A DNA stretch of 64,000 nt from a bacterium (GTDB lineage: Bacteria > Patescibacteriota > Minisyncoccia > 2-02-FULL-40-12 > IGHO2-12-FULL-4). The notes under the pieces were generated by a model that was not told where the DNA came from, did no database searches, and saw only the letters and a list, made by a program, of their open reading frames with translations. How positions within the stretch are numbered: the first letter of the stretch is position 1; each line of letters opens with the position of its first letter. The DNA lies in NCBI GenBank assembly GCA_030647955.1, contig JAUSIQ010000031.1, forward strand, positions 2,920 through 66,919, read 5' to 3'. The position numbers were made by a program, and so were the translations under genes. Below are positions 1-64,000 of the stretch, one piece after another.

Positions 1-44
1 AGACAAAGAAGCCATTTTTTCACCTCGACCTCCTTTTTAAGGAT

Positions 45-500
45 CTAATCTAATTTCGAGTGCCAATAGATGGCCTCTACTTTTCTTTTAGGTTTACCGT
101 TTTCTTCCCCGTAAGTCCAGTGGTGAATAATAGGGGAGCGCTCTTCAGAAGAGTTACTAACCGCTTTTTCATCTCCAATATAGAATCCGATATGATTATT
201 GGAATGAGAACCGATCAGCGATTTTTCCCACAGTAAAATCGCCCCAGGCTTCAGCTCGCTGATTTTAACCCAACCCGCAGCTTCCATGCCTTTAATTGTA
301 CTCACCACCATGGCATGCGGACCAGAAATCAATCCCTTCAGCACCAGAATCGAAGAAACAAAGGACGCGCAAGAAAGTTGACCATCTTCTAAAACATCCC
401 GTGTCGATCCTTCTACTTCCGCCCAAAAATTACGGAACATCTGCGTTCCAACACTGTTCGTAATAAGATTGAGGTAATTTTTGTAAAAAAGATTTTCCAT
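45..500 (-). CDS. NlpC/P60-like papain-fold cysteine peptidase (putative cell-wall hydrolase)
   Basis: 151-aa ORF; Cys in LSCASFVSS and His in HIGFYIGDEKAVSNS resemble the C40 catalytic Cys...His spacing; motif recall only. Confidence 0.45.
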   Translation of the reverse strand: MENLFYKNYLNLITNSVGTQMFRNFWAEVEGSTRDVLEDGQLSCASFVSSILVLKGLISGPHAMVVSTIKGMEAAGWVKISELKPGAILLWEKSLIGSHSNNHIGFYIGDEKAVSNSSEERSPIIHHWTYGEENGKPKRKVEAIYWHSKLD

Positions 501-501
501 A

Positions 502-759
502 CTAAGCCGCCAATAAGCGCATTAAAGGCACAAGATACGCCAATAGACCGAAGGGGAGAGCAACGAAAAAGAGAGCTCGAAACCATCCCACTGTTATTTT
601 TTCTGTTACCAATTCTTGGGGCAAAAAGTACTTATCAAGATTAAAGCGCGAATGATAATACTTTTGTCCAAATTTCCCGACAATAAAACCTCCGCAAACT
701 GCCACCCATACCACTAACCAAGAGTGCAGTAAAATTAAAGTGAAGATATTTTGATTCAT
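502..759 (-). CDS. small hydrophobic membrane protein, hypothetical
   Basis: 85-aa ORF with two or three hydrophobic segments; no recognisable motif. Confidence 0.3.
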   Translation of the reverse strand: MNQNIFTLILLHSWLVVWVAVCGGFIVGKFGQKYYHSRFNLDKYFLPQELVTEKITVGWFRALFFVALPFGLLAYLVPLMRLLAA

Positions 760-763
760 AGTT

Positions 764-837
764 TGGTGGACCTGCGGGGAGTCGAACCCCGGACTGAATC
801 ATGCCATGATCCCGTGTTACCGCTATACTACAGGCCC
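764..837 (-). tRNA. tRNA-Ala (anticodon GGC), CCA encoded
   Basis: Manual cloverleaf: acceptor GGGCCUG/CAGGUCC with G3:U70, anticodon stem GGAUC/GAUUC, loop AUGGCAU, T-loop UUCGACU, discriminator A then CCA. Confidence 0.8.
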
Positions 838-841
838 ATAG

Positions 842-1228
842 TTATTTTCCTCTTTTTGCATCGTAATCGTCGAGAAACGCTTGGGCTGTTACAAAATTAT
901 AATTTTCCAACAGCTCCTCGGGCAAGGCTCCGCCTCTACTGATTTGTATTACGTAATCCGCCACTTCTCCAAGCTTAAAACCATGATCTTCCGCATCCAT
1001 ATTTAGCGCTTTTAATCGCTCCTTGCGATGATTATTCCACGCCGTAATATATTGCTTCAACTCCAAAAGACTAAGCTCTCTAATTTCTTTGTCGTAGGTG
1101 GGCTCAAACTTTTGTCCCGGAATATGTTTACTTGTAGAATTGTCTAATAACTCTTTTATGTTTCGATTGAAAAATATCATAAAAATGGTAAGATGGCAAT
1201 GGTTAGTTAAGCCCTGGGCCTTGCCCAT
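842..1228 (-). CDS. hypothetical protein
   Basis: 128-aa ORF; no recognisable motif; start may be an internal Met. Confidence 0.3.
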   Translation of the reverse strand: MGKAQGLTNHCHLTIFMIFFNRNIKELLDNSTSKHIPGQKFEPTYDKEIRELSLLELKQYITAWNNHRKERLKALNMDAEDHGFKLGEVADYVIQISRGGALPEELLENYNFVTAQAFLDDYDAKRGK

Positions 1229-1239
1229 AGCAAAGCGGG

Positions 1240-1311
1240 GCCCTCGTAGTTAAATGGATATAACATCCCCGTCCTAAGGGGTCGTTGGGGGTCCGATTCC
1301 CTCCGAGGGCA
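1240..1311 (+). tRNA. tRNA-Arg (anticodon CCU), no encoded CCA
   Basis: Acceptor GCCCUCG/CGAGGGC, anticodon loop GUCCUAA. Acceptor and T-arm are nearly identical to tRNA-Arg(UCG) at 44312-44386; T-loop UCCGAUU is slightly atypical. Confidence 0.7.
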
Positions 1312-1325
1312 CAAACCATTTTATC

Positions 1326-2774
1326 ATGAAGATCCCTAAAGAAATTGAATTAATTCTCGAAGAACTTCAAGAGCATAGCTTTGAAGCTTTTATCGTGGGT
1401 GGATGCGTCCGCGATCTTTTGATGGGCAAAGCCCCGAAAGATTGGGACGTAACCACCAATGCTCGCCCCGAAGAGATCCAAAAAATATTTCCCGACAGCT
1501 TCTATGCAAACGAATTCGGCACTGTGGGTATCAAAACCGATCACGCAGAGAAAAGTCTTCAAGTGGTCGAGACCACCACTTATCGTACCGAATCCAGCTA
1601 CTCTGATCAGCGCCATCCTGATTCCATCAAATTCGCTACTACCTTAGAAGAAGACCTAAAGCGTCGCGACTTCACTATCAACGCCTTGGCCATGGACAAA
1701 GAGGGCAAGGTCATTGATTTGTTTTCCGGACAAGAAGACTTGAAAAAAAAGATTATTCGCGCCGTGGGCGATCCCCAGGAAAGATTTTCCGAGGACGCTC
1801 TGCGCATGATTCGCGCCATCCGCTTTGCCACGGTATTGGAATTTGAGATCGAAGCGGCCACTCTCGAAGCTATCAAAAAAAACGCAGGATTGATGGAAAA
1901 AATTTCCCAAGAGCGAATTCGTGACGAACTTGTTAAAACCATCTCCGCCGACCAGGCCAGTAGGGGAGTAGAGTTGTTACGCGAGACCAACCTTATGCCC
2001 TTCGTTATTCCCGAGCTTTTAGAAGGCGTTGATGTCGGACAGAACCTCCACCATATTTATACCGTATGGGAGCACAACGTGCGTGCTTTGCAGTATGCCG
2101 CCGACAAGCAATATTCCGTCGCCGTGCGCCTGGCTTCGTTATTGCACGATGTTGGCAAGCCCCGTTCCAAGAGAGGAGAGGGTAAGTACTCTACTTTTTA
2201 CGGACACGATATGATCGGCGCCAAAATGAGCATCAAGATTTTAGCGCGCCTGAAATTTTCCAAAGATCTCTCTGAAAAAATTACCAAACTGGTGCGTTGG
2301 CATCTCTTCTATTATAACGTGGGGGAAGTGACCGAAAGTTCGGTGCGCCGCTTGGTAGCCAATATCGGCAAAGAGAACGTTGAAGACCTCGTTAAAGTAC
2401 GGGAGGCGGACCGGATCGGCTCCGGCACACCCAAAGCCCATCCCTACAAACTTCGCCACCTCCAGTTTATGATCGACAAAGTAGCCCGCGACCCTATCTC
2501 TCCCAAAATGCTAAAGCTGAACGGTAATGAGCTCATGACCCTCTTGGGCTTGCCACCCGGCCCAAAAATTGGGATGATTTTAGCTGCCCTAATGGAAGAG
2601 GTTTTGGACGATCCCGCCAAGAATACTAGAGAGTTCCTGGAAAATCGTAGTCGAGAGTTATCAACCTTATCGGAAAAGGAGTTAACGGATTTGGCCCAAA
2701 AGGGTAAAAGTAAGTTGGCGGAGGAAGAAGAAAAAGCCATTAAGAAAATCAAACAGAAACATTACGTTGAGTAA
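1326..2774 (+). CDS. cca: CCA-adding tRNA nucleotidyltransferase with C-terminal HD domain
   Basis: N-terminal GGCVRDLLMG...DWDVTT pol-beta nucleotidyltransferase head; HD motif LLHDVGKP; 482 aa. It sits beside tRNAs that lack an encoded CCA. Confidence 0.85.
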   Translation: MKIPKEIELILEELQEHSFEAFIVGGCVRDLLMGKAPKDWDVTTNARPEEIQKIFPDSFYANEFGTVGIKTDHAEKSLQVVETTTYRTESSYSDQRHPDSIKFATTLEEDLKRRDFTINALAMDKEGKVIDLFSGQEDLKKKIIRAVGDPQERFSEDALRMIRAIRFATVLEFEIEAATLEAIKKNAGLMEKISQERIRDELVKTISADQASRGVELLRETNLMPFVIPELLEGVDVGQNLHHIYTVWEHNVRALQYAADKQYSVAVRLASLLHDVGKPRSKRGEGKYSTFYGHDMIGAKMSIKILARLKFSKDLSEKITKLVRWHLFYYNVGEVTESSVRRLVANIGKENVEDLVKVREADRIGSGTPKAHPYKLRHLQFMIDKVARDPISPKMLKLNGNELMTLLGLPPGPKIGMILAALMEEVLDDPAKNTREFLENRSRELSTLSEKELTDLAQKGKSKLAEEEEKAIKKIKQKHYVE

Positions 2775-2832
2775 CTCGCCTCTGCGAGCTGCCGGGCTTC
2801 GCCCGTCGTAGCTTCGTCACTGCGAGCGAAGA

Positions 2833-2904
2833 CGGGGTATAGTGTAGCGGCAACACGGGTCGTTCGGGTCGATCAGACGCTGGGTTCGACTCCCAGTACC
2901 CCGA
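2833..2904 (+). tRNA. tRNA-Pro (anticodon CGG), no encoded CCA
   Basis: Acceptor CGGGGUA/UACCCCG, anticodon stem GGUCG/CGAUC, loop UUCGGGU, T-arm CUGGG-UUCGACU-CCCAG, discriminator A. Confidence 0.8.
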
Positions 2905-3210
2905 CTGAATGAAATGAAGGAGGAGTACAGCAAGCCAACAATTTGGCTTGCGTTGGGAGGAGAAGGGCAAGTCTATGTTTTTTTCAAAAACAGACTTGCC
3001 CCGGCCCGCAGGGGACCCCAGTACCCCGACATATATAAAAGAAAGGACCTTCATAGGCCCTTTCTTTTATATTAGTGAAGCTGGGAGTCGAAGGGTATCG
3101 AGAAAAAGTAAACAGTTTTACTTTTTTGAGAACCCCGGCCCTGGGGGAGAAAATTTCGATGTGCAGCAGGCACCAGAAATTTTCGGAGGAAGGGGACTCC
3201 CAGTACCTCC
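2905..3210 (+). repeat. tRNA-Pro-linked insert with two reiterated copies of the tRNA 3' end and a conserved ~125-nt structured module (3085-3210)
   Basis: CCCAGTACCCCGAC (tRNA 2892-2905) recurs at 3017-3030. GACTCCCAGTACC (2888-2900) recurs at 3195-3207. The module 3085-3210 is about 85% identical to 5643-5772 and contains hairpins GAAAAAGTAAAC/GTTTTACTTTTTT and GAAAATTTCGAT/ACCAGAAATTTTC. Confidence 0.6.
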
Positions 3211-3345
3211 CCAAATTCCCTATATTCCATACCCCATTTTTTGTTCATAAGACGCGTTTATAATTTAATTAAAAAAGCCACAGCCTAACCCAAGAAAAAA
3301 GGTAATTAGTACAGAAAGCCCTCATATTGACTTTTTGCTCAAAAA

Positions 3346-4623
3346 GTGCTAGAATATAAGGATCCGTTAATGCCCAGATACCCCTCTATGAAACGACTAC
3401 TTGCATTTGTTTTAATGCTCCTAATTATATCCCTTTCCGGGGCTGTTTCGGTTAGTGCGGCTCCTGCGCCGGCCAGCGTTGACATAGAGAATTATGGCTT
3501 TCGCAGCCAAGGAGTACTCTTTCAGAACTTGGATGTTCGCAATGGAAACCAGGTGGAAGTTGTGGTGAGCCTAAGAAATAACTCTTCTAATACTGCTCAG
3601 GGGGTGCGTTTAAATGTTTATCTTCATTACTCCATGCGAGAAGTCCAGGGAAGCGTTAAAATAAACGGCCTACTGGCCAGTGGAAGTGCTACTACCGGAA
3701 TTATAGTAGGAAGCATGGCGGCAGGGGAGAAGAAGGAAATCTCCTTTAAAGCTACCCCGGGCGGAAGCATGGAAGGCGACACTGAAATTCAAGCCCAGGT
3801 ATCCGGCAGTAATATCGGAACAATAACAAAGTTCGCTTTTATTAATGTTCTGCCTCGAACCACTCTTCCTACTCCTACACCTATTACCACTCCAGCCCCT
3901 ACTCCGAATCCCACACCGGTCTATACTCCTACGCCAACACCAGTTTTCACACGTACACCAGCTCCCACTCCGAAGATAACCTCTAAAACTCCGACACCTA
4001 CTCCTATAACCCAAACTCCCACTCCGACCCCAACCGGCACTGTTTATATTTACGGAGACAGAGTGAGCATGAGCGTCATCCAAGTAGGACGCAATATTAC
4101 CGAAGAACAACAGGTGCCTACCAAAGAAATTACCGCTCGCCCCGGAGATGAGTTGGAGTTTTCTATTCAACTGACCTCTAATAGCGATCAGGTGATCAAA
4201 AATATCGTCATCACCGACCGTTTACCGGATCAAGTAGATTACATCTACAACACTACCCGCATGAACGATCAAACTATTAATGATGACGTGGTCCGTGGCG
4301 GCTTTATTTATGGAGACTTGCAGCCGCGCGAGATTAAAAGCATCACATATCGTGTCCGCATTTTGCCTGATCCCCAGTTTGAGAAAGGGGAAGTAGAACT
4401 GCAGAACATCGTAGAGATTATTTCCGACAATGCCACTACCGCTAAAGACACGACCAAGATCTTCGTTAAGGAAAAGCAGTCTAGATTATTGAGCGGATTG
4501 CTATCGCCTTCCGGTTTGGGACTTTATCTTGTCATCTTTATGGCCGCACTAGTGACCCTCTTCCTAACCTTCTGGGTACAGGAACGAAAAAAGACCCGAA
4601 CCCTTCTTGCCACTCAGAGCTAA
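3346..4623 (+). CDS. secreted cell-surface protein with PT-rich linker and C-terminal membrane anchor
   Basis: Signal peptide MKRLLAFVLMLLIISLSGAVSVSAAPAP (likely start at 3388); TPTPT repeat linker; C-terminal LSPSG + hydrophobic stretch + ERKKTR tail. Confidence 0.65.
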   Translation: MLEYKDPLMPRYPSMKRLLAFVLMLLIISLSGAVSVSAAPAPASVDIENYGFRSQGVLFQNLDVRNGNQVEVVVSLRNNSSNTAQGVRLNVYLHYSMREVQGSVKINGLLASGSATTGIIVGSMAAGEKKEISFKATPGGSMEGDTEIQAQVSGSNIGTITKFAFINVLPRTTLPTPTPITTPAPTPNPTPVYTPTPTPVFTRTPAPTPKITSKTPTPTPITQTPTPTPTGTVYIYGDRVSMSVIQVGRNITEEQQVPTKEITARPGDELEFSIQLTSNSDQVIKNIVITDRLPDQVDYIYNTTRMNDQTINDDVVRGGFIYGDLQPREIKSITYRVRILPDPQFEKGEVELQNIVEIISDNATTAKDTTKIFVKEKQSRLLSGLLSPSGLGLYLVIFMAALVTLFLTFWVQERKKTRTLLATQS

Positions 4624-4626
4624 TTT

Positions 4627-4648
4627 AAAAACCCCGTACGGGGTTTTT
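4627..4648 (+). terminator. rho-independent terminator
   Basis: AAAAACCCCGTACGGGGTTTTT hairpin immediately after the stop codon at 4623. Confidence 0.7.
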
Positions 4649-4659
4649 AAATTATAATT

Positions 4660-4733
4660 GATCCCGTTAGAGAAAAGCCGCCCCAAGGCGGCTGAAGCCA
4701 CTCGCCTGCGGCGAGAGCGTTCTCTAACGGGAT
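4660..4733. repeat. hairpin element with 13-bp terminal inverted repeats GATCCCGTTAGAG / CTCTAACGGGAT (family copy 1)
   Basis: Termini at 4660-4672 and 4722-4733. The GC-rich core holds nested hairpins GCCGCC-CCAA-GGCGGC and CTCGCC-TGC-GGCGAG. The same termini recur at 40433-40506. Confidence 0.6.
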
Positions 4734-4792
4734 TGACACTCCTACTCAATAAAGTACGATCAGCTTATCGATCTTTCACAACAGGAGTGGAT

Positions 4793-5458
4793 GTGCCCAG
4801 ACGACATCTAAAAAATTGTCAGTTAGGAATTTTTGATTGGAACGGAACGTTAGTCGATGATCTGCCTTTAGTACTGGAAAGCGTTGCGCGCATCTTTAAA
4901 CATTTTAAGACACCAATTCCCCACGATCTCGCCACAAAATATCGTGAGCAGATTACCGCCAATTTCTCTAAATTCTATCATCATCACGGTATACCATCAC
5001 ATATTACCGCTGAAGAAATGAACGCCCAAAGAGTAAAGTTTTTTAAGAAGTATCGCAGTTGCACTCGTCTTCGAGCTCACGCAAAACAAGTTCTCACATT
5101 CTGCAAAGCTCTCGGCTCAGTGCAAATTGGTATTGTTAGTGCAGAAGTTAATGAATTATTAAGAAAGGGCCTGCGTGATCTCGAGATAGAGGAGTACTTT
5201 GACTTTGTCTGGGCCGACACCCGAGATAAAACTGCTGCCCTGGAAGATGCCTGCGATGCGTTTGAAGTTCATCCCTCCAGAACATTTTATGTCGACGACA
5301 CCTGCGAAGGTGTTCGAGCCTCGGCCGCCACCGGTGTTATTCCAGTAGCACTCGTGACTCCCACCAGCTACGCCCCCGAAGCACTCCTAAGAGAGGAGGC
5401 TCGAGCCAAGAAGGCGATTATTATCACCGATCTTGCTCAGATTAAGCAGTTAATTTAA
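4793..5458 (+). CDS. HAD-superfamily hydrolase (phosphatase-like)
   Basis: Motif I IFDWNGTLVDD near the N-terminus. The 4658 ATG in the ORF track lies inside the upstream hairpin element, so the real start is probably GTG 4793, preceded by AGGAG at 4782-4786. Confidence 0.55.
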   Translation: MPRRHLKNCQLGIFDWNGTLVDDLPLVLESVARIFKHFKTPIPHDLATKYREQITANFSKFYHHHGIPSHITAEEMNAQRVKFFKKYRSCTRLRAHAKQVLTFCKALGSVQIGIVSAEVNELLRKGLRDLEIEEYFDFVWADTRDKTAALEDACDAFEVHPSRTFYVDDTCEGVRASAATGVIPVALVTPTSYAPEALLREEARAKKAIIITDLAQIKQLI

Positions 5459-5476
5459 AACCCGTTCGGGTTTTTT
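5457..5476 (+). terminator. rho-independent terminator
   Basis: AAAACCCGTTCGGGTTTTTT. Confidence 0.65.
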
Positions 5477-5510
5477 CTTTTTTAGGGGCTGTGCTAGGAT
5501 GTACCCAAAC

Positions 5511-5581
5511 GGGCTCGTAGTTCAGTGGTAAAACGCCGCATTCGCATTGCGGAGGCGCGGGTTCGATTCCCGCCGAGTCCA
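5511..5581 (+). tRNA. tRNA-Ala (anticodon CGC), no encoded CCA
   Basis: Acceptor GGGCUCG/CGAGUCC with G3:U70, anticodon stem CCGCA/UGCGG, loop UUCGCAU, T-arm GCGGG-UUCGAUU-CCCGC. Confidence 0.8.
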
Positions 5582-5772
5582 CAAATGAAACTTCGGGATC
5601 ACTTTCTGAAGTGGTCTAGAGGTTTCATGCTGTACCCGCCGAGAATCGAAGGGTATTGAGAAAAAGTGAACAGTTTCACTTTTTCGAGAACCCGGGCTCT
5701 GGAGGAGAAAATTTCGATATGCCAAAGGTATCAGAAATTTTCGGAGGAAGAGGATTCCCGCCGAGTCCACCA
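5582..5772 (+). repeat. tRNA-Ala-linked insert: partial copy of tRNA 3' end (5634-5642), conserved ~125-nt module (5643-5752), then a 20-nt copy of the tRNA 3' end with CCA (5753-5772)
   Basis: GATTCCCGCCGAGTCCA of tRNA 5565-5581 is repeated as GATTCCCGCCGAGTCCACCA at 5753-5772. The module is homologous to 3085-3210 and carries hairpins GAAAAAGTGAAC/GTTTCACTTTTTC and GAAAATTTCGAT/ATCAGAAATTTTC. Confidence 0.6.
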
Positions 5773-5830
5773 ATACAAATGATTCGAGCTTGGTACAATA
5801 AACACACTTAATATTATTAATTCCGCCATT

Positions 5831-7843
5831 TTGTATCCCAATAAATTTAAAATTTTAGGAGCAGGCGTAATAGTAGCCCCTCTCCTCGTCCTTATACTAG
5901 GAAGCCACGCGGACTTTGCCTTAACAGCTCCAGCTTCAGGCTTCCCTGGCGGCTTTGTAGAAAAATCAAATTCCATCCAAACCCGACCCATTTTAAAAAC
6001 AACTGCTCAACTAAGCTTTGTGCCTAGTGGTCGCGGTGGCTTTACCTTTCCTGCTCCTTACAATACCCGAGGTTCCCGCATTACGATACCTGCCGACGGT
6101 ACAGTTTATCCAGTAGGGTATTCTTACTGGCGGGTTATGAATAACCACGTTGGTTCCAACACCATGTACATAGCCATAGGTACCACAAGTGGCCCGATCC
6201 TCTTTAGTTACGACAAAACAACTGAGGCCGTTCAAAGTCTTGGTGCCATGACCTTCGCAGGGAACACAGAAGGGATGTACTTTAGCGCGACACAACCTAA
6301 TAGATTATATTCCTTTACTGGCACCCGTCTCCTGGCCTACGATGTCGTATCAAGGACAACTCAAACGGTTTTTGATATCGCCAGTAACACTGCTCTTTAT
6401 GGAAGTAATCGTTATCTCTGGCAAGTCCATTCCAGCAACAATGATGATGTCCATTCCGCTACCGTGAGAGACGGTGCAACCTACAATATGCTCGGTTGTA
6501 TGGCCTACAAGGTCAGCACCAATCAATGGTTCTGGTATCCACGAATAGGGGATTTTGATGAATGCCAAATTGACAAAGGTGGTCGTTGGCTAGTCATTAA
6601 AGAAAATGTCGATGCGCTATACGACGTAGATAATCGCTTCATTGACCTGACCACAGGAATTGAAAAACGCATCCTAGATCAAAACGGGGCTGTTGGTCAC
6701 TCTGACAATGGTTTTAATTACACTATTGGCGCTGATAACTGGGATAATGATTCATTTAGCACCAAAGTGTGGCAATTTGCAACTAATCCTCTTACCGGAC
6801 TGGAAGTATACAAAGCTGCAAATTGGTCTGCTGGTGGCCCCCAACACATCAGTCATACCAACGCTACATCTGCTGACTCAAACATCCAATATGCCTGCGG
6901 GAGCGGTGCTGATTCAGGCAGTGATCCTCATGGCAATGAACTGCTGTGCTTCAAGTTGGACGGTTCTTTAGATACCCTCATCATTGCTCCAATCATGACT
7001 AACCTGGCTGCAGCTGGAGGGGGAGACTCCTATGGTAAACAGCCTAAAGCCAATCTTGATGTCACCGGACAATACGCTCTTTGGACAGCAAATTTAGATA
7101 GTGGTCGATTAGATGTTATCCTGGCTAAGATTCCGTCCCAGGTGCTGATGGGATTCGGACCTACCCCAACCCCTACCCTCACACTAACTCCTGTTCTCGG
7201 TGTCACTCCTACCCCGACGCCAGTACCGAGCACACCTCCTACACCCGTACCCACCCCTATTCCGAACGTCAACCTCCCTCCTGTTCAGCCGAAGCTGGAT
7301 AATATCCCTTCCTCTACGGATTATATCCCCCCATCGACCGATAACCGTTCCACTAAGGTAGTGAGGAGGCCCCCTGCAAGGTTAACTGATTTTAATTTGA
7401 AGGAAGGGGACGTGGTTTCAGCAGTTGGGTCAGCTGATCCCGATATTTATATTGTGAATGAGCATGGGTATAGGCGGCTATTCCTTAATCCAGTTATCTT
7501 TAGCTTCTATGGTCATCTGGGAGGATTCCACGCAGTTAAATCCATTAGTCCAAATATCCGTGATGCGTTCCCGGCTACGCAGTTTTTCAGAAATTGTGAA
7601 ACGAACGATCCTAAAATCTATGCTCTTGAGGTAACCGGAGAAGACACGGGCATTCTCCATCATATAAATATGACTGGGGATCAGGCGGCCGCAGAAGATG
7701 CTGATTTTTTCTCACAGGTATTCTGTATTAACACTCGAGAGTTTAGCTGGTATGCTTTGGGCGATGCTTATAGCGCCCTATCCCAAGTACCGACGTATGA
7801 GAGAACTCAGGCCATTTCCCAACCAAGTCAATCCACTCCTTAG
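5831..7843 (+). CDS. large secreted protein with PT-rich linker, hypothetical
   Basis: 670 aa; N-terminal signal/TM MYPNKFKILGAGVIVAPLLVLILGSHA; PTPTPTLTLTPV...TPTPTPVPSTPPTPVPTPIP linker; no catalytic motif recognised. Confidence 0.6.
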   Translation: MYPNKFKILGAGVIVAPLLVLILGSHADFALTAPASGFPGGFVEKSNSIQTRPILKTTAQLSFVPSGRGGFTFPAPYNTRGSRITIPADGTVYPVGYSYWRVMNNHVGSNTMYIAIGTTSGPILFSYDKTTEAVQSLGAMTFAGNTEGMYFSATQPNRLYSFTGTRLLAYDVVSRTTQTVFDIASNTALYGSNRYLWQVHSSNNDDVHSATVRDGATYNMLGCMAYKVSTNQWFWYPRIGDFDECQIDKGGRWLVIKENVDALYDVDNRFIDLTTGIEKRILDQNGAVGHSDNGFNYTIGADNWDNDSFSTKVWQFATNPLTGLEVYKAANWSAGGPQHISHTNATSADSNIQYACGSGADSGSDPHGNELLCFKLDGSLDTLIIAPIMTNLAAAGGGDSYGKQPKANLDVTGQYALWTANLDSGRLDVILAKIPSQVLMGFGPTPTPTLTLTPVLGVTPTPTPVPSTPPTPVPTPIPNVNLPPVQPKLDNIPSSTDYIPPSTDNRSTKVVRRPPARLTDFNLKEGDVVSAVGSADPDIYIVNEHGYRRLFLNPVIFSFYGHLGGFHAVKSISPNIRDAFPATQFFRNCETNDPKIYALEVTGEDTGILHHINMTGDQAAAEDADFFSQVFCINTREFSWYALGDAYSALSQVPTYERTQAISQPSQSTP

Positions 7844-7957
7844 CCCACTCCTTCTGTTAAACCAACTTCCTTCTTGTTGTTCGGACATATTTCTTTTAAA
7901 ATTATTTTAATATATTCCAACTCCTACTATATTTTTTGTAAGTAGCAAGCAAGAGTT

Positions 7958-18266: not shown

Positions 18267-20219
18267 ATGGGTATTGATATCATCACCAACATTGCTCTTA
18301 GTAACATTATCCTGTACTTCCAGGGTGTCTATGTTCAGTTTATCGGGCAAGCCCTAGCCGGACTGGCTAATCTATTTAGTCTATTCTTAAAATCGCAAGG
18401 AAATTACTTTGAAGATATCACTATTGTTAAAACCTCCTGGACCGTCTTTCGTGATTTTGCCAACATGTTCTTTATTCTGATTTTAGTGATTATTGCTTTT
18501 GCTACCATCTTTAACAATCAGAAGTATAACTGGAAGGGGCTGATTGCTAAGTTTTTACTTGCCGCCTTGCTTATAAACTTCAGCTTGGTGATTGGCGGAT
18601 TCATCATCAATATCGCTTCCACTCTCAACAATGTCATGCTTGCTCAATTTTCCGATATCACCGAAAACTTGGCGGGGGGATTTGGTTTACATAACTTAAT
18701 CAACGCCAGTCAGACCAAAGTCACGGGCAATACGGAAATAGCCGTCGCTTCGGCCATCATATCCACTATTGGAATCATAATTGTTGCTACCATCACCTTT
18801 CTTTCTATGCTGGCGGCTTTCGTATTCTCTATAGTCCGCGTCCCGATTCTTTGGGCTCTGTTGATTGTTTCTCCTCTAGCTTGGATTGCCAGTATTTTGC
18901 CAGGTACTAGAAAAATGTACAGCGATTGGTGGAAGGCTTTTCTCGGTTGGACCTTCTTTATGCCCATGTATCTTTTTACCTTAGTTATGGGTATTGCTAT
19001 TTTAGCTAACCGTCCCGACTTAGATGCCGCCGCCAAAATGTCTATTAGCCAAGACGTTCTTTCTCGCACCGGTAATTTATTTGGCTTCGCCGCTCAGGAT
19101 ATTTTCTTTTACATTCTGACTATTATCATTTTAATCGGCGGCCTAGGATTGTCCTTAAAAATGAGCTTCGCTGGTTCCAGCGGAGTAACCAAGGTCTTTG
19201 GCGGAATTAGTAAGGGCATAAACGGTTATGTAAAGAGACAGGCTGGAGTTACTGGTGCGCAAGAGGCCTTTAATCGCGTTAAGAAAGAGGGGCTGCCGGA
19301 AAAATGGGGTTGGGCTGGGCAACTATATACCGGAAGTCGTGGCGCTCAGAAAACTACCGCTAACCGTGAGCAGTGGCTGTCTAAGCAATTAGGCTTCCGC
19401 CCAGACATGAAGCGGCAGAAGCAGGAAGTGGGAGAAATTGATGCTGAGATCGGGCGCTTACGCGATTTGGAATCAGCTGGCCAACTCAAAGTAGACGGTG
19501 CCTTTGCTACTGAGGCTTACAAAAAGGACCGCAATTCCATTCGTGGAGCCGCCGAGCGTATGCTGTTATATGAAAAAGGTATGATTGATGGTACGGAATT
19601 CCAAAAAGACCAGCTTGGTTGGATCGAAAAGAATCCTTTCTTAGCCCAATCATCCGCGGATAAAGCTGAAAAAGGTAAGTACAAGAAAGTTCCTCCTAAG
19701 GACTTGATTAATATGGCTAAAGCAGAAGGTGCTTATGCCGGTTTTAAGACCGATGCCGCTACCGCTACCAGAAAGAAATGGTATAAGCATATTCAAGGAG
19801 ACGCCAAAGCTTTATCTGATAGTGAGTTTAATGATCAAGCCCTGATTAATGGTATTGGGATATTCGGCGCCGACACGCCAGAAGGTGGAGACTTTATTAA
19901 AGACGTTGGAAAAGTACGTCCAGATCTAGTTGCAAACTACAACCTGACCCTTCCTCCTACTAAAATTGGTGCCCCAGTGTTAACAAAAGCTGAGCACATC
20001 GAAAAGATGCTTAAAGATCCAGAAGACATTGCTAAAATGCCGATGGATGTATGGAATAATTCGAATTTTATTACTGCGTTAGCATCTAAATTTGCAGCTC
20101 TTGCCGCTACAAAAAAGGGTACAAAAGCCGTAAACGACTATAGGACTAAACTTGAAAATGCCGTAATAAACAATAACTTTGGAGCAGATCGAGCTGATAA
20201 GCTATCTAAGATTCCATAA
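18267..20219 (+). CDS. polytopic membrane protein, VirB6/TrbL-like (inference)
   Basis: 650 aa with at least 6 predicted TM helices and a long charged C-terminal domain; sits in a cluster with a VirB4-like ATPase. Confidence 0.45.
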   Translation: MGIDIITNIALSNIILYFQGVYVQFIGQALAGLANLFSLFLKSQGNYFEDITIVKTSWTVFRDFANMFFILILVIIAFATIFNNQKYNWKGLIAKFLLAALLINFSLVIGGFIINIASTLNNVMLAQFSDITENLAGGFGLHNLINASQTKVTGNTEIAVASAIISTIGIIIVATITFLSMLAAFVFSIVRVPILWALLIVSPLAWIASILPGTRKMYSDWWKAFLGWTFFMPMYLFTLVMGIAILANRPDLDAAAKMSISQDVLSRTGNLFGFAAQDIFFYILTIIILIGGLGLSLKMSFAGSSGVTKVFGGISKGINGYVKRQAGVTGAQEAFNRVKKEGLPEKWGWAGQLYTGSRGAQKTTANREQWLSKQLGFRPDMKRQKQEVGEIDAEIGRLRDLESAGQLKVDGAFATEAYKKDRNSIRGAAERMLLYEKGMIDGTEFQKDQLGWIEKNPFLAQSSADKAEKGKYKKVPPKDLINMAKAEGAYAGFKTDAATATRKKWYKHIQGDAKALSDSEFNDQALINGIGIFGADTPEGGDFIKDVGKVRPDLVANYNLTLPPTKIGAPVLTKAEHIEKMLKDPEDIAKMPMDVWNNSNFITALASKFAALAATKKGTKAVNDYRTKLENAVINNNFGADRADKLSKIP

Positions 20220-20685
20220 ACATATGCCGGACACATTAGATCAAAACACAGAGGGTCGATATGACACTCCCTACAGCGTGACGTTAAGGGAATTTTTTGA
20301 TGCATCCCAGAAAGTAAAGTACATAGAACGTATTTTACTTTTACCCGACAGACTAATTAGAGTTCTATTTGATTTTAAGATCGCAGAATTTATCGAAGAA
20401 GACTTGGGCCCTCGCTTCAACCTATCCGAAGAACAAAAAAAAGAATTAACTAAAATTATTCGCGATATATTATTATCCGATCTTTCCATAAATCAGTTGC
20501 CGCAAAAGATTCAAGAAAAAACAAAGGTTAACCAGAATGAGGCAGGGGATATAACTAAAGAGCTGCTCACCAAGGTTTTTGCCCCCGTTTTGAGTGATTT
20601 AAAAAGAATGCAGCCGCCACCTCCCGCGCCGCCTCTGAATAATCAAAATAATGTTTTAGATTTAAGAAACAAGAATAATAGTTAA
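20179..20685 (+). CDS. hypothetical protein
   Basis: 168-aa ORF overlapping the upstream gene by 40 nt; internal Met at 20224 is a more likely start. Confidence 0.4.
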   Translation: MEQIELISYLRFHKHMPDTLDQNTEGRYDTPYSVTLREFFDASQKVKYIERILLLPDRLIRVLFDFKIAEFIEEDLGPRFNLSEEQKKELTKIIRDILLSDLSINQLPQKIQEKTKVNQNEAGDITKELLTKVFAPVLSDLKRMQPPPPAPPLNNQNNVLDLRNKNNS

Positions 20686-20690
20686 AGATT

Positions 20691-20978
20691 ATGCGTTTTC
20701 AGGTTCCACAATTTATTGAGACAGAAGAAAAGATTATCGGCCCCTTCACGCTCAAACAGTTTATCTTTATCGCGATCGGAGGAGCATTATTGTTTTTAAT
20801 CTTCTTTATCACTCCTCCAACGATCTTTCTTTTTATCGCTATTCCCGTCGGAGCGATCTTCCTTGGTTTGGCATTGTTAAAAATAGACGACATTCCCATT
20901 TACCTTTATCTTTATTATTTTCTTAATTACCTAGTAAACCCGCGTCGCTATATTTACAGCCCAAAGAAGGATAGCTAA
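20691..20978 (+). CDS. small two-TM membrane protein (VirB3-like position)
   Basis: 95 aa, two hydrophobic helices; upstream of VirB4-like ATPase. Confidence 0.4.
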   Translation: MRFQVPQFIETEEKIIGPFTLKQFIFIAIGGALLFLIFFITPPTIFLFIAIPVGAIFLGLALLKIDDIPIYLYLYYFLNYLVNPRRYIYSPKKDS

Positions 20979-21067
20979 AAGTTATAATGTTCATAAAGTT
21001 CTTAAAGTTTTATAATTTGTAGCTACTTTATAAACTTTACACTTGATGAACTTGATAAACCAACCCC

Positions 21068-21694
21068 ATGGCTTCCCCTGGTCTTAACACCAAACAATTT
21101 GTTGATATTCACGATATCAAAGAAGACGTCATCATTCTTAAGAATGGTTCTTTGCGTATGATCGTCGAGGTGGGTTCGATTAATTTTGATCTGAAATCCA
21201 GCGACGAACAGATTGCCATCGTCGACGGTTTTAAGAACTTCTTAAACTCCTTAGATTTTCCACTACAAATCGTTATTCATTCTCGAAAACTCAATATCGA
21301 AGACTATCTTTCGCGTACCTCTCAAACCGTAGAAAACATCGGTAATGAGCTCTTACGTATCCAAGGAGTGGAATATGTAAAATTCGTGCGAGGCCTTGTA
21401 GAGCTCTCCAACGTCATGTCCAAGAGATTCTATGTGGTCATTCCTTTCTATATTCTAGAAACGACCGAATCCAAGAAAAGTGTTTGGGAAAGCATCAAGT
21501 TAACCTTCGGATCGTCTAAAAACAAGGTGGCTCTTTTGCAGGACAAAGAATTTGAGATCTACAAAGCACAAATCCAACAGCGCGCTGAACTAATCTTTGA
21601 TGGATTGCAGGGCATGGGCATTGGCGCCCGATTTTTGACCACCGAGGAATTGGTAAATATGTTTTCTAAGTTGTATAACCCCGATCTTGTTTAA
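21068..21694 (+). CDS. hypothetical protein (possibly a split N-terminal domain of VirB4)
   Basis: 208 aa, directly upstream (5-nt gap) of a VirB4-like ATPase that is shorter than typical; ACTTGATAAAC motif 7 nt upstream of the ATG. Confidence 0.4.
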   Translation: MASPGLNTKQFVDIHDIKEDVIILKNGSLRMIVEVGSINFDLKSSDEQIAIVDGFKNFLNSLDFPLQIVIHSRKLNIEDYLSRTSQTVENIGNELLRIQGVEYVKFVRGLVELSNVMSKRFYVVIPFYILETTESKKSVWESIKLTFGSSKNKVALLQDKEFEIYKAQIQQRAELIFDGLQGMGIGARFLTTEELVNMFSKLYNPDLV

Positions 21695-21699
21695 AAATT

Positions 21700-23490
21700 A
21701 TGTCACCAAAAGAAATTATTAATCTAGAAACGGTCTTAGGTAGCGATAACCAACAGGAGGGTGCCCTGGAAGATCGCTTTGCCCCGAGTGCCGTTAATAT
21801 CAACGCCAACAACGTCCAGATCGGTGAGGTTTTAGTGCGCACTCTTTTTCTTTCTACTCTGCCGCGCTACCTTAATACGAATTGGTTTTCGCCCATTATT
21901 AATTTGGACCGTGTTTTTGATGCCTCTCTTTTTATTCACCCTGCCAATTCTGGCGATGTCTTAAAGAAACTGCGCGATAAGCTGACGCGTTTACAGGCTC
22001 AATCTATTGAAGAGGCTAACCAAGGCAAAGTGCGCAACCCCATCTTAGACACCGCCCTTCAGGACATCGAAGCTCTCCGCGACCAGATCCAGCAGGGAAC
22101 TGACCGTTTCTTTGAATTTGGGGTTTACGTTACTATCTATGGTAAAGACGAAAAAGAATTAAGCGAGATCGAATCAAAAATTAAAGGCTACTTGGATGCC
22201 CAGTTAATTTACATCAAACAAGCTACTTTCCGCATGAAGGAGGGTTTTTTATCCACTATGCCTTTGAACAATGACGTGCTTAGTGCGCATAATTCTCTCA
22301 ACACCGAACCGATCTCTTCTTCCTTTCCTTTTGTTTCCTACGATCTAACTTCGGATAGTGGCGTCTTATACGGCATCAACACTCACAACAACTCCTTAGT
22401 AATTTTTGATCGTTTCAGTCTACCAAACTACAACATGGTAGTTTTTGGTAGTTCCGGAAGCGGTAAAAGTTACGTTGTTAAATTAGAATTATTGCGCAGC
22501 TTGATGATTGGTACCGAGGTTTTCATTATCGATCCGGAAAACGAATACCGTCACTTGGCCGGCACTGTCGGAGGATCGGTCGTAGACATTTCCATCGCCT
22601 CTGACAGTCACATTAACCCCTTCGACCTGCCAGATTTACAAGAGGGGGAGGACTTTAAAGAGGTGTTCCGTAGTCATATTTTAGACCTTACCGGTTTATT
22701 AAAATTAATGATGGGAGAACTTACTCCTGAAGAGGCCTCTCTCTTGGATGAAGCGCTTATTCAGGCCTATGCTTTAAAAGATATCACACCGGAGAATAAC
22801 GGGGGAAAGGGCGAAGTACCTCTATTATCGGATTTTCAGAATATTTTAGAAGGATTGGCCGGCGCTGAATCATTAGCGATTCGTATCCGAAAATACACCC
22901 AAGGCACTTTCTCGGGATTCTTAAACCAACCCACTAACGTTTCATTAAATAAACAATTGGTTGTCTTTGGTATTCGAGATATGGAAGAAGAGTTACGCCC
23001 CATCGCCATGTACTTAGTTCTAAACTACATCTGGGCCAAAGTGCGCTCACAAATGAAGAAAAGAATTTTGGTGGTAGACGAGGCGTGGTGGCTACTGAAA
23101 TACGACGCCGGAGGACAATTCTTACTGAACGTCGCCAAGCGTGCCCGTAAGTATTTCTTAGGATTAACCACCATCTCCCAAGACGTGCAGGACTTTTTAA
23201 GCTCTCCCAATGGTAAGCCTATCGTTACCAACTCGTCTTTTCAGCTGCTGATGAAGCAATCAGCCGCCGCCATTGATGTTATTAAAGATGCCTTCCACCT
23301 CACGGATGCCGAAAAATTCTTATTACTGGAATCAACCGTCGGTCACGGCCTATTCTTTGCTGGTCCCAACCATGTTGGTATCCGTATCGTCCCGTCTTAT
23401 GTCGAAGACCAAATTATTACCTCCGACCCTCGTCAGCTAATGGAAATTGAGCAGGCCAAGAAAGAATGGGCTAAAGAGCAAAAGAAATAG
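21700..23490 (+). CDS. VirB4/TrbE/TraC-family type IV secretion ATPase
   Basis: Walker A VVFGSSGSGKSY, Walker B ILVVDEAWWLL (DEAW typical of VirB4), 596 aa. Confidence 0.8.
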   Translation: MSPKEIINLETVLGSDNQQEGALEDRFAPSAVNINANNVQIGEVLVRTLFLSTLPRYLNTNWFSPIINLDRVFDASLFIHPANSGDVLKKLRDKLTRLQAQSIEEANQGKVRNPILDTALQDIEALRDQIQQGTDRFFEFGVYVTIYGKDEKELSEIESKIKGYLDAQLIYIKQATFRMKEGFLSTMPLNNDVLSAHNSLNTEPISSSFPFVSYDLTSDSGVLYGINTHNNSLVIFDRFSLPNYNMVVFGSSGSGKSYVVKLELLRSLMIGTEVFIIDPENEYRHLAGTVGGSVVDISIASDSHINPFDLPDLQEGEDFKEVFRSHILDLTGLLKLMMGELTPEEASLLDEALIQAYALKDITPENNGGKGEVPLLSDFQNILEGLAGAESLAIRIRKYTQGTFSGFLNQPTNVSLNKQLVVFGIRDMEEELRPIAMYLVLNYIWAKVRSQMKKRILVVDEAWWLLKYDAGGQFLLNVAKRARKYFLGLTTISQDVQDFLSSPNGKPIVTNSSFQLLMKQSAAAIDVIKDAFHLTDAEKFLLLESTVGHGLFFAGPNHVGIRIVPSYVEDQIITSDPRQLMEIEQAKKEWAKEQKK

Positions 23491-23499
23491 CGTAACATC

Positions 23500-24108
23500 A
23501 TGGACCAAGAAGAATACCAAGCGCAGGAATTAATTATCGCTAGAAACCAAGCCTTCCTTGCTAGAGAGAGGGCTGAAGCCGAAGAAAAAGCTCAAAAAGA
23601 ACAGCACGAAAAGGATAAAATGGGCTGGGGCGTTTTTATATTTGCCCTAGTTTTAAGTATTATCGCGGACATTGTTGAGATAGTCACTCTTGGTACTATT
23701 GGTTGGCTAGTGGGATTAGTGATTGATTTTATATTATTCATCACTTTTGGCATGACTCGCGCCGGTCAAAAGCAATGGAAGAAATTAGTCGGCGCTTTAG
23801 TCGCAGAATCTATTCCTGGTATCAACATCTTGCCAGTTCGCAGCATAATGGTCATCTGGAGCTTTATTGCTTCTCGTCCGAAGTTAATAGGAAAACTAGA
23901 TAAAGTCCTCAAAGTTGCCTCAAAAATTCCTTCGCCCATCGCGGCCCAACTTAAACTTGCCTCTAAGGCTGTAAGCATGGCTTCTGCCGCTGAACAGGGT
24001 GATATTAAAGGAGCTCTTCGCGCCGCAACTGCTTTTAAAGGCACCAATAAGCCTTCGGCAAAAGCTGGCACAGTTGGTGCTGATATTGAAGCCAAGGAAG
24101 CGGCATGA
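23500..24108 (+). CDS. membrane protein, hypothetical
   Basis: 202 aa; charged coiled N-terminus, then two TM helices. Confidence 0.4.
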   Translation: MDQEEYQAQELIIARNQAFLARERAEAEEKAQKEQHEKDKMGWGVFIFALVLSIIADIVEIVTLGTIGWLVGLVIDFILFITFGMTRAGQKQWKKLVGALVAESIPGINILPVRSIMVIWSFIASRPKLIGKLDKVLKVASKIPSPIAAQLKLASKAVSMASAAEQGDIKGALRAATAFKGTNKPSAKAGTVGADIEAKEAA

Positions 24109-24120
24109 TAAAGTAATACT

Positions 24121-25197
24121 ATGTATTCTAAAGTTGTTCTAGTTTGTCTTATAGTTATTCTCGCTGGTTTAGTTTTGTTTTTGGGTGGCTATTTACTGAC
24201 CGATAAAAATCCGGGACAAAAAGCGAACATCGCTAATTTAAGCGGCTTCGACTCTGAAGAAGAGGGGAGCCAATCAGATCCCGCCTCGCGTCTCTATCGT
24301 TTAAGCACCACCAAAGCTACTAGTCCGGCTTTATCTGAAGATGGCAAAAGAGTATTGTTTTTCGAAGCAGCTTCCGGAAAAGTTTTAGACAGTGATTTTG
24401 AAGGAAAAGATAGCACTGTAGTTTCCGGTAAGCTCCTCACGGGCTTTTCCACAGCAGAGTGGTCGCGTAGTGGTTATGAAACACTTATTGCCCTGCGCTC
24501 TAAAAACAATCTAGGCTATTCGTACTTTAATCTAAAAACTGGACAAATTTCTAAGTTAAATCCCAAGATTACTAATCCCGTTTGGTCACCGAGTGGTCAA
24601 AAAATTGCTTACCTCTTCTTCGATTCTGCAGCGGGAGAAGGACAGATCAGCGTCTCTAATCCAGACGGATCAGTTTACAAGAATGTTTTACCTGCTCGTC
24701 TCGATCAAATCGCCGTATTATGGCCTAAAGACAACCTTCTCGCTTTTCATAATCGTACCGGAGAAGAACGCACTTTATTTAGCTTATCGGCCGACGGAGA
24801 ACAGCTCGAAAAGCTCCTTGGTCCGCTTGCCAACCTAAAAGTACTTTGGTCTCCCGATGCCTCCAAGATTTGGATTTCTTACACTGTAGACCAACAGAAA
24901 AAGGCTAGTTTAGTGGATGTAAAGAATCGAACCGAAACCGCTTTTGATTTAATTACGAGCGCCGACAAATGTGTCTGGAGTGCCAACTCCGTCCAGGTTT
25001 ATTGCGGAGGAAAAACTGCCGAGGATCAATCCGAAGGTCTTTTTAATGTCGACACCAAAACTTCTAAGGTCCATCATCTATTTTCTCCCTCGGGAGCAGA
25101 AGATATCGACATCGCCAATCCTTTTCTAGCTCCCGCCGAAAATTACATTATTTTCATAAACGCATACGACCAATATTTGTACAGTATATCCCTCTAA
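24121..25197 (+). CDS. secreted TolB-like beta-propeller protein
   Basis: N-terminal TM/signal; repeated WSPSGQKIAY / WSPDASKIW blade motifs. Confidence 0.5.
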   Translation: MYSKVVLVCLIVILAGLVLFLGGYLLTDKNPGQKANIANLSGFDSEEEGSQSDPASRLYRLSTTKATSPALSEDGKRVLFFEAASGKVLDSDFEGKDSTVVSGKLLTGFSTAEWSRSGYETLIALRSKNNLGYSYFNLKTGQISKLNPKITNPVWSPSGQKIAYLFFDSAAGEGQISVSNPDGSVYKNVLPARLDQIAVLWPKDNLLAFHNRTGEERTLFSLSADGEQLEKLLGPLANLKVLWSPDASKIWISYTVDQQKKASLVDVKNRTETAFDLITSADKCVWSANSVQVYCGGKTAEDQSEGLFNVDTKTSKVHHLFSPSGAEDIDIANPFLAPAENYIIFINAYDQYLYSISL

Positions 25198-25241
25198 ACA
25201 GCAAAAACTCCCCGCCTAGGCGGGGAGTTTTTGCTGAAGGA

Positions 25242-25730
25242 CTAAATGGTCAATGGTCGGATAACGACGCGTCTTTGAGGCTCTTCGCCAATACTTTCAG
25301 TTTCGATATCAGGATAGGAGGCGAGTTCGATGTGCACTAACCGGCGCTCATAAGAGGACATGGGAACAAGAGCCTCGGCTTTTTTATTATCTCGCACTCG
25401 ATTAGCCACTTCCACGGCACTTTTGACGATTACTTTAGCGCGGGATTTACGATAATCGTTAATATCTAAAGCGAAGTTGATCTGTCCGGGAGCTTTTTTA
25501 AAAGCGATGACTTTAGTAATGTGCTCAATCGCTTTTAAGTTTTGTCCATTCTTTCCAATCAGCATACTGAGATCATCTGGAGAATAGATGGAAATAACTT
25601 TTAAAGTAGGATCTTTTTCGTTTGGTAATACTTCTAGAGTTGCTTCATAACCAAGTTGAGAAACCACATCCTTGACGATGTTTTTTACGATCTGGTGCTG
25701 TTCGTTTTTCTCAAGGTTTAATTCGCTCAT
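25242..25730 (-). CDS. jag: Jag/KhpB RNA-binding protein (KH + R3H domains)
   Basis: KH-like IGKNGQNLKAIEHI and R3H-like YERRLVHIELA; conserved position downstream of yidC. Confidence 0.8.
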   Translation of the reverse strand: MSELNLEKNEQHQIVKNIVKDVVSQLGYEATLEVLPNEKDPTLKVISIYSPDDLSMLIGKNGQNLKAIEHITKVIAFKKAPGQINFALDINDYRKSRAKVIVKSAVEVANRVRDNKKAEALVPMSSYERRLVHIELASYPDIETESIGEEPQRRVVIRPLTI

Positions 25731-25733
25731 AGA

Positions 25734-26450
25734 TTAGACTGTCTTCGGTACAGCTCTTCGCACCCACCATTGTTCGAAGACAGAAAACAACGTGGTCACT
25801 GCCCAGTACAAAACCAATCCTGCGGGCAAGTTCCAACCAATAATTATAATCATAACCGGGAAGAAATACAACATTTGTCTATTCATTGCGCTTAAATCTG
25901 GACCGGATCCGGGAGTAGCTGGAGTATTAGATTTGGGCGGTAAACTCAACTTGGATTGAATAAATTGGAGACCTGCCGCAATAAACACCAAAACAAGATT
26001 ACGCGAGGCGAGATCAATAAATCCTAGAGAAATATTATTAATCACTTCTGGTCTATTCACAAATCCATATAATAGATCAAGACTTTCGGGCTTAAATCCA
26101 TTAAGAAAAGCGCGATAGAGGGCAATAAGAAAGGGGAGTTGGACTAACAAAGGCAGACAACCCGAGATGGGACTAATCTGGTTTTCTTTATAGAGAGCCA
26201 TCGTCGCTTGTGCTTGAGCAGCTTTGTCATTCTTATACTTTTCTTGAATAGTTTTCAGCTTCGGCTGCAATTCGGCTAATTTCTTTTGGGAGCGTGTAGC
26301 CTTAATAGACCATGGCATGAAGACTACTCGCACCAAAACCGTAAGCACGACAATCGCCACCCCAAAATCGTTTCCGGGAATAATATTGTAAATCCCCACT
26401 AAAAGGTTGAAAATCGGCTTATAAAGTATTTCTCTAAAAAGTGTGCTCAT
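25734..26450 (-). CDS. yidC: membrane protein insertase YidC/Oxa1 family (short form)
   Basis: 238 aa, polytopic, CLPLLVQLPFLIALYRAF motif; synteny with yidD-rnpA-rpmH. Confidence 0.85.
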   Translation of the reverse strand: MSTLFREILYKPIFNLLVGIYNIIPGNDFGVAIVVLTVLVRVVFMPWSIKATRSQKKLAELQPKLKTIQEKYKNDKAAQAQATMALYKENQISPISGCLPLLVQLPFLIALYRAFLNGFKPESLDLLYGFVNRPEVINNISLGFIDLASRNLVLVFIAAGLQFIQSKLSLPPKSNTPATPGSGPDLSAMNRQMLYFFPVMIIIIGWNLPAGLVLYWAVTTLFSVFEQWWVRRAVPKTV

Positions 26451-26468
26451 AAATTTAAAAACGGTTTA

Positions 26469-26714
26469 TTACTTACGAGAGGGGACGAGGTCCACACCGC
26501 GGGCACCCCACGGATGACATCGTCCAATTCTTTTTAATGCTAACCAAGTGCCTTTCCAGGCACCATGTTTCAGTAAAGCTTCTTCGGCATACTCTGAACA
26601 AGTAGGCACAAAGCGGCAATCAGCCGCCAAAAATGGTTTGAATAGCGGTAAAATCACCAGTAAAAAAACTTTTTTATAACCGGTGCTGATTAATTGGGTG
26701 AGGACTTTAGTCAT
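26469..26714 (-). CDS. yidD: membrane protein insertion efficiency factor YidD
   Basis: [15 protein letters not shown]...[12 protein letters not shown] signature. Confidence 0.85.
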
Positions 26715-26748
26715 AACTCCTAAGTGTATTAGAAATAAGATTAGTTAC

Positions 26749-27102
26749 TTAGACAATATTGGCTTTTTGTAATATATCTCTTAAGCTACTACTGACTTCC
26801 CTATATTTTTTATTTTTAACTCCGGTTTGAGCCATAATTATAAAATCTGTATGAGAAGTTTTCGAGTTTGAAACCGCTGTGACAATATTTCGAAGAGCAG
26901 CACTAATCGTTCTTTTAAGTTTATTTCTCTCTACGGCTTTAGAAGCAATGGATACCGGAACTACTATCGCCGCTCGATCAGTTAAGAGACTGTTCCTAAT
27001 AAATTTGATCAGAAAAAAGCTATTACGCAGACTAGAACCGGTCTTCAATATTTTTTCAAAGTCTTTTTTCTTCTTTATTCTGCTTTGTTTAGGTAAAGCC
27101 AT
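26749..27102 (-). CDS. rnpA: ribonuclease P protein component
   Basis: 117 aa basic protein with KLKR motif; start codon overlaps rpmH stop (TAATG); canonical rpmH-rnpA order. Confidence 0.75.
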   Translation of the reverse strand: MALPKQSRIKKKKDFEKILKTGSSLRNSFFLIKFIRNSLLTDRAAIVVPVSIASKAVERNKLKRTISAALRNIVTAVSNSKTSHTDFIIMAQTGVKNKKYREVSSSLRDILQKANIV

Positions 27103-27239
27103 TAAATAGTCAATTTCTTTCTTCCTTTGCGCATGCGGCGACGCAAAACTTTCTGTCCCGCATTAGTGCGTGATCTTTTTAAAAACCCGTGTTTTTTCTT
27201 TCTTTTCCTGGACTTGGGACGATAAAGTGTAGCTTTCAT
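27102..27239 (-). CDS. rpmH: 50S ribosomal protein L34
   Basis: Not in ORF track (45 aa). Reverse-strand translation gives [45 protein letters not shown]. Confidence 0.85.
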
Positions 27240-27529
27240 TTCTTTCTAGTTAGTATTCACTTCTGTACGGCTTTCAGAAGTAAAGACTTCCTGTATTAAA
27301 CATTTTCTTTACCATTCTCGGACTTATTCACATATGTAAACTGCCTGGGCCGCTTAAGTAGGAGAATGAATGTGCTTTAAATCATAATAAAATTTTCCGC
27401 AAATGTCAAAGAGTCAAATTTACTCTTTCCACTTTTTATACACAGGTTATGCACCGTTCAAGATTGTTCTTTATTCCATTTATTTGAAGTACAATACCCC
27501 TATAAGATAAGTATTATTTTCTCGCCACT

Positions 27530-28894
27530 ATGACAAAGGAAGAATTATGGAAAGCAGTACTAGGAGAGATGGAAACATCTTTGTCTAAAGCTAATTTTAC
27601 CACCTGGTTTAAGAACACCTCAATTGTCGCTAGCGAAACTGATTCGATCGTCGTTAGTGTTCCAAATGGATTCATCAAAGAATGGTTAGAAAATAAGTTT
27701 AATAAACAAATTCTAACCTCTATCCAACACCTCGTTCCGGAGATTCGAGAGGTGCGCTACACTATTGGTAATAATAATCCGTTTTTAAATGCCAAGAAGG
27801 ATTTCTCTCAGTTCGTACCAGACAAATTAGCGGACCAGAAACAATCCGGAGAAGTTAACCCTCAAACCAACTTAAATAAGAAGTATTCTTTTGATTCCTT
27901 TGTGGTGGGTTCTCATAACGAACTGGCTCATGCGGCTACTTTGGCCGTTTCTAAAGGACCGGGAAAGGTTTATAACCCGCTATTTCTTTATGGGGGAGTG
28001 GGGTTAGGAAAAACCCACTTATTACAATCCACTGGCAATAAAGTCTTAGAAGATGATCCTACTAAGAAGATTCTCTACATTCCGTCCGAGCGTCTTACTC
28101 AAGAAATTGTTGAATCGGTACGTAATAAAAGCGTAGAAGATTTAAAACATCGTTACGCCAAAATTGATGTATTAATCATTGATGATATTCAATTTATTGC
28201 CGGTAAAGAAAAGACCCAAGAAATTATTTTCTCTACCTTCAACGAACTTTACGGAAAGAATAAACAGATCATCCTATCCTCAGATCGTCCTCCTAAGGCC
28301 ATCCCAGCCCTCGAGGAGCGCCTCCGCTCCCGCTTTGAAGGGGGAATGATCGCTGACGTCAGTTTACCGGATTACGAGACACGTTTGGCTATTTTAAAAA
28401 TGAAATCAAAGCAGAAAAACTTTGAATTAGATGAGAATGTTTACAGTTATATTGCCACTAATATTCAAAAGAATATTCGCGAGCTAGAAGGAGCTTTAAA
28501 TCGAGTTATAGCGGTCAGTCAAATATATAATAAGAGCCTAGACCTTAAAGAAGTAAAAAAGCTCTTAGTAACCTACTTAAGTACGCCATATAAGAAGACT
28601 ACTCCTCAATTAATTTTAAAATCTGTCTCCGATTTTTATGGTATCTCCCTTCAAGATCTCGTCAAAAGAAGCCGCAAAAAAGAAGTAGTCCGCCCTCGAC
28701 AAATTGCTATGTATCTTTTGCGAGAAGAAACCAAGTCTTCTTTTCCAGAAATCGGCCAAAAATTAGGCGGACGCGACCACTCTACTGTTATCCATGCTTA
28801 CGAAAAAGTTAAAACCGAAGAAGAAAGCGACGAAGCAACCAAACAAGAATTAGTATTAATCAAAGAAAGAATTTACCAGTCTATGGATAAGTAG
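27530..28894 (+). CDS. dnaA: chromosomal replication initiator DnaA
   Basis: Walker [12 protein letters not shown], Walker [10 protein letters not shown]-terminal DNA-binding helix RPRQIAMYL; 454 aa. Confidence 0.95.
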
Positions 28895-29137
28895 CTGTTT
28901 ATATCTATGTGTATAAACCAGGGATAAGAGTGGGATGATTGCGCTAACCTACCCCAAATAGCCAATTTTATCCCAGAGTTATTCCCAGTTGCCCATAAGT
29001 TATCACAAATCTATCCATAAAAAATTTAAGCGTACTAGCCTAAGAACACTATACGTAATAAGGTAATTCCGAAGAGAGAGGAGATGATTGTGGATAAGTA
29101 GTACGCTCTCTAATAGTAGATATCTTATATTTAAGAA
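28895..29137. promoter_or_regulatory. candidate oriC: DnaA-box cluster between dnaA and dnaN
   Basis: Perfect TGTGGATAA at 29089-29097. Near-boxes TGTGTATAA 28908-28916, TTATCCCAG ~28967, TTATCACAA 29000-29008, TATCCATAA 29012-29020. AT-rich tracts present. Confidence 0.6.
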
Positions 29138-30226
29138 ATGATTATAACTATTAACCAACGGAAGGTGAAAGAAGCTTTAGCGGTTACGGAGAAAATTGTC
29201 TCTAAGAATTTAGCTTTGCCTATTTTACAAAACGTTGTGATTAGAACTGAAAATGGTCGGGTCAAAATTTCCTCCACAAATTTAGAGATCGGGATTAATT
29301 TCTGGCTAGGAGCGAAGATTGAGGAGGAGGGGGATGTGGCTATTCCGGCTCGTCTCTTTTCGGAGTTTATTAACAATGTCCAAAGCGAAAAAGTAACTAT
29401 TAGTACCAAAGAGAACATCGCCTATATTAATACCGAAAACTCTAAAACTAAGATTATTGGTTTTCCGGCGAAAGATTTTCCAATTATTCCCAAGAATAAA
29501 AACACCCCTTTTGTTACCTTGGGAGCTAAAAAGATTTGGCAGTTATTTAGCGCGGTGATTGATTCCGCTTCTCTTTCCGAGGCTAGGCCGGAGTTAGCAG
29601 GGGTATTTGTGCATTTCTCTCCGACTAAAATTGAAAGTGCAGCCACAGATAGTTTTCGTCTTGCTGAACAGGTGATCTATGAAAATGGGAAAATTGATCA
29701 GAGTATGATTATCCCTAAGACCACCATCCAAGAGCTTATACGGGCCCTAGGAGATCGGGAAGAGGATATTGCACTGTCTCTATCGGAAAACCAAATCTTC
29801 TTCTCTACGAGCGATTTTGAGATCGTCTCTCGTTTAATCGATGGACACTATCCGGAATACAAAAGAGTCATCCCTGAAAAATTCTTATCCAAATATACTC
29901 TCTCCAGGGAAGAGCTAGAGAAAAGCGTGCGTTTAGCGAGTATTTTTACCTCTAGTATTGCCGATATTAAATTACAAGCCGATAAAGATGGTTTTAAGGT
30001 TTTAGCTAAGAACGCTGATAAAGGGGAGGTAAATTTGTCTGTGCCAGGAACGCTAAAAAATGGACCATTTGGGATTGCTGTAAATTATCGCTATCTTTTA
30101 GATGGTTTAAAAATCATTCCTACTTCTCAAGTAGAAATCGAGTTTACAGGAGAGGGGAGTCCTTTAATTTTACATCCAGAAGGTAAAACAGACTTTACTT
30201 ATTTAATCATGCCTCTCCGTAGTTAG
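29138..30226 (+). CDS. dnaN: DNA polymerase III beta sliding clamp
   Basis: 362 aa; position after dnaA; clamp-like three-domain length; LPILQNV motif. Confidence 0.9.
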   Translation: MIITINQRKVKEALAVTEKIVSKNLALPILQNVVIRTENGRVKISSTNLEIGINFWLGAKIEEEGDVAIPARLFSEFINNVQSEKVTISTKENIAYINTENSKTKIIGFPAKDFPIIPKNKNTPFVTLGAKKIWQLFSAVIDSASLSEARPELAGVFVHFSPTKIESAATDSFRLAEQVIYENGKIDQSMIIPKTTIQELIRALGDREEDIALSLSENQIFFSTSDFEIVSRLIDGHYPEYKRVIPEKFLSKYTLSREELEKSVRLASIFTSSIADIKLQADKDGFKVLAKNADKGEVNLSVPGTLKNGPFGIAVNYRYLLDGLKIIPTSQVEIEFTGEGSPLILHPEGKTDFTYLIMPLRS

Positions 30227-30241
30227 GAAAAAATCTCTGCT

Positions 30242-30523
30242 ATGCAAGATATAAAGAATTATTTATTAAAGTTAAAGAAAGAAGCCCATAAGAATCAAAA
30301 AGAAGGAGATTTGGTGAGTAGTAGAATTAAAGAAGTGATTGTGGCTAATTTTGAAAATGAAGCGGTCCTGAAATATATCAGGACTTTTTATATAAAAAAA
30401 GAAACTCTGTTTATTGAGACCACCAGTAAAACTATGGCTCAAGAACTCTATTGGAAGCAAGAAGATCTCAAGGAGAAGATCAACCAAGAAAAAGTTTTGA
30501 TAAAGAAGATTGTGGTGCGCTAA
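30242..30523 (+). CDS. dciA: DUF721/DciA-like protein (putative helicase-loader family)
   Basis: 93 aa; pattern LFIETTSKTMAQEL...LKEKINQEKVLIKKIVVR resembles DUF721 (VxVxSSxWAxEL...I.FR); located right after dnaN. Confidence 0.5.
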   Translation: MQDIKNYLLKLKKEAHKNQKEGDLVSSRIKEVIVANFENEAVLKYIRTFYIKKETLFIETTSKTMAQELYWKQEDLKEKINQEKVLIKKIVVR

Positions 30524-32667
30524 AACGTCACTACTTCCGAGATATTGAAGAGGTGAAGATTCGCTTGAATAGCGGCTTCCCAGTTTTTATATTGAGGGTC
30601 GTTGTCGGGGTTAAAAGGGAACTCTCCTTGCGCGTTATTTTTGTCTACGTAATACAAGATGGTGTGTAAGTCGGTGCGCTCTTGTCCAGTTTCGTCTTGG
30701 TGACGATAAACGTAAGAACCATCGAGCATAATCTTCGGCACTTCCACCGGGTCGGGGTCGGCAAACTGTTCCACGGATTTACCTTTTAGCGCTTTTACGA
30801 TAAATTCGTGCCACATTGGTCCGGCCGCTGAGATACCCGCTCCTTGGCTAGACATCGGAGTATTTTTATTATTTCCAGTCCAAACCCCCACACTTAAAGA
30901 AGGGGTGTAACCTACTACCCAAGCGTCTTTGTTTTCTTGAGTTGTGCCGGTTTTGGCCGCTACCGGTCGATCGGGGAAGTATAAGCTACTATTGGCTCCA
31001 AAAACCGAAGCGCGGGCTTGGTTATCAGAAAGAATGTCATTGATGGTGCGGGCGATTTGAGGCTCTATAACCCGTTCTTTTTTGGATTTATATTCTTCTA
31101 AAACCGTACCGTTCGTGTCTTCGATCTTGAGAATAAAAGCGGGTTGTTCTTTAACGCCATCGTTTCCGAATACGCCGTAAGCCGAAACCATATCTAATAA
31201 TTTAACTTCTGCGCCTCCTAATACTAAAGAGAGGCCGAAGTTCTGGTTATTGTCTTTTAAGGTGGTAATTCCCATACGCGTGGCCAGGTTGGTAGTACTG
31301 TCGATTCCAGCCAAGTAAAGTAATTTAACTGAAGGAATGTTTAGGGAGCGGGCTAGAGACTGACGCATGGTCACTGGACCATGAAATAATCCATCGTAGT
31401 TACGAGGGTGAAAACAAGCTAAGCCGTATTGATCTTTGGTCTGACTGCCATCGGCTAAACAACTGGGATTAAACTCGGTTTTGACGTCAAAGAGAATAGT
31501 GGAATCAGTGAATCCTTTTTCTAAAGCGGTGGCATAAGTAAAAGGTTTAAAAGACGATCCCGGCTGACGTCTCGCTAAGGCGACGTTAAAATTACCTTCG
31601 TTGGCGATATCGAAATAATCTCGAGAGCCGACCATTACTAAAATTTGTCCGGTGCGCGGATCAGTAGCGACCATCGAGGCATTGGTTGCTCTATAAGCCT
31701 TCTCGTTGATGGCTCCGTACTTCGTGACGGTTTCTTCGGCTATTTTTTGCATATCAATATCTAAGGTGGTGTAAACTTTTAATCCGCCATTGGTGACGGT
31801 TTCCTCTCCATATTTTTTAGTGAGGTAATCTCGGACCATCATCACAAAATGAGGAGCGAGAATGGCTTCACGCGGCGGCTTGAACTCTAATTTTTCATTA
31901 ACCGCTTTATTGTAATCTTCTTCGGATAAAAATCCGACCTCTTTCATTCTTTGTAAGACGAGATTCTTTTGATTATGCAATTCTTCCAGATGGCTGCCGT
32001 AAGGGGAGTAGTAGGTGGTAGCTTTTGTGAGAGTGGCGAGAGTGGCGGCCTGGGCATAGGAAAGATCTTTGGCGGGGATTCCAAAGAAGGTTTGGCTAGC
32101 CGCTTCGATCCCATAAGCATTGGAACCGTAAGGAATTTGGTTTAAGTACATCCAAAAAATCTGATCTTTAGAAAATCTTCTTTCGATTTCAATAGATAAA
32201 ATTGCTTCACGAATTTTTCGGGAGGGAGTGCGTTCATCGCCTAAAAGAGCTTTCTTAATTAACTGTTGGGTAATAGTTGATCCTCCTTGGGAAATACTGA
32301 AGGTGGTAATATCTTTAAAAAAGGCGCGGGCAATGCCTTTAAAATCTAATCCTTGGTGAGAATAAAAAGAAGTGTCTTCGGAGGCTAGGGTGGCGAGTTT
32401 AACGGTATTGGGAATATTTTCCCAGGAGATAATGGTTCGTCTTTCTTCGCCGTGAATATCATAAAGAACAGTATTGCCCGTGCGATCGTAAATTTTGGTT
32501 GATTCGCTTACCCGGCGAGAGATAATACTGTCCGGACTGGGAATATCTTTAGCGACATAGAGGAAGAAACCAATACCGAAAAGAATACCAAAAACGGCCA
32601 AAATAAAGACCGTAAAGAGGATAGTTTTGATTTTAAGCCGTTTAAGCCATCTCTTATGCATATTCAA
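30520..32667 (-). CDS. bifunctional penicillin-binding protein 1A (glycosyltransferase + transpeptidase)
   Basis: GT51 motif EDTSFYSHQGLD, transpeptidase SSFKPF (SxxK) and KTGT motifs; 715 aa with N-terminal TM. Confidence 0.9.
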   Translation of the reverse strand: MNMHKRWLKRLKIKTILFTVFILAVFGILFGIGFFLYVAKDIPSPDSIISRRVSESTKIYDRTGNTVLYDIHGEERRTIISWENIPNTVKLATLASEDTSFYSHQGLDFKGIARAFFKDITTFSISQGGSTITQQLIKKALLGDERTPSRKIREAILSIEIERRFSKDQIFWMYLNQIPYGSNAYGIEAASQTFFGIPAKDLSYAQAATLATLTKATTYYSPYGSHLEELHNQKNLVLQRMKEVGFLSEEDYNKAVNEKLEFKPPREAILAPHFVMMVRDYLTKKYGEETVTNGGLKVYTTLDIDMQKIAEETVTKYGAINEKAYRATNASMVATDPRTGQILVMVGSRDYFDIANEGNFNVALARRQPGSSFKPFTYATALEKGFTDSTILFDVKTEFNPSCLADGSQTKDQYGLACFHPRNYDGLFHGPVTMRQSLARSLNIPSVKLLYLAGIDSTTNLATRMGITTLKDNNQNFGLSLVLGGAEVKLLDMVSAYGVFGNDGVKEQPAFILKIEDTNGTVLEEYKSKKERVIEPQIARTINDILSDNQARASVFGANSSLYFPDRPVAAKTGTTQENKDAWVVGYTPSLSVGVWTGNNKNTPMSSQGAGISAAGPMWHEFIVKALKGKSVEQFADPDPVEVPKIMLDGSYVYRHQDETGQERTDLHTILYYVDKNNAQGEFPFNPDNDPQYKNWEAAIQANLHLFNISEVVTF

Positions 32668-32690
32668 ATATCTGGTAATTTTAACACAAA

Positions 32691-33911
32691 TTGAGCATAT
32701 TTACAATGGACACTTTTTATTCTAAGATAAGAGGCATGAATAGTGATATTATTCTCAATCGCGGAGTGGAAGAAATAATTGAACGCGACCATCTTGAGAA
32801 AAAAATGGCCCAAAAAGAAAGACTAAGGGTTAAGTTGGGTATTGACCCCACCGCAAGCGATCTGCACCTAGGTCATACGGTGGTGTTGAGGAAGTTGAAA
32901 CAATTCCAAGAAGCCGGACATCAGGCTATTTTGCTTATCGGAGATTTTACGGCGCTAGTTGGAGACCCTTCCGGTAAAAATGAGCAGAGGCCGCAACTCA
33001 CTAATGAACAGGTTCAAGAGAATATGAAAAATTACCTCCAACAAGCTGGTCTCGTTTTAGATTTAAGTAAAACAGAGGTGCGGTACAATTCAGAGTGGTA
33101 CAAAGACAAAGGGATGGATTTTTTCATTGATCTCACTAGTAAATTTACGGTAGCACGCTCATTGGAGCGGGACGACTTTCAAAAAAGACTAAAAGAAAAC
33201 CAAGACGTGAGTTTATTGGAAGTTCTTTATCCTATCCTTCAGGGTTATGATTCCGTCGCTTTAAAAGCGGATGTGGAACTAGGAGGAACGGATCAAAAGT
33301 TCAATCTGCTCACCGGTAGAAAAGTGCAAAAAAGATACGGCGAAATACCCCAAGACATTATCACTTTACCGCTAATCGAAGGCTTGGACGGTATTAAAAA
33401 AATGAGTAAAAGTTTAGGTAATTACATTGGACTAACAGAAAAACCGCAGGATATGTTCAATAAGATTATGTCCTTATCAGATCAGCTCATGGTTAAGTAC
33501 TTCACCCTTATAACTGATGTTTCAGAACAAGAAATTGAAAAATTAAAAGCAGAGCAAGCTAACCCTTCCGATTATGCGCCTAAAGAATGGAAAGAAAAAT
33601 TGGCTACGGAGATTGTAAGAATGTATCATGGGCCAGAGCAAGCCCGGAAAACGCAAGAAGAGTTCACGAGAGTGTTCTCTAACAAAGAACTGCCAACAGA
33701 AATCCAGGAAATTTCTATCGGAGCAGACGCACTCTCTATTATTGATTTGATGACACAGTGGTTAGGGGTTTCTAAAACCGAAGCTAAAAATCTGGTCAAT
33801 CAAAAAGCAGTGCAGATAAATGACGAGGTGGTAACAGATTGGAATACGGATGTGAAGATAGGTGATATTATTCGGTCTGGTCCGCGAAGATTTGTAAAAG
33901 TAGTGAATTAA
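32691..33911 (+). CDS. tyrS: tyrosine--tRNA ligase
   Basis: HIGH-type motif LHLGH, KMSKS motif, C-terminal S4-like domain; 406 aa. Confidence 0.9.
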   Translation: MSIFTMDTFYSKIRGMNSDIILNRGVEEIIERDHLEKKMAQKERLRVKLGIDPTASDLHLGHTVVLRKLKQFQEAGHQAILLIGDFTALVGDPSGKNEQRPQLTNEQVQENMKNYLQQAGLVLDLSKTEVRYNSEWYKDKGMDFFIDLTSKFTVARSLERDDFQKRLKENQDVSLLEVLYPILQGYDSVALKADVELGGTDQKFNLLTGRKVQKRYGEIPQDIITLPLIEGLDGIKKMSKSLGNYIGLTEKPQDMFNKIMSLSDQLMVKYFTLITDVSEQEIEKLKAEQANPSDYAPKEWKEKLATEIVRMYHGPEQARKTQEEFTRVFSNKELPTEIQEISIGADALSIIDLMTQWLGVSKTEAKNLVNQKAVQINDEVVTDWNTDVKIGDIIRSGPRRFVKVVN

Positions 33912-33948
33912 AAAACACCCCGCCCTTATATAAGGGCGGGGTGTTTTT
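33910..33948. terminator. bidirectional rho-independent terminator
   Basis: AAAAACACCCCGCCCTTATATAAGGGCGGGGTGTTTTTT. Confidence 0.75.
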
Positions 33949-33956
33949 TAAAAAGT

Positions 33957-34108
33957 ATTAAACTAGAGGTTCTTCGGCTACTTCCGCTTCTTTCTCTTCT
34001 TCCTCTTCCTCATCTTCGTCTTCAGCTAAATCCTTATCCGCGTCCTCCTCGACAGCAAAAGGATCTTTTACATCCTCTTCGTCAAAGTTCAATTTAAGAG
34101 TGTTCATT
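33957..34108 (-). CDS. small highly acidic protein, hypothetical
   Basis: Not in ORF track (<60 aa). Minus-strand ORF reads MNTLKLNFDEEDVKDPFAVEEDADKDLAEDEDEEEEEEKEAEVAEEPLV. Confidence 0.25.
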
Positions 34109-34189
34109 TTTTATAACAATGTTATTTAAAAATCAGGTAATTACGACCTTGCGCTTTATTGTATGAAGATGAACCAGAAAGTCAATAGC

Positions 34190-34666
34190 CTAGGTGTGAC
34201 GGGTGGTATTGGCGCAACATAAGGCGATCGCCAAAGCATCGGCGGCGTCGTCGGGTTGGGGGATTTCTTTCAGCCCTAAGATCATACTAATGTTTTTTTG
34301 GACTTGGTGTTTTTCCGCTCGGCCGTAATTAGAGACCGCCTGTTTTATTTGCAGAGGAGTGAATTCAAACGTCGGCACGCCATGTTGTTTAAGCGCTAAC
34401 AAAATTACTCCTTTGATTTCGCTGACTTGCGTAACGGTCTTGGCGTTTTTAAAAAAGAATAATCTTTCGATGCCAGCCTGGTCCGGTCGGTACTTCTTTA
34501 TGAGATCCTTAAAAAAAGTATGGACCGTAATTACTCTTTCGGTATTCTCGATGTTGGAGGGGGTGCGGCATACGCCGTAGTCTACACAAGTAAACCCTTT
34601 CGCAGTGGTTTCAATCACTCCAAAGCCAATCAAAGAGGTGCCGGGATCAATTCCTAAGATACGCAT
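34190..34666 (-). CDS. ruvC: crossover junction endodeoxyribonuclease RuvC
   Basis: MRILGIDPGTSLIGFGV N-terminus, 158 aa. Confidence 0.9.
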   Translation of the reverse strand: MRILGIDPGTSLIGFGVIETTAKGFTCVDYGVCRTPSNIENTERVITVHTFFKDLIKKYRPDQAGIERLFFFKNAKTVTQVSEIKGVILLALKQHGVPTFEFTPLQIKQAVSNYGRAEKHQVQKNISMILGLKEIPQPDDAADALAIALCCANTTRHT

Positions 34667-35199
34667 TAATAATTGGTGTAAATTTCTTGAACGTCTTCGT
34701 TATCGTCGAGAGTTTCTAGTAACTTATCTAGCTTAATTTTAGCGGCCTCATCAATTTCGAGAGGATATTTAGGGACAAAACCTTCGGCAGTTTTATCAAA
34801 AGCCCACATCACTGATCCCTGTTGAGCCATTTTAGCCTCACCATCTAATAAAGTTTTTTTAATTTCAGAGATGGTGCGATTTTTATTATCGGTGATGGCG
34901 ATGATAATGAGGTTTACGGCAGAGGGACCGACGGCTTCAATAACCAGCTCCTCTAATTGAGCAGAATCTTTATCGGTCACCCGTTTAATGGCTCTTTCAA
35001 TATTGTCTTTGGGTAAATCAAAAGTACGCGCGTATTCAATGGCGTTTTTTAAATCCAAATTTTGATCGGGATCCGGCCCGCGACGGGCGGCAATCGAGAT
35101 CGCTTTGGAAAGTTTAGAAAAAAGCTGTCCGCGTTTATGATCGGCAATTCCTTTCTTATGTTTAATTTGTGACCATTTGGAGTGTCCTGACATGACCAC
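34666..35199 (-). CDS. yebC: YebC/PmpR-family DNA-binding regulator (short form)
   Basis: MSGHSKWSQIKHKKG N-terminal signature; 177 aa. Confidence 0.8.
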   Translation of the reverse strand: MVMSGHSKWSQIKHKKGIADHKRGQLFSKLSKAISIAARRGPDPDQNLDLKNAIEYARTFDLPKDNIERAIKRVTDKDSAQLEELVIEAVGPSAVNLIIIAITDNKNRTISEIKKTLLDGEAKMAQQGSVMWAFDKTAEGFVPKYPLEIDEAAKIKLDKLLETLDDNEDVQEIYTNY

Positions 35200-35224
35200 A
35201 ATTTAGCAGAAAAGTCTCGAGGTA

Positions 35225-35791
35225 TCAATTTTGACATGGCTTGTGGAGGGTGCGAGGATAAGCGGTGAGGAGTTCTTGTTCGGAGGAGAAAGATTTTAGA
35301 TATGTAGCTGAAAGATTTTTCCAGTCGTTATCGGTGTCGCAATAATAATATTTAGATTTCCAATGCGAGCTGGTGTAGAAAGTATGTCCACTGGGAGGAG
35401 GAGTATAAGTAGGAGAAGGCGCTGTGCTTTGCGAAGGCGAAGCAGAGGCGGTAAGGAAGGGTGTATTAGTGGGAAAGGCAGTCGAAGTTGGTGAAGGTGT
35501 GTTAGGAGTAATGATGGATGTTGTGGAAGGCGTGGGAGCTGTTGTGGTTAGAGTGCTGGGAGAAAAAGTAGGAGTGATAATGGGAGTAGTGAAAGAGGTT
35601 GGTAAAGGAGTGGCGGTTTTATTAAAAGTAGAACGTGGTGATGAAGAGGGGGTAAGAGAAATAACCGGTGAAGAAGTGACCGGATTAAGAATTAACGCTT
35701 GTTGCGAGGAGGAAGGAGTGGAGGAAAGCAGAAAAAGACCGGCGACGGTTGCTAAGCCCGAAAATATAATAGTGAGTAGCCTACTATTCAC
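35225..35791 (-). CDS. secreted low-complexity S/T/P-rich protein, hypothetical
   Basis: Signal peptide, then long TPxPT tract; occupies the slot where ruvA usually lies. Confidence 0.45.
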   Translation of the reverse strand: MNSRLLTIIFSGLATVAGLFLLSSTPSSSQQALILNPVTSSPVISLTPSSSPRSTFNKTATPLPTSFTTPIITPTFSPSTLTTTAPTPSTTSIITPNTPSPTSTAFPTNTPFLTASASPSQSTAPSPTYTPPPSGHTFYTSSHWKSKYYYCDTDNDWKNLSATYLKSFSSEQELLTAYPRTLHKPCQN

Positions 35792-35793
35792 CT

Positions 35794-36816
35794 TTAGATC
35801 AAAGCACTCTGAATATCTTTTTCAAGTCGAATGCCGATGTGAGCGGCACCTTCTTTGGTAATGACGCGGCCGCGAGAGGTGCGGGCCAGAAAACCGATCT
35901 GCATTAAGTAGGGTTCGTAAACATCTTCGATGGTGCCGTCGTCTTCACCGATAGCGGCGGCGATAGTCTTTAATCCCACTGGGCCGCCCTCGAAGTTTTT
36001 AGCGATCATGGTGAGGATTTTTTTATCAGTGGATTCTAGACCGATTGGATCAATCTCTAGAAGGTCTAAGGCTTCTTTGGTGATCGCGGTAGTAATGTGA
36101 GTGGCGTTTTGAATCTGGGCACAGTCGCGCACTCTTTTCAAAAGACGGTTAGCGGTGCGGGGAGTGAAACGAGAAGCGGCGGCAATGATTTGCAAAGCCT
36201 CGGTATCGGCGGAGATACCCAAAAGACTAGCGGAACGGCCTAAGATTTGTTGAATGTCTTTGGTTTGATAAAACTCTAGGCGATAGTTACCTCCAAAGCG
36301 GGAGCGAAAGGGATTAGATAAAAGAGAAACACGAGTCGTAGCGGCGATTAAGGTGAACTTGGGCAGGTCTACTTGGAGAGTTTTAGCGGAATTGCCTTTG
36401 CCGATGATGATGTCTAATTTGTAATTTTCCATGGCCGGGTAAAGAGTTTCCTCGACGGATTTATTTAAGCGATGTACTTCATCGATAAACAAAAAATCGC
36501 CTTCATTAAGACCAGTGAGAATAGAGCCGAGGTCGCCGGCCTTCTCTAGAGCCGTCCCAGAGGTGATACGCAGACTGGAGTTCATCTGCCGAGAGATGAT
36601 GTAGGCGAGGGTCGTTTTACCTAGTCCGGATGGACCATGGATGAGAATATGCTCCAAGGGATCTCCTCTTTTTCGAGCTGCTCCGATTAAGATCGAGAGG
36701 TTCTTCTTAACCTTTTCTTGGCCAATATAGTCGTCAAAAGAAGTCGGGCGGAGGGCCAGATCAAGAAATTTTTCATCTTCTTGAGAAGGTTTTGGTATTA
36801 AAACGTCTTTGGGCAT
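35794..36816 (-). CDS. ruvB: Holliday junction branch-migration ATPase RuvB
   Basis: Walker A GPSGLGKTTLA, 340 aa, AAA+ with RuvB C-terminal winged helix. Confidence 0.9.
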   Translation of the reverse strand: MPKDVLIPKPSQEDEKFLDLALRPTSFDDYIGQEKVKKNLSILIGAARKRGDPLEHILIHGPSGLGKTTLAYIISRQMNSSLRITSGTALEKAGDLGSILTGLNEGDFLFIDEVHRLNKSVEETLYPAMENYKLDIIIGKGNSAKTLQVDLPKFTLIAATTRVSLLSNPFRSRFGGNYRLEFYQTKDIQQILGRSASLLGISADTEALQIIAAASRFTPRTANRLLKRVRDCAQIQNATHITTAITKEALDLLEIDPIGLESTDKKILTMIAKNFEGGPVGLKTIAAAIGEDDGTIEDVYEPYLMQIGFLARTSRGRVITKEGAAHIGIRLEKDIQSALI

Positions 36817-36875
36817 ATGGAGAAAATATGAAATTTAATCTATTGACAAGCAAGGTAAATTTGTATAAAATACAG

Positions 36876-37075
36876 CACAACCACGATTGGTGCAATTTTT
36901 GACAGAAAATGAAGAGTGTAACCTGTAGGCAACTAAATCCTTTCTAACCACTGCGATTTATTGGGATAACTTATTGATGTTTACTTTGGTTCCGACTGGG
37001 GTATTACTCAGGGTTATCTTGTCCCGGCATACTAAGTTATCCGGGTTTGCCTACAGATTACACGCCTCATTTTGA
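36876..37075 (+). ncRNA. candidate structured small RNA downstream of a strong promoter
   Basis: TTGACA 36843-36848, TGTATAAA 36862-36869. Long-range pairing CCTGTAGGCAA (36922-36932) with TTGCCTACAG (37047-37056). Nested GGGATAACTT / AAGTTATCCG. Ends in a U-run ~37068-37075. No + strand ORF follows. Confidence 0.35.
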
Positions 37076-37086
37076 AAATACTCGGC

Positions 37087-38730
37087 CTACTCTAAGATTC
37101 TCCGAACCTCCTCTAAGGAGGTTTTGCCTTCTAATACTTTTAAATAACCATCCTGGATGAGGGTGACCATGCCTTTTTTCATCGCTAATTCTTTCATCTC
37201 CGAAACTGCCGGTGATGTTAAAATTATTTTTTCAATATCATCATCTACTATGAAAAACTCAAACACTCCCAAGCGCCCTTTATAACCGGTCATATTGCAG
37301 GCTTCACACTGGCTGGGAAAAAATATTTCGGTCTTAGTATTTACCTCGGGGGCAGATTCTAAACCCGCTAAAGCTTTCTTCATTTCCTCCAGTTCTTCGT
37401 CGGGGATGGTCTTTTTTTGTCGGCATTTCTCGCATAATTTTCTTAATAAACGCTGAGCGATCACAGCATTTAACGCGGGAGCGATGGAGGCGGGCTTTGC
37501 TCCCAGATCAAGAAGACGGGGGATAGCGCCGGCGGCATCGTTAGTGTGTAAAGTAGAAAAGACTAAGTGGCCAGTGAGAGCGGCTTGCATGGCAATCTCG
37601 GCCGTTTCTCCGTCACGAATTTCTCCGACTAAAATGACATCCGGATCTTGACGCACAATCGAACGTAGGCCACTAGCGAAGGTATAGCCTTTCGCAGGGT
37701 TTACTTGAGTTTGAGAGATGCCGGTTAAGTGATACTCTACGGGATCTTCAATAGTAATAATCTTTGAGCCCGGTTCGTTGATGTGCTGAACAAAGGCATA
37801 AAGACTGGTAGTTTTTCCGGAACCGGTTGGTCCAGTGGTTAGCAGAGCACCGGTACTTTTCTGGAGAAGTTTTTTTAAGGCTGCCATATTCTTTTCAGAA
37901 AGTCCCAGGTCCTCAATCTTCTCCATGATATTGTCGGGGTCTAAAATACGCATGACTATGTTCTCTCCATAAGAACCGGGTAAAACGGAGACGCGGATCT
38001 CAATCATTTTGTTCAGGTGGCGAACGGAGAAACGACCATCTTGGGGAGCGTTGTGAATATTGAGCTTAAGACCAGAGGTGATTTTGATACGCGAAAGCAG
38101 TTTAGCGTAATTTTCGGGACTAACCTCGGCGACATTATTTAAAACTCCGTCTAGACGATAGCGGGTACGAACCGTAGCTTCTTCTGGTTCAAGATGAATA
38201 TCGGAAGCTTCCAGGGTAATCGCTCCGGCCAATAATACCTCCAACATCTTCGTAGTTGAGAGAAAAGACAGCTTCTCTTTTAACGCGGCCACGCTTTTAA
38301 TCTCCTTTTGGGCTCGAGTAAAGGTGTCTTCGTCGATGGCGACAGTGCCGAGAGAGTCAATAGCGTTCTTGGGGATGTCTTGATAGCGCTCCCAGACTAA
38401 TTTGAGGCTGGAAGCAGAGACAATATTTTGTTCAATGGTAAAACCCTGCTCCGCGAGGTCTTTTAAAACTTTTTGAGTAAGAGGAAAGAGGGGATCAACG
38501 ATGATGACGCGTAGTTGCTTTTTTTCTTGTGCGATAACGGCGACTTGAGCGGCGTGCGAATCCTTCTCTGGTAAAATACGCAGGGCCTCAAGGTCCACGG
38601 AGTTGGGATTAATTTTGAGGTACGGTAAGCCAGCTTTAGTGGCCACCTCTTTGGCCTGCTCCTCGACGCCAGCGGCCTCGAGTTCGGTTAATTTTTTATC
38701 TAGTGCTCCTTGGAGATTTGAAGACGGCAT
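37087..38730 (-). CDS. pilB: type IV pilus / type II secretion assembly ATPase (GspE/PilB family)
   Basis: Walker A TGPTGSGKTTSLYA, Asp box, His box, tetracysteine CEKC...CEAC; 547 aa. Confidence 0.85.
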   Translation of the reverse strand: MPSSNLQGALDKKLTELEAAGVEEQAKEVATKAGLPYLKINPNSVDLEALRILPEKDSHAAQVAVIAQEKKQLRVIIVDPLFPLTQKVLKDLAEQGFTIEQNIVSASSLKLVWERYQDIPKNAIDSLGTVAIDEDTFTRAQKEIKSVAALKEKLSFLSTTKMLEVLLAGAITLEASDIHLEPEEATVRTRYRLDGVLNNVAEVSPENYAKLLSRIKITSGLKLNIHNAPQDGRFSVRHLNKMIEIRVSVLPGSYGENIVMRILDPDNIMEKIEDLGLSEKNMAALKKLLQKSTGALLTTGPTGSGKTTSLYAFVQHINEPGSKIITIEDPVEYHLTGISQTQVNPAKGYTFASGLRSIVRQDPDVILVGEIRDGETAEIAMQAALTGHLVFSTLHTNDAAGAIPRLLDLGAKPASIAPALNAVIAQRLLRKLCEKCRQKKTIPDEELEEMKKALAGLESAPEVNTKTEIFFPSQCEACNMTGYKGRLGVFEFFIVDDDIEKIILTSPAVSEMKELAMKKGMVTLIQDGYLKVLEGKTSLEEVRRILE

Positions 38731-39117
38731 ATACCACTATATTTTATCATTCTGTGCCTAACATAGCGAACCCCAGGATATTATCAAGAACGATTTCTGT
38801 GGATAACCCGCCCCTAGTTGATCCCGTACGAAGTTTTTACAGTCGGAGGTTGTTTTTTAAAATTTTAAGCATATTTAGACGAGACCATACTCTTTTTTGG
38901 ATGTGGATAATCAAACTTCGTTCGGGATTGACAACCGTTGGCTATTGTAATACAATGTAATTTAAAGATTGATTTCTGAGCCAAGGTCCGCATTGAAGCG
39001 GGCATTTTCTTTAATAGTTGTCCGAGCGCAGTGCGTAAGTGCACGAGCACGGCTACAAATAATACTAAATTTTGTAGTTACTCGTCTACTTCGTATTTCC
39101 TCGTAAACAAAATTTGT

Positions 39118-40428
39118 ATGTTAGATACCAAACAATTTCTTTCGGCCATTCAGCAAATTGCCGAAGAAAAGGGGATAGCCAAGGAGAAGATCTTGGATAC
39201 TATCCAGTTAGCGATTGCCGCGGCCTATAAAAGAGATTATGGCGAGAAGGGACAGATTATTCGCGCCAAGCTCAATGCCGAAACCGGGGAGACAGAGGTT
39301 ACCCAGATTAAGTATGTAGTGGAAGGAGTAGATGAGGAAGGATACTTAACTGGTGAATTGCCGCAGAGAAGTGAAGAGGATAAAGAAATGGAACGCCGCA
39401 CCGCAGGCCGACGTTCGGATAATCCCAAAGAGGAGAATCCTTCTGGGGAAACTATCAATGAAGCGGGAGAGCTTAAGATTAAATACAGCCCGGAGAAACA
39501 CATTCTGTTAGAAGAAGCACAAGCGATCGATAAAAAATTAAAAGTTGGAGATGAGTTGGTTATTCCATTGGAAGCCAAAACGGATTTTGGCCGTATTGCC
39601 GCACAAACTGCTAAGCAGGTGGTTATTCAAAAACTTCGCGAAGTAGAAAGAGAAGTAATCTATAACGAATTTAAAGGACGCGAAGGAGAAGTGGTTAGTG
39701 GGGTGGTGCAAAGACGAGAAGGACCAACGGTCTATATCGATTTAGGCAAAACCAACGGCTTGTTACTTCCTCCGGAGCAGTTGGAAACCGATAATTATCG
39801 CATCAACCAGCGCTTTCGTTTTTATGTGGTTAAAGTAGAGGATACTAATCGCGGTCCGGTAGTTTTGTTGTCCCGTTCTCATCCTCGTTTGGTTTCTAAG
39901 TTATTCGAATTTGAGGTGCCGGAAATTGAAACTGGCAGTGTGGAAATTAAAGCGATGGCGCGTGAAGCAGGCTCTCGTTCCAAAATCGCCGTATCTTCTA
40001 AAGAAGAAGGTGTGGATCCGATCGGTTCTCTAGTGGGACAAAAAGGAGTGCGCGTGCAGATGGTTATCAATGAACTTTCCGGAGAGAAGATTGATATTAT
40101 CGAATGGAGCGACAACCCTGTGAAGTTCATTACGAATGCGCTTTCTCCCGCCAAAGTAGTGGATGTGAAAATTTTAGACGAGGTGAGACGGCATGCTTTA
40201 GCGGAGGTCAACGAAGATCAGTTCTCTTTGGCTATCGGTAAAAAAGGACAGAATGTTCGTTTAGCGGCTAAGTTAACAGGATGGAAGATCGACGTACGCT
40301 CTCCGAAAGAAACGCTTTCTTTGGACGTTGTTCTAGAAGGAGAAGCTGGTACGGTTCCGGCAGAAGAGAAAGTGGCTGAAGCAGAGGAAGAAAAAAAACC
40401 TGAAGAAGCTAAGGCTACTCAAGAATAA
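39118..40428 (+). CDS. nusA: transcription termination/antitermination factor NusA
   Basis: N-terminal MLDTKQFLSAIQQIAEEKGI; S1 and two KH domains. ORF-track start 39031 is an upstream in-frame extension; start taken at ATG 39118. Confidence 0.88.
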   Translation: MLDTKQFLSAIQQIAEEKGIAKEKILDTIQLAIAAAYKRDYGEKGQIIRAKLNAETGETEVTQIKYVVEGVDEEGYLTGELPQRSEEDKEMERRTAGRRSDNPKEENPSGETINEAGELKIKYSPEKHILLEEAQAIDKKLKVGDELVIPLEAKTDFGRIAAQTAKQVVIQKLREVEREVIYNEFKGREGEVVSGVVQRREGPTVYIDLGKTNGLLLPPEQLETDNYRINQRFRFYVVKVEDTNRGPVVLLSRSHPRLVSKLFEFEVPEIETGSVEIKAMAREAGSRSKIAVSSKEEGVDPIGSLVGQKGVRVQMVINELSGEKIDIIEWSDNPVKFITNALSPAKVVDVKILDEVRRHALAEVNEDQFSLAIGKKGQNVRLAAKLTGWKIDVRSPKETLSLDVVLEGEAGTVPAEEKVAEAEEEKKPEEAKATQE

Positions 40429-40432
40429 TATG

Positions 40433-40506
40433 GATCCCGTTAGAGGTTTCGCTCGTGACCAAGTCGCGAGTCCGTAGGACCTCGGCGGGGCTACCTCTAA
40501 CGGGAT
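40433..40506. repeat. hairpin element with terminal inverted repeats GATCCCGTTAGAG / CTCTAACGGGAT (family copy 2)
   Basis: Termini 40433-40445 and 40495-40506. Core differs from copy 1 but is again GC-rich with internal hairpins. Lies between the nusA stop (40428) and the tig ATG (40505). Confidence 0.6.
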
Positions 40507-41788
40507 GGAGATTAATTTAAAACGGGGAAAAAACTCTGAAGCGGAGCTGAAAGTCGAGCTCACGCAAGAAGACCTCAAACAATACATTAAAAAAGCCGGC
40601 GAAGAAGTGGCGGCTTCAGTGGCCATGGACGGTTTTCGAGCCGGCAAGGTTCCTTTGGATGTGGTCAGAAAGAAAGTGGGGGATGAGAAGATTTTGGAGG
40701 TGGCCATGGATTTGGCTATTAAAGAGAGTTTTTTTCAAGCTATTAAAAAGGAAAAAGTAGATATTATTTCTTCTTCGGATTTGAAGGTGATCGATAACAC
40801 CGCGGAGAAGTTGAAATACGAAGTGAAGATTATTCTTTTTCCGGAGGTGAAATTGGGAGAGTATAAGAATTTAGGAATGAGTCTTAAGCCGGTCAGCGTC
40901 AGCGAAGAAGAAGTGCAGGATACTTTAAAATATATTCAAAAAACTCGAGCGGAGTATAAGGAAGTAGAAACTCCGGCCGAAAAAGATCACCGGCTCGAAA
41001 TCGATTTCGAAGTCAAAGATAAAGGAGCGGTGATCGACGGAGGAAAGAGTGAGAATCATCCTGTGGTCCTGGGGGAAGGCAATTTTATTCCTGGCTTTGA
41101 GGATCACTTGGTGGGGATGAAAAAAGGAGAAACGAAAAACTTTTCTCTGGAGGTGCCGGGGGATTATTATCAAAAAAGTGTGGCTGGCAAGAAACTCGAT
41201 TTCTTGGTAACTATTAAGACTATTAAAGGAGCAATTCTGCCGGAGTTAACGGACGATTTTGCGAAGAGCCTAGGAAAGTTTGAGTCAGTGGAGGATTTAA
41301 AAAAGAATGTTAGTCGCGGTTTGCAAAGCGAAAGAGATCAGAAAGAGCGAGACCGTGTACGTTTGTTGATTCTCGATAAAGTTAATGAAAAAACCGAGAT
41401 GGAAGTTCCGGATAAAATGGTGGAAGAGCAGCTGGATATCATGGTGAGTAATTTCGATCAGAACCTCCACGCCAGGGGATTGGAGCTAAGTCTTTATCTA
41501 ACTCAAATCAGCAAGACTCAAGATGAGTTGCGCAAAGAATGGCGAGAGCGAGCCGTGAAACAGATTCGACAAGGATTAATTATGCGGGCTATCAGCAAAG
41601 CAGAAGAAATCAAGGTGGGCGAAGAAGAGGTGGCTCAAGCCGTCGGGGCGCTGTTAAGTCGCTATGCGGGAGCGGAAGAACTACAAGCTAAGGTTGATCC
41701 GGAAGAGCTAAAAAACAGAGCAAAGGAATCTCTACTTAACGAAAAGGTATTTGATTATCTCGAGAAAGAGAATATCAAAGAAAACTAA
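40505..41788 (+). CDS. tig: trigger factor
   Basis: Ribosome-binding signature GFRAGKVP, FKBP-like middle domain; 427 aa. Confidence 0.85.
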   Translation: MEINLKRGKNSEAELKVELTQEDLKQYIKKAGEEVAASVAMDGFRAGKVPLDVVRKKVGDEKILEVAMDLAIKESFFQAIKKEKVDIISSSDLKVIDNTAEKLKYEVKIILFPEVKLGEYKNLGMSLKPVSVSEEEVQDTLKYIQKTRAEYKEVETPAEKDHRLEIDFEVKDKGAVIDGGKSENHPVVLGEGNFIPGFEDHLVGMKKGETKNFSLEVPGDYYQKSVAGKKLDFLVTIKTIKGAILPELTDDFAKSLGKFESVEDLKKNVSRGLQSERDQKERDRVRLLILDKVNEKTEMEVPDKMVEEQLDIMVSNFDQNLHARGLELSLYLTQISKTQDELRKEWRERAVKQIRQGLIMRAISKAEEIKVGEEEVAQAVGALLSRYAGAEELQAKVDPEELKNRAKESLLNEKVFDYLEKENIKEN

Positions 41789-41805
41789 CACAAACAAAAA
41801 AGCAC

Positions 41806-41834
41806 TCCATGGAGTGCTTTTTTGTTTGTGTCTT
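41806..41834. terminator. rho-independent terminator
   Basis: AAAAAAGCACTCCATGGAGTGCTTTTTTG. A second perfect 15-bp hairpin AGGCCTTTCGCAAAA...TTTTGCGAAAGGCCT follows at ~41834-41885. Confidence 0.7.
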
Positions 41835-42075
41835 AGGCCTTTCGCAAAACATTCCTTACGAAAAAATATTTTGCGAAAGGCCTATCTTTTTGTGGTTACC
41901 GTCATGCCGGTGCCCACCAACATTCTTGCGAATATTAACAGTTTTCTCTTGCCAGCTAAGTTTGGTAGATGTAATATAAAATATCACATCGCTTTTTCGG
42001 TGAGGAAAAAGTATTAGAAGGAAGAAAACGAACACGATAGTAGCCTGGGTATAATTATATCACTTTAATCTTTGT

Positions 42076-42468
42076 TTGTCAAGCATAGATATGTTCACCT
42101 CAAGTAAGGTTTCTGGCTGGATTTTGCGCATCGGGCTGGCGGCAGTCTTTCTCTGGTTTGGCGCGGACAAATTCATTCATCCTAACTACTGGCTTAATGC
42201 TTGGGTGCCGGATTGGGCCGTGTCTTTTTTGGGGCGCTTTAAGGTCACCGGCAGCCAATTTGTTTATTTTAATGGTGTCTTTGAGGTGATCGTCGGCTTG
42301 AGTTTGCTGACCAATTTATTTAGTAAATTCTTCTCTTTTTTGGCTATTCTGTTTCTGATCTCCGTGATTACTATGAACGGTATTAACGAGATTACGGTTC
42401 GTGACATAGGGCTAATTGGGGGGTTGGGAGCGATCCTTTTCTGGCCCCCTCGTCCACGACGCTTCTAG
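42076..42468 (+). CDS. DoxX-family membrane protein
   Basis: 130 aa, four hydrophobic helices; ILRIGLAAVFLWFGADKFIHP resembles DoxX. Confidence 0.5.
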   Translation: MSSIDMFTSSKVSGWILRIGLAAVFLWFGADKFIHPNYWLNAWVPDWAVSFLGRFKVTGSQFVYFNGVFEVIVGLSLLTNLFSKFFSFLAILFLISVITMNGINEITVRDIGLIGGLGAILFWPPRPRRF

Positions 42469-42563
42469 TTGACACCGACACTCTCTAGTTGTATAATTTG
42501 ATCAGCCTTAGAAAAGCTTGCAGGGCTTTTTGGGGCTAGCCCAGCAGGGGTACTCCATGGCCC

Positions 42564-43754
42564 TTGCTGGGTCCTTTCATATTTATGCGACCAACTAAAA
42601 TCATTTATTTAGATCATGCCGCTACCACTCCTCCTCATCAGAGGGTTGTTGAGTTGATGAATAAGTTGACTCAAAAAGTCTGGGGCAATCCGTCTTCAGT
42701 TTATACCCATGGAAAAGAGGCAAAAAAAGTACTGGAGAATACCCGACAAAAAATAGCCGGCTTGCTGGGAGTTAAAGCGGGGGAGATAATTTTTACGGGG
42801 TCTGGCACAGAATCGGATAATATGGCAATTTTGGGAACCGCGCGTGCTCATCAAAAACACGGGCGACACGTTATCATTTCTGCTATCGAACATTTGGCGG
42901 TTTTAAAAGCTGGCCAGTGGCTAGAGAAAGAAGGTTTTCAAGTTACCTATCTGCCAGTCAATTCGAATGGAATAGTTAATCCGGAAGATTTAAAAAACGC
43001 TCTACGAAAAGACACCATTTTAATTTCTCTTATGCAGGCCAATAACGAGATCGGCACTATTCAGCCGGTTAAAGAAGTGGCGGAGATCGTGCGGCAGTGG
43101 CGAAAAAAGCATAGACAAGAGTGGCCATTTTTACATACCGATGCTTGCCAAGGAGCGGGCTATTTAAGCATTCAGCCGCATGGATTGGGCGTGGATCTAC
43201 TCACGATCAATGGTTCTAAAATTTACGGACCGAAAGGAGTGGGAATTTTGTACAAGAAAAATAGTTTACAGCTCGAACCGATGTTAGTGGGCGGCTCACA
43301 GGAAAACGGCTGGCGAGCGGGAACGGAAAACGTTGCTTTGGCGGCAGGCATGGCTTTGGCTTTAGAAATTGCCGAACAAGAGAAAAATAAAGAAGTGAGA
43401 AGGCTGACGGCTTTGCGCGGCGGGCTTATTAAAAACATCTTAAAAGAAATTCCCGAGACCAAATTAAATGGGGATACTAAAAAGAGATTGCCTAATAATA
43501 TTAATTTATCTTTCCAAGGAGTAGATGGAGAAATGCTGGTTCTCGCGTTGAATCAAAGGGGAGTGGAAGTTTCGACCGGTTCGGCCTGCACGACTGCCGA
43601 GACCGGCCCCTCCCATGTCTTAAAGGCTATTGGTAGCTCGAACGGGTGGGGTAATATCCGGATTACTTTAGGAAGAGAAACTACGCGCTTGGAACTTAAA
43701 AAAACTCTCGTCGTGCTAAAAAAAGAAGTGGATAGATTGAGATCTATGGTCTAG
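42564..43754 (+). CDS. cysteine desulfurase (class V aminotransferase, IscS/NifS-like)
   Basis: YLDHAATTP N-terminus (probable start at Met 42585), SGTESDN, PLP-lysine context GSKIYGPKGVGILY. Confidence 0.85.
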   Translation: MLGPFIFMRPTKIIYLDHAATTPPHQRVVELMNKLTQKVWGNPSSVYTHGKEAKKVLENTRQKIAGLLGVKAGEIIFTGSGTESDNMAILGTARAHQKHGRHVIISAIEHLAVLKAGQWLEKEGFQVTYLPVNSNGIVNPEDLKNALRKDTILISLMQANNEIGTIQPVKEVAEIVRQWRKKHRQEWPFLHTDACQGAGYLSIQPHGLGVDLLTINGSKIYGPKGVGILYKKNSLQLEPMLVGGSQENGWRAGTENVALAAGMALALEIAEQEKNKEVRRLTALRGGLIKNILKEIPETKLNGDTKKRLPNNINLSFQGVDGEMLVLALNQRGVEVSTGSACTTAETGPSHVLKAIGSSNGWGNIRITLGRETTRLELKKTLVVLKKEVDRLRSMV

Positions 43755-43776
43755 ATCTTTTCAACTATCAAAAAAC

Positions 43777-44016
43777 ATGTATAATATGGGCAGCTCTTTT
43801 TTTGGAGGCCCTATGAGTAACAAGCTTATTGTCAAAGCCATAGATGACCTGACTTTAGATGAGATGGTAGCCATGCTTAGAGAGATTAAGATGACTTCGG
43901 AGGAAGAAGAGGCGCAGAGGATTAGTTTTGCTTACGGTAATGTAAAATTGTCCAATCCTGCTATAACTTTGGAAATGGTTATAGAAGCGGCCAGAAAACA
44001 CCCTCGAAAGAAGTAG
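43777..44016 (+). CDS. small hypothetical protein
   Basis: 79-aa ORF, no motif. Confidence 0.3.
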   Translation: MYNMGSSFFGGPMSNKLIVKAIDDLTLDEMVAMLREIKMTSEEEEAQRISFAYGNVKLSNPAITLEMVIEAARKHPRKK

Positions 44017-44037
44017 ACCCGCAAGGGTCTTTTGTTT

Positions 44038-44226
44038 TGTCCGCCCACTAGGAGTTGGTCTCGGCTCTCGTTCGCCCGTCGGCGAACTCGGCCTAACCAC
44101 CAGCTCGCCATGTCATCTACTGACGACATATGGCTCCGCTGTTCAACTCCTAACGCCAGCCAAGTAGTTGGCTGGCTGTGGTCTGTTAAACATAAAGAGA
44201 CCCTTCGGCCTCTTTATGTTTACATG
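44038..44226 (-). repeat. tRNA-Lys-linked insert ending in a reiterated tRNA 3' end
   Basis: CCGCCCACTAGGAGTTG at 44040-44056 repeats the tRNA-Lys 3' end (44228-44245). An inverted partial copy TTCAACTCCTAACG lies at ~44146-44160. GC-rich hairpins. Motif CTCGGCCTAACCACCAGC is shared with the tRNA-Ile insert. Confidence 0.55.
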
Positions 44227-44299
44227 TCCGCCCACTAGGAGTTGAACCTAGAACCTTATCCTTAAGAGGGATCTGCTCTGCCAATTGAGCTATGGGCGG
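44227..44299 (-). tRNA. tRNA-Lys (anticodon CUU), no encoded CCA
   Basis: Acceptor CCGCCCA/UGGGCGG, anticodon loop CUCUUAA, T-arm CUAGG-UUCAACU-CCUAG. Confidence 0.75.
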
Positions 44300-44311
44300 G
44301 GCTAATTGTTT

Positions 44312-44386
44312 TGGTGCCCTCGGAGGGAATCGAACCCCCATTGCTGGTTCCGAAGACCAGTACTTTATCCGTTAAGCTACGAGGGC
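44312..44386 (-). tRNA. tRNA-Arg (anticodon UCG), CCA encoded
   Basis: Acceptor GCCCUCG/CGAGGGC, anticodon stem CUGGU/ACCAG, loop CUUCGGA, T-loop UUCGAUU, ACCA 3' end. Confidence 0.8.
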
Positions 44387-44815
44387 ATCTTTGCTTTTAA
44401 ACCATTTAAAGTCTTTAGCTGTTTTTCTTCTGTGGCAGTTTGCGCACCTTACATCGCATTTGTCTACTTCTTCTTTTATCTTATATAATTGGTAGCGTCC
44501 TGTGACTAAATGCGACACTGCTTTGAATTTATCTCTTTGGTGATCAAATTCCAAAACTCTAACATCCGCTTCTTTGCAATCAACACAGGGGTGTCTAGAT
44601 AGATAGTCTAGAATAAAGCTTTGCGCCGCCAGTCTGTTCTTAAGATTTCTTTTACTGGTTTTCTGCAAATAGTAATTTCTGTTGTTATAGTAATGCTTTT
44701 TAATTAATGTACGAGCACATTCTTTGCATTGATAATGGCGCAGACCCTCGGCCTTTATTTTAAAGCTGAACTGATCTAGGGGCTTTTTCTTCTTGCATCT
44801 CGTGCATTGCTTCAT
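44372..44815 (-). CDS. HNH endonuclease (free-standing, homing-endonuclease-like)
   Basis: Zinc-ribbon CxxC pairs plus HNH core CVDCKEADVRVLEFDHQ...CANCHRRKT; 147 aa; the 3' end overlaps the 5' end of tRNA-Arg by ~15 nt. Confidence 0.7.
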   Translation of the reverse strand: MKQCTRCKKKKPLDQFSFKIKAEGLRHYQCKECARTLIKKHYYNNRNYYLQKTSKRNLKNRLAAQSFILDYLSRHPCVDCKEADVRVLEFDHQRDKFKAVSHLVTGRYQLYKIKEEVDKCDVRCANCHRRKTAKDFKWFKSKDALVA

Positions 44816-44973
44816 AGACTTATTATAGTCTATTTATCCTCGAAACACAATTAATAATCCGAAGTCTTTCGATATGTATACCTCGCAGAGGGCTAACCAT
44901 AGAAAAACTAATTTAGTTAACCAGAAAACACCCAAAATAGCAAACTTAAAACCCCGTTGTCGGGGCTTTAAGT

Positions 44974-45546
44974 TTAAGAAACGATTTCAATTCTAATTTT
45001 TCTAAGACCGAAGTCTAAAGCCTCCTGGCGGCTAGCAAACCAAATGTCGACACGTTCAGAAAAACGAGAATGCATCCGGTCCTCGACGACGAAGGTTTTA
45101 TCTCCGTACATCGCCGGAATCCTGATAACCGTTCCAAAAGGCAAGAAGTTAGCCGCGACGATACCGTCACGCACGTGGGTACCACGAGCAGTGATAAAAG
45201 GGGAATCGTCAGTTTGGTCCACGGTAGAAGAATAAGCCGTAGCCGTAACCACATAGGTCTTGGCAATAGTCGGCACCACCTTTTTATTAGCCACCGGGTT
45301 AGAGGTAGCGACCAAAGCGGTGTTTTGCATAAACTGCATATCAAGCTTCTGCGCAGGCTTCAACTCAATAGGAGATTCTTCTGAAATTCCCATAGAGATG
45401 TTCTGGCCAACGAAAGCAGTTAAAGGAGAGGTAGTTTCTATTTTTTTGGAAGAGAACCAATTAAATATGCCAGCATTGGCTTGGGAAGGAACAGTCATAA
45501 CAGTAATGCTAATAATAGCCAATAAGCCTAATATGTATTTGTTCAT
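44974..45546 (-). CDS. 3D-domain (MltA/YuiC-like) cell-wall-associated protein
   Basis: Signal peptide; C-terminal TATAYS...DDSPFITARGTHVRDGIVAANFLPFGTVIRIP...FVVEDRMHSRF resembles the 3D domain. Confidence 0.6.
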   Translation of the reverse strand: MNKYILGLLAIISITVMTVPSQANAGIFNWFSSKKIETTSPLTAFVGQNISMGISEESPIELKPAQKLDMQFMQNTALVATSNPVANKKVVPTIAKTYVVTATAYSSTVDQTDDSPFITARGTHVRDGIVAANFLPFGTVIRIPAMYGDKTFVVEDRMHSRFSERVDIWFASRQEALDFGLRKIRIEIVS

Positions 45547-45927
45547 ATAATCAAAAAGGCCTTGTTATCGGCCCCTTTTAAACTAAAAACCCCTTGCGGG
45601 ATTCAATACATTAATATTAACATATCCAGGCCCAAAAGTCAACATTAAACCCCAATTTTGTCAAGTCCGGCTGACAAATAAAAAGTAGCCTTAAGGTAGG
45701 CTGTTTTGGATTAATTTTCTGCCGGAGGCTAAAGGCAAGGCGCTCTTGTAAAATATTTCGGACAAAGTGGAACGGTTGAAGTAGGGGATGTCTGTGGATA
45801 TTTATTTAGGCAGGTCTCGATAAGGGTGTTAAGCTATAAAAAGGTCTTTATAAAATAATTCCATTATAAAAAATGAATATTCTCACATGTTTATTTTTTA
45901 AAAATTGAATTATAAAAAAATAAGCAT

Positions 45928-46965
45928 ATGAAAATATTTAGTAGGACTTCAGCAGTTGTGACGGCTGTAGTTTTTGCGTTCGGTTTGGCTGGGCTGCTCA
46001 TAGCTAGAGCGGCAAGCACGCCATCTCTCGGGACAGCGGCAACTTATGGTGTTCTTGCCAGTACCTACACCAATACGACGGCGGGGACCACGGTTAATGG
46101 AGATATTGGATTCACTACTGGACCGGCAGTTACTCCCTTAGGTGTGCATACCAATTACGGATCTGGCGCCCCTTACGCAACAGCTGGCACGGATCAGGGC
46201 AGTGCCTTATCTGCTCTGGCTTCCCAGCCATGCACGTTCACTTTTGCGTCCGGAGCAATTAATCTCTCTACTGACACCACTCACGGTCCAGCTGGGATTT
46301 ATACGCCTGGAGTGTATTGTACAACAGGCGCTGCATCCATCGGAACAGCGGGAATTACTCTCTCCGGTGGGGGGACGTATATCTTCAGAGTAGATGGTGC
46401 ACTTACTACGGTAGCTAATTCTGTAGTCACGTTAGCCGGTGGTGCAGCAGCTTGTGATGTATTTTGGACTCCAGCCGCGGCCACCACGCTTGGTGCCAAT
46501 TCCACTTTTGTGGGAACTAACATTGATGCCGCAGGTATTACTATTGGTAGTACCGTAGCGTGGACGGGAAGAGCGTTGGCATTCGGCGGAACGGTCACAT
46601 CTGATGCCGATACTATTACAGTGCCGGCGTGTGCGGCCCCCACTCCGACTCCGACTCCCACGCCTACTCCCACGCCTACACCAACCCCTACGCCCACACC
46701 GACACCCAGTGTAGCCCCGACTCCTACTCCCAGCTTAACTCCTACTCCCACTCCTACGCTCAGCGTAACACCCACGCCGACTCCTCTTGCTCCGACTATT
46801 ACACCTGCGCCTAGCGTATCGATTACGCCATCGTCTGCTCCAGCACTGCCGAATGCGGGAATTGCTCCTGATGAGAAAAATACAACCTGGAGTATTATTA
46901 CGCTGGCTGGGATATTTGCGGTTGCGATCTTCTTCTACCTTGCTCGAAGAAAACAAATAATCTAG
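45928..46965 (+). CDS. cell-surface protein with DUF3494/ice-binding-like beta-solenoid domain, PT linker and C-terminal sorting signal
   Basis: [34 protein letters not shown] resembles the ice-binding-like family. Long (PT)n linker. C-terminal LPNAG, hydrophobic stretch, RRKQ tail. A sortase gene follows. Confidence 0.55.
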
Positions 46966-47042
46966 CTTAAGCATTGAGAAGTGTAAACAAACAAGAACCT
47001 CGCAAGGGCGAGGTTCTTGTAGTATAATCTCGTCAGAAGTTT

Positions 47043-47678
47043 ATGCAGTTAAAAATATTATTAAGACGAATATTGTTTGTAGGCGGCGTTCTAGGGTTGC
47101 TATTCTCCTTGGCGCTGTCTTTCTATTTTCTTTTACAGAGCAGTTCGACACTACTTATTCAAAACACCACCGCTCTTTCAGTTACTGCTTTGACAGGAGA
47201 AGAGGCGAGCTTTGGTCTGCCTGCATCGACGGTAGGCAGGCCGGTGCGTCTTAAAATCCCAAAGATTGGAGTTGATTCTGTTGTAGAATATGTGGGGCTT
47301 ACTTCTAATGGAGCAATGGATGTACCAAAAAGCCGAGACAATGTAGCATGGTTTGAGATCGGGCAGAGCCCTGGGGAGAATGGCAGTGCCGTCATTGCCG
47401 GACACTACGGACTGGAAAACAGGAAAACATCGGCGTTTGATAATTTACATAAATTACGCCAGGGCGATAGATTGTACATCGAAGACGACAAGGGGGTGGT
47501 CATTTCATTTGTGGTGCGCGAAAGCCGAAGGTATGACCCGAAAGCGGACGCCTCCGCTGTGTTTGGTTCAAGTGACGGGAAGTCGCACCTAAACCTTGTT
47601 ACTTGCGAAGGAGATTGGAATGACGTTTCTGAAAGTTATACTAAAAGACTCGTGGTGTTTACGGATAAGGAAGAGTAG
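47043..47678 (+). CDS. sortase (transpeptidase)
   Basis: N-terminal TM; catalytic His in VIAGHY, Cys in NLVTCEG, Arg in KRLVVF; 211 aa. Confidence 0.8.
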   Translation: MQLKILLRRILFVGGVLGLLFSLALSFYFLLQSSSTLLIQNTTALSVTALTGEEASFGLPASTVGRPVRLKIPKIGVDSVVEYVGLTSNGAMDVPKSRDNVAWFEIGQSPGENGSAVIAGHYGLENRKTSAFDNLHKLRQGDRLYIEDDKGVVISFVVRESRRYDPKADASAVFGSSDGKSHLNLVTCEGDWNDVSESYTKRLVVFTDKEE

Positions 47679-47723
47679 CTTCTGCGGAGAACGGGAGTCC
47701 TTCTCTTTCTATATTTTTCTACC

Positions 47724-47746
47724 AAAACCGCCCATAGGGCGGTTTT
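47724..47746. terminator. bidirectional terminator
   Basis: AAAACCGCCCATAGGGCGGTTTT. Confidence 0.7.
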
Positions 47747-47877
47747 GGGTTATTCGGAGCGGATAACGGGAGTCGAAACCGTCTCTGGTCCTTTGCAAGG
47801 ACCCATAATACCGATATACGATATCCGCGAATTATTCTTGATTATATGACAAAACGAGAATAAATCAAGAATAATAT

Positions 47878-48531
47878 TTAAGCCAATTCGGCCTTGGTTA
47901 GCTCCAGCCATTTGAGCATCTTTTCTTTCAACTGACGACTGTGGACGTAAATAGTACAGATCCCAAAAGATTTTTGTTTAGTACGGGCTTTGTTCGATAC
48001 AACCACAGATTTTCTAAAGAGAGGACTGGGTATGCCGGTCGCTTTGCTCCAGAGGTTCTTATGGACCGTTTCGGCTAAACCGGGGTAGAGGTAAAGCCGG
48101 CAAGAGATTTTGTCAGCCTTTACGGTTTTGGATAGAAAAGAAAAGAACAGTTTTGTCATATCAAAATCGTTGGAAGAAAAACGGACTACCGAACTCTCCG
48201 GGCTTAAATCGCCCTGGCTCCAGTAAAGAATGATGGCAGGCAAGAATAGGGGATTTTTCTGAAGGATCGTAAATTCTTCTTCGGCCTGGGTTTGGGCGGA
48301 TTGTCGCCATGCCTGCCAGCGCTGGCGATTAACCGCGGCCATTTTTTTTATCTTTTGCGCGGCACCGACGCGAGAGGGAGTACTGAGGGAATCACGAACC
48401 AGTATCGACCAGGGCTGGTCTCTAAACCAACCACTCAGGGTGGCTTTGGGGATACCTAGTTTTTTAGTGATCTCCGCGTAGCTCTTACCTTGTTGACGTA
48501 AGGCCACGGCTTTTTCACGGTCATTTCGCAT
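47878..48531 (-). CDS. HTH-domain protein, possibly transposase- or mobile-element-derived
   Basis: N-terminal helix-turn-helix KAVALRQQGKSYAEITKKLGIPKATLSGW typical of IS630/IS30-type transposase DNA-binding domains; no DDE motif; 217 aa; beside a tRNA cluster. Confidence 0.4.
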   Translation of the reverse strand: MRNDREKAVALRQQGKSYAEITKKLGIPKATLSGWFRDQPWSILVRDSLSTPSRVGAAQKIKKMAAVNRQRWQAWRQSAQTQAEEEFTILQKNPLFLPAIILYWSQGDLSPESSVVRFSSNDFDMTKLFFSFLSKTVKADKISCRLYLYPGLAETVHKNLWSKATGIPSPLFRKSVVVSNKARTKQKSFGICTIYVHSRQLKEKMLKWLELTKAELA

Positions 48532-48701
48532 AGCTTTTTAGGCCAATGTTGATAACAATTACGAACTTAAGAATAATAGCTATCTTTCATTCTATTCTAC
48601 TGTTCGGTTCGGGACAAGCGTTTTTGTGGATAGAGGTGGATAAGTAGTTTTAGTAAATAAAAACAAAGCCTTTTGGGCTTTGTTTTTATGTTGGTGCCGT
48701 G

Positions 48702-48776
48702 GGGGTGAATCGAACACCCGACGCCAGCCTCTTCAGGGCTGCGCTCTACCACTGAGCTACCACGGCTCTTTTATTC
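48702..48776 (-). tRNA. tRNA-Phe (anticodon GAA), CCA encoded
   Basis: Acceptor GCCGUGG/CCACGGC, anticodon stem CAGCC/GGCUG, loop CUGAAGA. Confidence 0.8.
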
Positions 48777-48786
48777 TCAATGCCTG

Positions 48787-48858
48787 TGGGCGGTATAGGA
48801 TTCGAACCTATGACCCTTTTCACGTCAAGAAAATGCTCTACCACTGAGCTAACCGCCC
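48787..48858 (-). tRNA. tRNA-Val (anticodon GAC)
   Basis: Acceptor GGGCGGU/ACCGCCC, anticodon stem UUUUC/GAAAA, loop UUGACGU, T-arm AUAGG-UUCGAAU-CCUAU. Confidence 0.75.
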
Positions 48859-48871
48859 TACACTAAAACTG

Positions 48872-48954
48872 TGCGCGGGAGAGGAGTTGAACCTCCATGC
48901 CCTTGCGGGCGCTACCACCTCAAGGTAGTGCGTCTGCCGTTTCGCCACCCGCGC
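48872..48954 (-). tRNA. tRNA-Leu (anticodon GAG), long variable arm
   Basis: Acceptor GCGCGGG/CCCGCGC, anticodon stem CUACC/GGUAG, loop UUGAGGU, 83 nt with extended variable arm. Confidence 0.75.
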
Positions 48955-48997
48955 TAGTATTTTCTCGGCTTTGTAGAGAGGCAGGCAAAAAGGAGAA

Positions 48998-49423
48998 TTA
49001 CTTCTCCTGAGATTCTACCACGTTGCTTTCTGTAGAAGAAGATTCTTCAACTGACAAGGTAATCTTTTTAGGCTGTTTGGTGCGAAGTTTCTTGCGAGTT
49101 TCTTTGGCGCTTTTTTCGCGAATGTAATAGAGTTTGGCGCGACGGATTTTGGATTTCTTTACTAGTTCAATTTTTTCCACGCCGGGCATGTGCAAAGGGA
49201 AGATACGCTCGACGCCGACGCCCAGAGTTACTTTACGGACGGTAATAGTGGCTCCGGCTTCGGAACCATGATTGCGGGCAATAACTAGGCCTTCGAAGAT
49301 CTGGGTGCGAAACTTTTCGCCTTCCTTAATTTTGAGGTGAACGCGAACAGTATCTCCGGAAGCGATGTTTGGCAAGTCTTTATTAGAAGCCTTGATATTG
49401 AGATTGGTTAGAAAATTCGTCAT
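48998..49423 (-). CDS. rplS: 50S ribosomal protein L19 (with C-terminal extension)
   Basis: RTQIFEGLVIARNHGSEAGATITVRK...ELVKKSKIRRAKLYYIRE. Confidence 0.85.
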   Translation of the reverse strand: MTNFLTNLNIKASNKDLPNIASGDTVRVHLKIKEGEKFRTQIFEGLVIARNHGSEAGATITVRKVTLGVGVERIFPLHMPGVEKIELVKKSKIRRAKLYYIREKSAKETRKKLRTKQPKKITLSVEESSSTESNVVESQEK

Positions 49424-50121
49424 TGGGATATAATAGATGAATTTAAGAAATCAGTCAATTCCCCGGGCGGATCAGCCTCTAAAACCATGCTTTGGCCGGA
49501 GGGCGCGTTAAATTCTAATTTTTGCGCGTGGAGAAATAAGCGGCCCAATTCTGGAGGGCAGACCAGGTTCTTTCCGCCGTATAATGGATCGCAAACGATG
49601 GAGTGGCCGATCGATTTAAGGTGAACGCGGATTTGGTGAGTACGGCCGGTGAGAGGGGAGACTTGTAATAAGGAGAAGTGAGGAAATTCTTGGATGACCT
49701 CATAATTAGTCACGGCGTTTCTTTCTTGGAGGTCACGTTTGCCTTTAATTTGGGTAGTCTGCTTTGTGCCTAATTTGCCCAAAGGAGCGTCGATGGTGCC
49801 GCTCTTTTCTTTGAGCTGACCGTGTACCAAAGCCAGATAGGTTTTTTTAATAGTGCGATTTTGGAATAATCCTTTGAAGTAAGAAAAGGCAGGTTGGTTT
49901 TTGGCGATAATGATTAAGCCAGAAGTGTCCTTATCTAAACGATGCACTAGTCCGGGGCGGAGAGGATCTTCACCGACATCTTTAATTTTTGGATATTTTT
50001 CCACGACCAAATCCGCCAAAGTTTGGTGGGGATCAAGAGGATGAGTTTTGTGTACCGAAATTCCCGCCGGTTTATTTAAAACGAGAATGTCGTTATCTTC
50101 GTAAACAATGTTTAGGTCCAT
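49420..50121 (-). CDS. RluA-family pseudouridine synthase
   Basis: Catalytic Asp motif HRLDKDTSGLIIIAKN; 233 aa; overlaps rplS by 4 nt. Confidence 0.85.
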   Translation of the reverse strand: MDLNIVYEDNDILVLNKPAGISVHKTHPLDPHQTLADLVVEKYPKIKDVGEDPLRPGLVHRLDKDTSGLIIIAKNQPAFSYFKGLFQNRTIKKTYLALVHGQLKEKSGTIDAPLGKLGTKQTTQIKGKRDLQERNAVTNYEVIQEFPHFSLLQVSPLTGRTHQIRVHLKSIGHSIVCDPLYGGKNLVCPPELGRLFLHAQKLEFNAPSGQSMVLEADPPGELTDFLNSSIISQ

Positions 50122-50151
50122 GGTTTTAAAAATCCACGAGAGCGTGGATAG

Positions 50152-50478
50152 TTATGAAAGTAGACTAAATATATCTTGGTACTCGGAATCCATTAAGGTG
50201 CTTTCTATTTTATATCGCCATACTTTGAAGCCGAAGTCTCTCAAATCTTCCACTAGTTGGATGGTGCGGAGAACCAGCAAAGAACACTCCTGATCTCGAC
50301 CGGTGCAAAATGAGTCAAAAGCGCTTCGCTGGGGTGTATCATCGGTGCGCTTTTTCATTAGTAAATCTGCTACCCGGAAGTCGTATCTGCGACACAAGGT
50401 TTTAAAAACTTCCAATCTTTCATCTACTACTGGCTCAATCGTAATGTGTGCCTCGAAGTAAAGGGACACTTCTGACAT
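50152..50478 (-). CDS. hypothetical protein
   Basis: 108-aa ORF, no motif. Confidence 0.35.
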   Translation of the reverse strand: MSEVSLYFEAHITIEPVVDERLEVFKTLCRRYDFRVADLLMKKRTDDTPQRSAFDSFCTGRDQECSLLVLRTIQLVEDLRDFGFKVWRYKIESTLMDSEYQDIFSLLS

Positions 50479-50501
50479 GGTCTCTCTCCTTTCTCCGTCT
50501 G

Positions 50502-50574
50502 TGGGCGCTACAGGAGTCGAACCTGTGACTTCTTCCGTGTAAAGGAAGCACTCTGGCCTCTGAGTTAAGCGCCC
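50502..50574 (-). tRNA. tRNA-Val (anticodon UAC)
   Basis: Acceptor GGGCGCU/AGCGCCC, anticodon stem CUUCC/GGAAG, loop UUUACAC, T-arm ACAGG-UUCGACU-CCUGU. Confidence 0.75.
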
Positions 50575-50803
50575 TTTCGACTATATATTAATGTAATGAG
50601 TACACCCGTAAAGTTAATCAAGAATCCGACAAAGATCGTAAAGTGGTTGCCGGTAAGTAATCCTTCGGGGGTTTCCAGGCCAATGTTTAAGTGATGCAGA
50701 ATGTCTAAAACCAAGCCGACTGCCTCGACCGCTGTACCGAATAGACTAATCTTGATTCCTTTTTGGAAGGTATTCATTTGTTTAATTGTTATTAAGCTTT
50801 TTT

Positions 50804-50853
50804 ATCCAAGACCAAAAGCAAACTATTGCTTTTGGTGGGCGCGCTTGGATTCG
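50804..50853. repeat. 50-bp direct repeat carrying a copy of the tRNA-Ile 3' end plus downstream hairpin (second copy 50944-50993)
   Basis: ATCCAAGACCAAAAGCAAACTATTGCTTTTGGTGGGCGCGCTTGGATTCG is identical at both positions. It includes the 21 nt of tRNA-Ile from T-loop to CCA and the hairpin CCAAAAGCAA/TTGCTTTTGG. The ~90-bp segment between copies is GC-rich. Confidence 0.65.
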
Positions 50854-50972
50854 GTTTCGCCTCTCGCCTCGCCAGGCGCTCGGCTCGGGCTAACCACCGC
50901 TTCGTGATTCCGCCTGCTGGCGAAATATCACTCCGGCGTTCTCATCCAAGACCAAAAGCAAACTATTGCTTT

Positions 50973-51049
50973 TGGTGGGCGCGCTTGGATTCGAACCAAG
51001 GACCGCCGAGGTATAAGCTCGGTGCTCTAACCGACTGAGCTACGCGCCC
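50973..51049 (-). tRNA. tRNA-Ile (anticodon UAU), CCA encoded
   Basis: Acceptor GGGCGCG/CGCGCCC, anticodon stem CCGAG/CUCGG, loop CUUAUAC, T-arm CUUGG-UUCGAAU-CCAAG, ACCA end. Confidence 0.7.
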
Positions 51050-51089
51050 GATGCTTAATAATATAGTAGCGATCGCGTGGAAACAAGTC

Positions 51090-52937
51090 TTACGCTTTTA
51101 GTAAAGCGTAGAACTCTTTTTGTTCCAGGGTCTCTTTTTTAATAAGCTCTTGAGCGATGCGATGTAAGATGTCCATCTTTTTAGTGAGGACCGCTTTTGC
51201 CGAAGTCACGGCTTTGGTGATTAGTTTCTTGATTTCGTTATCGATTTTAAGAGCGATCTCTTCAGAATAGTTTTTTTGGCTGGATATTTCTTTGCCTAGA
51301 AAGACCATCTCTTCTTTCTCGCCAAAAGTAATTGGCCCCAGAAGATCAGACATACCATATTGCGTGATCATTTTGCGCGCAATGTCCGAAGCCACTTTTA
51401 AATCATTAGAAGCGCCGGTGGTCATATCTTTGAAGATAATTCTTTCGGCCGTATATCCGCCCAACAAGACCGCCAGCTCTGCTTCGAACTCGGCGCGTGA
51501 TTTTAAGTGCTTGTCCTCGCTAGGTAATTTTAAAGTGTAACCGCCGGCTCGTCCGCGAGAGATAATCGAGATTTTGTGCACCGGATCGGAGTGGGGAAGA
51601 GAGGCGGCTACGAGAGCATGACCGGCTTCGTGATAAGCGGTAATTTCTTTTTCTTTTTTAGAGAGGGCGTGACTGCGGCGCTCCGGTCCCAAGATCACTT
51701 TTTCGATAGATAATAGAAGGTTGTCCTGATTGATGGTGGTTTGGTTTAATCGAGCGGCTAAAATAGCTGCTTCGTTAATAAGGTTGGCCAAATCCGCTCC
51801 GGAAAATCCGGAAGTTCTTTCGGCGACCACGCGTAGATTAATGTCTTTGGCTTGAGGCTTGTCCTGAATATGCAATTGCAGAATCTTCTCGCGATCGTTC
51901 AAAGAGGGATCGTCGAGAATTATGCGGCGATCAAAACGGCCGGGGCGTAACAAAGCGGGGTCTAGGATATCAGGACGGTTGGTGGCAGCCATGACGATGG
52001 TGGCGGCATCCGTATCAAAGCCATCCATTTCCACTAGAATCTGGTTTAAAGTCTGTTCTCTTTCGTCATGCCCGCCACCTAAACCGGCGCCACGGTGACG
52101 ACCGACGGCATCGATTTCGTCAATGAAGATAATCGAAGGAGAGGTCTTTTTGGCTAACTCGAAAGTGTCACGGACGCGATTAGCGCCGACACCGACAAAC
52201 ATTTCTACGAACTCCGAACCAGAGACGAAATAGAAAGGAACTTCCGCTTCGTTCGCGACGGCTTTGGCCAACAAAGTTTTTCCGGTTCCGGGGGGACCAA
52301 TGAGTAAAATACCACGCGGAATCTTTGCTCCCAGTTTGTGAAACTTTTTAGGATCTTTCAGGAATTCCACGACTTCTTCAATCTCCTGTTTGGATTCCTC
52401 TAGTCCAGCCACATCTTTAAAAGTTACTTTTTTCTTACCATTATTTCCGGCTAATTTCGCGCGGGATTTTCCAAAACTAAAGGCCTGCATTGAACCCTGT
52501 TTGGCTTGGCGAAACATAAACCAGAAAATCAGAACGAAAAATAGAAAAGGAGCGAGGATTGGTAGAATACCTACGAGGAGTGAACCCCAGCCGTTGTCGT
52601 CTTGGATTGCTACTCGAATAGTATTGAGCTTTTCTGGGTTAGCACCAAGATTGATCAGGGTTTCCAAGGCAGAAACGCCGGGTTCTTTTTTGGCTTCAAA
52701 AGCCGCGTTCTCGGTTTTAATTTCGAGCATGTCTCCTTTGACCAAGATTTCTTTGGCTTCACCGCTGTTAACTTTTTCTACTACTTGAGAGAGCGGGATG
52801 TCACTGGGATTAGACATGGGCTGGCCAACAAAAGTCAGTAGGCCGGAAAGCCCCAGTAAAATCACAAAGACGATGAGAATATATTTGAATAAAGAATTCA
52901 TACATAACAATTTAACACGGAATCCGAAAACTAGCAA
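51090..52937 (-). CDS. ftsH: ATP-dependent zinc metalloprotease FtsH
   Basis: Walker [17 protein letters not shown] region, zinc site HEAGHAL; 615 aa with N-terminal TMs. Confidence 0.9.
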
Positions 52938-53018
52938 GAGGCCAGTTGAACAAAAAAATGAAGAGAATTGATTGGTAAATATATAAATGAATGGATGGGA
53001 AAAAGATAAAATTGCGGT

Positions 53019-53046
53019 AAAAAAAGCCCCGCTGCGACGGGGCCCT
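53019..53046 (-). terminator. rho-independent terminator after the NYN gene (minus strand)
   Basis: Minus-sense GCCCCGTCGCAGCGGGGCTTTTTTT. Confidence 0.65.
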
Positions 53047-53059
53047 GGGGAAAGAACAA

Positions 53060-53689
53060 TTACTCGATTAGTTTAACTGTGTCTACGGTACCAGTTCGAT
53101 GCATCTCTATGAAGCGCCCAGACAATGCTCGTAGTGCGGAGATAACCCGGACTTTTTTTTGCTGCCAATGAGCAAAGGTGGCCAGTCCGGAGAAATCGGC
53201 GTCGCCGGAGATGATCACGATGTCGGTGATATCGCTGTGTTGAATGATATCCCGAGCTAAACTCTCGAGCTTATTGTCCACGGAGTCGTGATCCTTGGTA
53301 ACTGCACCAGCGACTTGGCGAGGACAGACCACCGGGAAAAAATGGTGGATGTGAGACAGTTGCATGATGGGGGCGAGAGCGATGTAGTGAGTGGGGATAA
53401 AAACAAAAGCAAAGACAATCTTGCCTTCTTGAAGGATGGGATCGAGCAGCCATGAGAAGTTTTCTAGCCTCTCTCGAGACCCTTTTTTTAGATGTAATTC
53501 GAGATTGCGATAATCCATGAATATCGCAAAGGTTCTTTGTTTTGGCTCGGGAATTGCCGGTACGGCCGGCGCCTTTCTTTTAATGAACGGTGGGGTGATT
53601 TTTTTAAAAAACTTGAGGAAACGAGATGTTTTGATCTTATGATCCGTGCCCGGTGTAATCTGGGCTGGATCATTGAGGCTTATATTCAT
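53060..53689 (-). CDS. NYN-domain (LabA-like) putative RNase
   Basis: FAIFMDYRNL near the N-terminus of the domain and IVIISGDADF motif characteristic of NYN/LabA. Confidence 0.6.
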   Translation of the reverse strand: MNISLNDPAQITPGTDHKIKTSRFLKFFKKITPPFIKRKAPAVPAIPEPKQRTFAIFMDYRNLELHLKKGSRERLENFSWLLDPILQEGKIVFAFVFIPTHYIALAPIMQLSHIHHFFPVVCPRQVAGAVTKDHDSVDNKLESLARDIIQHSDITDIVIISGDADFSGLATFAHWQQKKVRVISALRALSGRFIEMHRTGTVDTVKLIE

Positions 53690-53831
53690 GGCCTATCTCC
53701 TAGGAACACTAGTAGGCATGAGCCCACTAGAATTCAGTATACCGCACAAGATTGACAGAGTCAATAGAAAGTTATATACTATAAGCAATTAGTAACTTCA
53801 AAACTCAATACAAGAAAGGAAGAAGGTAAGT

Positions 53832-54428
53832 ATGAGAGCTATGCCTATAGTAGTTCCGCCCAGTCTTTTGCTATCTACTAGCAGGAGAATGGAGAAGCTT
53901 AAGCCTAAAGCGATAACCGTTCGGCTGGTCGTCATAGAAGACGATCAGGTGTTACTTGTCCATGAGAAAGGGGATCAATTTAGCTCTAAACCGGCCGGCT
54001 GGGGATTGCCCGGTGGCGGGCTCGACGGAAAGAACGCCGAGGAGCTGGTCATGTCCATCAGAAGATTCCTTCCGATTCAATCCCGGGTACCGCCAGAGCA
54101 AGTAGAAGCAATGATGTTTACAATTTTAGACTTCACGACTGATATTGCTTTGGATGTTTTTCTGGTCGGTGTTAAAGAAGGGATTGAGGAGACGGGTTTG
54201 GTAATCCGTCCAGAAAAGAAACTATTTGAGATTCAGAACAGTCCCGAGCATACCATTGTTGTGGTGCGGGGGAATATTCTTGGAGGGACATTAAGCACAA
54301 GAAATACGGAAACTGATGATTGTCGTTGGTTTTCTCTGGAGACTCTGCCTCAAGGCCTATATGTTTCTCATGAAAGAATGATTAGAAGGACGATGAATAT
54401 TTTAAGTTTGTCGTCGGGGACAAAATAG
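53832..54428 (+). CDS. NUDIX-like hydrolase (degenerate/expanded Nudix box)
   Basis: VRLVVIEDDQVLLVHEKG...WGLPGGGLDG start and a K-E-G-I-E-E-T-G-L segment matching REUxEExGU, but separated by an insertion; start may be Met-20. Confidence 0.45.
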   Translation: MRAMPIVVPPSLLLSTSRRMEKLKPKAITVRLVVIEDDQVLLVHEKGDQFSSKPAGWGLPGGGLDGKNAEELVMSIRRFLPIQSRVPPEQVEAMMFTILDFTTDIALDVFLVGVKEGIEETGLVIRPEKKLFEIQNSPEHTIVVVRGNILGGTLSTRNTETDDCRWFSLETLPQGLYVSHERMIRRTMNILSLSSGTK

Positions 54429-54436
54429 GAGAGGTT

Positions 54437-55717
54437 ATGAGCAAGATGGTATTCACGGCGGCTGGCGGCGCTAACTTTATCGGTGCCAGTGCCTACGTAC
54501 TCAAACTAGGAGATAGGCACATTTGTGTGGACTGGGGACAGAGTGTCTCCAAATCTGTGGAAGGGCCTCAATATGACGGCTCTCTAGATTATCTATTACT
54601 GACTCATGGTCATGCTGATCATATTGGTTTGGTCCCGGTAGCGTTAAGGCGTTGGCCTCACCTGAAGATCTTTGCTACGGCGGAGACCAAGGAGTTGGCC
54701 AAGATTGCCTGGAGTCAAACTATTTATCATTCTCTTCGAAAAGAAGCGCAAAATCGGCATCAACCCCTCTTCACAAGAGAGGAGGCCGAGATAGCCGAAA
54801 AAGCAATTGTGACGATTACGCCTGGAGAAACTATCAATTTGAGTGGAGACATTCAGGTTACCCCACTGCCAGCCGGGCACATTCTAGGAGCGGTTTCGTT
54901 TCTGGTCGAGTATCAGGACGAAACCTGTTTCTTTAGTGGAGACATCTGTTATCACGAAAGTTTTTTTGTTCCGGGAGCGCCCTTACATACATTGGATCGC
55001 TGTCGTCTTCTAGTTCGAGAGTCGGTGTATATTAATACAGACTTCGATGATCGAGAGAGTATCGTTCGAGACTTCGTTCAGTCCGCGGAAGCGGTGCTGA
55101 GGCGAGGAGGTCAGTTGTTGGTACCCGCTCTTTCTATTCATCGCACGCAAGAGATGTACGCGATAGCGGCGGAAGCGGGGCTGGGACCGGTCTATATCGA
55201 CGGATCTCGTCAAGCGACAGAGGTCTATCGACAATTTGCTCCTCGTTGTGGAGAGGTTCTAGAAAATGTTCCTCGTTTTGAATCGCATGACGAAAGGAGG
55301 CGATTGATTCAAAGTAGGGAGCCGGCGATCATTATTGCTTCTTCGGGAATGGTGTATGAGAATACACTCTCCGCGACGTGGGCCGAGAATCTTATCTTCC
55401 GAGAGCAGAACGCCATTTTTACCGTTAACTATCAAGATCCCTGCGGGCAGGGACATAGGCTGGTTCATAGCGAAAAGGGAAAGTTTATTCCTTTTAACGG
55501 AGGTATTGTTAAGAGGATGTGCGAAATCCGTCACTTTCCACTTTCCGCCCACATGGACGGAACTGATGGACAAAAGATGGAAGAGAGGCTTAACCCTGAC
55601 ATTGTAGTTTACGCTCATGGCGAAAATGATCAGATCGAAACTTATCTGGAGGCAAATCCGAGTACGGTAAATCGAAAAAAGATCAAGGCAGAAGTAGGAA
55701 AGGAGATTGAACTATGA
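54437..55717 (+). CDS. beta-CASP-family metallo-beta-lactamase-fold nuclease (RNase J/CPSF-like, short form)
   Basis: MBL motif LLLTHGHADHIG; beta-CASP motif A-like LLVPALSIHRTQE, B-like IIASSGMV, C-like HFPLSAHMDG. Confidence 0.65.
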   Translation: MSKMVFTAAGGANFIGASAYVLKLGDRHICVDWGQSVSKSVEGPQYDGSLDYLLLTHGHADHIGLVPVALRRWPHLKIFATAETKELAKIAWSQTIYHSLRKEAQNRHQPLFTREEAEIAEKAIVTITPGETINLSGDIQVTPLPAGHILGAVSFLVEYQDETCFFSGDICYHESFFVPGAPLHTLDRCRLLVRESVYINTDFDDRESIVRDFVQSAEAVLRRGGQLLVPALSIHRTQEMYAIAAEAGLGPVYIDGSRQATEVYRQFAPRCGEVLENVPRFESHDERRRLIQSREPAIIIASSGMVYENTLSATWAENLIFREQNAIFTVNYQDPCGQGHRLVHSEKGKFIPFNGGIVKRMCEIRHFPLSAHMDGTDGQKMEERLNPDIVVYAHGENDQIETYLEANPSTVNRKKIKAEVGKEIEL

Positions 55718-56328
55718 CCACGACGAGAGGAGGAGAGATGAACGAACGGGTGTCCCTTGATAAGTTTCATTCACTTTTTGGTCGGGCGTTGAGTGTGGCG
55801 TTAGAGGGGACCTTCTATCCGGATCCCAAAGCCGGACCAATCGAGATTCCGGAAGAGTATGCAAAGTTGAGCTATGCAGAGCCAGTTCGCGGACAGGTGA
55901 GGTTCTATTATCCGGCGGTGGCTAGCGGAGATGTGAGATCCAAAGAGGAAGGTGTGATTACCTTTCTGCCTTGGTTCGATCGGTCCCTGGCCGCTTACCA
56001 TCGGATACAGTTAAGAGTCCGGCCGTTTCAGCGAGGATCTCGACTGATGCCTCGGATAATGTTTGCCAGACTGGGAGAGGAGAAGGCTTTTACTCCGGAA
56101 GTAAAACCCGGGGCTGAGCAGACCTATCTCCAGCTGGACTTTTTCAGCATGAGGGAGGAGATGTTCTTGGACCTCTATGTGAGGGTCGAGGACGAAAAGG
56201 GCCCGGCCTACTTCGTGATCGAAGCCGATCCGAAGGAGAACACCCCCGAAAAGGTGACATTACGGGTGAGGAGGATCGACATAAAGGACGCCCCTACTCA
56301 TCTAATCAATCTTCCTGTTGCTGCTTAA
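55714..56328 (+). CDS. hypothetical protein (G+C-enriched, translationally coupled to upstream nuclease gene)
   Basis: ATGA start/stop overlap with the 54437-55717 gene; 204 aa; no motif. Confidence 0.5.
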   Translation: MTTTRGGEMNERVSLDKFHSLFGRALSVALEGTFYPDPKAGPIEIPEEYAKLSYAEPVRGQVRFYYPAVASGDVRSKEEGVITFLPWFDRSLAAYHRIQLRVRPFQRGSRLMPRIMFARLGEEKAFTPEVKPGAEQTYLQLDFFSMREEMFLDLYVRVEDEKGPAYFVIEADPKENTPEKVTLRVRRIDIKDAPTHLINLPVAA

Positions 56329-56350
56329 GGCAGTAGGATAGGAGGGTTGC

Positions 56351-56405
56351 ACGCCCTGTCAATGGCCAGTATGGCATTGACAGGGCGTTTTAATTTTGCT
56401 ATAAT
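56351..56405 (+). promoter_or_regulatory. perfect 14-bp palindrome/terminator followed by extended -10 promoter
   Basis: ACGCCCTGTCAATG...CATTGACAGGGCGT (56351-56388) + TTTT, then TGCTATAAT (-10 at 56400-56405), then RBS AGGAGAAGGAAAATG. Confidence 0.55.
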
Positions 56406-56530
56406 GGGGCAGTTACGGTGGGTAAGCAGAGGGAATTTCCCCTCGGCTTAAGAACCTTTACATATCAAAAAAAGAGAGCCTCTCACCGGCTCGCTTACAG
56501 GGCCGAAAGGCCTTACTTAGGAGAAGGAAA

Positions 56531-64000: not shown

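Follow-up and report, generated by a model that had tools for sequence, protein, structure and literature searches.

What is the segment that follows tRNA-Pro in this Yanofskybacteria-like Parcubacterium, and why do pieces of the tRNA 3' end recur in it? The sequence-only reading of the locus had proposed either a small integrative element or a structured RNA. Both proposals find support in our analysis and do not exclude each other, and neither is proven. The segment belongs to a family of folded non-coding modules of ∼110-140 nt that occur downstream of numerous tRNA genes in Parcubacteria, members of the candidate phyla radiation (CPR), and were previously undescribed; most likely these are tiny mobile insertions and not ordinary spacer DNA. 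The window, as used below, is the whole stretch of 64 kb. Genes for tRNA were called with ARAGORN and the Rfam tRNA model, and counts refer to 103 tRNAs from the window and 22 related genome loci (L numbers), with at most 21 kb sampled per relative.

Modules at tRNA genes of the window

The tRNA-Pro gene, which neighbours the gene of the CCA-adding enzyme (1326-2774), carries two modules in tandem, A and B, with the following parts.

2833-2905, + strand: tRNA-Pro(CGG), intact, no encoded CCA, followed by CTGAATG (ARAGORN; Rfam tRNA, 53 bits)
2906-2929, + strand: trailer of module A, CTGAATGAAATGAAGGAGGAGTACA (sequence reading; comparison with L007)
2930-2951, + strand: P0 hairpin of module A, GCAAGCCAA caat TTGGCTTGC (fold)
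2952-3013, + strand: core of module A with 5' arm, long hairpin and linker (fold z = -6.2)
3014-3030, + strand: first displaced copy of the tRNA-Pro 3' end, GACCCCAGTACCCCGAC, 16/17 (sequence match)
3037-3068, + strand: A-tract, hairpin and T-tract, AAAAGAAAGG...CCTTTCTTTT (sequence reading)
3081-3092, + strand: 5' arm of module B, CTGGGAGTCGAA (sequence match; fold)
3093-3194, + strand: conserved core of module B, type 2 (fold, covariation; model R1, 149.8 bits)
3195-3207, + strand: second displaced copy of the tRNA-Pro 3' end, exact GACTCCCAGTACC, starting at tRNA position 57 (sequence match)

Both reiterations of the tRNA 3' end that had been noticed earlier are real. The first contains the exact 14-mer CCCAGTACCCCGAC at 3017-3030 and extends to 17 nt (3014-3030) if one mismatch is allowed; the second is exact at 3195-3207, and its remainder (3208-3213) is decayed. 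An exact 13- or 14-mer is expected by chance only ∼1e-5 times in 1.2 kb. In module A, the 5' arm TGGGAG (2954-2959) is complementary to the 3' strand of the tRNA-Pro T-stem, the long hairpin GGGCAAGTCT/AGACTTGCCC occupies 2965-3001, and the core matches model R1 weakly (E = 0.24). The tRNA-Pro of L007 is followed by a homologous trailer, CTGAACAAAGTGAAGGAGGGATGA, and then by the P0 hairpin, which is the conserved first helix of type-1 modules (6/7 pairs with compensatory changes among seven type-1 copies). The extra hairpins once attributed to a single Pro insert do exist, at 2930-2951 and 2965-3001, but they are parts of a second, different module (2930-3030). The element at 3037-3068 is terminator-like in look, was not called in a simple terminator scan, and is probably a former tRNA trailer.

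The 5' arm of module B, overlooked in the earlier reading, matches tRNA-Pro positions 54-65 exactly in reverse complement and pairs with 3195-3203 to form helix P1. Helix P2 (GGGU...ACCC) leads through a tandem GA/GA internal loop into hairpin 1 (3102-3127), and helix P3 (CCCU/AGGG) through a GGAGGA internal loop into hairpin 2 (3149-3184). A module of the same type stands behind tRNA-Ala.

5511-5582, + strand: tRNA-Ala(CGC), intact, no encoded CCA, followed by CAAATG (ARAGORN; Rfam tRNA)
5635-5752, + strand: second type-2 module (fold; model R1, 144.3 bits)
5753-5772, + strand: displaced tRNA-Ala 3' end, GATTCCCGCCGAGTCCA, positions 57-73, then encoded CCA (sequence match)

The proposed ∼85% identity of the Pro and Ala segments is borne out by formal alignment (3080-3201 versus 5638-5759: 85% over 122 nt, ungapped), and the two cores are 87% identical. 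Two blocks of 19-22 nt occur at these two sites only in the whole window, where 0-0.06 are expected. The two stem-loops said to be kept in both copies fold well against shuffles (z = -4.8 and -3.4) and turn out to be arms of a three-way junction. The distal Ala copy, also overlooked before, is 18 nt long and continues into a CCA (5770-5772) that the gene itself does not have. The 5' arm of this module is aberrant: CCCGCCGAG (9 nt) is direct instead of inverted, and AATCGAA follows. Mechanically drawn ORFs do cross the region behind tRNA-Pro, but their frames differ between the two type-2 copies and no ORF is conserved; together with the covarying hairpins this made us reject a coding origin.

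The search for further copies proposed in the earlier reading was productive, with the same layout found behind tRNA-Lys and tRNA-Ile.

44039-44176, - strand: type-1 module behind tRNA-Lys(CTT) (fold z = -6.6; covariation)
50833-50950, - strand: type-1 module behind tRNA-Ile(TAT) (repeat search, fold, covariation)
47683-47698, - strand: degenerate copy of the tRNA-Cys 3' end, 14/16, preceded by GAGAAGG (sequence match)

The Lys module (tRNA at 44226-44299) consists of a P0 hairpin, the 5' arm TAGGAGTTGAAC, two hairpin arms and an exact 19-nt copy of the tRNA 3' end (44039-44057). The Ile module (tRNA at 50973-51049) has the 5' arm CTTGGAT, a core and an exact 21-nt tRNA copy including CCA; here the repeat runs 37 nt into the trailer (58 nt, 95%, 50796-50853 versus 50936-50993). 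The tRNA-Cys copy may be a module remnant.

Fold, arms and junction

All these modules are built on one layout: a 5' arm complementary to the T-loop and the 3' strand of the T-stem of the cognate tRNA, a conserved core forming a three-way junction, and a 3' arm that repeats the stretch of the tRNA between T-loop position 57 and the discriminator, in many cases with CCA and the original trailer behind it. The closing helix P1 is thus the 5' arm paired with the 3' arm, i.e. a tRNA copy with its complement. The core meets the copy at C56|R57 in types 1, 2 and 3 and in a short tRNA-His copy, type-4 copies being irregular at this point, and the first copied base is the tRNA's own G or A in 16/16. 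As for the target, which one of the two proposals of the sequence-only reading placed at tRNA 3' ends, it is more precisely the T-loop.

Differences between copies, which had looked compensatory or neutral to pairing, are indeed so distributed. For type 2, 93.9% of cells are paired and 14/41 pairs are compensatory; none of 500 shuffles does as well, and slid partners reach at most 62% paired. Adding three type-3 copies and the tRNA-His copy gives 95.5% paired and 24/41 compensatory in an alignment fitted to the model, while type 1 shows 92% paired with 29/42 compensatory. In L040 one hairpin stem is exchanged at nearly every pair. The conserved fold belongs to the tRNA-sense strand, since G.U cells outnumber A.C cells (30 versus 11, binomial p = 0.002).

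Such strong covariation, the sense-strand fold and the highly conserved junction nucleotides (GAA, the tandem GA/GA loop, GGAGGA) favour the main rival explanation, a structured non-coding RNA that would serve the cell in connection with its tRNA, either within the tRNA trailer or as a small RNA transcribed separately. We regard it as possible, if rather doubtful. The 5' arm would be antisense to the T-arm and the 3' arm an internal decoy or a mimic of the tRNA 3' half; a factor bound to the three-way junction could set the antisense arm free to disturb folding or processing of the precursor. In agreement with this, the 5' arm complements the functional tRNA perfectly over 12-15 nt, and these cover (G)TTC, a sequence missing from the distal junction; in L022 and L017 the arm fits the proximal tRNA better than the distal copy, and between L009 and L037 it follows a single T-loop difference (C59 versus T59). 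At tRNA-His of L050 and tRNA-Met of L015 the module begins 4-8 nt past the tRNA, so that co-transcription is likely there, and a read-through transcript is predicted to have a stable alternative fold with the distal 3' end. Between distant genomes, finally, the core exceeds tRNAs in conservation. Promoter-like -10 hexamers upstream of some copies were not significant.

The arms can also be read as guides. One core occurs with tRNAs for Pro, Ala, Ser, His, Asp and Met, and in most cases the two arms have changed along with the tRNA, with the aberrant 5' arm of the Ala module as the exception. An intron-like or guide-RNA-like device would use the 5' arm with GAA(C), which spans 56|57 of the intact tRNA (gene), as an internal guide sequence, and the 3' arm, which matches the other strand, as a 3' exon or a 3' guide after the scaffold; because the arms match both T-arm strands, base pairing would program the site of action. 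The constant core with retargeted arms speaks for such a device, as does the complementarity of GAA(C) to a (G)TTC found only in the intact tRNA, and the succession of a scaffold and 13-21 nt of target sequence is analogous to transposon-encoded guide RNAs. Nevertheless, it appears very unlikely: an Rfam search of 2600-6100, even at E ≤ 10, returned tRNAs only and no family of ribozymes, introns or transposon RNAs, the 3' arm that would act as a guide is locked in P1, no partner protein gene is adjacent, and a complete tRNA with spacer precedes the module, leaving no 5' exon. The module core is also too small for a group I intron, and hammerhead core motifs are absent by eye.

Three specific candidates of this kind were rejected. 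A group I intron does not agree with intact tRNAs, the wrong size, absent core motifs and no Rfam intron match; a hammerhead fails on size as well as on the motifs just mentioned; and a retron, to which the terminal pairing would correspond, is contradicted by neighbours that are DUF11, HAD and unknown proteins with no reverse transcriptase (RT).

Occurrence, empty sites and the origin of the modules

A copy of the tRNA's own 3' end (16-mer, ≤3 mismatches, ≤450 nt downstream) follows 20/103 tRNAs and precedes 0/103, and non-cognate pairs of tRNA and flank used as control give 0.9%. The complement of the tRNA (12-mer, ≤1 mismatch) is present downstream of 9/103 tRNAs as well, and upstream of 1. 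The association with tRNA genes is therefore far above chance. Each sampled stretch (≤21 kb per genome and, in the case of the window, 64 kb) contains either several modules or none. The cores of the window and of L050 are 84-87% identical and, beyond the modules, only tRNA genes align between the two.

Relatives also provided the orthologous tRNAs with no insert that the earlier reading had suggested looking for. In L001 tRNA-Pro and tRNA-Ala lie 8 nt apart and are module-free; L008 has an identical and L004 a nearly identical tRNA-Pro 3' end, both without a module; and the tRNA-Lys site is empty in L015 and L020. Host sequence resumes past the distal copy: the flanks beyond distal tRNA-Ala copies of L022 and L014 are orthologous (85%, 515 nt) around differing inserts, and the flank of the empty L005 site is similar to the distal flank of L007. 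Module-bearing tRNA-Ala(CGC) genes, 5/5, have no proximal CCA and show CCA or CCC after the distal copy, and 6/10 of their module-less orthologues encode CCA. The distal copy looks like the original tRNA 3' end. The copies also behave as those of a mobile family do: truncation is seen in L037/L039, an internal deletion in L042 relative to L050 and loss of the tail in L009, and in L012 a stretch of 830 nt including a 141-aa ORF separates the tRNA from its module; this ORF belongs to no Pfam family. We saw no empty/filled polymorphism inside one species and no excised circle among these loci, and exact-protein look-ups for a same-strain empty allele gave nothing but one 1.6-kb contig that ends short of a module.

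Insertion is indicated because orthologous tRNAs in relatives are empty, because copies are tandem, truncated or cargo-bearing, and because the host flank resumes past the distal copy. We accordingly give about an even chance to the reading that the modules are miniature, integrase-less, non-autonomous integrative elements that enter at T-loop position 56/57 and regenerate the tRNA. The entering segment would comprise tRNA positions 57-73, a trailer, occasional cargo and the folded module. The tRNA would be regenerated by the 3' end that the element brings, and the original 3' end would be displaced downstream, often keeping its encoded CCA and its own terminator. The conserved fold with target-matching arms would be the recognition or recombination end of the element, and an enzyme acting in trans would recognise it in its folded single-stranded form, as RNA or as ssDNA. 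The anatomy, the covarying fold, the match of both arms to the cognate tRNA, the 56/57 junction, the presence or absence among relatives and the flank past the distal copy are observed; what we infer in this scheme is that the modules move at all, in which direction the event ran, that an enzyme works in trans, and of what kind it is.

As to the enzyme, a tyrosine integrase is disfavoured by a distal junction with no inverted-repeat core, the sequence left of 57 being unlike the T-stem 5' strand, and a protein-only site-specific recombinase is not an easy explanation, as one core with retargeted arms serves many tRNAs. On both replichores the strand that folds serves as template for the leading strand, which weakly disfavours an IS200/IS605-style action on ssDNA of the replication fork. 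It is unlikely that the element is self-guided, i.e. that the arms carry both T-arm strands and that their pairing with the tRNA (gene) programs a reaction at 56/57, which might be insertion or replacement of the 3' part of the tRNA. Two other schemes were discarded: if a whole tRNA had been duplicated in tandem and had then decayed, repeated exact deletions would be needed to produce the 4-8-nt His and Met spacers, and a simple target-site duplication by a cut-and-paste transposon leaves the inverted arm unexplained.

The same distribution weighs on the cellular-RNA explanation. Modules are patchy, at ∼20% of tRNAs, the set of tRNAs varies by genome, and many relatives have none in the sampled stretch; several sequence families exist at once, and some of their copies are tandem, truncated or decayed. 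Many copies have a strong hairpin resembling a terminator between tRNA and module, and the 3' tail past P1 is decayed in module B of tRNA-Pro and in L009, so the acceptor-CCA part is not under selection there. It should be noted, however, that purifying selection on an RNA explains a conservation equal to or above that of tRNAs equally well.

No mobilising gene was detected in the ORFs that we scanned. Pfam searches of 40 of the 56 non-overlapping window ORFs (≥90 aa) and of 10 ORFs from the variable Pro-Ala inter-tRNA regions of relatives gave no integrase, transposase, HUH nuclease or reverse transcriptase, only housekeeping, surface and metabolic proteins, nor was there an OrfB or Y1 transposase among the window ORFs. 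The tyrosine integrase whose presence the earlier reading had proposed to check was thus not found, which is weak evidence for the whole genome because the scans cover ≤21 kb per relative and part of one window. L017 has a GIY-YIG ORF that separates tRNA-Ala from a degenerate fragment, a single case that forms no pattern.

Another explanation is that the modules are inert scars of larger tRNA-integrating islands or prophages, which were deleted and left behind the displaced tRNA fragment together with the conserved attachment-site arm. A displaced 3' fragment that retains CCA and its own terminator is the classic signature of islands (PMC4383910), other tRNA remnants exist in the same genomes (a tRNA-Ala(TGC) remnant with the whole T-arm in L014, an inverted Pro remnant in L017), and the gene content of the Pro-Ala interval is hypervariable among relatives. 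We still consider scars unlikely. Independent deletions would not yield the same unit of 110-140 nt about twenty times, and compensatory evolution of hairpins, such as the L040 stem, is unexpected for duplex protein-binding sites or neutral scars. No integrase-bearing island was seen beside any module. A phage or plasmid origin was rejected as well: pattern scans of IMG/VR gave nothing, or chance matches with no module features, and two modules compared with GenBank phages by blastn matched none of them.

Relation to known systems

The impression that this is not a described element proved correct: at gathering score, Rfam 15 finds tRNAs only in the whole window, and full-text literature searches gave no description of the modules, the nearest being the group I introns of Patescibacteria tRNAs, which sit in the anticodon loop at position 35/36 (PMC13011429), and the Islander principle (PMC4383910). 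That genomic islands leave a regenerated tRNA and a displaced 3' fragment, with a crossover in the T-loop region, is established, and the recognised crossover sublocations are the anticodon loop, the T-loop and the T-stem/acceptor junction (PMC4383910). Like islands and prophages integrated by tyrosine integrases, modules show an intact tRNA followed by a 3' fragment in direct orientation, their C56|R57 junction falls within the T-loop, they stack in tandem at one tRNA, and the host flank resumes past the fragment. Unlike them, module inserts measure 100-300 bp (∼900 bp in L012) and contain no integrase, the distal junction has no inverted-repeat core, the displaced fragment adjoins a covarying three-way junction whose 5' arm is complementary to the target, and one core family serves many tRNAs.

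With integron attC sites the modules share a structure conserved over sequence, a strand-specific fold, a similar size and a location on the 3' side of optional cargo. The arms end inwardly in ..GAAC / GTTC.., which is reminiscent of the attC motifs RYYYAAC / GTTRRRY. However, the module junction is GTTC|R and not G|TT, the distal arm starts at R57 without GTT, no IntI occurs in the scanned ORFs, no array exceeds two units, and the platform is a tRNA gene. CIMEs, IS200/IS605-type PATEs and REP elements are likewise small, gene-free, multicopy and hairpin-bearing, and are mobilised in trans, as we propose for the modules; they differ in that the parent element of the modules is not known, the module arms are target-specific instead of fixed ends, and modules stand between duplicates of the tRNA 3' end that vary in length (13-58 nt). 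The internal guide of group I introns, IS200/IS605 guide RNAs and IS110 bridge RNAs also place a constant scaffold between target-matching segments, with the 3' one directly after the scaffold, whereas the modules have no Rfam match and no associated protein gene, and their two target-matching segments pair together.

If the reading as integrative elements is true, the modules would be an unnoticed class of miniature elements in tRNA genes of tiny-genome CPR bacteria, a natural insertion module retargeted via two short arms, and could account for part of the gene-content variability beside CPR tRNA genes. A self-guided element would be a new CPR-specific class of nucleic-acid-guided mobile or repair RNA (or ssDNA). 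A cellular role would make them the first RNA family to combine a tRNA-specific antisense with a decoy, and would give access to tRNA maturation in unculturable organisms. In either case, two RNA-like families with covariance support have been defined and can be used in searches, and the modules merit masking or annotation in CPR genomes, where displaced tRNA fragments can confuse tRNA annotation.

A further observation concerns the tRNA-Ile locus of the window and the tRNA-Met locus of L015. At both, the tRNA end, the spacer and the 5' arm are repeated as a unit after the module, and this repeat stops exactly at the boundary between arm and core.

Folded units behind the tRNA genes of the window

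The tRNA genes and modules (folded non-coding units) of the window on which the analysis centres are these.

Modules and the tRNA genes before them
2833-2905, tRNA-Pro(CGG), ARAGORN and Rfam concordant
2930-3030, first module behind tRNA-Pro
3093-3194, core of the second, type-2 module behind tRNA-Pro
5511-5582, tRNA-Ala(CGC), ARAGORN and Rfam concordant
about 5635-5772, module behind tRNA-Ala
44039-44176, minus strand, type-1 module behind tRNA-Lys
50833-50950, minus strand, type-1 module behind tRNA-Ile

The sequence-only reading had the 3' end of tRNA-Pro reappearing twice downstream, and exact copies do lie there: the final 14 nt are repeated at 3017-3030 (17 nt, 3014-3030, if one mismatch is allowed), and GACTCCCAGTACC recurs at 3195-3207. 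The roughly 85% likeness claimed for the Pro and Ala segments is borne out by alignment (3080-3201 versus 5638-5759, 85% identity over 122 nt, gap-free), and the longest blocks common to the two are absent elsewhere in the window. The two stem-loops said to be kept in both copies are two arms of a three-way junction, closed by a helix between the 5' arm and the tRNA copy. Extra hairpins had been reported in the Pro insert; they are real, but those at 2930-3001 are part of a separate module, 2930-3030, which has its own tRNA-Pro copy, so that two tandem units stand at tRNA-Pro. Rfam has no family matching the modules of the window, and no reading frame is common to the module copies.

All parts of that observation hold. 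What it overlooked is the inverted 5' edge, the Ala copy with its CCA, and the Lys and Ile modules. Positions 54-65 of tRNA-Pro return, exactly reverse-complemented, as CTGGGAGTCGAA (3081-3092) at the 5' edge of the Pro module. At the far end of the Ala module stand 18 nt copied from the 3' end of tRNA-Ala, and these run into an encoded CCA (copy plus CCA, 5753-5772); the tRNA-Ala(CGC) gene of the window itself has no CCA. The same layout is found downstream of tRNA-Lys, where the complement is at offset 74 and a 19-nt copy at offset 169, and of tRNA-Ile, with a 21-nt copy and a repeat 58 nt in length.

Fold and match to the cognate tRNA

Four module sequence types can be told apart by eye. 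Their common plan is a 5' arm, GAA(C/G), two hairpin-bearing helices and the tRNA copy, the 5' arm being complementary to the 3' strand of the tRNA's T-stem and to some of its T-loop. The type-2 consensus was built on six copies.

Helices of type 2
P1, closing helix
P2, GGGU/ACCC, conserved tandem GA/GA internal loop, 11-bp hairpin
P3, CYCU/AGRG, GGAGGA internal loop, second hairpin

In type 2, 93.9% of cells are paired, versus 84.6% when shuffled and no more than 62% when partners are slid, and compensatory changes occur in 14 of 41 pairs; in the distant metagenome contig L040 almost all pairs of the hairpin 2 lower stem are replaced by others with pairing preserved. The covariance model from the six copies also matches three copies of the related locus L015 (E = 5e-11 to 2e-7) and likewise the tRNA-His copy, so types 2 and 3 are one family. 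The resulting ten-sequence alignment, itself a fit to this model, shows 95.5% paired cells and compensatory changes in 24 of 41 pairs. Type 1 (window Lys and Ile and five relatives), often with an extra P0 hairpin and then GT, has 92% of cells paired versus 74% after shuffling and no more than 46% after sliding, with compensatory changes in 29 of 42 pairs. Since G.U cells exceed A.C cells (30 versus 11, p = 0.002), the fold belongs to the tRNA-sense strand, with which RNA and single-stranded DNA are both compatible. This sense-strand fold rules out a duplex protein-binding palindrome.

In types 1, 2 and 3, as in the tRNA-His copy, core gives way to copy at T-loop position 57; type-4 copies are irregular there. 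The first base of the copy is the G or A of its own tRNA in 16/16 cases. In ten copies the 5' arm complements the functional tRNA perfectly over 12-15 nt; this match takes in (G)TTC, which the distal junction lacks. Between two loci, L009 and L037, the arm tracks the lone T-loop difference separating their tRNA-Pro genes. The Ala copy of the window is aberrant, with nine 5'-arm nt in direct, not inverted, tRNA orientation and a weak closing helix. Behind the modules of tRNA-Ile and L015 tRNA-Met, an extra repeat of tRNA end, spacer and 5' arm stops exactly at the arm/core boundary.

The perfect match of the arm to the functional tRNA and the conserved junctions would also suit a cellular tRNA-specific antisense-plus-decoy RNA, as would likely co-transcription in the short cases and the predicted ability of a read-through transcript to fold with the distal instead of the proximal 3' end. 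The distribution of modules is, however, patchy, multi-type and decaying, and we regard such an RNA as rather unlikely. A guide-like or intron-like device appears very improbable. Group I introns are known from Patescibacteria tRNA genes, where they sit in the anticodon loop (PMC13011429); the present modules leave the tRNA uninterrupted.

Distribution, probable insertion and decay

The CCA-adding-enzyme gene upstream of tRNA-Pro (1326-2774) has its closest relatives, at 52-74% identity, in metagenome-assembled genomes of Candidatus Yanofskybacteria and other Parcubacteria. Their common gene order is Ala-GGC, Arg-CCT, cca, Pro-CGG, a variable stretch and Ala-CGC. In the window and 22 such loci (103 tRNAs), a copy was defined as the tRNA's own 3'-end 16-mer with at most 3 mismatches, no more than 450 nt downstream. 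Such copies lie downstream of 20/103 tRNAs and upstream of 0/103, versus 0.9% for non-cognate tRNA/flank control pairs; a complementary 12-mer lies downstream of nine tRNAs and upstream of one. Further copies stand behind tRNA-Ser(GGA), tRNA-Pro(TGG) and tRNA-Pro(CGG) in a metagenome pattern scan, and a covariance model search found the short one behind tRNA-His. Between the window and another genome (L050), module cores are 84-86% identical; outside the modules the tRNA genes alone aligned, at 77%.

Several comparisons argue that the modules are inserted DNA. In L001, the closest relative, only 8 nt separate tRNA-Pro from tRNA-Ala and the module is absent, as it is from two loci (L008, L004) whose tRNA-Pro 3' end is identical or almost so. 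Beyond the distal tRNA-Ala copy, L022 and L014 are orthologous (85%, 515 nt), and their gene-to-copy inserts differ. In all five module-bearing cases of tRNA-Ala(CGC) the gene is not followed by CCA, and the distal copy is followed by CCA or CCC; module-less orthologues encode CCA in 6/10. The CCA pattern suggests that the distal copy is probably the original tRNA 3' end. Repeat lengths vary among modules (13, 18-21, 36 and 58 nt), as expected if an incoming segment brings its own version of the tRNA end and some trailer. At L012, 830 nt including a 141-aa ORF of no recognised family separate tRNA-Glu from a type-1 module.

Decayed copies
L037 and L039, truncated
L042 versus L050, hairpin 2 deleted
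L009, tail lost
Behind tRNA-Cys of the window, possible remnant

The Pro-Ala interval (2905-5511 in the window; likewise in L003-L020) varies in length between 8 nt (L001) and 4.9 kb, with unrelated cargo (DUF11 surface protein, HAD hydrolase, dCTP deaminase, aromatic amino acid lyase, DUF5715), and is a gene-content hotspot without a recombinase gene among the ORFs scanned. A REP-like palindrome, CCCTGCCTGCCGGCAGGCAGGG, recurs beside tRNA fragments at L009 9495-9520 and in L014 downstream of tRNA-Ala(CGC) and tRNA-Ala(TGC); in L014 a displaced tRNA-Ala copy, its anticodon arm still present, has this palindrome in place of its T-stem 5' strand. At L017 7395-7450, an inverted tRNA-Pro 3'-end remnant with CCA and terminator lies ~700 nt upstream of the functional tRNA-Pro, apparently with a metallo-beta-lactamase-like ORF between them (by eye).

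Possible origin and setting of the modules

Islands that integrate at tRNA genes leave as their signature a regenerated gene and a displaced 3' fragment; those with crossover in the T-loop region form a recognised class (PMC4383910). The modules show this signature but differ in that inserts are just 100-300 bp, no recombinase gene is carried and the distal junction lacks an inverted-repeat core; the chief difference is the covarying single-strand fold with arms rewritten for each tRNA. Taken together, these points favour miniature non-autonomous integrative elements, a reading to which we give about an even chance. Such an element would carry tRNA 57-73, trailer and folded module, would enter the tRNA gene at 56/57, and would owe its recognition by a trans-acting enzyme to the fold; its mobility, the direction of events and the choice between RNA and single-stranded DNA are matters of inference. 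That the modules are inert island scars seems improbable.

No integrase, transposase, HUH nuclease or reverse transcriptase was found among ORFs scanned in the window and the relatives' variable Pro-Ala intervals, and viral contigs and GenBank phages gave no real match to the modules. In L017 (~10900-11140) tRNA-Ala(CGC) is separated from a degenerate distal copy by an ORF for a small GIY-YIG nuclease (Pfam E = 2e-17), and by eye an ORF end just upstream of tRNA-Pro (L009 ~9150-9240) resembles the C-terminus of its product. In the window, a gene at 47878-48531 (minus strand) encodes a 217-aa protein whose sole recognisable feature is an N-terminal transposase-like helix-turn-helix, with all matches short of the Pfam cut-offs; the gene immediately precedes tRNA-Cys, behind which is a degenerate 3'-end copy.

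The window is chromosomal, with dnaA (27530-28894) and dnaN (29138-30226) at the cumulative GC-skew minimum (27000-29500), so it probably spans the replication origin; 11 of the 12 tRNA genes are directed towards this origin, head-on to replication. Between nusA and the trigger-factor gene, a long hairpin of ~80 nt (40430-40510, CCCGTTAGAGGT...ACCTCTAACGGG) with no matching Rfam family shares 86% identity across 72 nt with L040 2460-2531 and is perhaps a conserved small RNA. Proline/threonine-rich 12-nt periodic repeats (3866-3965, 46619-46784) lie within two predicted surface proteins, a DUF11-domain protein and an ice-binding-like one.

Follow-up and report, generated by a model that had tools for sequence, protein, structure and literature searches.

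A family of short foldback elements with shared ends and 4-bp target duplications in Patescibacteria and other bacterial phyla

What are the short hairpins with matching ends that stand between genes of this patescibacterial contig, and how did they come to sit so exactly at the starts of their neighbours? We followed them through the window, by which we mean the whole 64-kb stretch of DNA analyzed (GenBank assembly GCA_030647955.1, contig JAUSIQ010000031.1, positions 2,920 to 66,919), and from there into relatives and other genomes. The best homologues of the tig gene of the window are found in Paceibacterota/Parcubacteria, and dnaA and dnaN are also encoded in it. An earlier note, made from the sequence alone, had described three copies of a hairpin element with 13-bp inverted termini and had compared them with MITE, REP, and PATE elements.

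Four hairpins in the window

The window contains four copies, located at 4662-4732 (copy 1), 40435-40505 (copy 2), 59597-59716 (copy 3, degenerate), and 38822-38927 (copy 4, a variant). The first two appear as the earlier note had drawn them, with GATCCCGTTAGAG-N48-CTCTAACGGGAT at 4660-4733 and 40433-40506. Its count of three was too low, the variant upstream of nusA having been overlooked; we identified this copy by an inverted-repeat scan combined with a stem search of the window, and neither the inverted-repeat scan nor the search for CCCG...CGGG stems returned any further copy in the window. Pairs of the form ATCCCGT-N30-60-ACGGGAT occur twice in the window, against 0.00 expected from 100 dinucleotide-preserving shuffles. 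The nested hairpins previously proposed are borne out on folding: in copies 1 and 2, a long closing stem of 14-17 bp, seen on either strand, encloses two nested hairpins, with fold energies of -47.5 kcal/mol (z = -7.1) for copy 1 and -40.5 kcal/mol (z = -3.6) for copy 2.

Copy 1 is a 71-nt foldback, T-CCCGTTAGAG...CTCTAACGGG-A, whose core consists of two GC-rich hairpins. It lies where it had been placed, with a DUF11 surface-protein gene and its terminator on one side and a HAD hydrolase gene (Pfam) on the other. The element is preceded by TTGA (4658-4661) and followed by the same four bases, which together with an adjoining CA (4733-4738, plus strand) make up TTGACA, the -35 hexamer of a promoter-like site for the HAD gene. 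The promoter scan gives this site 10 of 12 matches, with a -10 hexamer TACGAT ending at 4760 and the GTG start of the gene at 4793.

Copy 2, likewise 71 nt long, fills the space between nusA and tig, as had been claimed, and the 76-nt gap is accounted for by the element and its duplication. The duplicated bases are TGGA, at 40431-40434 on the left and 40506-40509 on the right. On the left, together with the A at 40430, they keep the former tig ATG intact; a 15-codon frame (40430-40477, translated as MDPVRGFARDQVASP followed by a stop) now starts from it and ends within the element. On the right, the last base of the element, the A at 40505, opens the present tig ATG, and the TG of the duplication completes it. 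The right terminus had been described as abutting the tig start codon; this adjacency holds, but the terminal A is itself the first base of the codon. The present ATG is the real start, since the Trigger_N profile aligns from residue 1. Judging from this arrangement, copy 2 may plausibly be transcribed into the tig 5' UTR.

Copy 3, T-CCCGTTTAGAGAT...ATCTCTAACGGG-A, is a degenerate 120-nt copy with an AT-rich core and a one-base bulge in its stem. The bulge lies in the left end, TCCCGTTTAGAG; the left arm, at 59597-59609, reads TCCCGTTTAGAGA with one extra T, and the right arm ends at 59716. Folding gives z = -4.5 and -3.3. The earlier note was right that a degenerate copy exists here, but its extent of 59668-59717 was wrong, the true span being 59597-59716. 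Nor does the copy follow rpsA: it stands between an S1-domain gene and an MBL-fold gene and adjoins the start codon of the former on the upstream side, because this gene (58446-59597) reads from the minus strand, which makes the element abut the gene start and not trail the gene. On that strand, the ATG consists of the last base of copy 3 and a following TG. The flanks are TTCA (59593-59596) and ATCA (59717-59720), also given as TGAA/TGAT. The AT-rich core departs from the description of the cores as always GC-rich. We also note that this one S1 gene carries two called lengths, 383 amino acids in the NCBI record and 367 amino acids on the Logan contig.

Copy 4 is a 106-nt variant, T-CCCGTACGAAGTTT...AAACTTCGTTCGGG-A (its ends can also be written TCCCGTACGAAGTTT...AAACTTCGTTCGGGA), with an AT-rich core; the genes adjoining it are a T2SSE ATPase gene and nusA. 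TTGA stands on either side of the element, at 38818-38821 and at 38928-38931, and the right-hand TTGA is part of the -35 hexamer TTGACA of nusA (38928-38933), to which the promoter scan assigns 11 of 12 matches.

Two other kinds of repeat were considered and rejected. Uptake-sequence pairs do not apply, as the 10-mer never occurs singly in the window. TIGR arrays, known from Patescibacteria and phages, consist of tandem 36-nt units beside a Tas (Nop-domain) gene (PMC12045711); the copies described here are solitary and 50-120 nt long, with no adjacent Tas-like gene in the window.

Ends, target duplications, and empty sites

The genome-wide pattern search proposed in the earlier note was carried out as a scan of species-representative genomes (a 596-Gb collection) for CCCGTTAGAG-N30-60-CTCTAACGGG and recovered at least 120 loci with exact paired ends. 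From these loci, 125 copies were aligned by their flanks. In 118 of the 125, the bases immediately external to CCCG and to CGGG are complementary to each other (C:G in 89, T:A in 29), and because of this complementarity the outermost base belongs to the element. The end of the element is thus 11 nt long, (C/T)CCCGTTAGAG...CTCTAACGGG(G/A), and is usually lengthened by copy-specific pairs.

The next four bases outward form a direct repeat. Its middle positions are identical in 94 and 90 of the 125 copies, compared with 44 and 38 expected, while the positions past the four duplicated bases are at chance level; a 6-bp duplication was rejected on account of these outer positions. A check for target-site duplications had been asked for, and the 4-bp duplication found here is the decisive result for the MITE reading. 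Duplications of the form T-N-N-A are favored (TTTA, TCAA, TTCA, TTGA, TAAA, and TGAA), in a loose palindromic context R-TNNA-Y, and copies 1 to 4 of the window fit the 4-bp rule with TTGA/TTGA, TGGA/TGGA, TTCA/ATCA, and TTGA/TTGA. The 13-bp terminus first described is accordingly corrected to an 11-nt inverted repeat, T plus CCCGTTAGAG, to which GA and T from the target duplication had been added; the agreement of these extra bases between copies 1 and 2 is an accident of their similar duplications, TTGA and TGGA.

The same rule extends to subfamilies with other ends, CCCGTTAGAA and CCCGCACCTTCT, the latter from a Planctomycetaceae MAG and conserved over about 25 nt per end. It also extends to nested and tandem insertions (L004, L007, L073, and L103), every one of which has its own duplication. 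The elements measure 50-120 bp, with 51-117 nt between the ends, and have no coding capacity; mini forms of only 27-29 nt (L004 and L137) also carry a duplication of their own.

We observe syntenic relatives without the element at three of the four window sites. Between nusA and tig, six relatives lack it (L122, L123, L124/L125, L169, L170, and L171); their tig is 55-66% identical, the order T2SSE(-)/nusA/tig is kept, and their gaps are 14, -4, 8, 4, and 2 nt plus one overlap, against 76 nt in the window. Excising copy 2 with one TGGA leaves TAA-T-ATGGAG, a one-base junction resembling those of the relatives, and therefore the present tig ATG is made of the terminal A of copy 2 and the TG of its duplication. 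The duplicated bases of copy 2 are unreadable in the empty allele, since the relatives are only 55-81% identical in the flanking proteins, and a metagenome search for close tig relatives yielded only proteins of 25-43% identity besides one 27-residue fragment.

At the nusA promoter, L122 has a single TTGACA-N17-TACAAT with no element and good alignment on both sides, while the window reads TTGA, the element, and then TTGACA-N17-TACAAT. In L171, a more distant relative, the same TTGA upstream of nusA is occupied by a foldback element other than copy 4 (CCCCGTAGTGAAAATTCCGA...), which points to either a hot spot or an old insertion that was lost precisely in L122. At the S1 gene, two relatives (L172 and L174) are without copy 3, keep the arrangement of MBL-fold gene and S1 gene, and encode S1 proteins that are 77-78% identical. 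Their S1 start consists of a -10-like box, TAGGAT, about 10 nt, and then ATGGAT; in the window, the same TAGGAT box is followed by ATGAT, the 120-nt copy 3, and ATGAATACGGTA. The S1 protein of the window begins with MNTVIN, which aligns with MDTVTN of L174.

Of the readings offered in the earlier note, that of a MITE is the one that agrees with the inverted ends, the 4-bp duplication, the absence of the element at syntenic sites, and its presence in many genomes. We conclude, with a probability of about 0.78, that the hairpins represent a non-autonomous MITE of the foldback type, mobilized in trans by a predicted transposase with a 4-bp stagger.

The ends also bear on integrons, as GTTAGAG and CTCTAAC are reminiscent of R' and R'' boxes and could mark an attC-like site. 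Genuine attC sites start with R'' (RYYYAAC), finish with R' (GTTRRRY), and occur behind the cassettes of an array, accompanied by an integrase or clustered with other attC sites. The resemblance seen here is one of box sequence only, and the order is reversed, with GTT... 5' and ...AAC 3'. Moreover, the copies are solitary and not spaced like cassettes, they are flanked by a target duplication, and they occur in a housekeeping-operon setting with no integrase, so that we give this reading next to no credence.

Distribution, cores, and the search for a transposase

By record title, the loci listed belong to Patescibacteria (70), Planctomycetota (21), Omnitrophota (14), Nitrospirota (4), unclassified "bacterium" (5), and other groups (6). 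Among the six others, one Methanosarcinales match lacks the flanking features of the family and is probably due to chance. Several matches are located on long contigs of up to 1.7 Mb, and mis-binning is therefore no explanation for the breadth of the family. Single MAGs among the matches listed, e.g., MFKK01, MFMI01, and CAZBLD01, contribute several contigs or copies. In viral contigs, 21 of 23 matches represent one homologous phage-terminator locus that has the same 10-mer arms and no target duplication, and only L137 and L139 resemble family members. BLAST of copy 1 and of the Planctomycetaceae subfamily copy against plasmids returned chance fragments only.

That one phage terminator has acquired the same arms by coincidence is a point in favor of chance similarity, or of ordinary terminator hairpins, as the source of the whole family. 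The weight that we attach to this explanation is negligible: no paired matches at all were expected in the window, the at least 120 loci compare with about 34 exact matches in a hand estimate for the whole collection, T-runs as in terminators are absent, and the duplication statistics of the 125 aligned copies lie well away from their expected values.

In Rfam, only tRNAs of the window reach gathering scores, and the best match in E-value mode (E = 0.026) is chance-level and far below gathering. Literature searches with both 10-mers gave unrelated primer matches only. The family is filed here as new because the literature searches turned up neither these termini nor a MITE from Patescibacteria; it probably constitutes a new superfamily with several end variants within the known kind of bacterial MITE.

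Whereas the ends are common across phyla, the cores of the loci listed form recurring classes that are phylum-specific. The class of copy 1 recurs at seven other listed loci, six from named Patescibacteria and one unclassified. Among the matches listed, a two-hairpin class (ACAGG...) is confined to Planctomycetota, and further classes are confined to Omnitrophota. There is also a purine-rich, unstructured 57-nt class, and similar purine-rich copies of 57 nt are found inside ORFs (L064 and L075). In an alignment of 13 sequences, the internal hairpins show compensatory changes: all six pairs of helix 3 have changed on both sides, 98.6% of cells are paired, and the covariation score was reached by none of 500 shuffles. 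Relative to the flanking genes, the copy-1 class is oriented three times in sense and five times in antisense, which disfavors a strand-specific RNA role. Copies within one genome mostly have unrelated cores, and thus we see no sign of recent amplification.

Repeats that stay constant around cores that vary between copies, a position directly upstream of genes, and a core class that occurs in both orientations might also indicate invertons, i.e., native upstream regions between inverted repeats that are flipped by a site-specific recombinase. This we hold to be extremely unlikely. Orthologous sites lack the unit altogether, its repeats included, and the copies are bordered by a duplicated target; many copies lie inside ORFs, the GC-rich hairpin cores hold no promoter, and no recombinase gene is located nearby, either in the window or at the listed loci.

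Pfam scans of the window detected no transposase, integrase, or reverse transcriptase, and no transposase recurs among the 900 clustered ORFs in approximately 0.94 Mb around the at least 120 loci listed. Families that do recur in these flanks are PilB/T2SSE, PilC, PilM, pilins, FtsZ, FtsA, LeuRS, LigA, DprA, and glycolytic enzymes. Near the listed loci, where unpaired ends all have degenerate partners close by, we saw no long element with these ends as its borders, and no autonomous partner element was found on plasmids or viral contigs.

The conservation of the ends across phyla suggests that they would be recognized by a protein, as the earlier note had supposed. In the mechanism that we propose, a putative transposase supplied in trans would bind the 11-nt ends, cut the target with a 4-bp stagger, and join the element to it, whereupon repair of the gaps would generate the 4-bp duplication. 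The closest match would be a DDE enzyme of the piggyBac/IS1380-like type, on the grounds of ends that open with CCC and a 4-bp duplication of the form T..A. In the ISfinder family table, IS1380 is characterized by 4-5-bp duplications and CC ends. The piggyBac elements have CCC ends and a TTAA duplication (with TAAA and TCAA variants), and IS1380 is their prokaryotic outgroup (PMC10813416). Our elements share with both the 4-bp T..A duplication and the ends starting with CCC, but their duplication is looser than that of piggyBac (TNNA, not TTAA), and no linked transposase was found in the window or at the listed loci. The likeness is a resemblance, suggestive of how the element would work and not of membership.

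A different kind of mobility would be of the REP/PATE type, in which a folded hairpin in single-stranded DNA is read by a RAYT-like or IS200/IS605-like transposase of the Y1 (HUH) class. Hairpins kept by compensatory changes and very short, hairpin-only copies are in line with this, and the left flanks TTTAC, TTGAC, and TTGAT resemble sequences that we take to be IS200/IS605 target sites. The elements are also similar to REP/BIME in being short GC-rich extragenic palindromes between genes, with hairpins in mRNA. Still, we consider such an origin very unlikely. Y1/HUH families insert without duplicating their target and cleave at one fixed tetra- or pentanucleotide, whereas the four bases duplicated by our elements vary from copy to copy and occur only once at the empty site. 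REP elements are imperfect palindromes of 20-40 nt that carry a conserved 5' GTAG and are tied to a species and its own RAYT, whereas here GTAG is absent and the ends are identical across phyla. PATE and other IS200/IS605 derivatives have distinct left and right hairpins, while the whole element is a single foldback in our case. No Y1 transposase is encoded in the window or recurs near the listed loci. With the target duplicated and no fixed 5' tetranucleotide, the REP and PATE alternatives raised in the earlier note do not stand.

Where copies are located

The positions of the 127 listed copies are far from uniform. Nineteen end exactly on the initial A or G of the start codon (ATG or GTG) of a long ORF, compared with 0-3 for each offset from 1 to 30. 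At these copies, the old start (ATGAAT/C) can usually still be recognized beyond the other end of the element, and about half of them are tight operon junctions like that of nusA and tig, as the upstream gene stops within 0-23 nt. Another site of insertion is the leader of type IV prepilins (9 of the 127), where the copies split the G-FT cleavage motif; in DNA, this site with its TTTA duplication reads GG G-TTTA-C (8-9 of the 127). Eight of the nine read ...(K/R)GFT-PLE...SLT-GFT[LM][IV]E..., and because of the repeated GFT in GFT-PLE...SLT-GFT a cleavable G-F site is rebuilt; the ninth, the leading copy of the tandem pair in L007, has GLTPLE instead. Long open frames contain 19 of the 127 copies, and all 19 have lengths that are multiples of 3, as do 80 of the 127 copies overall. 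One of them is located 60 codons before the end of an FtsZ-like ORF and is translated as PVRDSKSKEGIQNKHISNG. Finally, -35-like hexamers hold two of the four window copies as well as many right flanks elsewhere (G/ATTGAC).

We infer that these sites reflect survivorship in gene-dense genomes together with the TNNA target preference. Most insertions would be harmful because patescibacterial genomes are tightly packed, and the copies that remain would be those in which the duplication and a terminal base restore the signal that was split. In the window, these signals would be the TTGA-CA of a -35 box (copies 1 and 4) and the A-TGNA of a start codon (copies 2 and 3); elsewhere, the G-FT cleavage site of prepilins would be restored, or in-frame copies would be tolerated in protein segments. 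If transcribed, the elements would place a very stable stem-loop between nusA and tig and another before the S1 gene, with a putative regulatory effect. For the S1 mRNA, whose leader is short or absent in the relatives, a structured 120-nt leader would be the likely consequence.

Placement exactly at start codons and directly upstream of -35 boxes could instead be the mark of a host cis-regulatory module of RNA or DNA, selected at gene starts and not mobile, which might act as a translation-start or operon-junction element, an RNase III site, or a promoter insulator. Covarying internal hairpins, and ends that are identical across phyla while the cores differ, would suit a module of this kind. 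It is a decidedly improbable reading in our view, since insertion is evident from the duplicated target and from orthologous sites that are empty. Members of the family also interrupt coding regions and pilin leaders and lie nested within one another; the orientation of the copy-1 class is mixed, expression of the same genes in relatives proceeds without the element, and an Rfam match is absent.

The simple cut-and-paste model, for its part, leaves the covarying hairpins unexplained, as an enzyme that needs only the ends predicts none. The mini copies of 27-29 nt also speak against it, since elements of that length leave no room to bring together two double-stranded ends, and the excess of copies at offset 0 from start codons could reflect function and not survivorship. 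It is therefore conceivable, though unlikely, that the family is more than selfish DNA, either because a folded hairpin is transposed by a widely shared enzyme or because the element has been co-opted as a gene-start module. In the latter case, it may organize gene starts in compact genomes that are Shine-Dalgarno-poor or leaderless. This reading draws on the identity of the ends across Patescibacteria, Planctomycetota, Omnitrophota, and Nitrospirota, on the covariation of the internal hairpins, and on the mini copies and the exact docking on start codons, -35 boxes, and prepilin sites. Under the preferred reading of a non-autonomous MITE, the underlying biology is ordinary selfish DNA.

Selfish elements of comparable habit have been described elsewhere. 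The Correia elements of Neisseria (CREE/NEMIS) are small, non-coding, and bounded by inverted repeats; they lie scattered beside genes, with promoter elements at their junctions, and fold into stem-loops in transcripts (PMC10969869). The Rickettsia palindromic elements (RPE) are palindromic selfish DNA of a reduced genome, often inserted in-frame within genes and translated (PMC10969869). Like the former, our elements are small and non-coding, have inverted ends, and lie near genes with promoter elements at their junctions. Correia elements differ in their size of 100-155 bp, 26-bp ends, TA duplication, and restriction to Neisseria, compared with 50-120 bp (down to 27), 11-nt ends, a 4-bp duplication, and several phyla here; in addition, the -35 box is derived here from the duplicated target and not from the element. 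To our knowledge, no transposase has been identified for Correia elements in their Neisseria host. With RPE, the family shares its in-frame copies (19 of the 127), which include the FtsZ C-terminal region and the prepilin leaders. RPE differ in that they are about 100-150 bp long, are limited to Rickettsia, and are unrelated in sequence, and neither a 4-bp duplication nor docking on start codons has been described for them.

The genomes of Patescibacteria are very small, densely packed with genes, and regarded as poor in mobile DNA. The 70 patescibacterial loci listed, and ends held in common with Planctomycetota and Omnitrophota, which are free-living, point toward an overlooked transposase or route of gene flow. 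In practical terms, these elements break assemblies and shift predicted gene starts, they add peptides to pilin leaders and to a protein tail, and they may be of use as strain markers in metagenomes. More generally, they illustrate how an insertion can be harmless, in that a target duplication and a single terminal base can together reconstitute what was split, be it a promoter box, a start codon, or the cleavage site of a signal peptide.

Second subfamily and a viral look-alike

We observe a second subfamily of these MITEs in a Planctomycetaceae MAG, represented by three copies at one carrier locus (L042, 713-816, 5853-5960, and 7146-7253) and one at another (L097, 3915-4021). Their ends read (C/T)CCCGCACCTTCT and are conserved over approximately 25 nt, with the left end differing from the right, and the centers are AT-rich and mutually unrelated. 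Target duplications are again 4 bp, and, as in the main family, the copies exactly occupy gene gaps and adjoin start codons or a TTGAC box. One further candidate was a terminator, AAAAAGGCCCGTTAGAG-7nt-CTCTAACGGGCCTTTTT, common to 21 related viral contigs from IMG/VR (within L126-L148). It does not belong to the family and lacks a target duplication; its arms happen to match the 10-mer of the element.

Insertions at the nusA promoter and the S1-domain gene start

Upstream of nusA in one relative (L171, ~845-925) lies a different foldback element, CCCCGTAGTGAAAATTCCGA...TCGGAATTTCTACTACGGGG. It sits in exactly the TTGA, within the -35 box of nusA, that the fourth copy of the window (38822-38927) has entered, while a second relative (L122) is empty there. 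Such a distribution implies that the site either is a hot spot for insertion or received an ancient insertion that was later precisely lost.

Comparison of the regions upstream of the S1-domain gene (L172, 1470-1503; L174, 1410-1438; window, 59717-59750, minus strand) revealed a TAGGAT -10-like box in both relatives just ~10 nt ahead of the ATG. This spacing suggests that the S1 mRNA of these relatives would be leaderless or carry a very short leader. Within the window, the 120-nt element intervenes between the TAGGAT box and the ATG. The window gene (58446-59597) is called at 383 amino acids in the NCBI record versus 367 on the Logan contig, start prediction evidently having been confused by the element at the start codon.

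Other repeats and gene regions of the window

An intergenic element of 168 nt with imperfect 27-nt inverted ends is located between ruvB and the T2SSE gene (36906-37073). Its minus strand is predicted to fold into a long closing stem (-55.9 kcal/mol, z = -5.3), and an Rfam search of the element returned no match; it may be a small RNA or a further foldback element. In addition, the tRNA-Ile(tat) gene (50973-51049, minus strand) contributes its 3' end, together with the hairpin ACCAAAAGCAAACTATTGCTTTTGGT directly past it, to a direct repeat of ~50 nt (50802-50855 and 50942-50995, 140 nt apart). This repeat resembles a scar left by integration or the product of a partial duplication of the tRNA.

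A series of ORFs without Pfam matches (16153-25197) surrounds a VirB4/TraG-like ATPase (21700-23490) and may constitute a module for type IV secretion or DNA transfer. The adjacent jag/khpB-yidC-dnaA-dnaN region (25242-30226; dnaA, 27530-28894; dnaN, 29138-30226) likely contains the replication origin.

Insertions in type IV prepilin leaders

Elements were also found within type IV prepilin leader peptides at six carrier loci (L007, 2943-3104 and 6122-6199; L087, 6777-6827 and 7893-7943; L121, 7215-7277; L030; L074; and L109), with the G|FT cleavage motif as the insertion point. Translated, they read ...GFT-PLE...SLT-GFTLIEL, and the peptide gained from the insertion would thus be cut off along with the prepilin leader.

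Follow-up and report, generated by a model that had tools for sequence, protein, structure and literature searches.

tRNA and tmRNA genes reportedly serve as integration sites for prophages and genomic islands, with a sublocation in the T-loop, as Williams is said to have described in 2002. CIMEs are cis-mobilizable elements that lack an integrase. In riboswitches and attenuators, either the closing helix P1 or an alternative pairing can form, and the two are in competition. Functional RNAs can also be derived from the trailers and spacers of tRNA transcripts, as in the 3'ETS-leuZ sponge of E. coli, and the intron of archaeal pre-tRNA-Trp carries a box C/D guide that acts in cis against its own tRNA in the same precursor. 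The bacterial Y RNA YrlA, which is linked to rsr, mimics the fold of the T- and D-arms in a generic manner. The nearest paper found, PMC13011429, concerns group I introns that interrupt the anticodon loop of tRNAs in Patescibacteria, a phylum in which tRNA group I introns are reported to be common.

Positions 5583-5774 of the window (the whole 64,000-nucleotide stretch of DNA that was analyzed) appear to represent one cassette of a conserved, widespread, and apparently undescribed family of small structured RNAs in Patescibacteria (CPR bacteria); no description of such tRNA-tail cassettes was found in the literature searched. On the tRNA strand, the cassettes consist, in order, of an optional trailer hairpin, an optional strand A (antisense of tRNA positions 66-75), a P0 hairpin that is often present and is placed exactly at the acceptor/T-stem junction, a strand B (antisense of positions 57-65), a junction antisense to positions 53-56 (GAAC in type 2 and GAA in type 1), the hairpins P2 and P3, and a sense tail, F', that runs from tRNA position 56/57 to the discriminator and beyond. 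The features in the window are collected in Table 1.

As with integration sites in tRNA and tmRNA genes and with CIMEs, the 3' repeat of the cassettes starts in the T-loop, both gene types are used, and both empty and occupied sites exist. Unlike those elements, the cassette is only about 110-190 nt long, has no recombinase and no autonomous relative that could be found, and consists of a conserved, folded RNA that carries the T-arm in antisense as well. The resemblance to riboswitches lies in a conserved multi-helix junction, in the 5' strand of its closing helix, which has two possible partners, the tRNA 3' half or the tail, and in the junction GAAC, which forms part of the alternative pairing; the difference is that the putative target is the upstream tRNA and not a downstream terminator or RBS, and that the family is not in Rfam. 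The putative guide of the cassette resembles the group I IGS (P1/P10) in being contiguous and complementary to both sides of one tRNA position, and the host phylum is rich in tRNA introns without homing endonucleases according to PMC13011429. In contrast to group I introns, the cassette site is the T-loop and not the anticodon loop, the core of ~90 nt has no P3-P8, and the upstream tRNA is intact. Co-transcription with tRNAs, a property of both 3'ETS-leuZ and the archaeal box C/D guide, is plausible for the cassettes, whose sequence, fold, and partners differ from those of the two RNAs, neither of which is known to have a sense copy of a tRNA end. The cassettes are like YrlA in that a non-coding RNA imitates part of a tRNA, and unlike it in that they copy the exact acceptor and T-stem strands of the neighbouring tRNA, with the T-loop replaced.

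At the alanine locus, a preliminary description had reported a tRNA-Ala without CCA at 5511-5581 and a duplicate of its 3' end with CCA at 5753-5772, and both were confirmed by ARAGORN, Rfam, and the sequence. CCA is not encoded in tRNA-Ala(CGC), which has CAA in its place, and the duplicate GATTCCCGCCGAGTCCACCA at 5753-5772 ends in CCACCA. The last 18 nt of the tRNA together with position 74, GATTCCCGCCGAGTCCAC, recur 170 nt downstream, and the direct repeat GATTCCCGCCGAGTCCAC(A/C)AAT is identical at 22 of 23 nt (5565-5586 vs 5753-5774). The reported layout, in which a repeat of the tRNA 3' end surrounds an insert, was borne out, with the repeat starting in the T-loop. Because the two copies match at 22 of 23 nt, the contrast that had been drawn between a tRNA gene without CCA and a duplicate with it amounts to one substitution; the duplicate does carry CCA, and the argument based on the contrast rests on that single base.

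The hairpin ATGAAAC...GTTTCAT, which had also been described, was found at 5585-5628 and is predicted to fold. It occupies the place of the trailer/P0 hairpin in other cassettes, and direct reading indicates that its arms contain degenerate forms of the acceptor end, CGGGATCAC in the sense and GTGGTCTAG in the antisense orientation. The 9-mer that had been reported as a third partial copy at 5634-5642 exists, and its position is one base off, at 5635-5643. The antisense strand GCCGAGAATC is an imperfect antisense of tRNA 57-66 and makes 8 of 10 pairs with the tail, whose positions 5753-5762 contribute the 3' side of the closing helix, and the junction GAA is the antisense of T54 T55 C56. In this cassette the tail is perfect and the antisense strand is imperfect. 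Alignment of the P2 hairpin with that of the proline copy showed a compensatory change from G-C to A-U.

Table 1. Positions of tRNAs, cassettes, and cassette parts in the window.
Feature	Position	Strand	Basis
Host tRNA-Pro(CGG)	2833..2904	+	ARAGORN; Rfam
First Pro cassette, 'mini' GAAGGG type	2930..3030	+	fold; sequence; homologous mini type at L096 tRNA-Arg
First Pro cassette, parts: P0 hairpin, antisense T-stem; then GAGAA, P2, CCC-GCA-GGG	2930-2951, 2953-2959	+	
First Pro cassette, tail CCCAGTACCCCGAC	3017-3030	+	
Terminator-like hairpin separating the two Pro cassettes	3033..3072	+	repeat search; fold
Second Pro cassette, type 1	3080..3207	+	repeat search, fold; R1 23.7 bits, E about 0.001
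Second Pro cassette, tail GACTCCCAGTACC, degenerate beyond (after 13 nt)	3195-3207	+	
Host tRNA-Ala(CGC)	5511..5581 (ARAGORN/Rfam: 5511-5581/2)	+	ARAGORN; Rfam tRNA 69.1 bits; sequence
tRNA-Ala T-stem, T-loop, T-stem 3' strand	5557-5561, 5562-5568, 5569-5573	+	
tRNA-Ala acceptor 3' strand; A73	5574-5580; 5581	+	
F, proximal direct-repeat copy, tRNA 57-73 + CAAAT	5565..5586	+	repeat search
Spacer hairpin ATGAAAC...GTTTCAT	5585..5628	+	predicted fold; direct reading
CCCGCCGAG, partial sense copy of tRNA 61-69, overlapping the antisense strand	5635..5643	+	sequence
R, closing-helix 5' strand GCCGAGAATC + junction GAA	5638..5650	+	sequence, fold, R1 alignment
P2 hairpin, type-1 core, GGGTATTGAG...GAGAACCC	5651..5694	+	predicted fold
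P3 hairpin, type-1 core, with purine-rich internal loops GGAGGAG and CGGAGGAAG	5697..5752	+	predicted fold; alignment
F', tail, sense copy of tRNA 57-73 then CCAAT	5753..5774	+	sequence, repeat search
Type-2 cassette after tRNA-Lys(CTT) (44226-44299)	44039..44225	-	repeat search; fold; R1 112 bits
Lys cassette, parts: trailer hairpin; P0; core; tail CAACTCCTAGTGGGCGGAC	core 44046-44154; tail 44057-44039	-	
Coreless tail remnant GACTCCCGTT(C)TCCGC, downstream of tRNA-Cys (47756-47828) and its terminator	47684..47699	-	
Type-2 cassette after tRNA-Ile(TAT) (50973-51049); core 50842-50951	50804..50972	-	R1 98.7 bits

Copies of the tRNA's own 3' end were sought downstream of all 12 tRNAs in the window. 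Such copies were found at tRNA-Pro (two, in tandem cassettes), tRNA-Ala, tRNA-Lys, and tRNA-Ile, with a short remnant at tRNA-Cys. The earlier observation that the same module lies at two different tRNAs holds for proline and alanine, and tRNA-Gly in another genome provides a third site; the layout is not confined to these, as the lysine and isoleucine loci show it around a different core. The inserts at tRNA-Lys and tRNA-Ile share this conserved core (type 2), which is distinct from the core at tRNA-Pro and tRNA-Ala (type 1). The downstream copy of the tRNA-Lys(CTT) 3' end is 19 nt long, and the direct repeat at tRNA-Ile is 50 nt long (50993-50944 and 50853-50804) and takes in the terminator. 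The two types have the same plan, a three-way junction in which the upstream strand and the start of the tRNA-end copy form the closing helix, as seen in minimum-free-energy predictions for the proline, lysine, and isoleucine cassettes and in the sequence and covariance-model alignment for the alanine cassette.

The type-1 module comprises 122 nt and occurs twice in the window, at 3080-3201 and 5638-5759, with 85-86% identity and no other copies there. The first proline insert is a smaller, 'mini' form of type 1. In the second proline cassette, GCTGGGAGTC plus GAA is a perfect antisense of tRNA 54-65 and is followed by P2 and P3. A further type-1 unit was found at tRNA-Gly(TCC) in another genome (L058; nhmmer E = 2e-11). 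The three copies known have compensatory changes in both P2 and P3, and the purine-rich loops GGRGGAG and CGGAGGAAG are invariant among them. Open reading frames do extend over the two modules (3075-3263 and 5656-5811), in frames that differ relative to the module; a small protein-coding ORF was rejected because no frame is conserved across copies and the differences between copies are compensatory in helices. A strict type-1 pattern matched nothing in viral or metagenome contigs, and it missed the L058 copy because GAGAAACCC replaces GAGAACCC there and the copy is cut off at the contig start. An exact 19-mer from the module gave only 9 matches in genome contigs, all by chance.

The type-2 core, searched as the pattern GGTGNNTAGSCCGAG...GAGAGSCGA, was present at 120 metagenome loci at least and had no match in viral contigs. 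Among the matches listed, 103 had enough upstream sequence, and in 92 of these a same-strand tRNA ends less than 450 nt upstream; the tail matches the upstream tRNA in 86 of these 103. Tails among the matches listed are usually 17-22 nt long and run from C56/R57 of the T-loop to the discriminator. The hosts of type-2 cassettes represent at least 16 amino-acid specificities, and in most of the exceptions without an ARAGORN tRNA the cassette follows a tmRNA or an intron-containing tRNA that ARAGORN missed. In a set of 204 distinct tRNAs, taken from loci chosen for the type-2 core and hence enriched for such copies, a copy of the tRNA's own 3' end (at least 11 nt) lies within 450 nt downstream in 83 and upstream in only 4, a difference that is not attributable to chance. 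About 17 of the tRNAs with a downstream copy hold cores other than type 2, among them a GAAGGG type that resembles type 1/'mini' (L028, L096) and a CUGUAAG type (L114, L144).

R1, a covariance model built from 65 type-2 sequences, gave 109 matches in 100 of the collected loci, and bona fide type-2 members score 50-119 bits with this model. When the window was searched, R1 aligned the type-1 modules over their full length at 3080-3205 (23.7 bits, E about 0.001) and 5638-5763 (17.4 bits, E about 0.04), making them the third and fourth best matches in the window behind the lysine (112 bits) and isoleucine (98.7 bits) cassettes. On account of this full-length alignment of both modules, type 1 was treated as a divergent branch with the same architecture, and homology between type 1 and type 2 is suggested. 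The type-1 modules share that architecture, with an antisense T-arm strand, GAA, P2, P3, and a sense tail located directly after the cognate tRNA on the same strand. Taken over all these loci, the cassettes form a family that follows a tRNA or tmRNA of matching sequence and has a three-way-junction fold.

The fold was evaluated as a structure of 39 pairs in the 65-sequence alignment, in which 85.4% of cells were paired compared to 34-43% with slid partners. Changes on both sides of a pair were found in 31 pairs and 472 cells, compared to about 150 cells in shuffles, and the covariation score was 0.474 compared to 0.07-0.10. The closing helix is the least well paired of the helices (77%). G-U pairs are frequent on the tRNA strand, where the other strand would have A-C mismatches, and the fold is accordingly read on the tRNA strand. 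The type-2 core measures about 90 nt in an insert of about 110-190 nt, and its invariant nucleotides are located in the junction and the internal loops (GAAC, GGAG, CGAG, GGTG, TAG, CCGAG, GAGAG, and CGA).

Positions 53-65 of the tRNA recur in antisense in the junction and the adjoining 5' strand of the closing helix. This assignment was confirmed by T-loops that are not palindromic, such as TTCAACT of tRNA-Lys, which gives AGTTGAAC. When tRNA positions 53-56 were compared to the junction 4-mer, the combinations were GTTC/GAAC in 64 loci, GTCC/GGAC in 4, and GTGC/GCAC in 3, and the antisense strand covaries with tRNA position 55 in 7 of 7 variant tRNAs. Five apparent exceptions at the junction are attributed, by inspection, to errors in parsing the anchor or the T-arm. 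Positions 53-55 of the tRNA are missing from the tail. Where the tRNA and the tail differ within positions 57-65, the antisense strand is closer to the tRNA in 19 loci, about five of which have a tail misaligned by an extra mini-hairpin, and closer to the tail in 2. Judged by these comparisons, it is the antisense strand and not the tail that follows the actual tRNA more closely. This strand has complementarity to tRNA 53-65 as well as to the tail, so that two mutually exclusive pairings exist as a potential of the sequence.

An antisense segment of the acceptor (66-75, with at most 1 mismatch) was found in 26 of 79 loci, compared to about 5% in controls; in this third or so of the loci it precedes the conserved P0 hairpin, and it often extends the trailer hairpin, forming a long perfect palindrome together with the acceptor end of the tRNA. 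With respect to CCA, gene and tail usually agree (absent from both in 44, present in both in 10, in the tail only in 3, and in the gene only in 2), which indicates that tails copy the gene and not the mature tRNA. The tail as a retro-copy of mature tRNA was rejected on the same ground, as 44 tails lack CCA like their genes, and because repeats run into trailers.

Orthologous loci were compared with regard to gain and loss. The gene for the CCA-adding enzyme (1326-2774) assigns the window to Patescibacteria, in the vicinity of Candidatus Yanofskybacteria and Paceibacterota. The genes for tRNA-Pro(CGG) and tRNA-Ala(CGC) are adjacent in relatives and directly follow this gene; in the window they are 2.6 kb apart. 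Comparison of three such loci shows that empty sites exist: in L010 and L021 the sites at both tRNAs hold no cassette, and the cassette downstream of tRNA-Ala in L011 has an AT-rich, unrelated core and likewise ends in a copy of the acceptor end. A locus about 96% identical to L058 through the following 200 nt (L133) is without the type-1 unit of L058 and has the tRNA body where L058 carries the module; their sequences part exactly at TTC|GATTCCC, in the T-loop. A 3'-end fragment of type 1 and a third tail are retained further downstream in L133. The preliminary description had proposed a mobile or recombinogenic unit, and its recombinogenic character is supported by the empty proline and alanine sites and by the L058/L133 polymorphism. 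An identical arrangement in all relatives, with neither empty sites nor extra copies, would have spoken for a fixed sequence, and it is not what was observed.

Tandem units occur at the proline locus of the window and at two other loci (L060, L061), and repeats that extend into the trailer are found at the isoleucine locus (50 nt) and at L029, L094, L060, and L104, with the length of the direct repeat varying from 9 to about 58 nt. Cores at different tRNAs of one contig can be nearly identical while the antisense strand and the tail differ (L048 Arg/Lys, L123, L114). These comparisons demonstrate that it is at the direct repeat that cassettes are acquired, disappear, and multiply in tandem.

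No recombinase, transposase, or reverse transcriptase was found in or beside the inserts, and neither module type was matched in viral contigs or in a phage collection. Rfam 15 gave only tRNAs at the gathering score over the whole window, and with the threshold relaxed to E = 10 it gave no relevant match in 2700-5900 or 43950-44320. Several known kinds of element were considered and set aside. There is no Intron_gpI match and every inspected locus has an intact upstream tRNA, which speaks against a group I intron; an intron replacing the 3' exon was rejected because the proximal tRNA 3' end is always intact in the inspected loci, including those with tmRNA and intron-containing tRNAs. Hammerhead and other known ribozyme cores do not fit, whether judged by inspection or by Rfam. 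A MITE or IS does not account for an inverted repeat that is specific to the tRNA and not to the element, for a repeat of variable length, or for the missing transposase.

The reading that we prefer, with somewhat less than even confidence, is that of a conserved family of structured RNAs in tRNA and tmRNA transcription units of Patescibacteria that would act in cis through a pairing switch. The cassette would then be a new class of tRNA-anchored, recombination-prone structured RNA whose function we infer from sequence and predicted fold. It would work as RNA, in cis, on transcripts of tRNA operons. The antisense strand would pair with the tRNA 3' half, giving a long duplex that unfolds or marks the tRNA, or alternatively with the tail, which would close the three-way junction. 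A putative partner bound by the conserved junction would decide between these pairings, and with them the amount of that tRNA that matures. As a side effect at the DNA level, the direct repeats would make the cassette prone to recombination. Co-transcription of cassette and tRNA is plausible: a distance of only 7-14 nt can separate the tRNA from the beginning of the antisense strand, and 19 same-strand tRNA genes (at 17 of 106 modules) start within about 170 nt after the tail, 9 of them within 50 nt, with none on the opposite strand.

Several observations count against the cis switch. At many loci a terminator-like hairpin with a U-run lies between the tRNA and the antisense strand, which would place the cassette in read-through transcripts only, unless the hairpin is the tip of a long tRNA:antisense hairpin. 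The cassettes are dispensable, and a folded tRNA is stable and would be hard to invade. The closing helix is the weakest-paired helix (77%), and the alanine antisense strand makes only 8 of 10 pairs. The copies could also stay matched in the absence of any RNA function if gene conversion carried the tRNA sequence into the inverted and direct repeats close to it. Cassettes that are dispensable, polymorphic, arrayed in tandem, and prone to leave remnants are more suggestive of a selfish element than of a regulator.

The main rival to the cis switch is a mobile, ribozyme-like element guided to position 56/57, and sequence alone does not separate the two. This explanation, to which we give an appreciable but distinctly lower probability, holds that the cassette is a non-autonomous, retargetable mobile element whose tail is the displaced 3' end of the target. 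The RNA, or a single-stranded DNA, would use the 13-22 nt antisense segment as an internal guide across T-loop 56/57, and entry into tRNA and tmRNA genes would be achieved by a small self-splicing/reverse-splicing ribozyme or by an unlinked enzyme. It would explain why the guide runs unbroken over the junction and why it covaries with position 55, which the tail lacks, in the way that a group I IGS aligns both exons, and why the breakpoint between presence and absence lies exactly at 56|57. The occurrence of type 1 at Pro, Ala, and Gly, as well as tandem arrays and remnants, also favors mobility, and tRNA and tmRNA 3' ends are reportedly classic targets of integrating elements. Near-identical cores with different guides and tails at different tRNAs in one genome (L048, L123, L114) point in the same direction, but gene conversion between cassettes could yield this near-identity as well. 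No enzyme is linked in cis and no ribozyme or intron of Rfam matches, and the proximal tRNA is always intact, so that splicing would be unnecessary. The tails, 44 of them without CCA, are copies of the gene and not of mature tRNA. Group II introns, and hence their reverse transcriptases, were not detected in Patescibacteria according to PMC13011429. For the more specific proposal of a guide-bearing mobile RNA, with a ribozyme-like core of ~90 nt and a 13-22 nt guide, that inserts at 56/57 and is retargeted by a change of guide, the evidence leaves a rather small probability.

The closed cassette might instead act in trans as a tRNA mimic, a cognate acceptor/T-stem minihelix in which P0 replaces the D and anticodon arms and P2/P3 replace the T-loop, and which would serve as a decoy or carrier for readers of minihelices such as synthetases, EF-Tu, or acceptor-end toxins. 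About a third of the cassettes carry the antisense acceptor strand as well, which could give a full acceptor-like helix of 7-9 bp stacked on the T-stem mimic, tail identity usually reaches through the discriminator, and flanking tRNA genes would allow RNase Z and RNase P to free a discrete cassette RNA. We consider this doubtful, given that two thirds of the cassettes are missing the 5' acceptor strand and that the acceptor-like helix usually pairs 73-74 too, which leaves no free NCCA end. In addition, the antisense of 53-56 would be needless for a mimic, yet it covaries, and tails diverge more readily than the antisense strand. A neutral by-product, in which fold-back or slippage duplications at the T-arm and at terminator palindromes persist without function, is very unlikely; it would suit the forward-reverse-forward layout, the long perfect palindromes that take in acceptor end and trailer, and the repeats that run into neutral trailer sequence, but it leaves unexplained a ~90-nt core with invariant loops and hundreds of compensatory changes over distant loci, and the placement of P0 exactly at the acceptor/T-stem junction. 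Least probable is that the layout is an attL/attR duplication left by a larger, integrase-borne element that decayed to about 190 nt. The preliminary description had seen in the locus the classical signature of integration into a tRNA gene, and this was not supported, since there is no recombinase, the insert is not cargo but a conserved folded RNA with compensatory changes, and an att site does not predict the antisense copy of the T-arm. An integration scar accounts for the direct repeat, which begins in the T-loop, and for the empty sites in relatives, and tmRNA genes are used too. It does not account for the fold, the antisense copy located about 90 nt from the tail, which an att core would not predict, or the small and near-constant size of an insert with conserved sequence and covarying fold in more than 100 loci. 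No integrase lies in or beside any insert and none is enriched near about 110 loci, nor did any viral contig or phage collection give a match, and the scar reading is largely refuted.

If the cassettes act as RNA on their own tRNA, as in the preferred cis-acting reading, they would represent a previously unseen layer of control or processing of individual tRNAs in CPR bacteria, whose genomes are very small; if they are mobile, they would be a novel means by which tRNA genes are targeted, relying on a programmable guide of their own without a linked protein. In both cases, they constitute an RNA family with a covariance-supported fold and more than 100 examples that marks the 3' ends of tRNAs and tmRNAs, and the family explains many of the 'partial tRNA' repeats of CPR genomes.

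Clustering of 1022 ORFs located no more than 4 kb from the cassettes, at about 110 loci, gave no enriched protein family. The top cluster of neighbouring proteins was the CCA-adding enzyme (8 loci), which is probably due to synteny with tRNA clusters. The neighbours of the cassettes in the window include a DUF11 surface protein, a HAD-family hydrolase, and an ORF without a Pfam hit.

Cassettes, the small folded RNA units that lie 3′ of tRNA genes, were also found to be preceded by tmRNA genes at three collected loci outside the window (L032, L078 and L139). In the sequence 5′ of these type-2 matches, the tmRNA is recognisable by its tag frame (...ANFTPNYAYA) and its T-arm/acceptor end, and the tail of the cassette is a copy of the tmRNA 3′ end. 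Position 55 of tRNA is a near-universal U (pseudouridine). The CPR tRNAs at L085, L094, L113 and L119 carry C55, those at L042, L095 and L117 carry G55, and at each of these loci the complement of the variant nucleotide is present in the cassette junction.

In the relatives, tRNA-Pro(CGG) adjoins tRNA-Ala(CGC), with a gap of 8 nt in L021 and 91 nt in L011. In the window this gap is 2.6 kb (2906-5510) and is occupied by two cassettes together with genes for a DUF11 surface protein and a HAD hydrolase. The two large ORFs that flank the window Ala locus contain short direct repeats rich in proline and threonine codons (CCTAC/ACTCC units), which probably represent linkers of low complexity in surface proteins. 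In L011 (11587-11860), the tRNA-Ala sequences are nested: GGGCCTATAGCACAGTGGTAATGCGCCGCATT, which resembles a tRNA-Ala 5′ half, lies 5′ of an intact tRNA-Ala that is enclosed by a mutually complementary leader, CCCCGTTAGAAATGC, and trailer, GCATTTCTAACGGGG. It is this outer 5′ half, not the inner tRNA-Ala, with which the tail further 3′, TAGGTCCACCA, pairs (including G3:U70).

In the stretch 1240-2905 of the window, the tRNA-Arg(CCT) and tRNA-Pro(CGG) genes flank a CCA-adding enzyme gene, and this enzyme family is the commonest cassette neighbour (8 loci), probably because of synteny with tRNA clusters. Encoded CCA is mixed within this one genome: 4 of the 12 window tRNA genes (Ala-GGC, Arg-TCG, Phe and Ile-TAT) encode it, and the remaining 8 have C-A or similar 3′ of the discriminator.

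The loop of the upstream P0 hairpin and the apical loop of P2 have complementary sequences in the window (44155-44190, minus strand) and at many other loci (consensus AACUGCUU versus CAGCAG; CUACU versus CAGUAG in the window Lys cassette), which suggests a kissing-loop contact. The subfamily with AAGCUU loops does not fit this complementarity. In type-1 cassettes, each of the two P3 internal loops bears a Shine-Dalgarno-like GGAGG motif, and these loops are unchanged across all three known copies. Some type-2 cassettes (L027, L036, L110, L130 and L137) have an additional small hairpin in the tail, e.g. GCGGUAAUCCGC, which follows P3 and precedes the 3′ strand of the T-stem, where it replaces the T-loop 3′ nucleotides.

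Coordinates of features in the window
Feature	Positions	Location
Proline/threonine-codon-rich direct repeats	3872-4027; 7156-7286	ORFs flanking Ala locus
DUF11 surface-protein gene	3346-4623	tRNA-Pro/tRNA-Ala interval
HAD hydrolase gene	4658-5458	tRNA-Pro/tRNA-Ala interval
Type-1 P3 internal loops with GGAGG	3143-3149; 3183-3191	Pro copy
Type-1 P3 internal loops with GGAGG	5701-5707; 5741-5749	Ala copy

Follow-up and report, generated by a model that had tools for sequence, protein, structure and literature searches.

Small Folded Elements of an Apparently Undescribed Family Behind tRNA Genes of CPR Bacteria: The Insert Following a tRNA-Lys Gene

Introduction

Behind a tRNA-Lys gene in 64,000 nucleotides of patescibacterial DNA, the stretch that was analysed in full and that is called the window below, the last nucleotides of the tRNA occur a second time, and the DNA between the two copies is short, rich in G+C and full of hairpins. 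What is this insert, and why is the end of the tRNA reiterated? A direct repeat running from the T-loop to the 3′-end of a tRNA is, as Reiter et al. 1989 and Williams 2002 are said to have described, the classic signature of tRNA-targeted integration. The analysis presented here indicates that the insert belongs to a large and apparently undescribed family of small folded elements located just after the tRNA genes of CPR bacteria. The literature that we consulted contains no description of such elements, which, given the incomplete coverage, is weak evidence of novelty.

Results

The initial annotation placed tRNA-Lys on the minus strand, where ARAGORN called an intact tRNA-Lys(CTT) at 44226-44299 and Rfam a tRNA at 44227-44299 (64.8 bits). 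It also described a 17-nt copy of the tRNA 3′-end about 170 nt further on. This copy is present, and the exact direct repeat is 20 nt long: TGTCCGCCCACTAGGAGTTG (in the tRNA sense CAACTCCTAGTGGGCGGACA) is found at 44038-44057 and 44225-44244, with a spacing of 187 nt. The first copy in the tRNA sense, R1 (44225-44244, minus strand), consists of the last 20 nt of tRNA-Lys, and the second, R2 (CAACUCCUAGUGGGCGGACA, 44038-44057, minus strand), spans from C56 of the T-loop to 2 nt beyond the discriminator. In the window, five direct repeats are at least 14 nt long with copies no more than 400 nt apart, against 0.095 expected in shuffled sequences, an excess of about 50-fold; reiterated tRNA 3′-ends account for four of them. 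The 167 nt between R1 and R2 carry no gene and, as initially annotated, are richer in G+C than their surroundings (53.9%, with 58.9% in the core described below; the two flanks have 43.8% and 36.4%, and the whole window 44.5%).

Read in the tRNA sense, the insert starts directly 3′ of tRNA-Lys with a terminator-like hairpin on the minus strand (AAACAUAAAGAGGCC GAAG GGUCUCUUUAUGUUU, arms 44187-44202 and 44207-44222), identified both as an inverted repeat and in the fold. It includes one G.U pair, on the tRNA-sense strand only, and an equivalent hairpin follows R1 in nearly all members of the family. The next part is CCAC (44178-44181, minus strand), which in the minimum-energy fold pairs with GUGG of the repeated end and is the 4-nt remnant of an anti-acceptor segment; other copies have the full segment, 7-10 nt long, at this position. 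It is followed by hairpin c, another inverted repeat (GCCAGCCAA CUAC UUGGCUGGC, 44155-44176, minus strand, arms 44155-44163 and 44168-44176), and by the 14-nt anti-T segment GUUAGGAGUUGAAC (44141-44154, minus strand), which is antisense to the T-loop and the 3′ strand of the T-stem of tRNA-Lys. The anti-T segment is the 5′ strand, and R2 the 3′ strand, of the closing helix P1. An inverted partial copy of the tRNA end had been noticed at about 44146-44160; it does exist, a few bases to the left of that location, as an exact antisense copy of 12 nt (GTTCAACTCCTA, 44141-44152) that extends to 14 nt (44141-44154) when two G.U pairs are allowed.

The type B core of the element, which was delimited by parsing and agrees with the covariance-model match and the helix covariation described below, occupies the 83 nt from 44058 to 44140 on the minus strand. 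Within it, helix P2 is formed by AGC (44138-44140) and GCU (44102-44104), and a GGAG/GA internal loop (44134-44137 and 44105-44106) is followed by hairpin A (44107-44133). A G-rich joiner and the P3 region take up the rest (44058-44101) and include the motif GGUGGUUAGGCCGAG (44087-44101) and the hairpin 44070-44087, whose arms (44070-44076 and 44081-44087) are, together with those of the terminator-like hairpin and hairpin c, the three that had been listed from the sequence. After R2, a bidirectional terminator hairpin (44015-44030) also ends a convergent 79-aa ORF (43777-44016). The tRNA-sense strand folds to −98.6 kcal/mol (z = −10.4 with respect to shuffles) and the opposite strand to −82.5 kcal/mol (z = −7.8); the sense strand is the more stable because the G.U pairs exist in that strand only.

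A related element lies behind tRNA-Ile(TAT) (50973-51049, minus strand). A 58-nt repeat (50796-50853 and 50936-50993), which includes the tRNA 3′-end with its CCA and the hairpin after it, encloses the insert of about 88 nt. The initial annotation proposed that the Lys and Ile inserts have a motif in common, and GGTGGTTAGSCCGAG occurs exactly twice, at 44087-44101 and 50884-50898. In a pairwise alignment, the two cores align over the entire 88 nt, and both match one covariance model. The seeds of this type B model ("model R2") are 17 elements of other species, and no window sequence was used for it. Its search of the 64 kb returned exactly two sites, 44047-44152 on the minus strand (39.3 bits, E = 2.7e-10) and 50843-50949 on the minus strand (25.1 bits, E = 1.1e-5), which bears out the proposal that the Lys and Ile inserts form a family distinct from the inserts at tRNA-Pro and tRNA-Ala. 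An 11-mer of the Lys insert, TTCGCCCGTCG, had also been pointed out upstream of tRNA-Pro. It is indeed there, but as a chance-level match (blastn E = 2.7) that does not indicate relatedness, and the covariance-model signal is absent from that region even with the filters off.

The other elements of the window are on the plus strand. One insert follows tRNA-Ala(CGC) (5511-5582, repeat at 5565 and 5753), and two successive tandem inserts, Pro1 and Pro2, follow tRNA-Pro(CGG) (2833-2905). Over 114-122 nt the cores of Pro2 and Ala share 85-87% identity, but the ends of each insert correspond to its own tRNA, tRNA-Pro in the one case and tRNA-Ala in the other; these two inserts are of a type other than that of Lys and Ile. 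Pro1 and the Lys insert have hairpin c in common (85% over 33 nt, where a compensatory change has turned A-U into C-G), and because of this common hairpin Pro1 joins the two types.

Searches with the models of Rfam 15, which include self-cleaving ribozymes, group I and II introns and tmRNA, showed that tRNAs alone pass the gathering threshold in the whole window, and nothing overlapped the inserts at E values up to 10. Likenesses to a group I intron, a hammerhead and a pistol ribozyme seen by eye were rejected on the Rfam results and on the order of the junctions.

To place the Lys insert among relatives, 80 related loci, nearly all from Patescibacteria/Paceibacteria (CPR), were gathered through relatives of the ribosomal protein L19 of the window, the best of which are 63-74% identical. 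Exact look-ups with proteins of the window returned nothing but Logan contigs of 1.2-1.6 kb, from SRR13727527. About 20-30%, and up to roughly one third, of the 317 tRNAs in the window and these loci carry the layout, compared with about 1% in upstream controls; since all the related loci come from the L19 gene neighborhood, these frequencies may not apply to whole genomes. At least 12 nt of the last 24 nt of the tRNA are copied on the same strand within 700 nt downstream in 64 of the 317 tRNAs, while the upstream control gave one. Among the 303 tRNAs with at least 150 nt of downstream sequence, an anti-acceptor segment alone was found at a further 17 and an anti-T segment alone at a further 28, two tallies that were made separately and may overlap; the upstream control for the anti-acceptor match gave 3 of 303. 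The type B model detected 45 further matches in the related loci (1.16 Mb). Of its 47 matches in all, 43 are located no more than 700 nt, and 38 no more than 130 nt, downstream of a tRNA on the same strand. The type C model ("model R1") detected 39 sites at E < 1e-4, none of them in the window. The idea of a family of inserts flanking tRNAs was thus correct, and the family is far larger than had been seen from the window, being widespread in Paceibacteria.

Direct repeats of the 3′ part of a tRNA also bound inserts at 62 other tRNAs, and the order of the unit in the tRNA sense is the tRNA with R1, a terminator-like hairpin, an optional anti-acceptor segment, an optional hairpin c, the anti-T segment, a core of two helices, R2 (from about C56 to the 3′-end) and a terminator. 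The elements are always in the tRNA sense and directly behind their cognate tRNA. The commonest start of R2 is 19 nt from the tRNA end (C56), and R2 finishes where the tRNA itself does, with the CCA if the gene encodes it; its identity stops there, 0-1 nt beyond, in 52 of 62 elements. About 58 of the 62 have an anti-T segment of 9-15 nt. A full anti-acceptor segment is contiguous with the anti-T segment in seven cases and separated from it by a hairpin of 22-25 nt in six. This hairpin is placed between the complements of positions 66 and 65 in all six and never elsewhere, which in copies with a full anti-acceptor segment is where the D/anticodon domain leaves the acceptor/T-stem stack in a tRNA. 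Hairpin c is a conserved module, AG-NR-AGCAAA-YWGY-TTTGCT-YN-CGT, and that of the Lys insert is a variant nearly identical to the copy in locus L105.

Four core types were distinguished. Types B (Lys, Ile and many others) and C (a long P2, a GUAC joiner and a 5-bp P3 hairpin with the loop YUGUAAK) were analysed in detail, and types A (Pro1, Pro2 and Ala of the window, with copies in L085 and L097) and D (L051 and L110) were assigned by eye. Types B and C are three-way junctions closed by P1, the pairing of the anti-T segment with R2, in which P2 is reached through a joiner that contains GAA and P3 is directly continuous with the first base of R2. The type B plan consists of P1, the GAA joiner, P2 (NNC/GNN) with the GGAG/GA loop and its hairpin, the G-rich joiner and P3 running into C56. 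The Lys insert follows this plan, and its match covers the full model. The position of the junction in the tRNA, in the T-loop or the T-stem, differs by core type (53/54, 56, 57 or about 61). With the antisense segment as one strand of P1 and R2 as the other, every element fits its own tRNA.

The fold of the elements is kept by compensatory changes, and the covariation is strong. Both alignments were hand-checked. In that of type C, 90.6% of the cells are paired, with 31-52% in controls slid along the sequence, and 23 of 30 pairs changed on both sides. In that of type B, where the distal parts of two variable hairpins of the seeds were replaced by GAAA before alignment, so that the counts refer to the retained columns only, 89.9% of the cells are paired and 16 of 21 pairs changed on both sides. 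None of 500 shuffles was as good in either case. A conserved G.U pair is found in P3 of type B, in which one position is G.U in 9 of the 17 seeds. In a count that includes related sequences, the internal helices have 38 G.U and 13 A.C combinations (p = 6e-4), and this excess of G.U over A.C favors the tRNA-sense strand. P1, with about 600 Watson-Crick pairs and eight internal mismatches, has no such asymmetry in a count made with neutral scoring. Many hairpin tips are GCGAAGC-like mini-hairpins with GNA triloops.

The elements come and go rapidly. Their distribution is all-or-none between genomes: 42 of the 80 loci bear at least one, and the remaining 38, which comprise 137 tRNAs, are free of them. 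Behind tRNA-Pro of the window and in L105, L108, L109, L097, L066 and L120 they form tandem or nested arrays, and one tRNA can carry different core types in different species. In the closest pair of genomes, L105 and L108 (15 kb aligned, 84% identity), the flanks and one orthologous element are common to both at tRNA-Val and tRNA-Leu, and whole additional units differ. R2 has decayed in many copies, which have lost its acceptor part. L108 has a pseudo-tRNA-Arg of which the 5′ two-thirds are preserved, with a type C core and then a diverged R2 behind it, and in L072 an islet of three ordinary genes lies between two elements that both have the end of tRNA-His. The 3′ half of tRNA-Lys was found in five non-syntenic metagenome contigs that lack the insert, two of which have the identical tRNA. 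In the collections searched, neither an excised form nor an unoccupied site in a near-identical genome with conserved synteny was observed. Taken together, these comparisons show that the family is real, abundant and linked to tRNAs, with a conserved fold and a fast turnover. The arrays, decay, patchiness and differences in whole units make its members look like selfish elements rather than stable genes.

The neighbors of the Lys element are an HNH endonuclease, the 79-aa ORF and an aminotransferase. The HNH endonuclease gene (44372-44815, minus strand; phrog_2255, E = 1.8e-29) is located directly upstream of the tRNA-Arg/tRNA-Lys pair. No integrase, recombinase, transposase or reverse transcriptase was found in or beside the elements examined, no integrase among the other ORFs scanned in the window, no HUH, Xer-type or integron-type enzyme near the elements, and no cognate recombinase or nuclease gene adjoining any element of the window or in the inspected loci. 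An autonomous parent was not found either: scans of viral contigs with the short motifs gave chance matches without extended similarity, and a type C pattern scan of viral contigs gave no match. Two gapped patterns of greater length identified one IMG/VR contig (L130), which has housekeeping genes and tandem type B copies and no integrase; a second match (L131) was due to chance.

Discussion

We consider it probable, with some reserve, that the Lys insert is a type B copy of a family of non-autonomous, selfish insertion elements of about 90-200 nt, non-coding and folded, that reside immediately 3′ of Paceibacteria tRNAs. They would spread by recombination at the segment formed by the T-loop and the 3′-end of the tRNA. 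Each element would bring its own copy of the target segment, so that the tRNA gene stays intact, and the enzyme would be supplied in trans. The element would be transcribed in the tRNA sense and act as a folded RNA, and its antisense segment may serve as the part that recognizes the target. The tRNA and the element are separated by a strong terminator, and a consistent promoter was not apparent for the elements, so that their transcription is a presumption. Moving to a different tRNA requires a new antisense segment as well as a new R2, and simple cut-and-paste or an exchange of att sites is therefore insufficient.

The layout could also be read as an ordinary attL/attR scar, in which a phage or integrative element entered the T-loop region of tRNA-Lys by means of a tyrosine integrase and subsequently lost its interior except for 167 nt of attP arms between the two copies of the tRNA 3′-end. 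The direct repeat from the T-loop to the tRNA end is as in tRNA-targeted integration, and tandem accretion and a small islet of cargo were observed. However, homologous inserts of 90-200 nt at dozens of tRNAs, and in dozens of species, are not what separate deletion events would produce, hairpins with compensatory changes are unexpected in double-stranded arms that bind proteins, and an antisense segment matched to the tRNA has no role in an att site. There is no integrase gene or pseudogene nearby, nor did the viral contigs scanned include a phage contig with the core next to an integrase. Such an origin is very unlikely for the Lys insert, and plain att scars are an unlikely explanation of the elements. 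Chance resemblance or an artefact of assembly, which has the short length of the repeat and nothing else in its favor, is of negligible probability and was refuted by the counts at tRNAs of related loci, the covariance-model matches and the excess of repeats over shuffles (five against 0.095, four of them tRNA ends); the same architecture is found in many independent assemblies.

The strongest competitor to a selfish nature is a tRNA-like non-coding RNA gene that benefits the host and whose copies arise by local duplication of the end of the tRNA gene. The anti-acceptor segment, hairpin c, the anti-T segment and R2 would copy the acceptor/T-arm stack, with the T-loop replaced by the three-way-junction domain, and the product could be a decoy, a sensor, a partner in processing or repair, or a spare 3′ fragment. 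This is consistent with the covarying fold and its G.U bias toward the sense strand, with the invariable tRNA sense and position directly behind the cognate tRNA, with the site of hairpin c between the complements of 66 and 65 (six of six interrupted cases, besides seven contiguous ones), and with an R2 that ends at the tRNA 3′-end, with CCA where encoded, before a terminator. Moreover, genomes that bear elements have one at many of the tRNAs examined, although they are very small. On the other hand, half of the related loci lack elements, an identical tRNA-Lys exists elsewhere with no insert, whole units were gained or lost between genomes that are 84% identical, copies nest, and the acceptor part of R2 decays in many of them. 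In addition, the antisense segment pairs through the discriminator and C74/CCA, which leaves no free NCCA end as needed by a tRNA mimic, and the Lys copy retains just 4 nt of the anti-acceptor segment. We regard a host function of this kind as unlikely. Alternatively, the active form might be folded single-stranded DNA, whose hairpins and P1 would rebuild a double-stranded target of the tRNA gene for a strand-specific recombinase or nuclease, in the manner of integron attC sites, the attP of CTX phage and the ends of IS200/IS605. P1 reproduces the target duplex exactly, apart from the few internal mismatches. The mini-hairpins at many tips would fit as well, as Hirao et al. reportedly found GCGAAGC-like hairpins to be unusually stable in DNA. 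G.T is the best-tolerated mismatch in DNA and is tolerated in single strands, and given this tolerance the G.U strand bias would fit too; the HNH endonuclease gene upstream of the tRNA-Arg/tRNA-Lys pair could also be counted in favor. Against it, enzymes of the HUH, Xer and integron types were not found near the elements, the repeat of 12-58 nt is unlike that of any of the three model systems, and the conserved G.U of type B and the placement of the terminators are more typical of RNA genes. Folded DNA as the active form thus appears decidedly unlikely.

Returning to selfish elements that act as RNA, a bolder version is that they represent a new kind of mobile element, RNA-guided and self-matching. 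The antisense segment, interrupted by hairpin c, would recognize about 20 nt of the tRNA gene or of the tRNA itself; an enzyme acting in trans, or the three-way-junction core itself as a ribozyme, would cut or join at the T-loop, and exactly the segment matched by the guide would become duplicated. In a variant, the core would release R2 as a spare tRNA 3′ fragment that repairs tRNAs cleaved in the T-loop. Taken jointly, with its guide, cutter and fragment-release variants, this reading is speculative and rather unlikely.

Several known systems resemble the elements in part. Phages, ICEs and genomic islands that target tRNAs with tyrosine integrases, and derivatives of them without an integrase such as CIMEs, also have the direct repeat from the T-loop to the end and an intact tRNA gene, show tandem accretion at one tRNA and occasionally trap genes between repeats. 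In contrast, the elements described here have only 90-200 nt, no integrase, and a three-way-junction interior maintained by covariation; an antisense copy of the target pairs with the repeat, and there are several core types with their own junction positions. MITEs, REP/BIME, Correia, RPE and PATE sequences, and likewise organellar hairpin elements such as the GC clusters of yeast mitochondria, double-hairpin elements and the repetitive hairpin-forming elements of sponge mitochondria (PMC2800124), are short, non-coding, hairpin-rich, G+C-richer and multicopy, in tandem or nested and patchy. Unlike any of these repeats, the present elements are strictly 3′ of tRNA genes and in one orientation. 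They differ from MITEs in that the inverted arms (anti-T and R2) vary with the neighboring tRNA instead of forming a fixed transposase site, no parent was found, and there is no short target duplication of fixed length but a repeat of 12-58 nt, whose start varies by core type and whose end is at the tRNA terminus in 52 of 62.

The bridge and seek RNAs of IS110/IS1111 and the omega RNAs of IS200/IS605 are, like the elements, structured RNAs of about 100-200 nt at the end of an element, with a segment that matches the target and a scaffold whose 3′-end is followed by flanking target sequence. Here, however, there is no recombinase or TnpB gene and no Rfam match, guide and target copy are both present and pair over about 10-20 nt, and 20 nt are duplicated, where those systems duplicate 2 nt or nothing. 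As in tRNA-like structures (the tRNA-like domain of tmRNA, viral 3′ structures, mascRNA) and minihelices, acceptor and T stems of real tRNA sequence are combined with a 3′-end that is the tRNA 3′-end. The acceptor/T-stem stack with a side hairpin that leaves it at 7/49 was seen in copies with a full anti-acceptor segment; of this arrangement, the Lys insert shows the T-stem part together with hairpin c and just 4 nt of the acceptor partner. The elements deviate from tRNA-like structures in the large domain that replaces the T-loop, in the base-paired discriminator and C74/CCA, and in the loss of most of the acceptor 5′ strand from many copies, Lys included. Mobile tRNA introns (bacterial group I introns in anticodon loops and archaeal bulge-helix-bulge introns, some in the T-loop) are also structured insertions at a defined position of a tRNA, with a segment that pairs with flanking tRNA sequence. 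In our case the upstream tRNA gene is complete and there is nothing to splice, and neither a group I core nor an Rfam match was found. To our knowledge, bacteria do not have the bulge-helix-bulge splicing endonuclease.

The genomes of CPR bacteria are among the smallest and most streamlined known, and despite this roughly a fifth to a third of the tRNA genes in the window and the related loci examined have at least one element. If they are selfish, they represent a new type of tRNA-targeting mobile DNA or RNA that has no gene of its own, and their targeting logic, in which antisense and sense copies of the target flank a conserved junction, would merit closer study and perhaps application. Functional elements, in contrast, would constitute a new class of RNAs linked to tRNAs. 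In both cases they lack annotation and confound the prediction of tRNAs and att sites in metagenome-assembled genomes, and they offer a concrete system for the question of how small structured elements spread without encoding an enzyme.

Nuclease genes within tRNA clusters, such as the HNH endonuclease gene next to tRNA-Arg and tRNA-Lys, suggest that break-induced exchange is frequent there; a link from these genes to the elements was not found. As a separate observation, a 217-aa HTH protein is encoded between tRNA-Cys and tRNA-Phe. Its confidently predicted fold matches nothing solved, and its family adjoins tRNA genes in at least seven other loci.

Type A inserts and the stretch upstream of tRNA-Pro

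Two inserts stand in succession behind tRNA-Pro(CGG), at positions 2906-3206 of the window. The first, Pro1 (2906-3016), ends in the repeat CCCAGTACCCCGAC, and the second, Pro2 (about 3067-3206), ends in GACTCCCAGTACC. A single insert is found behind tRNA-Ala(CGC), at 5583-5774. The Pro2 and Ala inserts are 85-87% identical and their cores share one layout, in which GAAGGG is followed by a hairpin and then by CCCCGGCCC...GGG. The ends of these two inserts differ, each being specific to its own tRNA. Among the loci of related Paceibacteria (L numbers), type A is also present in L097 and, at both tRNA-Pro genes, in L085.

On the other side of tRNA-Pro, between this gene and that of the CCA-adding enzyme, there is a G+C-rich stretch (2775-2832) containing two short hairpins, CTCGC/GCGAG and CTTCG/CGAAG. 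The initial annotation had related this stretch to the inserts behind tRNA-Lys and tRNA-Ile, but a model search found no kinship with the type B core.

Element arrangements in related loci

Two identical type B units are located behind the tRNA-Arg(TCT) gene of L120 (7066-7520), each scoring 40.8 bits. The repeat takes in the tRNA end and the entire terminator, which indicates a recent tandem duplication of the complete unit. The arrangement in L072 (11776-14600) consists, in order, of tRNA-His, an element, three ordinary genes and a second element, of type C, that terminates in the tRNA-His 3' end. By eye, the three genes were named as alpha/beta-hydrolase-like, phosphoglycerate-mutase-like and methyltransferase-like ORFs. 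This region is a small islet with tRNA-end repeats as its boundaries. L108 carries a pseudo-tRNA-Arg (6380-6560, minus strand) that retains the acceptor 5' strand, the D arm and the anticodon arm; next to this remnant come a hairpin, a core of type C and a 3' end that has diverged, with an intact tRNA-Arg just downstream. The L108 structure may be an intermediate that reveals the relationship of the elements to whole tRNA genes.

Genes in and near the tRNA clusters

A gene for a 147-aa HNH endonuclease (44372-44815, minus strand) lies immediately upstream of the tRNA-Arg/tRNA-Lys pair. The protein is endonuclease VII-like (phrog_2255, E=1.8e-29), and its sole homologue among the related loci, in L115, is likewise flanked by tRNA genes. 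Between tRNA-Cys and tRNA-Phe, a gene on the minus strand (47878-48531) encodes a 217-aa protein with an HTH at its N-terminus. Homologues adjoining tRNA genes were found in L044, L046, L052, L080, L104 and L109, and a further one in L086. The HTH was the only Pfam domain found, and comparison of the confident AlphaFold model (pLDDT 89.7) with PDB folds gave no significant match. The consensus 'LAGxMLYWGEGxK' hints that the protein is possibly a LAGLIDADG-like nuclease.

The tRNA-Ile gene (50973-51049, minus strand) has the anticodon TAT and an encoded CCA. A tRNA-Ile with a UAU anticodon is an uncommon bacterial solution for AUA decoding; L046 has one as well. Genes for an NYN-domain ribonuclease, a NUDIX protein and a beta-CASP/metallo-beta-lactamase RNase are grouped near the tRNA cluster (53060-55717).

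Composition of the window

Cumulative GC skew is lowest at about 26-28 kb; adjacent to this point are rnpA/yidC-like genes and dnaA/dnaN-like ORFs, assigned by N-terminal sequence only. The replication origin is probably located there (26000-30300). The tRNAs with elements lie on either side of this putative origin and are oriented toward it. A G+C island (56000-58300; ~60% versus 44% in the genome) may be foreign DNA. It contains a 561-aa ORF (56531-58216) and a 204-aa ORF lacking a Pfam match. An intergenic tandem repeat at 60509-60548 consists of about five copies of the 8-nt unit AACTTTAT.

Follow-up and report, generated by a model that had tools for sequence, protein, structure and literature searches.

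The exact 50-nt repeat at tRNA-Ile(UAU) and the GC-rich 90-mer between its two copies probably represent one copy of a family of non-coding, structured miniature elements (about 60–190 nt), located at the 3′ ends of tRNA genes in a Yanofskybacteria-like CPR genome and probably non-autonomous and mobilised in trans. The Ile copy is probably the youngest member of the family. Inserts of this type were found behind at least five of the 12 tRNA genes in the window, by which we mean the whole 64,000-nt (64 kb) stretch of DNA analysed; they follow the genes for tRNA-Ile, tRNA-Lys, tRNA-Pro (two in tandem), tRNA-Ala and tRNA-Cys. tRNA genes are classic landing pads for large mobile DNA, and here small inserts occupy 5 out of 12 of them within 64 kb of a streamlined CPR genome. 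No such family is described in the databases or literature that we searched; the combination of a tRNA gene with a displaced piece of itself is already a known signature.

The repeat at tRNA-Ile(UAU)

An earlier note on this DNA had reported a perfect 50-bp direct repeat that duplicates the 3′ end of tRNA-Ile, and three readings (sequence reading, a repeat search and direct string comparison) all found the two copies identical at 50 of 50 positions (Table 1). The identity extends by zero further bases on either side, with five of the next eight bases matching on the low-coordinate side (GAGAACGC versus AAAAAAGC), and a chance origin of such an exact repeat within 64 kb is excluded (blastn E about 1e-24). 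The described composition also held when the tRNA was placed with ARAGORN and Rfam. Each copy consists of the last 21 nt of tRNA-Ile, from C56 of the T-loop to the encoded CCA (CGAATCCAAGCGCGCCCACCA), followed by 29 nt, which hold a hairpin of about 10 bp (CCAAAAGCAA/TTGCTTTTGG). The T-arm of this tRNA reads CTTGG TTCGAAT CCAAG. The arrangement has the att-like geometry that had been proposed for it, with an intact tRNA gene followed by a displaced 3′ copy in the same orientation, whose left edge lies in the T-loop (PMC4383910).

The 90-nt spacer has a GC content of 64.4 %, compared with a window mean of 44.5 % (SD 7.7 %, 90-nt windows), and was rightly called GC-rich. Other GC-rich 90-nt windows at 46.6 kb, 9.0 kb and 5.3 kb apparently lie in coding sequence and were dismissed as unrelated. 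A 70-aa ORF is found on the distal side of the element. The window also holds dnaA and dnaN.

Inserts behind other tRNA genes

Table 1. Features of the tRNA-Ile(UAU) locus and of the inserts behind the other tRNA genes (positions in the window)
Feature	Position	Strand	Description
tRNA-Ile(UAU)	50973..51049	minus	intact, encoded CCA; ARAGORN; Rfam tRNA 74.3 bits
Proximal copy of the 50-nt repeat	50944..50993	minus	tRNA nt 56-76 (21 nt), hairpin, TCTTGGAT
Hairpin of the Ile element	50952..50975	minus	CCAAAAGCAATAGTTTGCTTTTGG; 5′ arm opens with the CCA of the tRNA; 1 nt before the T-arm-complementary segment
Anti-T segment of the Ile element	50939..50950	minus	CTTGGATGAGAA
GC-rich 90-mer	50854..50943	minus	body of the Ile element, subfamily A; hairpin domains P2 and P3, core GGTGGTTAGCCCGAG
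Distal copy of the 50-nt repeat	50804..50853	minus	tRNA 3′ fragment 50833-50853, hairpin 50812-50835, TCTTGGAT
Lys element	44038..44225	minus	behind tRNA-Lys(CUU) 44226-44299; hairpins 44188-44221 and 44155-44176, anti-T 44142-44153, structured core 44048-44153; last 20 nt of the tRNA (44225-44244) exactly repeated 187 nt downstream at 44038-44057
Terminator after the Lys element	44015-44030		
Pro-1 element	2930..3030	plus	behind tRNA-Pro(CGG) 2833-2905; hairpin 2930-2951, anti-T 2953-2964, single long hairpin, tRNA-tail copy 3014-3030 (17/18 nt)
Pro-2 element	3081..3212	plus	subfamily B, in tandem after Pro-1 and terminator 3038-3067; anti-T 3081-3092; degenerate tail copy 3195-3212 (15/18 nt)
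Ala element	5639..5770	plus	subfamily B, behind tRNA-Ala(CGC) 5511-5582; ends in an 18-nt exact tail copy 5753-5770 (= 5565-5582)
Cys element	47684..47746	minus	minimal version, behind tRNA-Cys(GCA) 47756-47828; terminator hairpin 47724-47746, purine-rich stretch, tail copy 47684-47699 (15/16 nt)

All inserts lie on the tRNA strand, downstream of their own tRNA. The full elements consist, in this order, of a hairpin, a segment complementary to the T-stem and T-loop (anti-T), two hairpin domains giving a predicted three-way junction, and a copy of the local tRNA. The left edge of every tail copy is in the T-loop, at nt 55/56 (Ile, Lys) or 56/57 (Pro-1, Pro-2, Ala, Cys), and the copies end 1–2 nt past the discriminator, with the exception of Ile, which alone extends 29 nt beyond the CCA. 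Their matches to the tRNA are graded (50/50, 20/20, 18/18, 17/18, 15/16 and 15/18), and in the tandem pair at tRNA-Pro the outer copy is the more degenerate one. The anti-T of the Ile element, predicted to be the 5′ strand of the closing helix P1, matches the reverse complement of the T-loop and the T-stem 3′ strand at 10 of 12 nt, and that of Pro-2 matches it exactly (12/12). Together with the retained T-loop/T-stem fragment, the anti-T makes an inverted repeat of 5–10 bp, which has the sequence of the local tRNA and not of the element family. Unlike simple C-O-B′ attR sites, the distal junctions are without the 5′ half of the T-stem beside the T-loop.

The hairpin within the Ile repeat is equivalent in position to the hairpins that directly precede the anti-T inside the Lys (44155-44176) and Pro-1 elements, and it is therefore probably part of the element. 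The earlier note had taken the perfect identity of the repeat as the sign of a recent event; the identity is real, but gene conversion could also explain it. The 50 nt would then be a recent gene-conversion or replication-slippage tract in an older element and not a fresh insertion, running from the tRNA tail into the displaced fragment and through the hairpin, and overwriting 29 nt of the original flank. Such a tract, which we regard as rather unlikely, would account for the observation that only the Ile repeat extends more than 1–2 nt past the discriminator and that it covers exactly the hairpin and anti-T that are internal in Lys and Pro-1. The matching bases past the repeat could be microhomology at the tract end, and the exact tail copies at Lys and in the relative L003 suggest ongoing homogenisation despite the diverged bodies. 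However, a second insertion into a site with a solo hairpin and anti-T yields an identical sequence, and whether conversion took place affects the dating of the repeat but not the interpretation of the element itself. The extra 29 nt point to one of two histories, a gene-conversion tract or a second event at a site that was occupied before.

Homology and conserved fold

The search for the 90-mer elsewhere, proposed in the earlier note, recovered a diverged homologue behind tRNA-Lys, 6.7 kb away, and no copy in the collections scanned with one 22-mer. The Ile 90-mer and the Lys body (subfamily A) are identical at 60 of 90 positions (z = 15.6), a value equalled by 0 of 1000 shuffles, and the Pro-2 and Ala bodies (subfamily B) at 88 of 102 positions (z = 48.7). 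In subfamily A, all 34 pairs of the fold are kept in both copies, 10 of them with two-sided changes; none of 500 shuffles was as good and slid controls were 31–43 % paired. In subfamily B, all 41 pairs are kept, with five double and three wobble changes and none broken. Each of these pair counts comes from an alignment of two sequences only and the covariation evidence is thin, but within these alignments the fold is kept through compensatory substitutions, as looked for in a structured RNA or single-stranded DNA element. Of the options offered earlier, these results favour a mini-element, as the 90-mer has a homologue behind another tRNA and its fold is preserved.

The tRNA-sense strand folds 3–10 kcal/mol better than the antisense strand in four of four cores, and the pair tables contain 11 G-U cells and zero A-C cells. 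However, the strand specificity of the fold is only moderately supported, because the antisense strands of subfamily B have equal or better z-scores. Covariance models of the two subfamilies each weakly detected members of the other, always behind tRNAs, and no convincing copy was found away from tRNAs in the window. The best non-tRNA matches fell at 41768-41899 on both strands (E 0.005–0.01), in a palindromic double hairpin that we read as a terminator. The covariance models R1 and R2 had no members elsewhere in the window, and R1 had none among 85 loci; to judge from sequence, the elements are lineage-specific in their primary sequences.

Small CPR genomes may lose DNA easily, and each locus might be a passive scar in which attL and attR survive from a full-size integrative element (prophage or island) with a deleted interior. 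Islands do have as their canonical signature an intact tRNA gene and a 3′ fragment that has the same orientation and starts in the T-loop (PMC4383910), and graded fragment quality, from 50/50 down to 15/18, is expected for events of differing age. However, independent deletions would not leave a hairpin, an anti-T, two hairpin domains and a tail copy five times, nor would they be expected to produce a closing helix between both ends. Neutral scars would also not show 15 double changes and 0 broken pairs, and the sequences that we scanned against viral, genome and metagenome collections led to no related full-length element. We consider scars very unlikely; the remnant with nearly all cargo lost that the earlier note had envisaged is disfavoured by the three-way-junction architecture shared at five tRNAs and by the pairing-preserving substitutions.

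A mis-joined or duplicated segment in the assembly is hardly credible as the source of the repeat. The sequence does come from a 112-kb contig of a metagenome-assembled genome, and contigs of relatives often stop near tRNA-Ile. However, four other tRNA loci on the contig have the same architecture with different repeat lengths and sequences, the 90-mer is unique in the window and its homologue is diverged, not identical, and compensatory substitutions would not be produced by an artefact. Moreover, an independent Logan assembly of the same organism (L086) matches the window, visibly from the 3′ end of the HAD gene into tRNA-Ala; it stops within that tRNA and reaches no element. The organism is also present in SRR13727527.

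Empty and occupied sites in relatives

Several relatives (given here by our labels) have the orthologous tRNA genes with no element behind them. In L088 and L095, tRNA-Lys is directly followed by an A-run and a hairpin. Behind tRNA-Ile, the orthologue of the 70-aa ORF comes after 4 nt in L095/L096, and tRNA-Val after 22–23 nt in L003/L091. The tRNA-Lys of L003 has its own element, with an anti-T and a tail copy that fit its own, different T-arm. The empty-site relatives are distant, with FtsH 68–78 % identical (75–78 % in L088 and L095), and loss is therefore inseparable from gain. A scan of genome contigs with FtsH yielded relatives of at most 68 % identity, including L003, L008, L056 and L066. 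What was looked for as the mark of a mobile element was found both in the presence and absence of elements at orthologous tRNA-Lys and tRNA-Ile sites and in the homologous bodies at Ile/Lys and Pro/Ala.

We also considered that the insert is not primarily mobile but a resident RNA module that would be co-transcribed with the tRNA and act in cis. By their design, the inserts are predicted to offer two alternative tails for pairing with the 5′ half of the tRNA. If this half paired with the distal tail, the proximal one would be sequestered, and such a 'strand-swap' fold would control 3′ processing, termination or quality control, while the identity of the tails would be kept by selection or gene conversion. 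In predicted minimum-energy folds, the acceptor stems of Ile, Lys, Ala and Pro-1 close with the distal copy, which is 5–15 kcal/mol better than closing with the proximal one; however, nearest-neighbour folding takes no account of tRNA tertiary structure or of the order of folding during transcription. At Lys, L003-Lys, Pro-2 and Ala, the anti-T fits the entire T-loop of the actual tRNA, and in Pro-2, Ala and L003-Lys it does so better than it fits the fragment retained by the element. The sole terminator-like site at the Lys locus comes after the distal fragment, the conserved fold has G-U pairs on the sense strand, and the orthologous tRNA-Lys genes of two genomes both have an element. On the other hand, presence is patchy, as the closer relatives L088 and L095 are without the element at tRNA-Lys and tRNA-Ile and only 5 of the 12 tRNAs in the window have one. 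The homologous bodies at unrelated tRNAs and the decaying outer copy of the tandem at tRNA-Pro imply copying between loci, and no Rfam family matches. We think it unlikely that the inserts are primarily such modules. The two readings are compatible, since a mobile module may also act in RNA, and an element acting in RNA would be a new tRNA-precursor module. If it is mobile, as we favour, it would be a minimal tRNA-targeting element pointing to a further enzyme or mechanism in CPR bacteria.

Database and gene searches

Pfam searches over about 50 ORFs of the window revealed no integrase, transposase, HUH enzyme or reverse transcriptase. Viral contigs gave 0 matches for the 50-mer, the halves of the 90-mer and the cores of subfamilies A and B in mostly exact-match scans, and blastn of the Ile element against phages and plasmids gave only tRNA or chance matches; CPR mobile elements may be missing from these collections. 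A single 22-mer from the 90-mer had 0 matches in genome contigs and metagenome contigs, as did a 24-mer of the hairpin in metagenome contigs. We take the source genome to be absent from the collections scanned in this way. Look-ups of the exact proteins of the 70-aa ORF, a 108-aa ORF and FtsH likewise returned no contig. Within the window, no second copy of the 90-mer exists at up to three mismatches and blastn returned chance matches only. The full-text literature search found such elements nowhere described.

At gathering thresholds, Rfam 15 reported tRNAs only, and with E up to 10 the Ile, Lys, Pro and Ala loci gave weak chance-level matches only; the comparison included self-cleaving ribozymes, group I/II introns, T-box, tmRNA and tRNA-like elements. 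A hammerhead or other ribozyme was suggested by GGAUGAG...CGAAAC in the Ile copy, but this is absent from the Lys homologue and has no Rfam ribozyme match. A second tRNA, minihelix or tRNA-like structure was likewise rejected, as the distal tail is without a 5′ acceptor partner and neither ARAGORN nor Rfam calls anything there.

Possible modes of insertion

In the reading that we prefer, the elements would insert into the region from the T-loop to the 3′ end of tRNA genes and leave a complete tRNA and a displaced tail copy, in the manner of islands that an integrase places in tRNA genes. They would be non-autonomous, with an enzyme encoded elsewhere acting in trans; the enzyme is hypothetical, since Pfam identified no candidate of the kinds named above in the window. 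As the mobiliser, we tentatively propose a tyrosine recombinase that is specific for the T-loop and acts on a small circle. The excised circle would be 140 nt, with the putative junction ...GGCGAAAC/CGAATCC...GGAT/GAGAACG. A classical integrase needs a tRNA-specific tail before integration, which makes the 86%-identical bodies at tRNA-Pro and tRNA-Ala hard to explain. The elements might alternatively arise by target-primed insertion that duplicates the target, or by homologous recombination after DNA uptake, in which the tRNA and its copy would serve as homology arms. In any of these modes, the fold of the tRNA-sense strand may be needed for mobility or for the behaviour of the co-transcript.

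An RNA-guided or recombinase-independent tRNA-homing element, spreading by retro-homing/reverse insertion or by DNA uptake with portable homology arms, seems to us an unlikely variant. A folded transcript or single strand would pair through its 12–13 nt anti-T with the T-loop/T-stem, either in a tRNA gene or in a tRNA precursor, and the element would resemble a giant T-loop 'intron' between two interchangeable tRNA tails. Any tRNA gene could thus be colonised without inactivation.

Comparison with known systems

A displaced fragment next to an intact tRNA gene is the signature of integration into a tRNA gene, and the T-loop is one of three crossover sublocations, the others being the anticodon loop and the junction of the T and acceptor stems (PMC4383910). 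The loci described here share with islands and prophages in tRNA genes (the Islander/Williams 2002 signature) the same-orientation 3′ fragment downstream of an intact tRNA gene, found at Ile, Lys, Pro (two), Ala and Cys, the left edge of the fragment in the T-loop, at nt 55/56 or 56/57, and the tandem accretion with the older copy farther out (PMC4383910). However, the inserts measure 60–190 bp and islands 2–200 kb. No tyrosine integrase or other gene lies between tRNA and fragment, an interval of 60–190 nt having no room for one, and scans with the sequences used here revealed no partner bearing attP. Here, moreover, near-identical bodies serve different tRNAs and the body has a conserved single-strand fold. 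The Islander pipeline rejects candidates that are shorter than 2 kb or lack an integrase, and elements of 100–200 nt would escape detection of this type, which demands an integrase and at least 2 kb (PMC4383910). Such inserts can be mistaken for prophage scars, and around tRNA genes their exact repeats may cause short-read assemblies to fragment or go wrong.

CIMEs, described for relatives of ICESt1/ICESt3 of Streptococcus thermophilus, are cis-mobilisable, integrase-less elements bounded by att sites. The inserts resemble them in that they are probably non-autonomous, lie at the end of a conserved gene between repeats of attL/attR type and may be moved by a recombinase supplied in trans. CIMEs, however, are kilobases long and recognisably derived from a known ICE, whereas the inserts are about 100 nt, have no known parent and use several tRNA targets in this one genome. 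Like MITEs, REP/BIME, Correia and RPE sequences, they are short, non-coding, repeated, strongly folded and probably dependent on an enzyme that they do not themselves encode. In MITEs, the target-site duplications are short and of fixed length and the insertion sites are dispersed, whereas here the duplications are 16–50 nt and always of the adjacent tRNA tail, with all copies behind tRNA genes. Analogies with integron attC, dif and IS91 (GTTC target) gave no convincing consensus match.

Retro-homing elements (group II introns; R2 co-transcripts) pair RNA with a DNA target. By analogy, the inserts have a putative structured RNA, a 12–13 nt target-complementary stretch, target sequence at the 3′ end and one fixed junction, and the length of the duplicated target varies only through the extra 29 nt of the Ile repeat. 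They differ in that they show no intron or ribozyme core by Rfam and no reverse transcriptase in the window. A further difference is that the Lys, Pro and Cys tail copies retain genomic non-CCA bases after the discriminator; these bases and the 29-nt trailer in Ile also led us to reject, at these loci, a retro-copy of a mature tRNA. The distal Ala copy is followed by CCA, which we treat as chance.

The duplicated end of tRNA-Ile

On the minus strand, the locus runs from FtsH through tRNA-Ile(UAU), a hairpin, a GC-rich 90-nt segment (the 90-mer) and a second copy of the last 21 nt of the tRNA with the same hairpin, to a 70-aa ORF and tRNA-Val(UAC). The tRNA-Ile(UAU) call was supported by both ARAGORN and Rfam. 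String comparison and a repeat search confirmed the perfect direct repeat claimed in the earlier note, with identity over exactly 50 nt. From C56 of the T-loop it passes the encoded CCA and takes in a hairpin of about 10 bp and TCTTGGAT, so that the described content of each copy (tRNA 3′ end from T-loop to CCA plus a 10-bp hairpin) also held, as did the GC richness of the spacer (64.4 % in the 90-mer against 44.5 % in the whole window). The identity might stem from gene conversion instead of recent insertion, which we think rather improbable and which bears on age only. Rfam gave no match to the 90-mer.

The 70-aa ORF is hydrophobic, shares 10 nt with tRNA-Val at its stop, and had no match in a Pfam search. 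As an orthologue is conserved behind tRNA-Ile in two relatives (L095 and L096), it is probably a genuine gene for a small membrane protein.

Coordinates of features in the window
Feature	Position	Strand	Remarks
CCA-adding enzyme gene	1326-2774	+	PolyA_pol head and HD domains
Pro-1 element	2930-3030		behind tRNA-Pro; tail copy 17/18
Pro-2 element	3081-3212		behind tRNA-Pro, in tandem with Pro-1; tail copy 15/18
Ala element	5639-5770		behind tRNA-Ala; tail copy 18/18
Distal tRNA-Ala tail copy and CCA	5753-5773		followed by CCA
Trigger-factor gene	40505-41788		
Palindromic double hairpin	41768-41899	both	
Lys tail copy	44038-44057		last 20 nt of tRNA-Lys
tRNA-Lys(CUU)	44226-44299	-	
147-aa ORF	44372-44815	-	no Pfam match
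Ice-binding-like protein gene	45928-46965		
ACN-CCN run	46619-46800	+	
217-aa ORF	47878-48531	-	
70-aa ORF	50565-50777	-	
Ile repeat, distal copy	50804-50853	-	
90-mer	50854-50943	-	
Ile repeat, proximal copy	50944-50993	-	
tRNA-Ile(UAU)	50973-51049	-	
FtsH	51090-52937	-	
561-aa ORF	56531-58216	+	no Pfam match

Related elements behind other tRNA genes

Each tRNA of the window and the fetched loci was checked for a second copy of its own 3′ end. The tail of tRNA-Lys(CUU) is exactly repeated 187 nt downstream. The sequence immediately upstream of this Lys tail copy is homologous to the 90-mer, with identity at 60 of 90 positions (z = 15.6, 1000 shuffles); the reverse-complement control gave no score. 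The search for the 90-mer elsewhere, suggested in the earlier note, recovered no exact or near copy in the window. The common core of both bodies is GGTGGTTAG[C/G]CCGAG. A covariance model of the Ile and Lys copies matched downstream of tRNA-Pro(CGG) and tRNA-Ala(CGC), where the Pro-2 and Ala bodies share 88 of 102 positions (z = 48.7). With a minimal version at tRNA-Cys (tail copy 15/16), elements are present behind five of the 12 tRNA genes of the window. Except for tRNA-Phe, those lacking one directly precede another tRNA or a gene. An assembly artefact is very improbable, as the contig shows the same design at four independent loci.

In the window, the Pro-2/Ala model weakly re-detected Lys and Pro-1 and gave no convincing copy distant from tRNAs. 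Its best other matches, on both strands of a palindromic double hairpin after the trigger-factor gene, look like a bidirectional terminator rather than a family member. The outer copy of the tandem pair at tRNA-Pro is more decayed, an arrangement resembling accretion at an integration hot spot. This tRNA lies 58 nt past the end of the CCA-adding enzyme gene. CCA comes after the Ala tail copy (…GAGTCCACCAAT) and AAAT after the gene itself; the CCA is possibly due to chance, because the Lys, Pro and Cys copies have none.

Shared anatomy and predicted fold

Read in tRNA orientation, the elements often begin with a tetraloop-capped hairpin of 9-10 bp (arms CCAAAAGCA..TGCTTTTGG in Ile, GCCAGCCAA..TTGGCTGGC in Lys and GCAAGCCAA..TTGGCTTGC in Pro-1). 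One nucleotide later comes the anti-T, a pentamer resembling the 5′ strand of the T-stem and, after it, the T-loop in reverse complement; the anti-T matches its own tRNA at 12/12 positions in Pro-2, 11/12 in Lys and 10/12 in both Ala and Ile. In the much diverged Lys element of the relative L003 (FtsH 68 %), the anti-T is exact for a different T-arm, its own. Two hairpin domains, P2 and P3, are predicted to form a three-way junction with P1, in which the anti-T pairs with the distal T-loop/T-stem fragment. After a purine-rich stretch, the tRNA copy starts at nucleotide 56 (Ile, Lys) or 57 (Pro-1, Pro-2, Ala, Cys) and ends 1-2 nt past the discriminator; Ile alone continues for 29 nt. Since the hairpin within the Ile repeat is the positional counterpart of the internal hairpins of the Lys and Pro-1 elements, the best reading of the Ile locus is a tRNA followed by a complete unit of 140 nt and the opening 29 nt of another.

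In the two-sequence alignment of Ile and Lys, both copies retain each of the 34 predicted pairs, and in 10 of these both partners have changed. Such conservation was equalled by none of 500 shuffles, and partner-slid controls were 31-43 % paired. Pro-2 and Ala, likewise two sequences, keep 41/41 pairs with five double and three wobble changes. Judging from these alignments of two sequences each, selection acts on the fold. An explanation as passive scars of large elements is improbable, disfavoured by the compensatory changes and by an architecture repeated across loci; the same evidence speaks against the earlier reading of an attL/attR remnant that had lost its cargo. That the elements are an RNA module resident in the tRNA precursor, a reading that would be compatible with a mobile element, seems unlikely to us.

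The pair tables hold 11 G-U and no A-C cells, and each of the four cores gains 3-10 kcal/mol when folded as the tRNA-sense strand rather than as its complement; hence what folds seems to be the sense strand, either as RNA or as one of the DNA strands. The z-scores of the Pro-2/Ala subfamily do not favour it. When tRNA and element were folded together, the distal tail of Ile, Lys, Ala and Pro-1 was the predicted partner that closes the acceptor stem, with an advantage of 5-15 kcal/mol over the proximal tail, while the anti-T sequesters the proximal T-loop/T-stem. This predicts a 'strand-swap' between the two tails.

Occupied and empty sites in relatives

By its FtsH matches the organism belongs to the CPR bacteria, near Candidatus Yanofskybacteria; the match at 100 % is a 112-kb contig from an NCBI MAG. 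Gene order around FtsH is kept in the relatives. L095 and L096 (FtsH 75 %) have an empty tRNA-Ile site, with the orthologue of the 70-aa ORF starting 4 nt after the tRNA; the site is also empty in L003 and L091, where tRNA-Val(UAC) follows after 22-23 nt. In L088 (78 %) and L095 an A-run and hairpin stand directly behind tRNA-Lys; in the window a trailer of this type sits behind the distal fragment, which is also where the sole terminator-like site of the Lys locus lies. A tRNA followed by its own tail within 300 nt was found in four other Patescibacteria loci (L003 Lys, L008 Val, L056 Ser and L066 Ile). From these occupied and empty sites, the presence of the element is patchy, and sequence comparison indicates that bodies are copied between unrelated tRNAs.

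Other arrangements were also seen. Behind tRNA-Val(GAC), L008 (13178-13330) carries a 5′-truncated tRNA-Val-like pseudogene, then a copy of the variable/T-stem region whose T-loop is split by a 22-nt GC hairpin (TCCGCCAGAGGCGGA...) similar to the P2 hairpin of the Ile 90-mer (TTCGCCAGCAGGCGGAA). L085 (2243-2400; FtsH 83 %) has a tRNA-Ile 5′ half ending at the anticodon loop CTTATA and, 35 nt later, a different tRNA-Ile(UAU), itself complete, between the arms of a perfect 11-bp inverted repeat (CAATATCAATG / CATTGATATTG); this is apparently a rearrangement of another type at this tRNA gene. The short-read contigs of L001, L083, L084, L089, L090 and L096 stop within or a few dozen bases past the ftsH-tRNA-Ile junction; repeats at tRNA ends may break these assemblies.

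Novelty and proposed mobility

An intact tRNA gene with a displaced 3′ fragment and an edge in the T-loop is the signature of tyrosine-integrase islands (PMC4383910), and our elements share it. Unlike those islands, they measure 60-190 bp and have no integrase; the Islander pipeline screens out candidates this short and integrase-less (PMC4383910). Rfam holds no family for them and full-text literature searches found no description. We rate them among the elements targeting tRNA genes.

By Pfam, none of the approximately 50 ORFs of the window, a piece of core chromosome (dnaA, dnaN, gyrA, ruvABC, the cca gene, ftsH), is an integrase, transposase, HUH enzyme or reverse transcriptase. Neither viral contigs nor phage and plasmid BLAST yielded a free form or parent element, nor did genome and metagenome scans with the Ile element. 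We favour, with some reserve, a family of miniature non-autonomous tRNA-end elements moved in trans. The classical attP model cannot easily explain 86 %-identical bodies at both tRNA-Pro and tRNA-Ala; mechanisms copying the tail from the target itself would fit better. Candidates are homologous recombination following DNA uptake and an insertion, staggered or target-primed, whose one fixed cut would lie in the T-loop DNA, which is universally conserved. If the family is indeed mobilised in trans, a T-loop-specific recombinase is the likeliest single engine, a tentative choice. A categorically different mechanism, RNA-guided or recombinase-free homing, is doubtful.

Two small ORFs lie beside tRNA clusters. 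The 147-aa ORF has CxxC pairs and a ...CANCHRRK... motif, HNH-like by eye. The 217-aa ORF, with an orthologue in L003, has an N-terminal HTH that matches the HTH of the Sleeping Beauty transposase below threshold.

Other observations

In the window and most fetched Patescibacteria relatives (L001, L002, L003, L056, L066, L084, L085, L087-L089, L091-L096), tRNA-Ile(UAU) lies downstream of ftsH, usually as direct neighbour and in some relatives a few kb apart. In most bacteria AUA is decoded by a CAU tRNA carrying lysidine; this lineage may thus decode it without TilS. In some relatives FtsH (P0023, P0075) is about 1050 aa long with intein and LAGLIDADG domains, and L095 (1-619) has a gyrA containing an intein. 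The ACN-CCN run, apparently encoding Thr-Pro repeats, lies inside the ice-binding-like protein gene, which is followed by a sortase gene. The 561-aa ORF is the most GC-rich stretch of the window, with 90-nt windows of up to 74 % GC.
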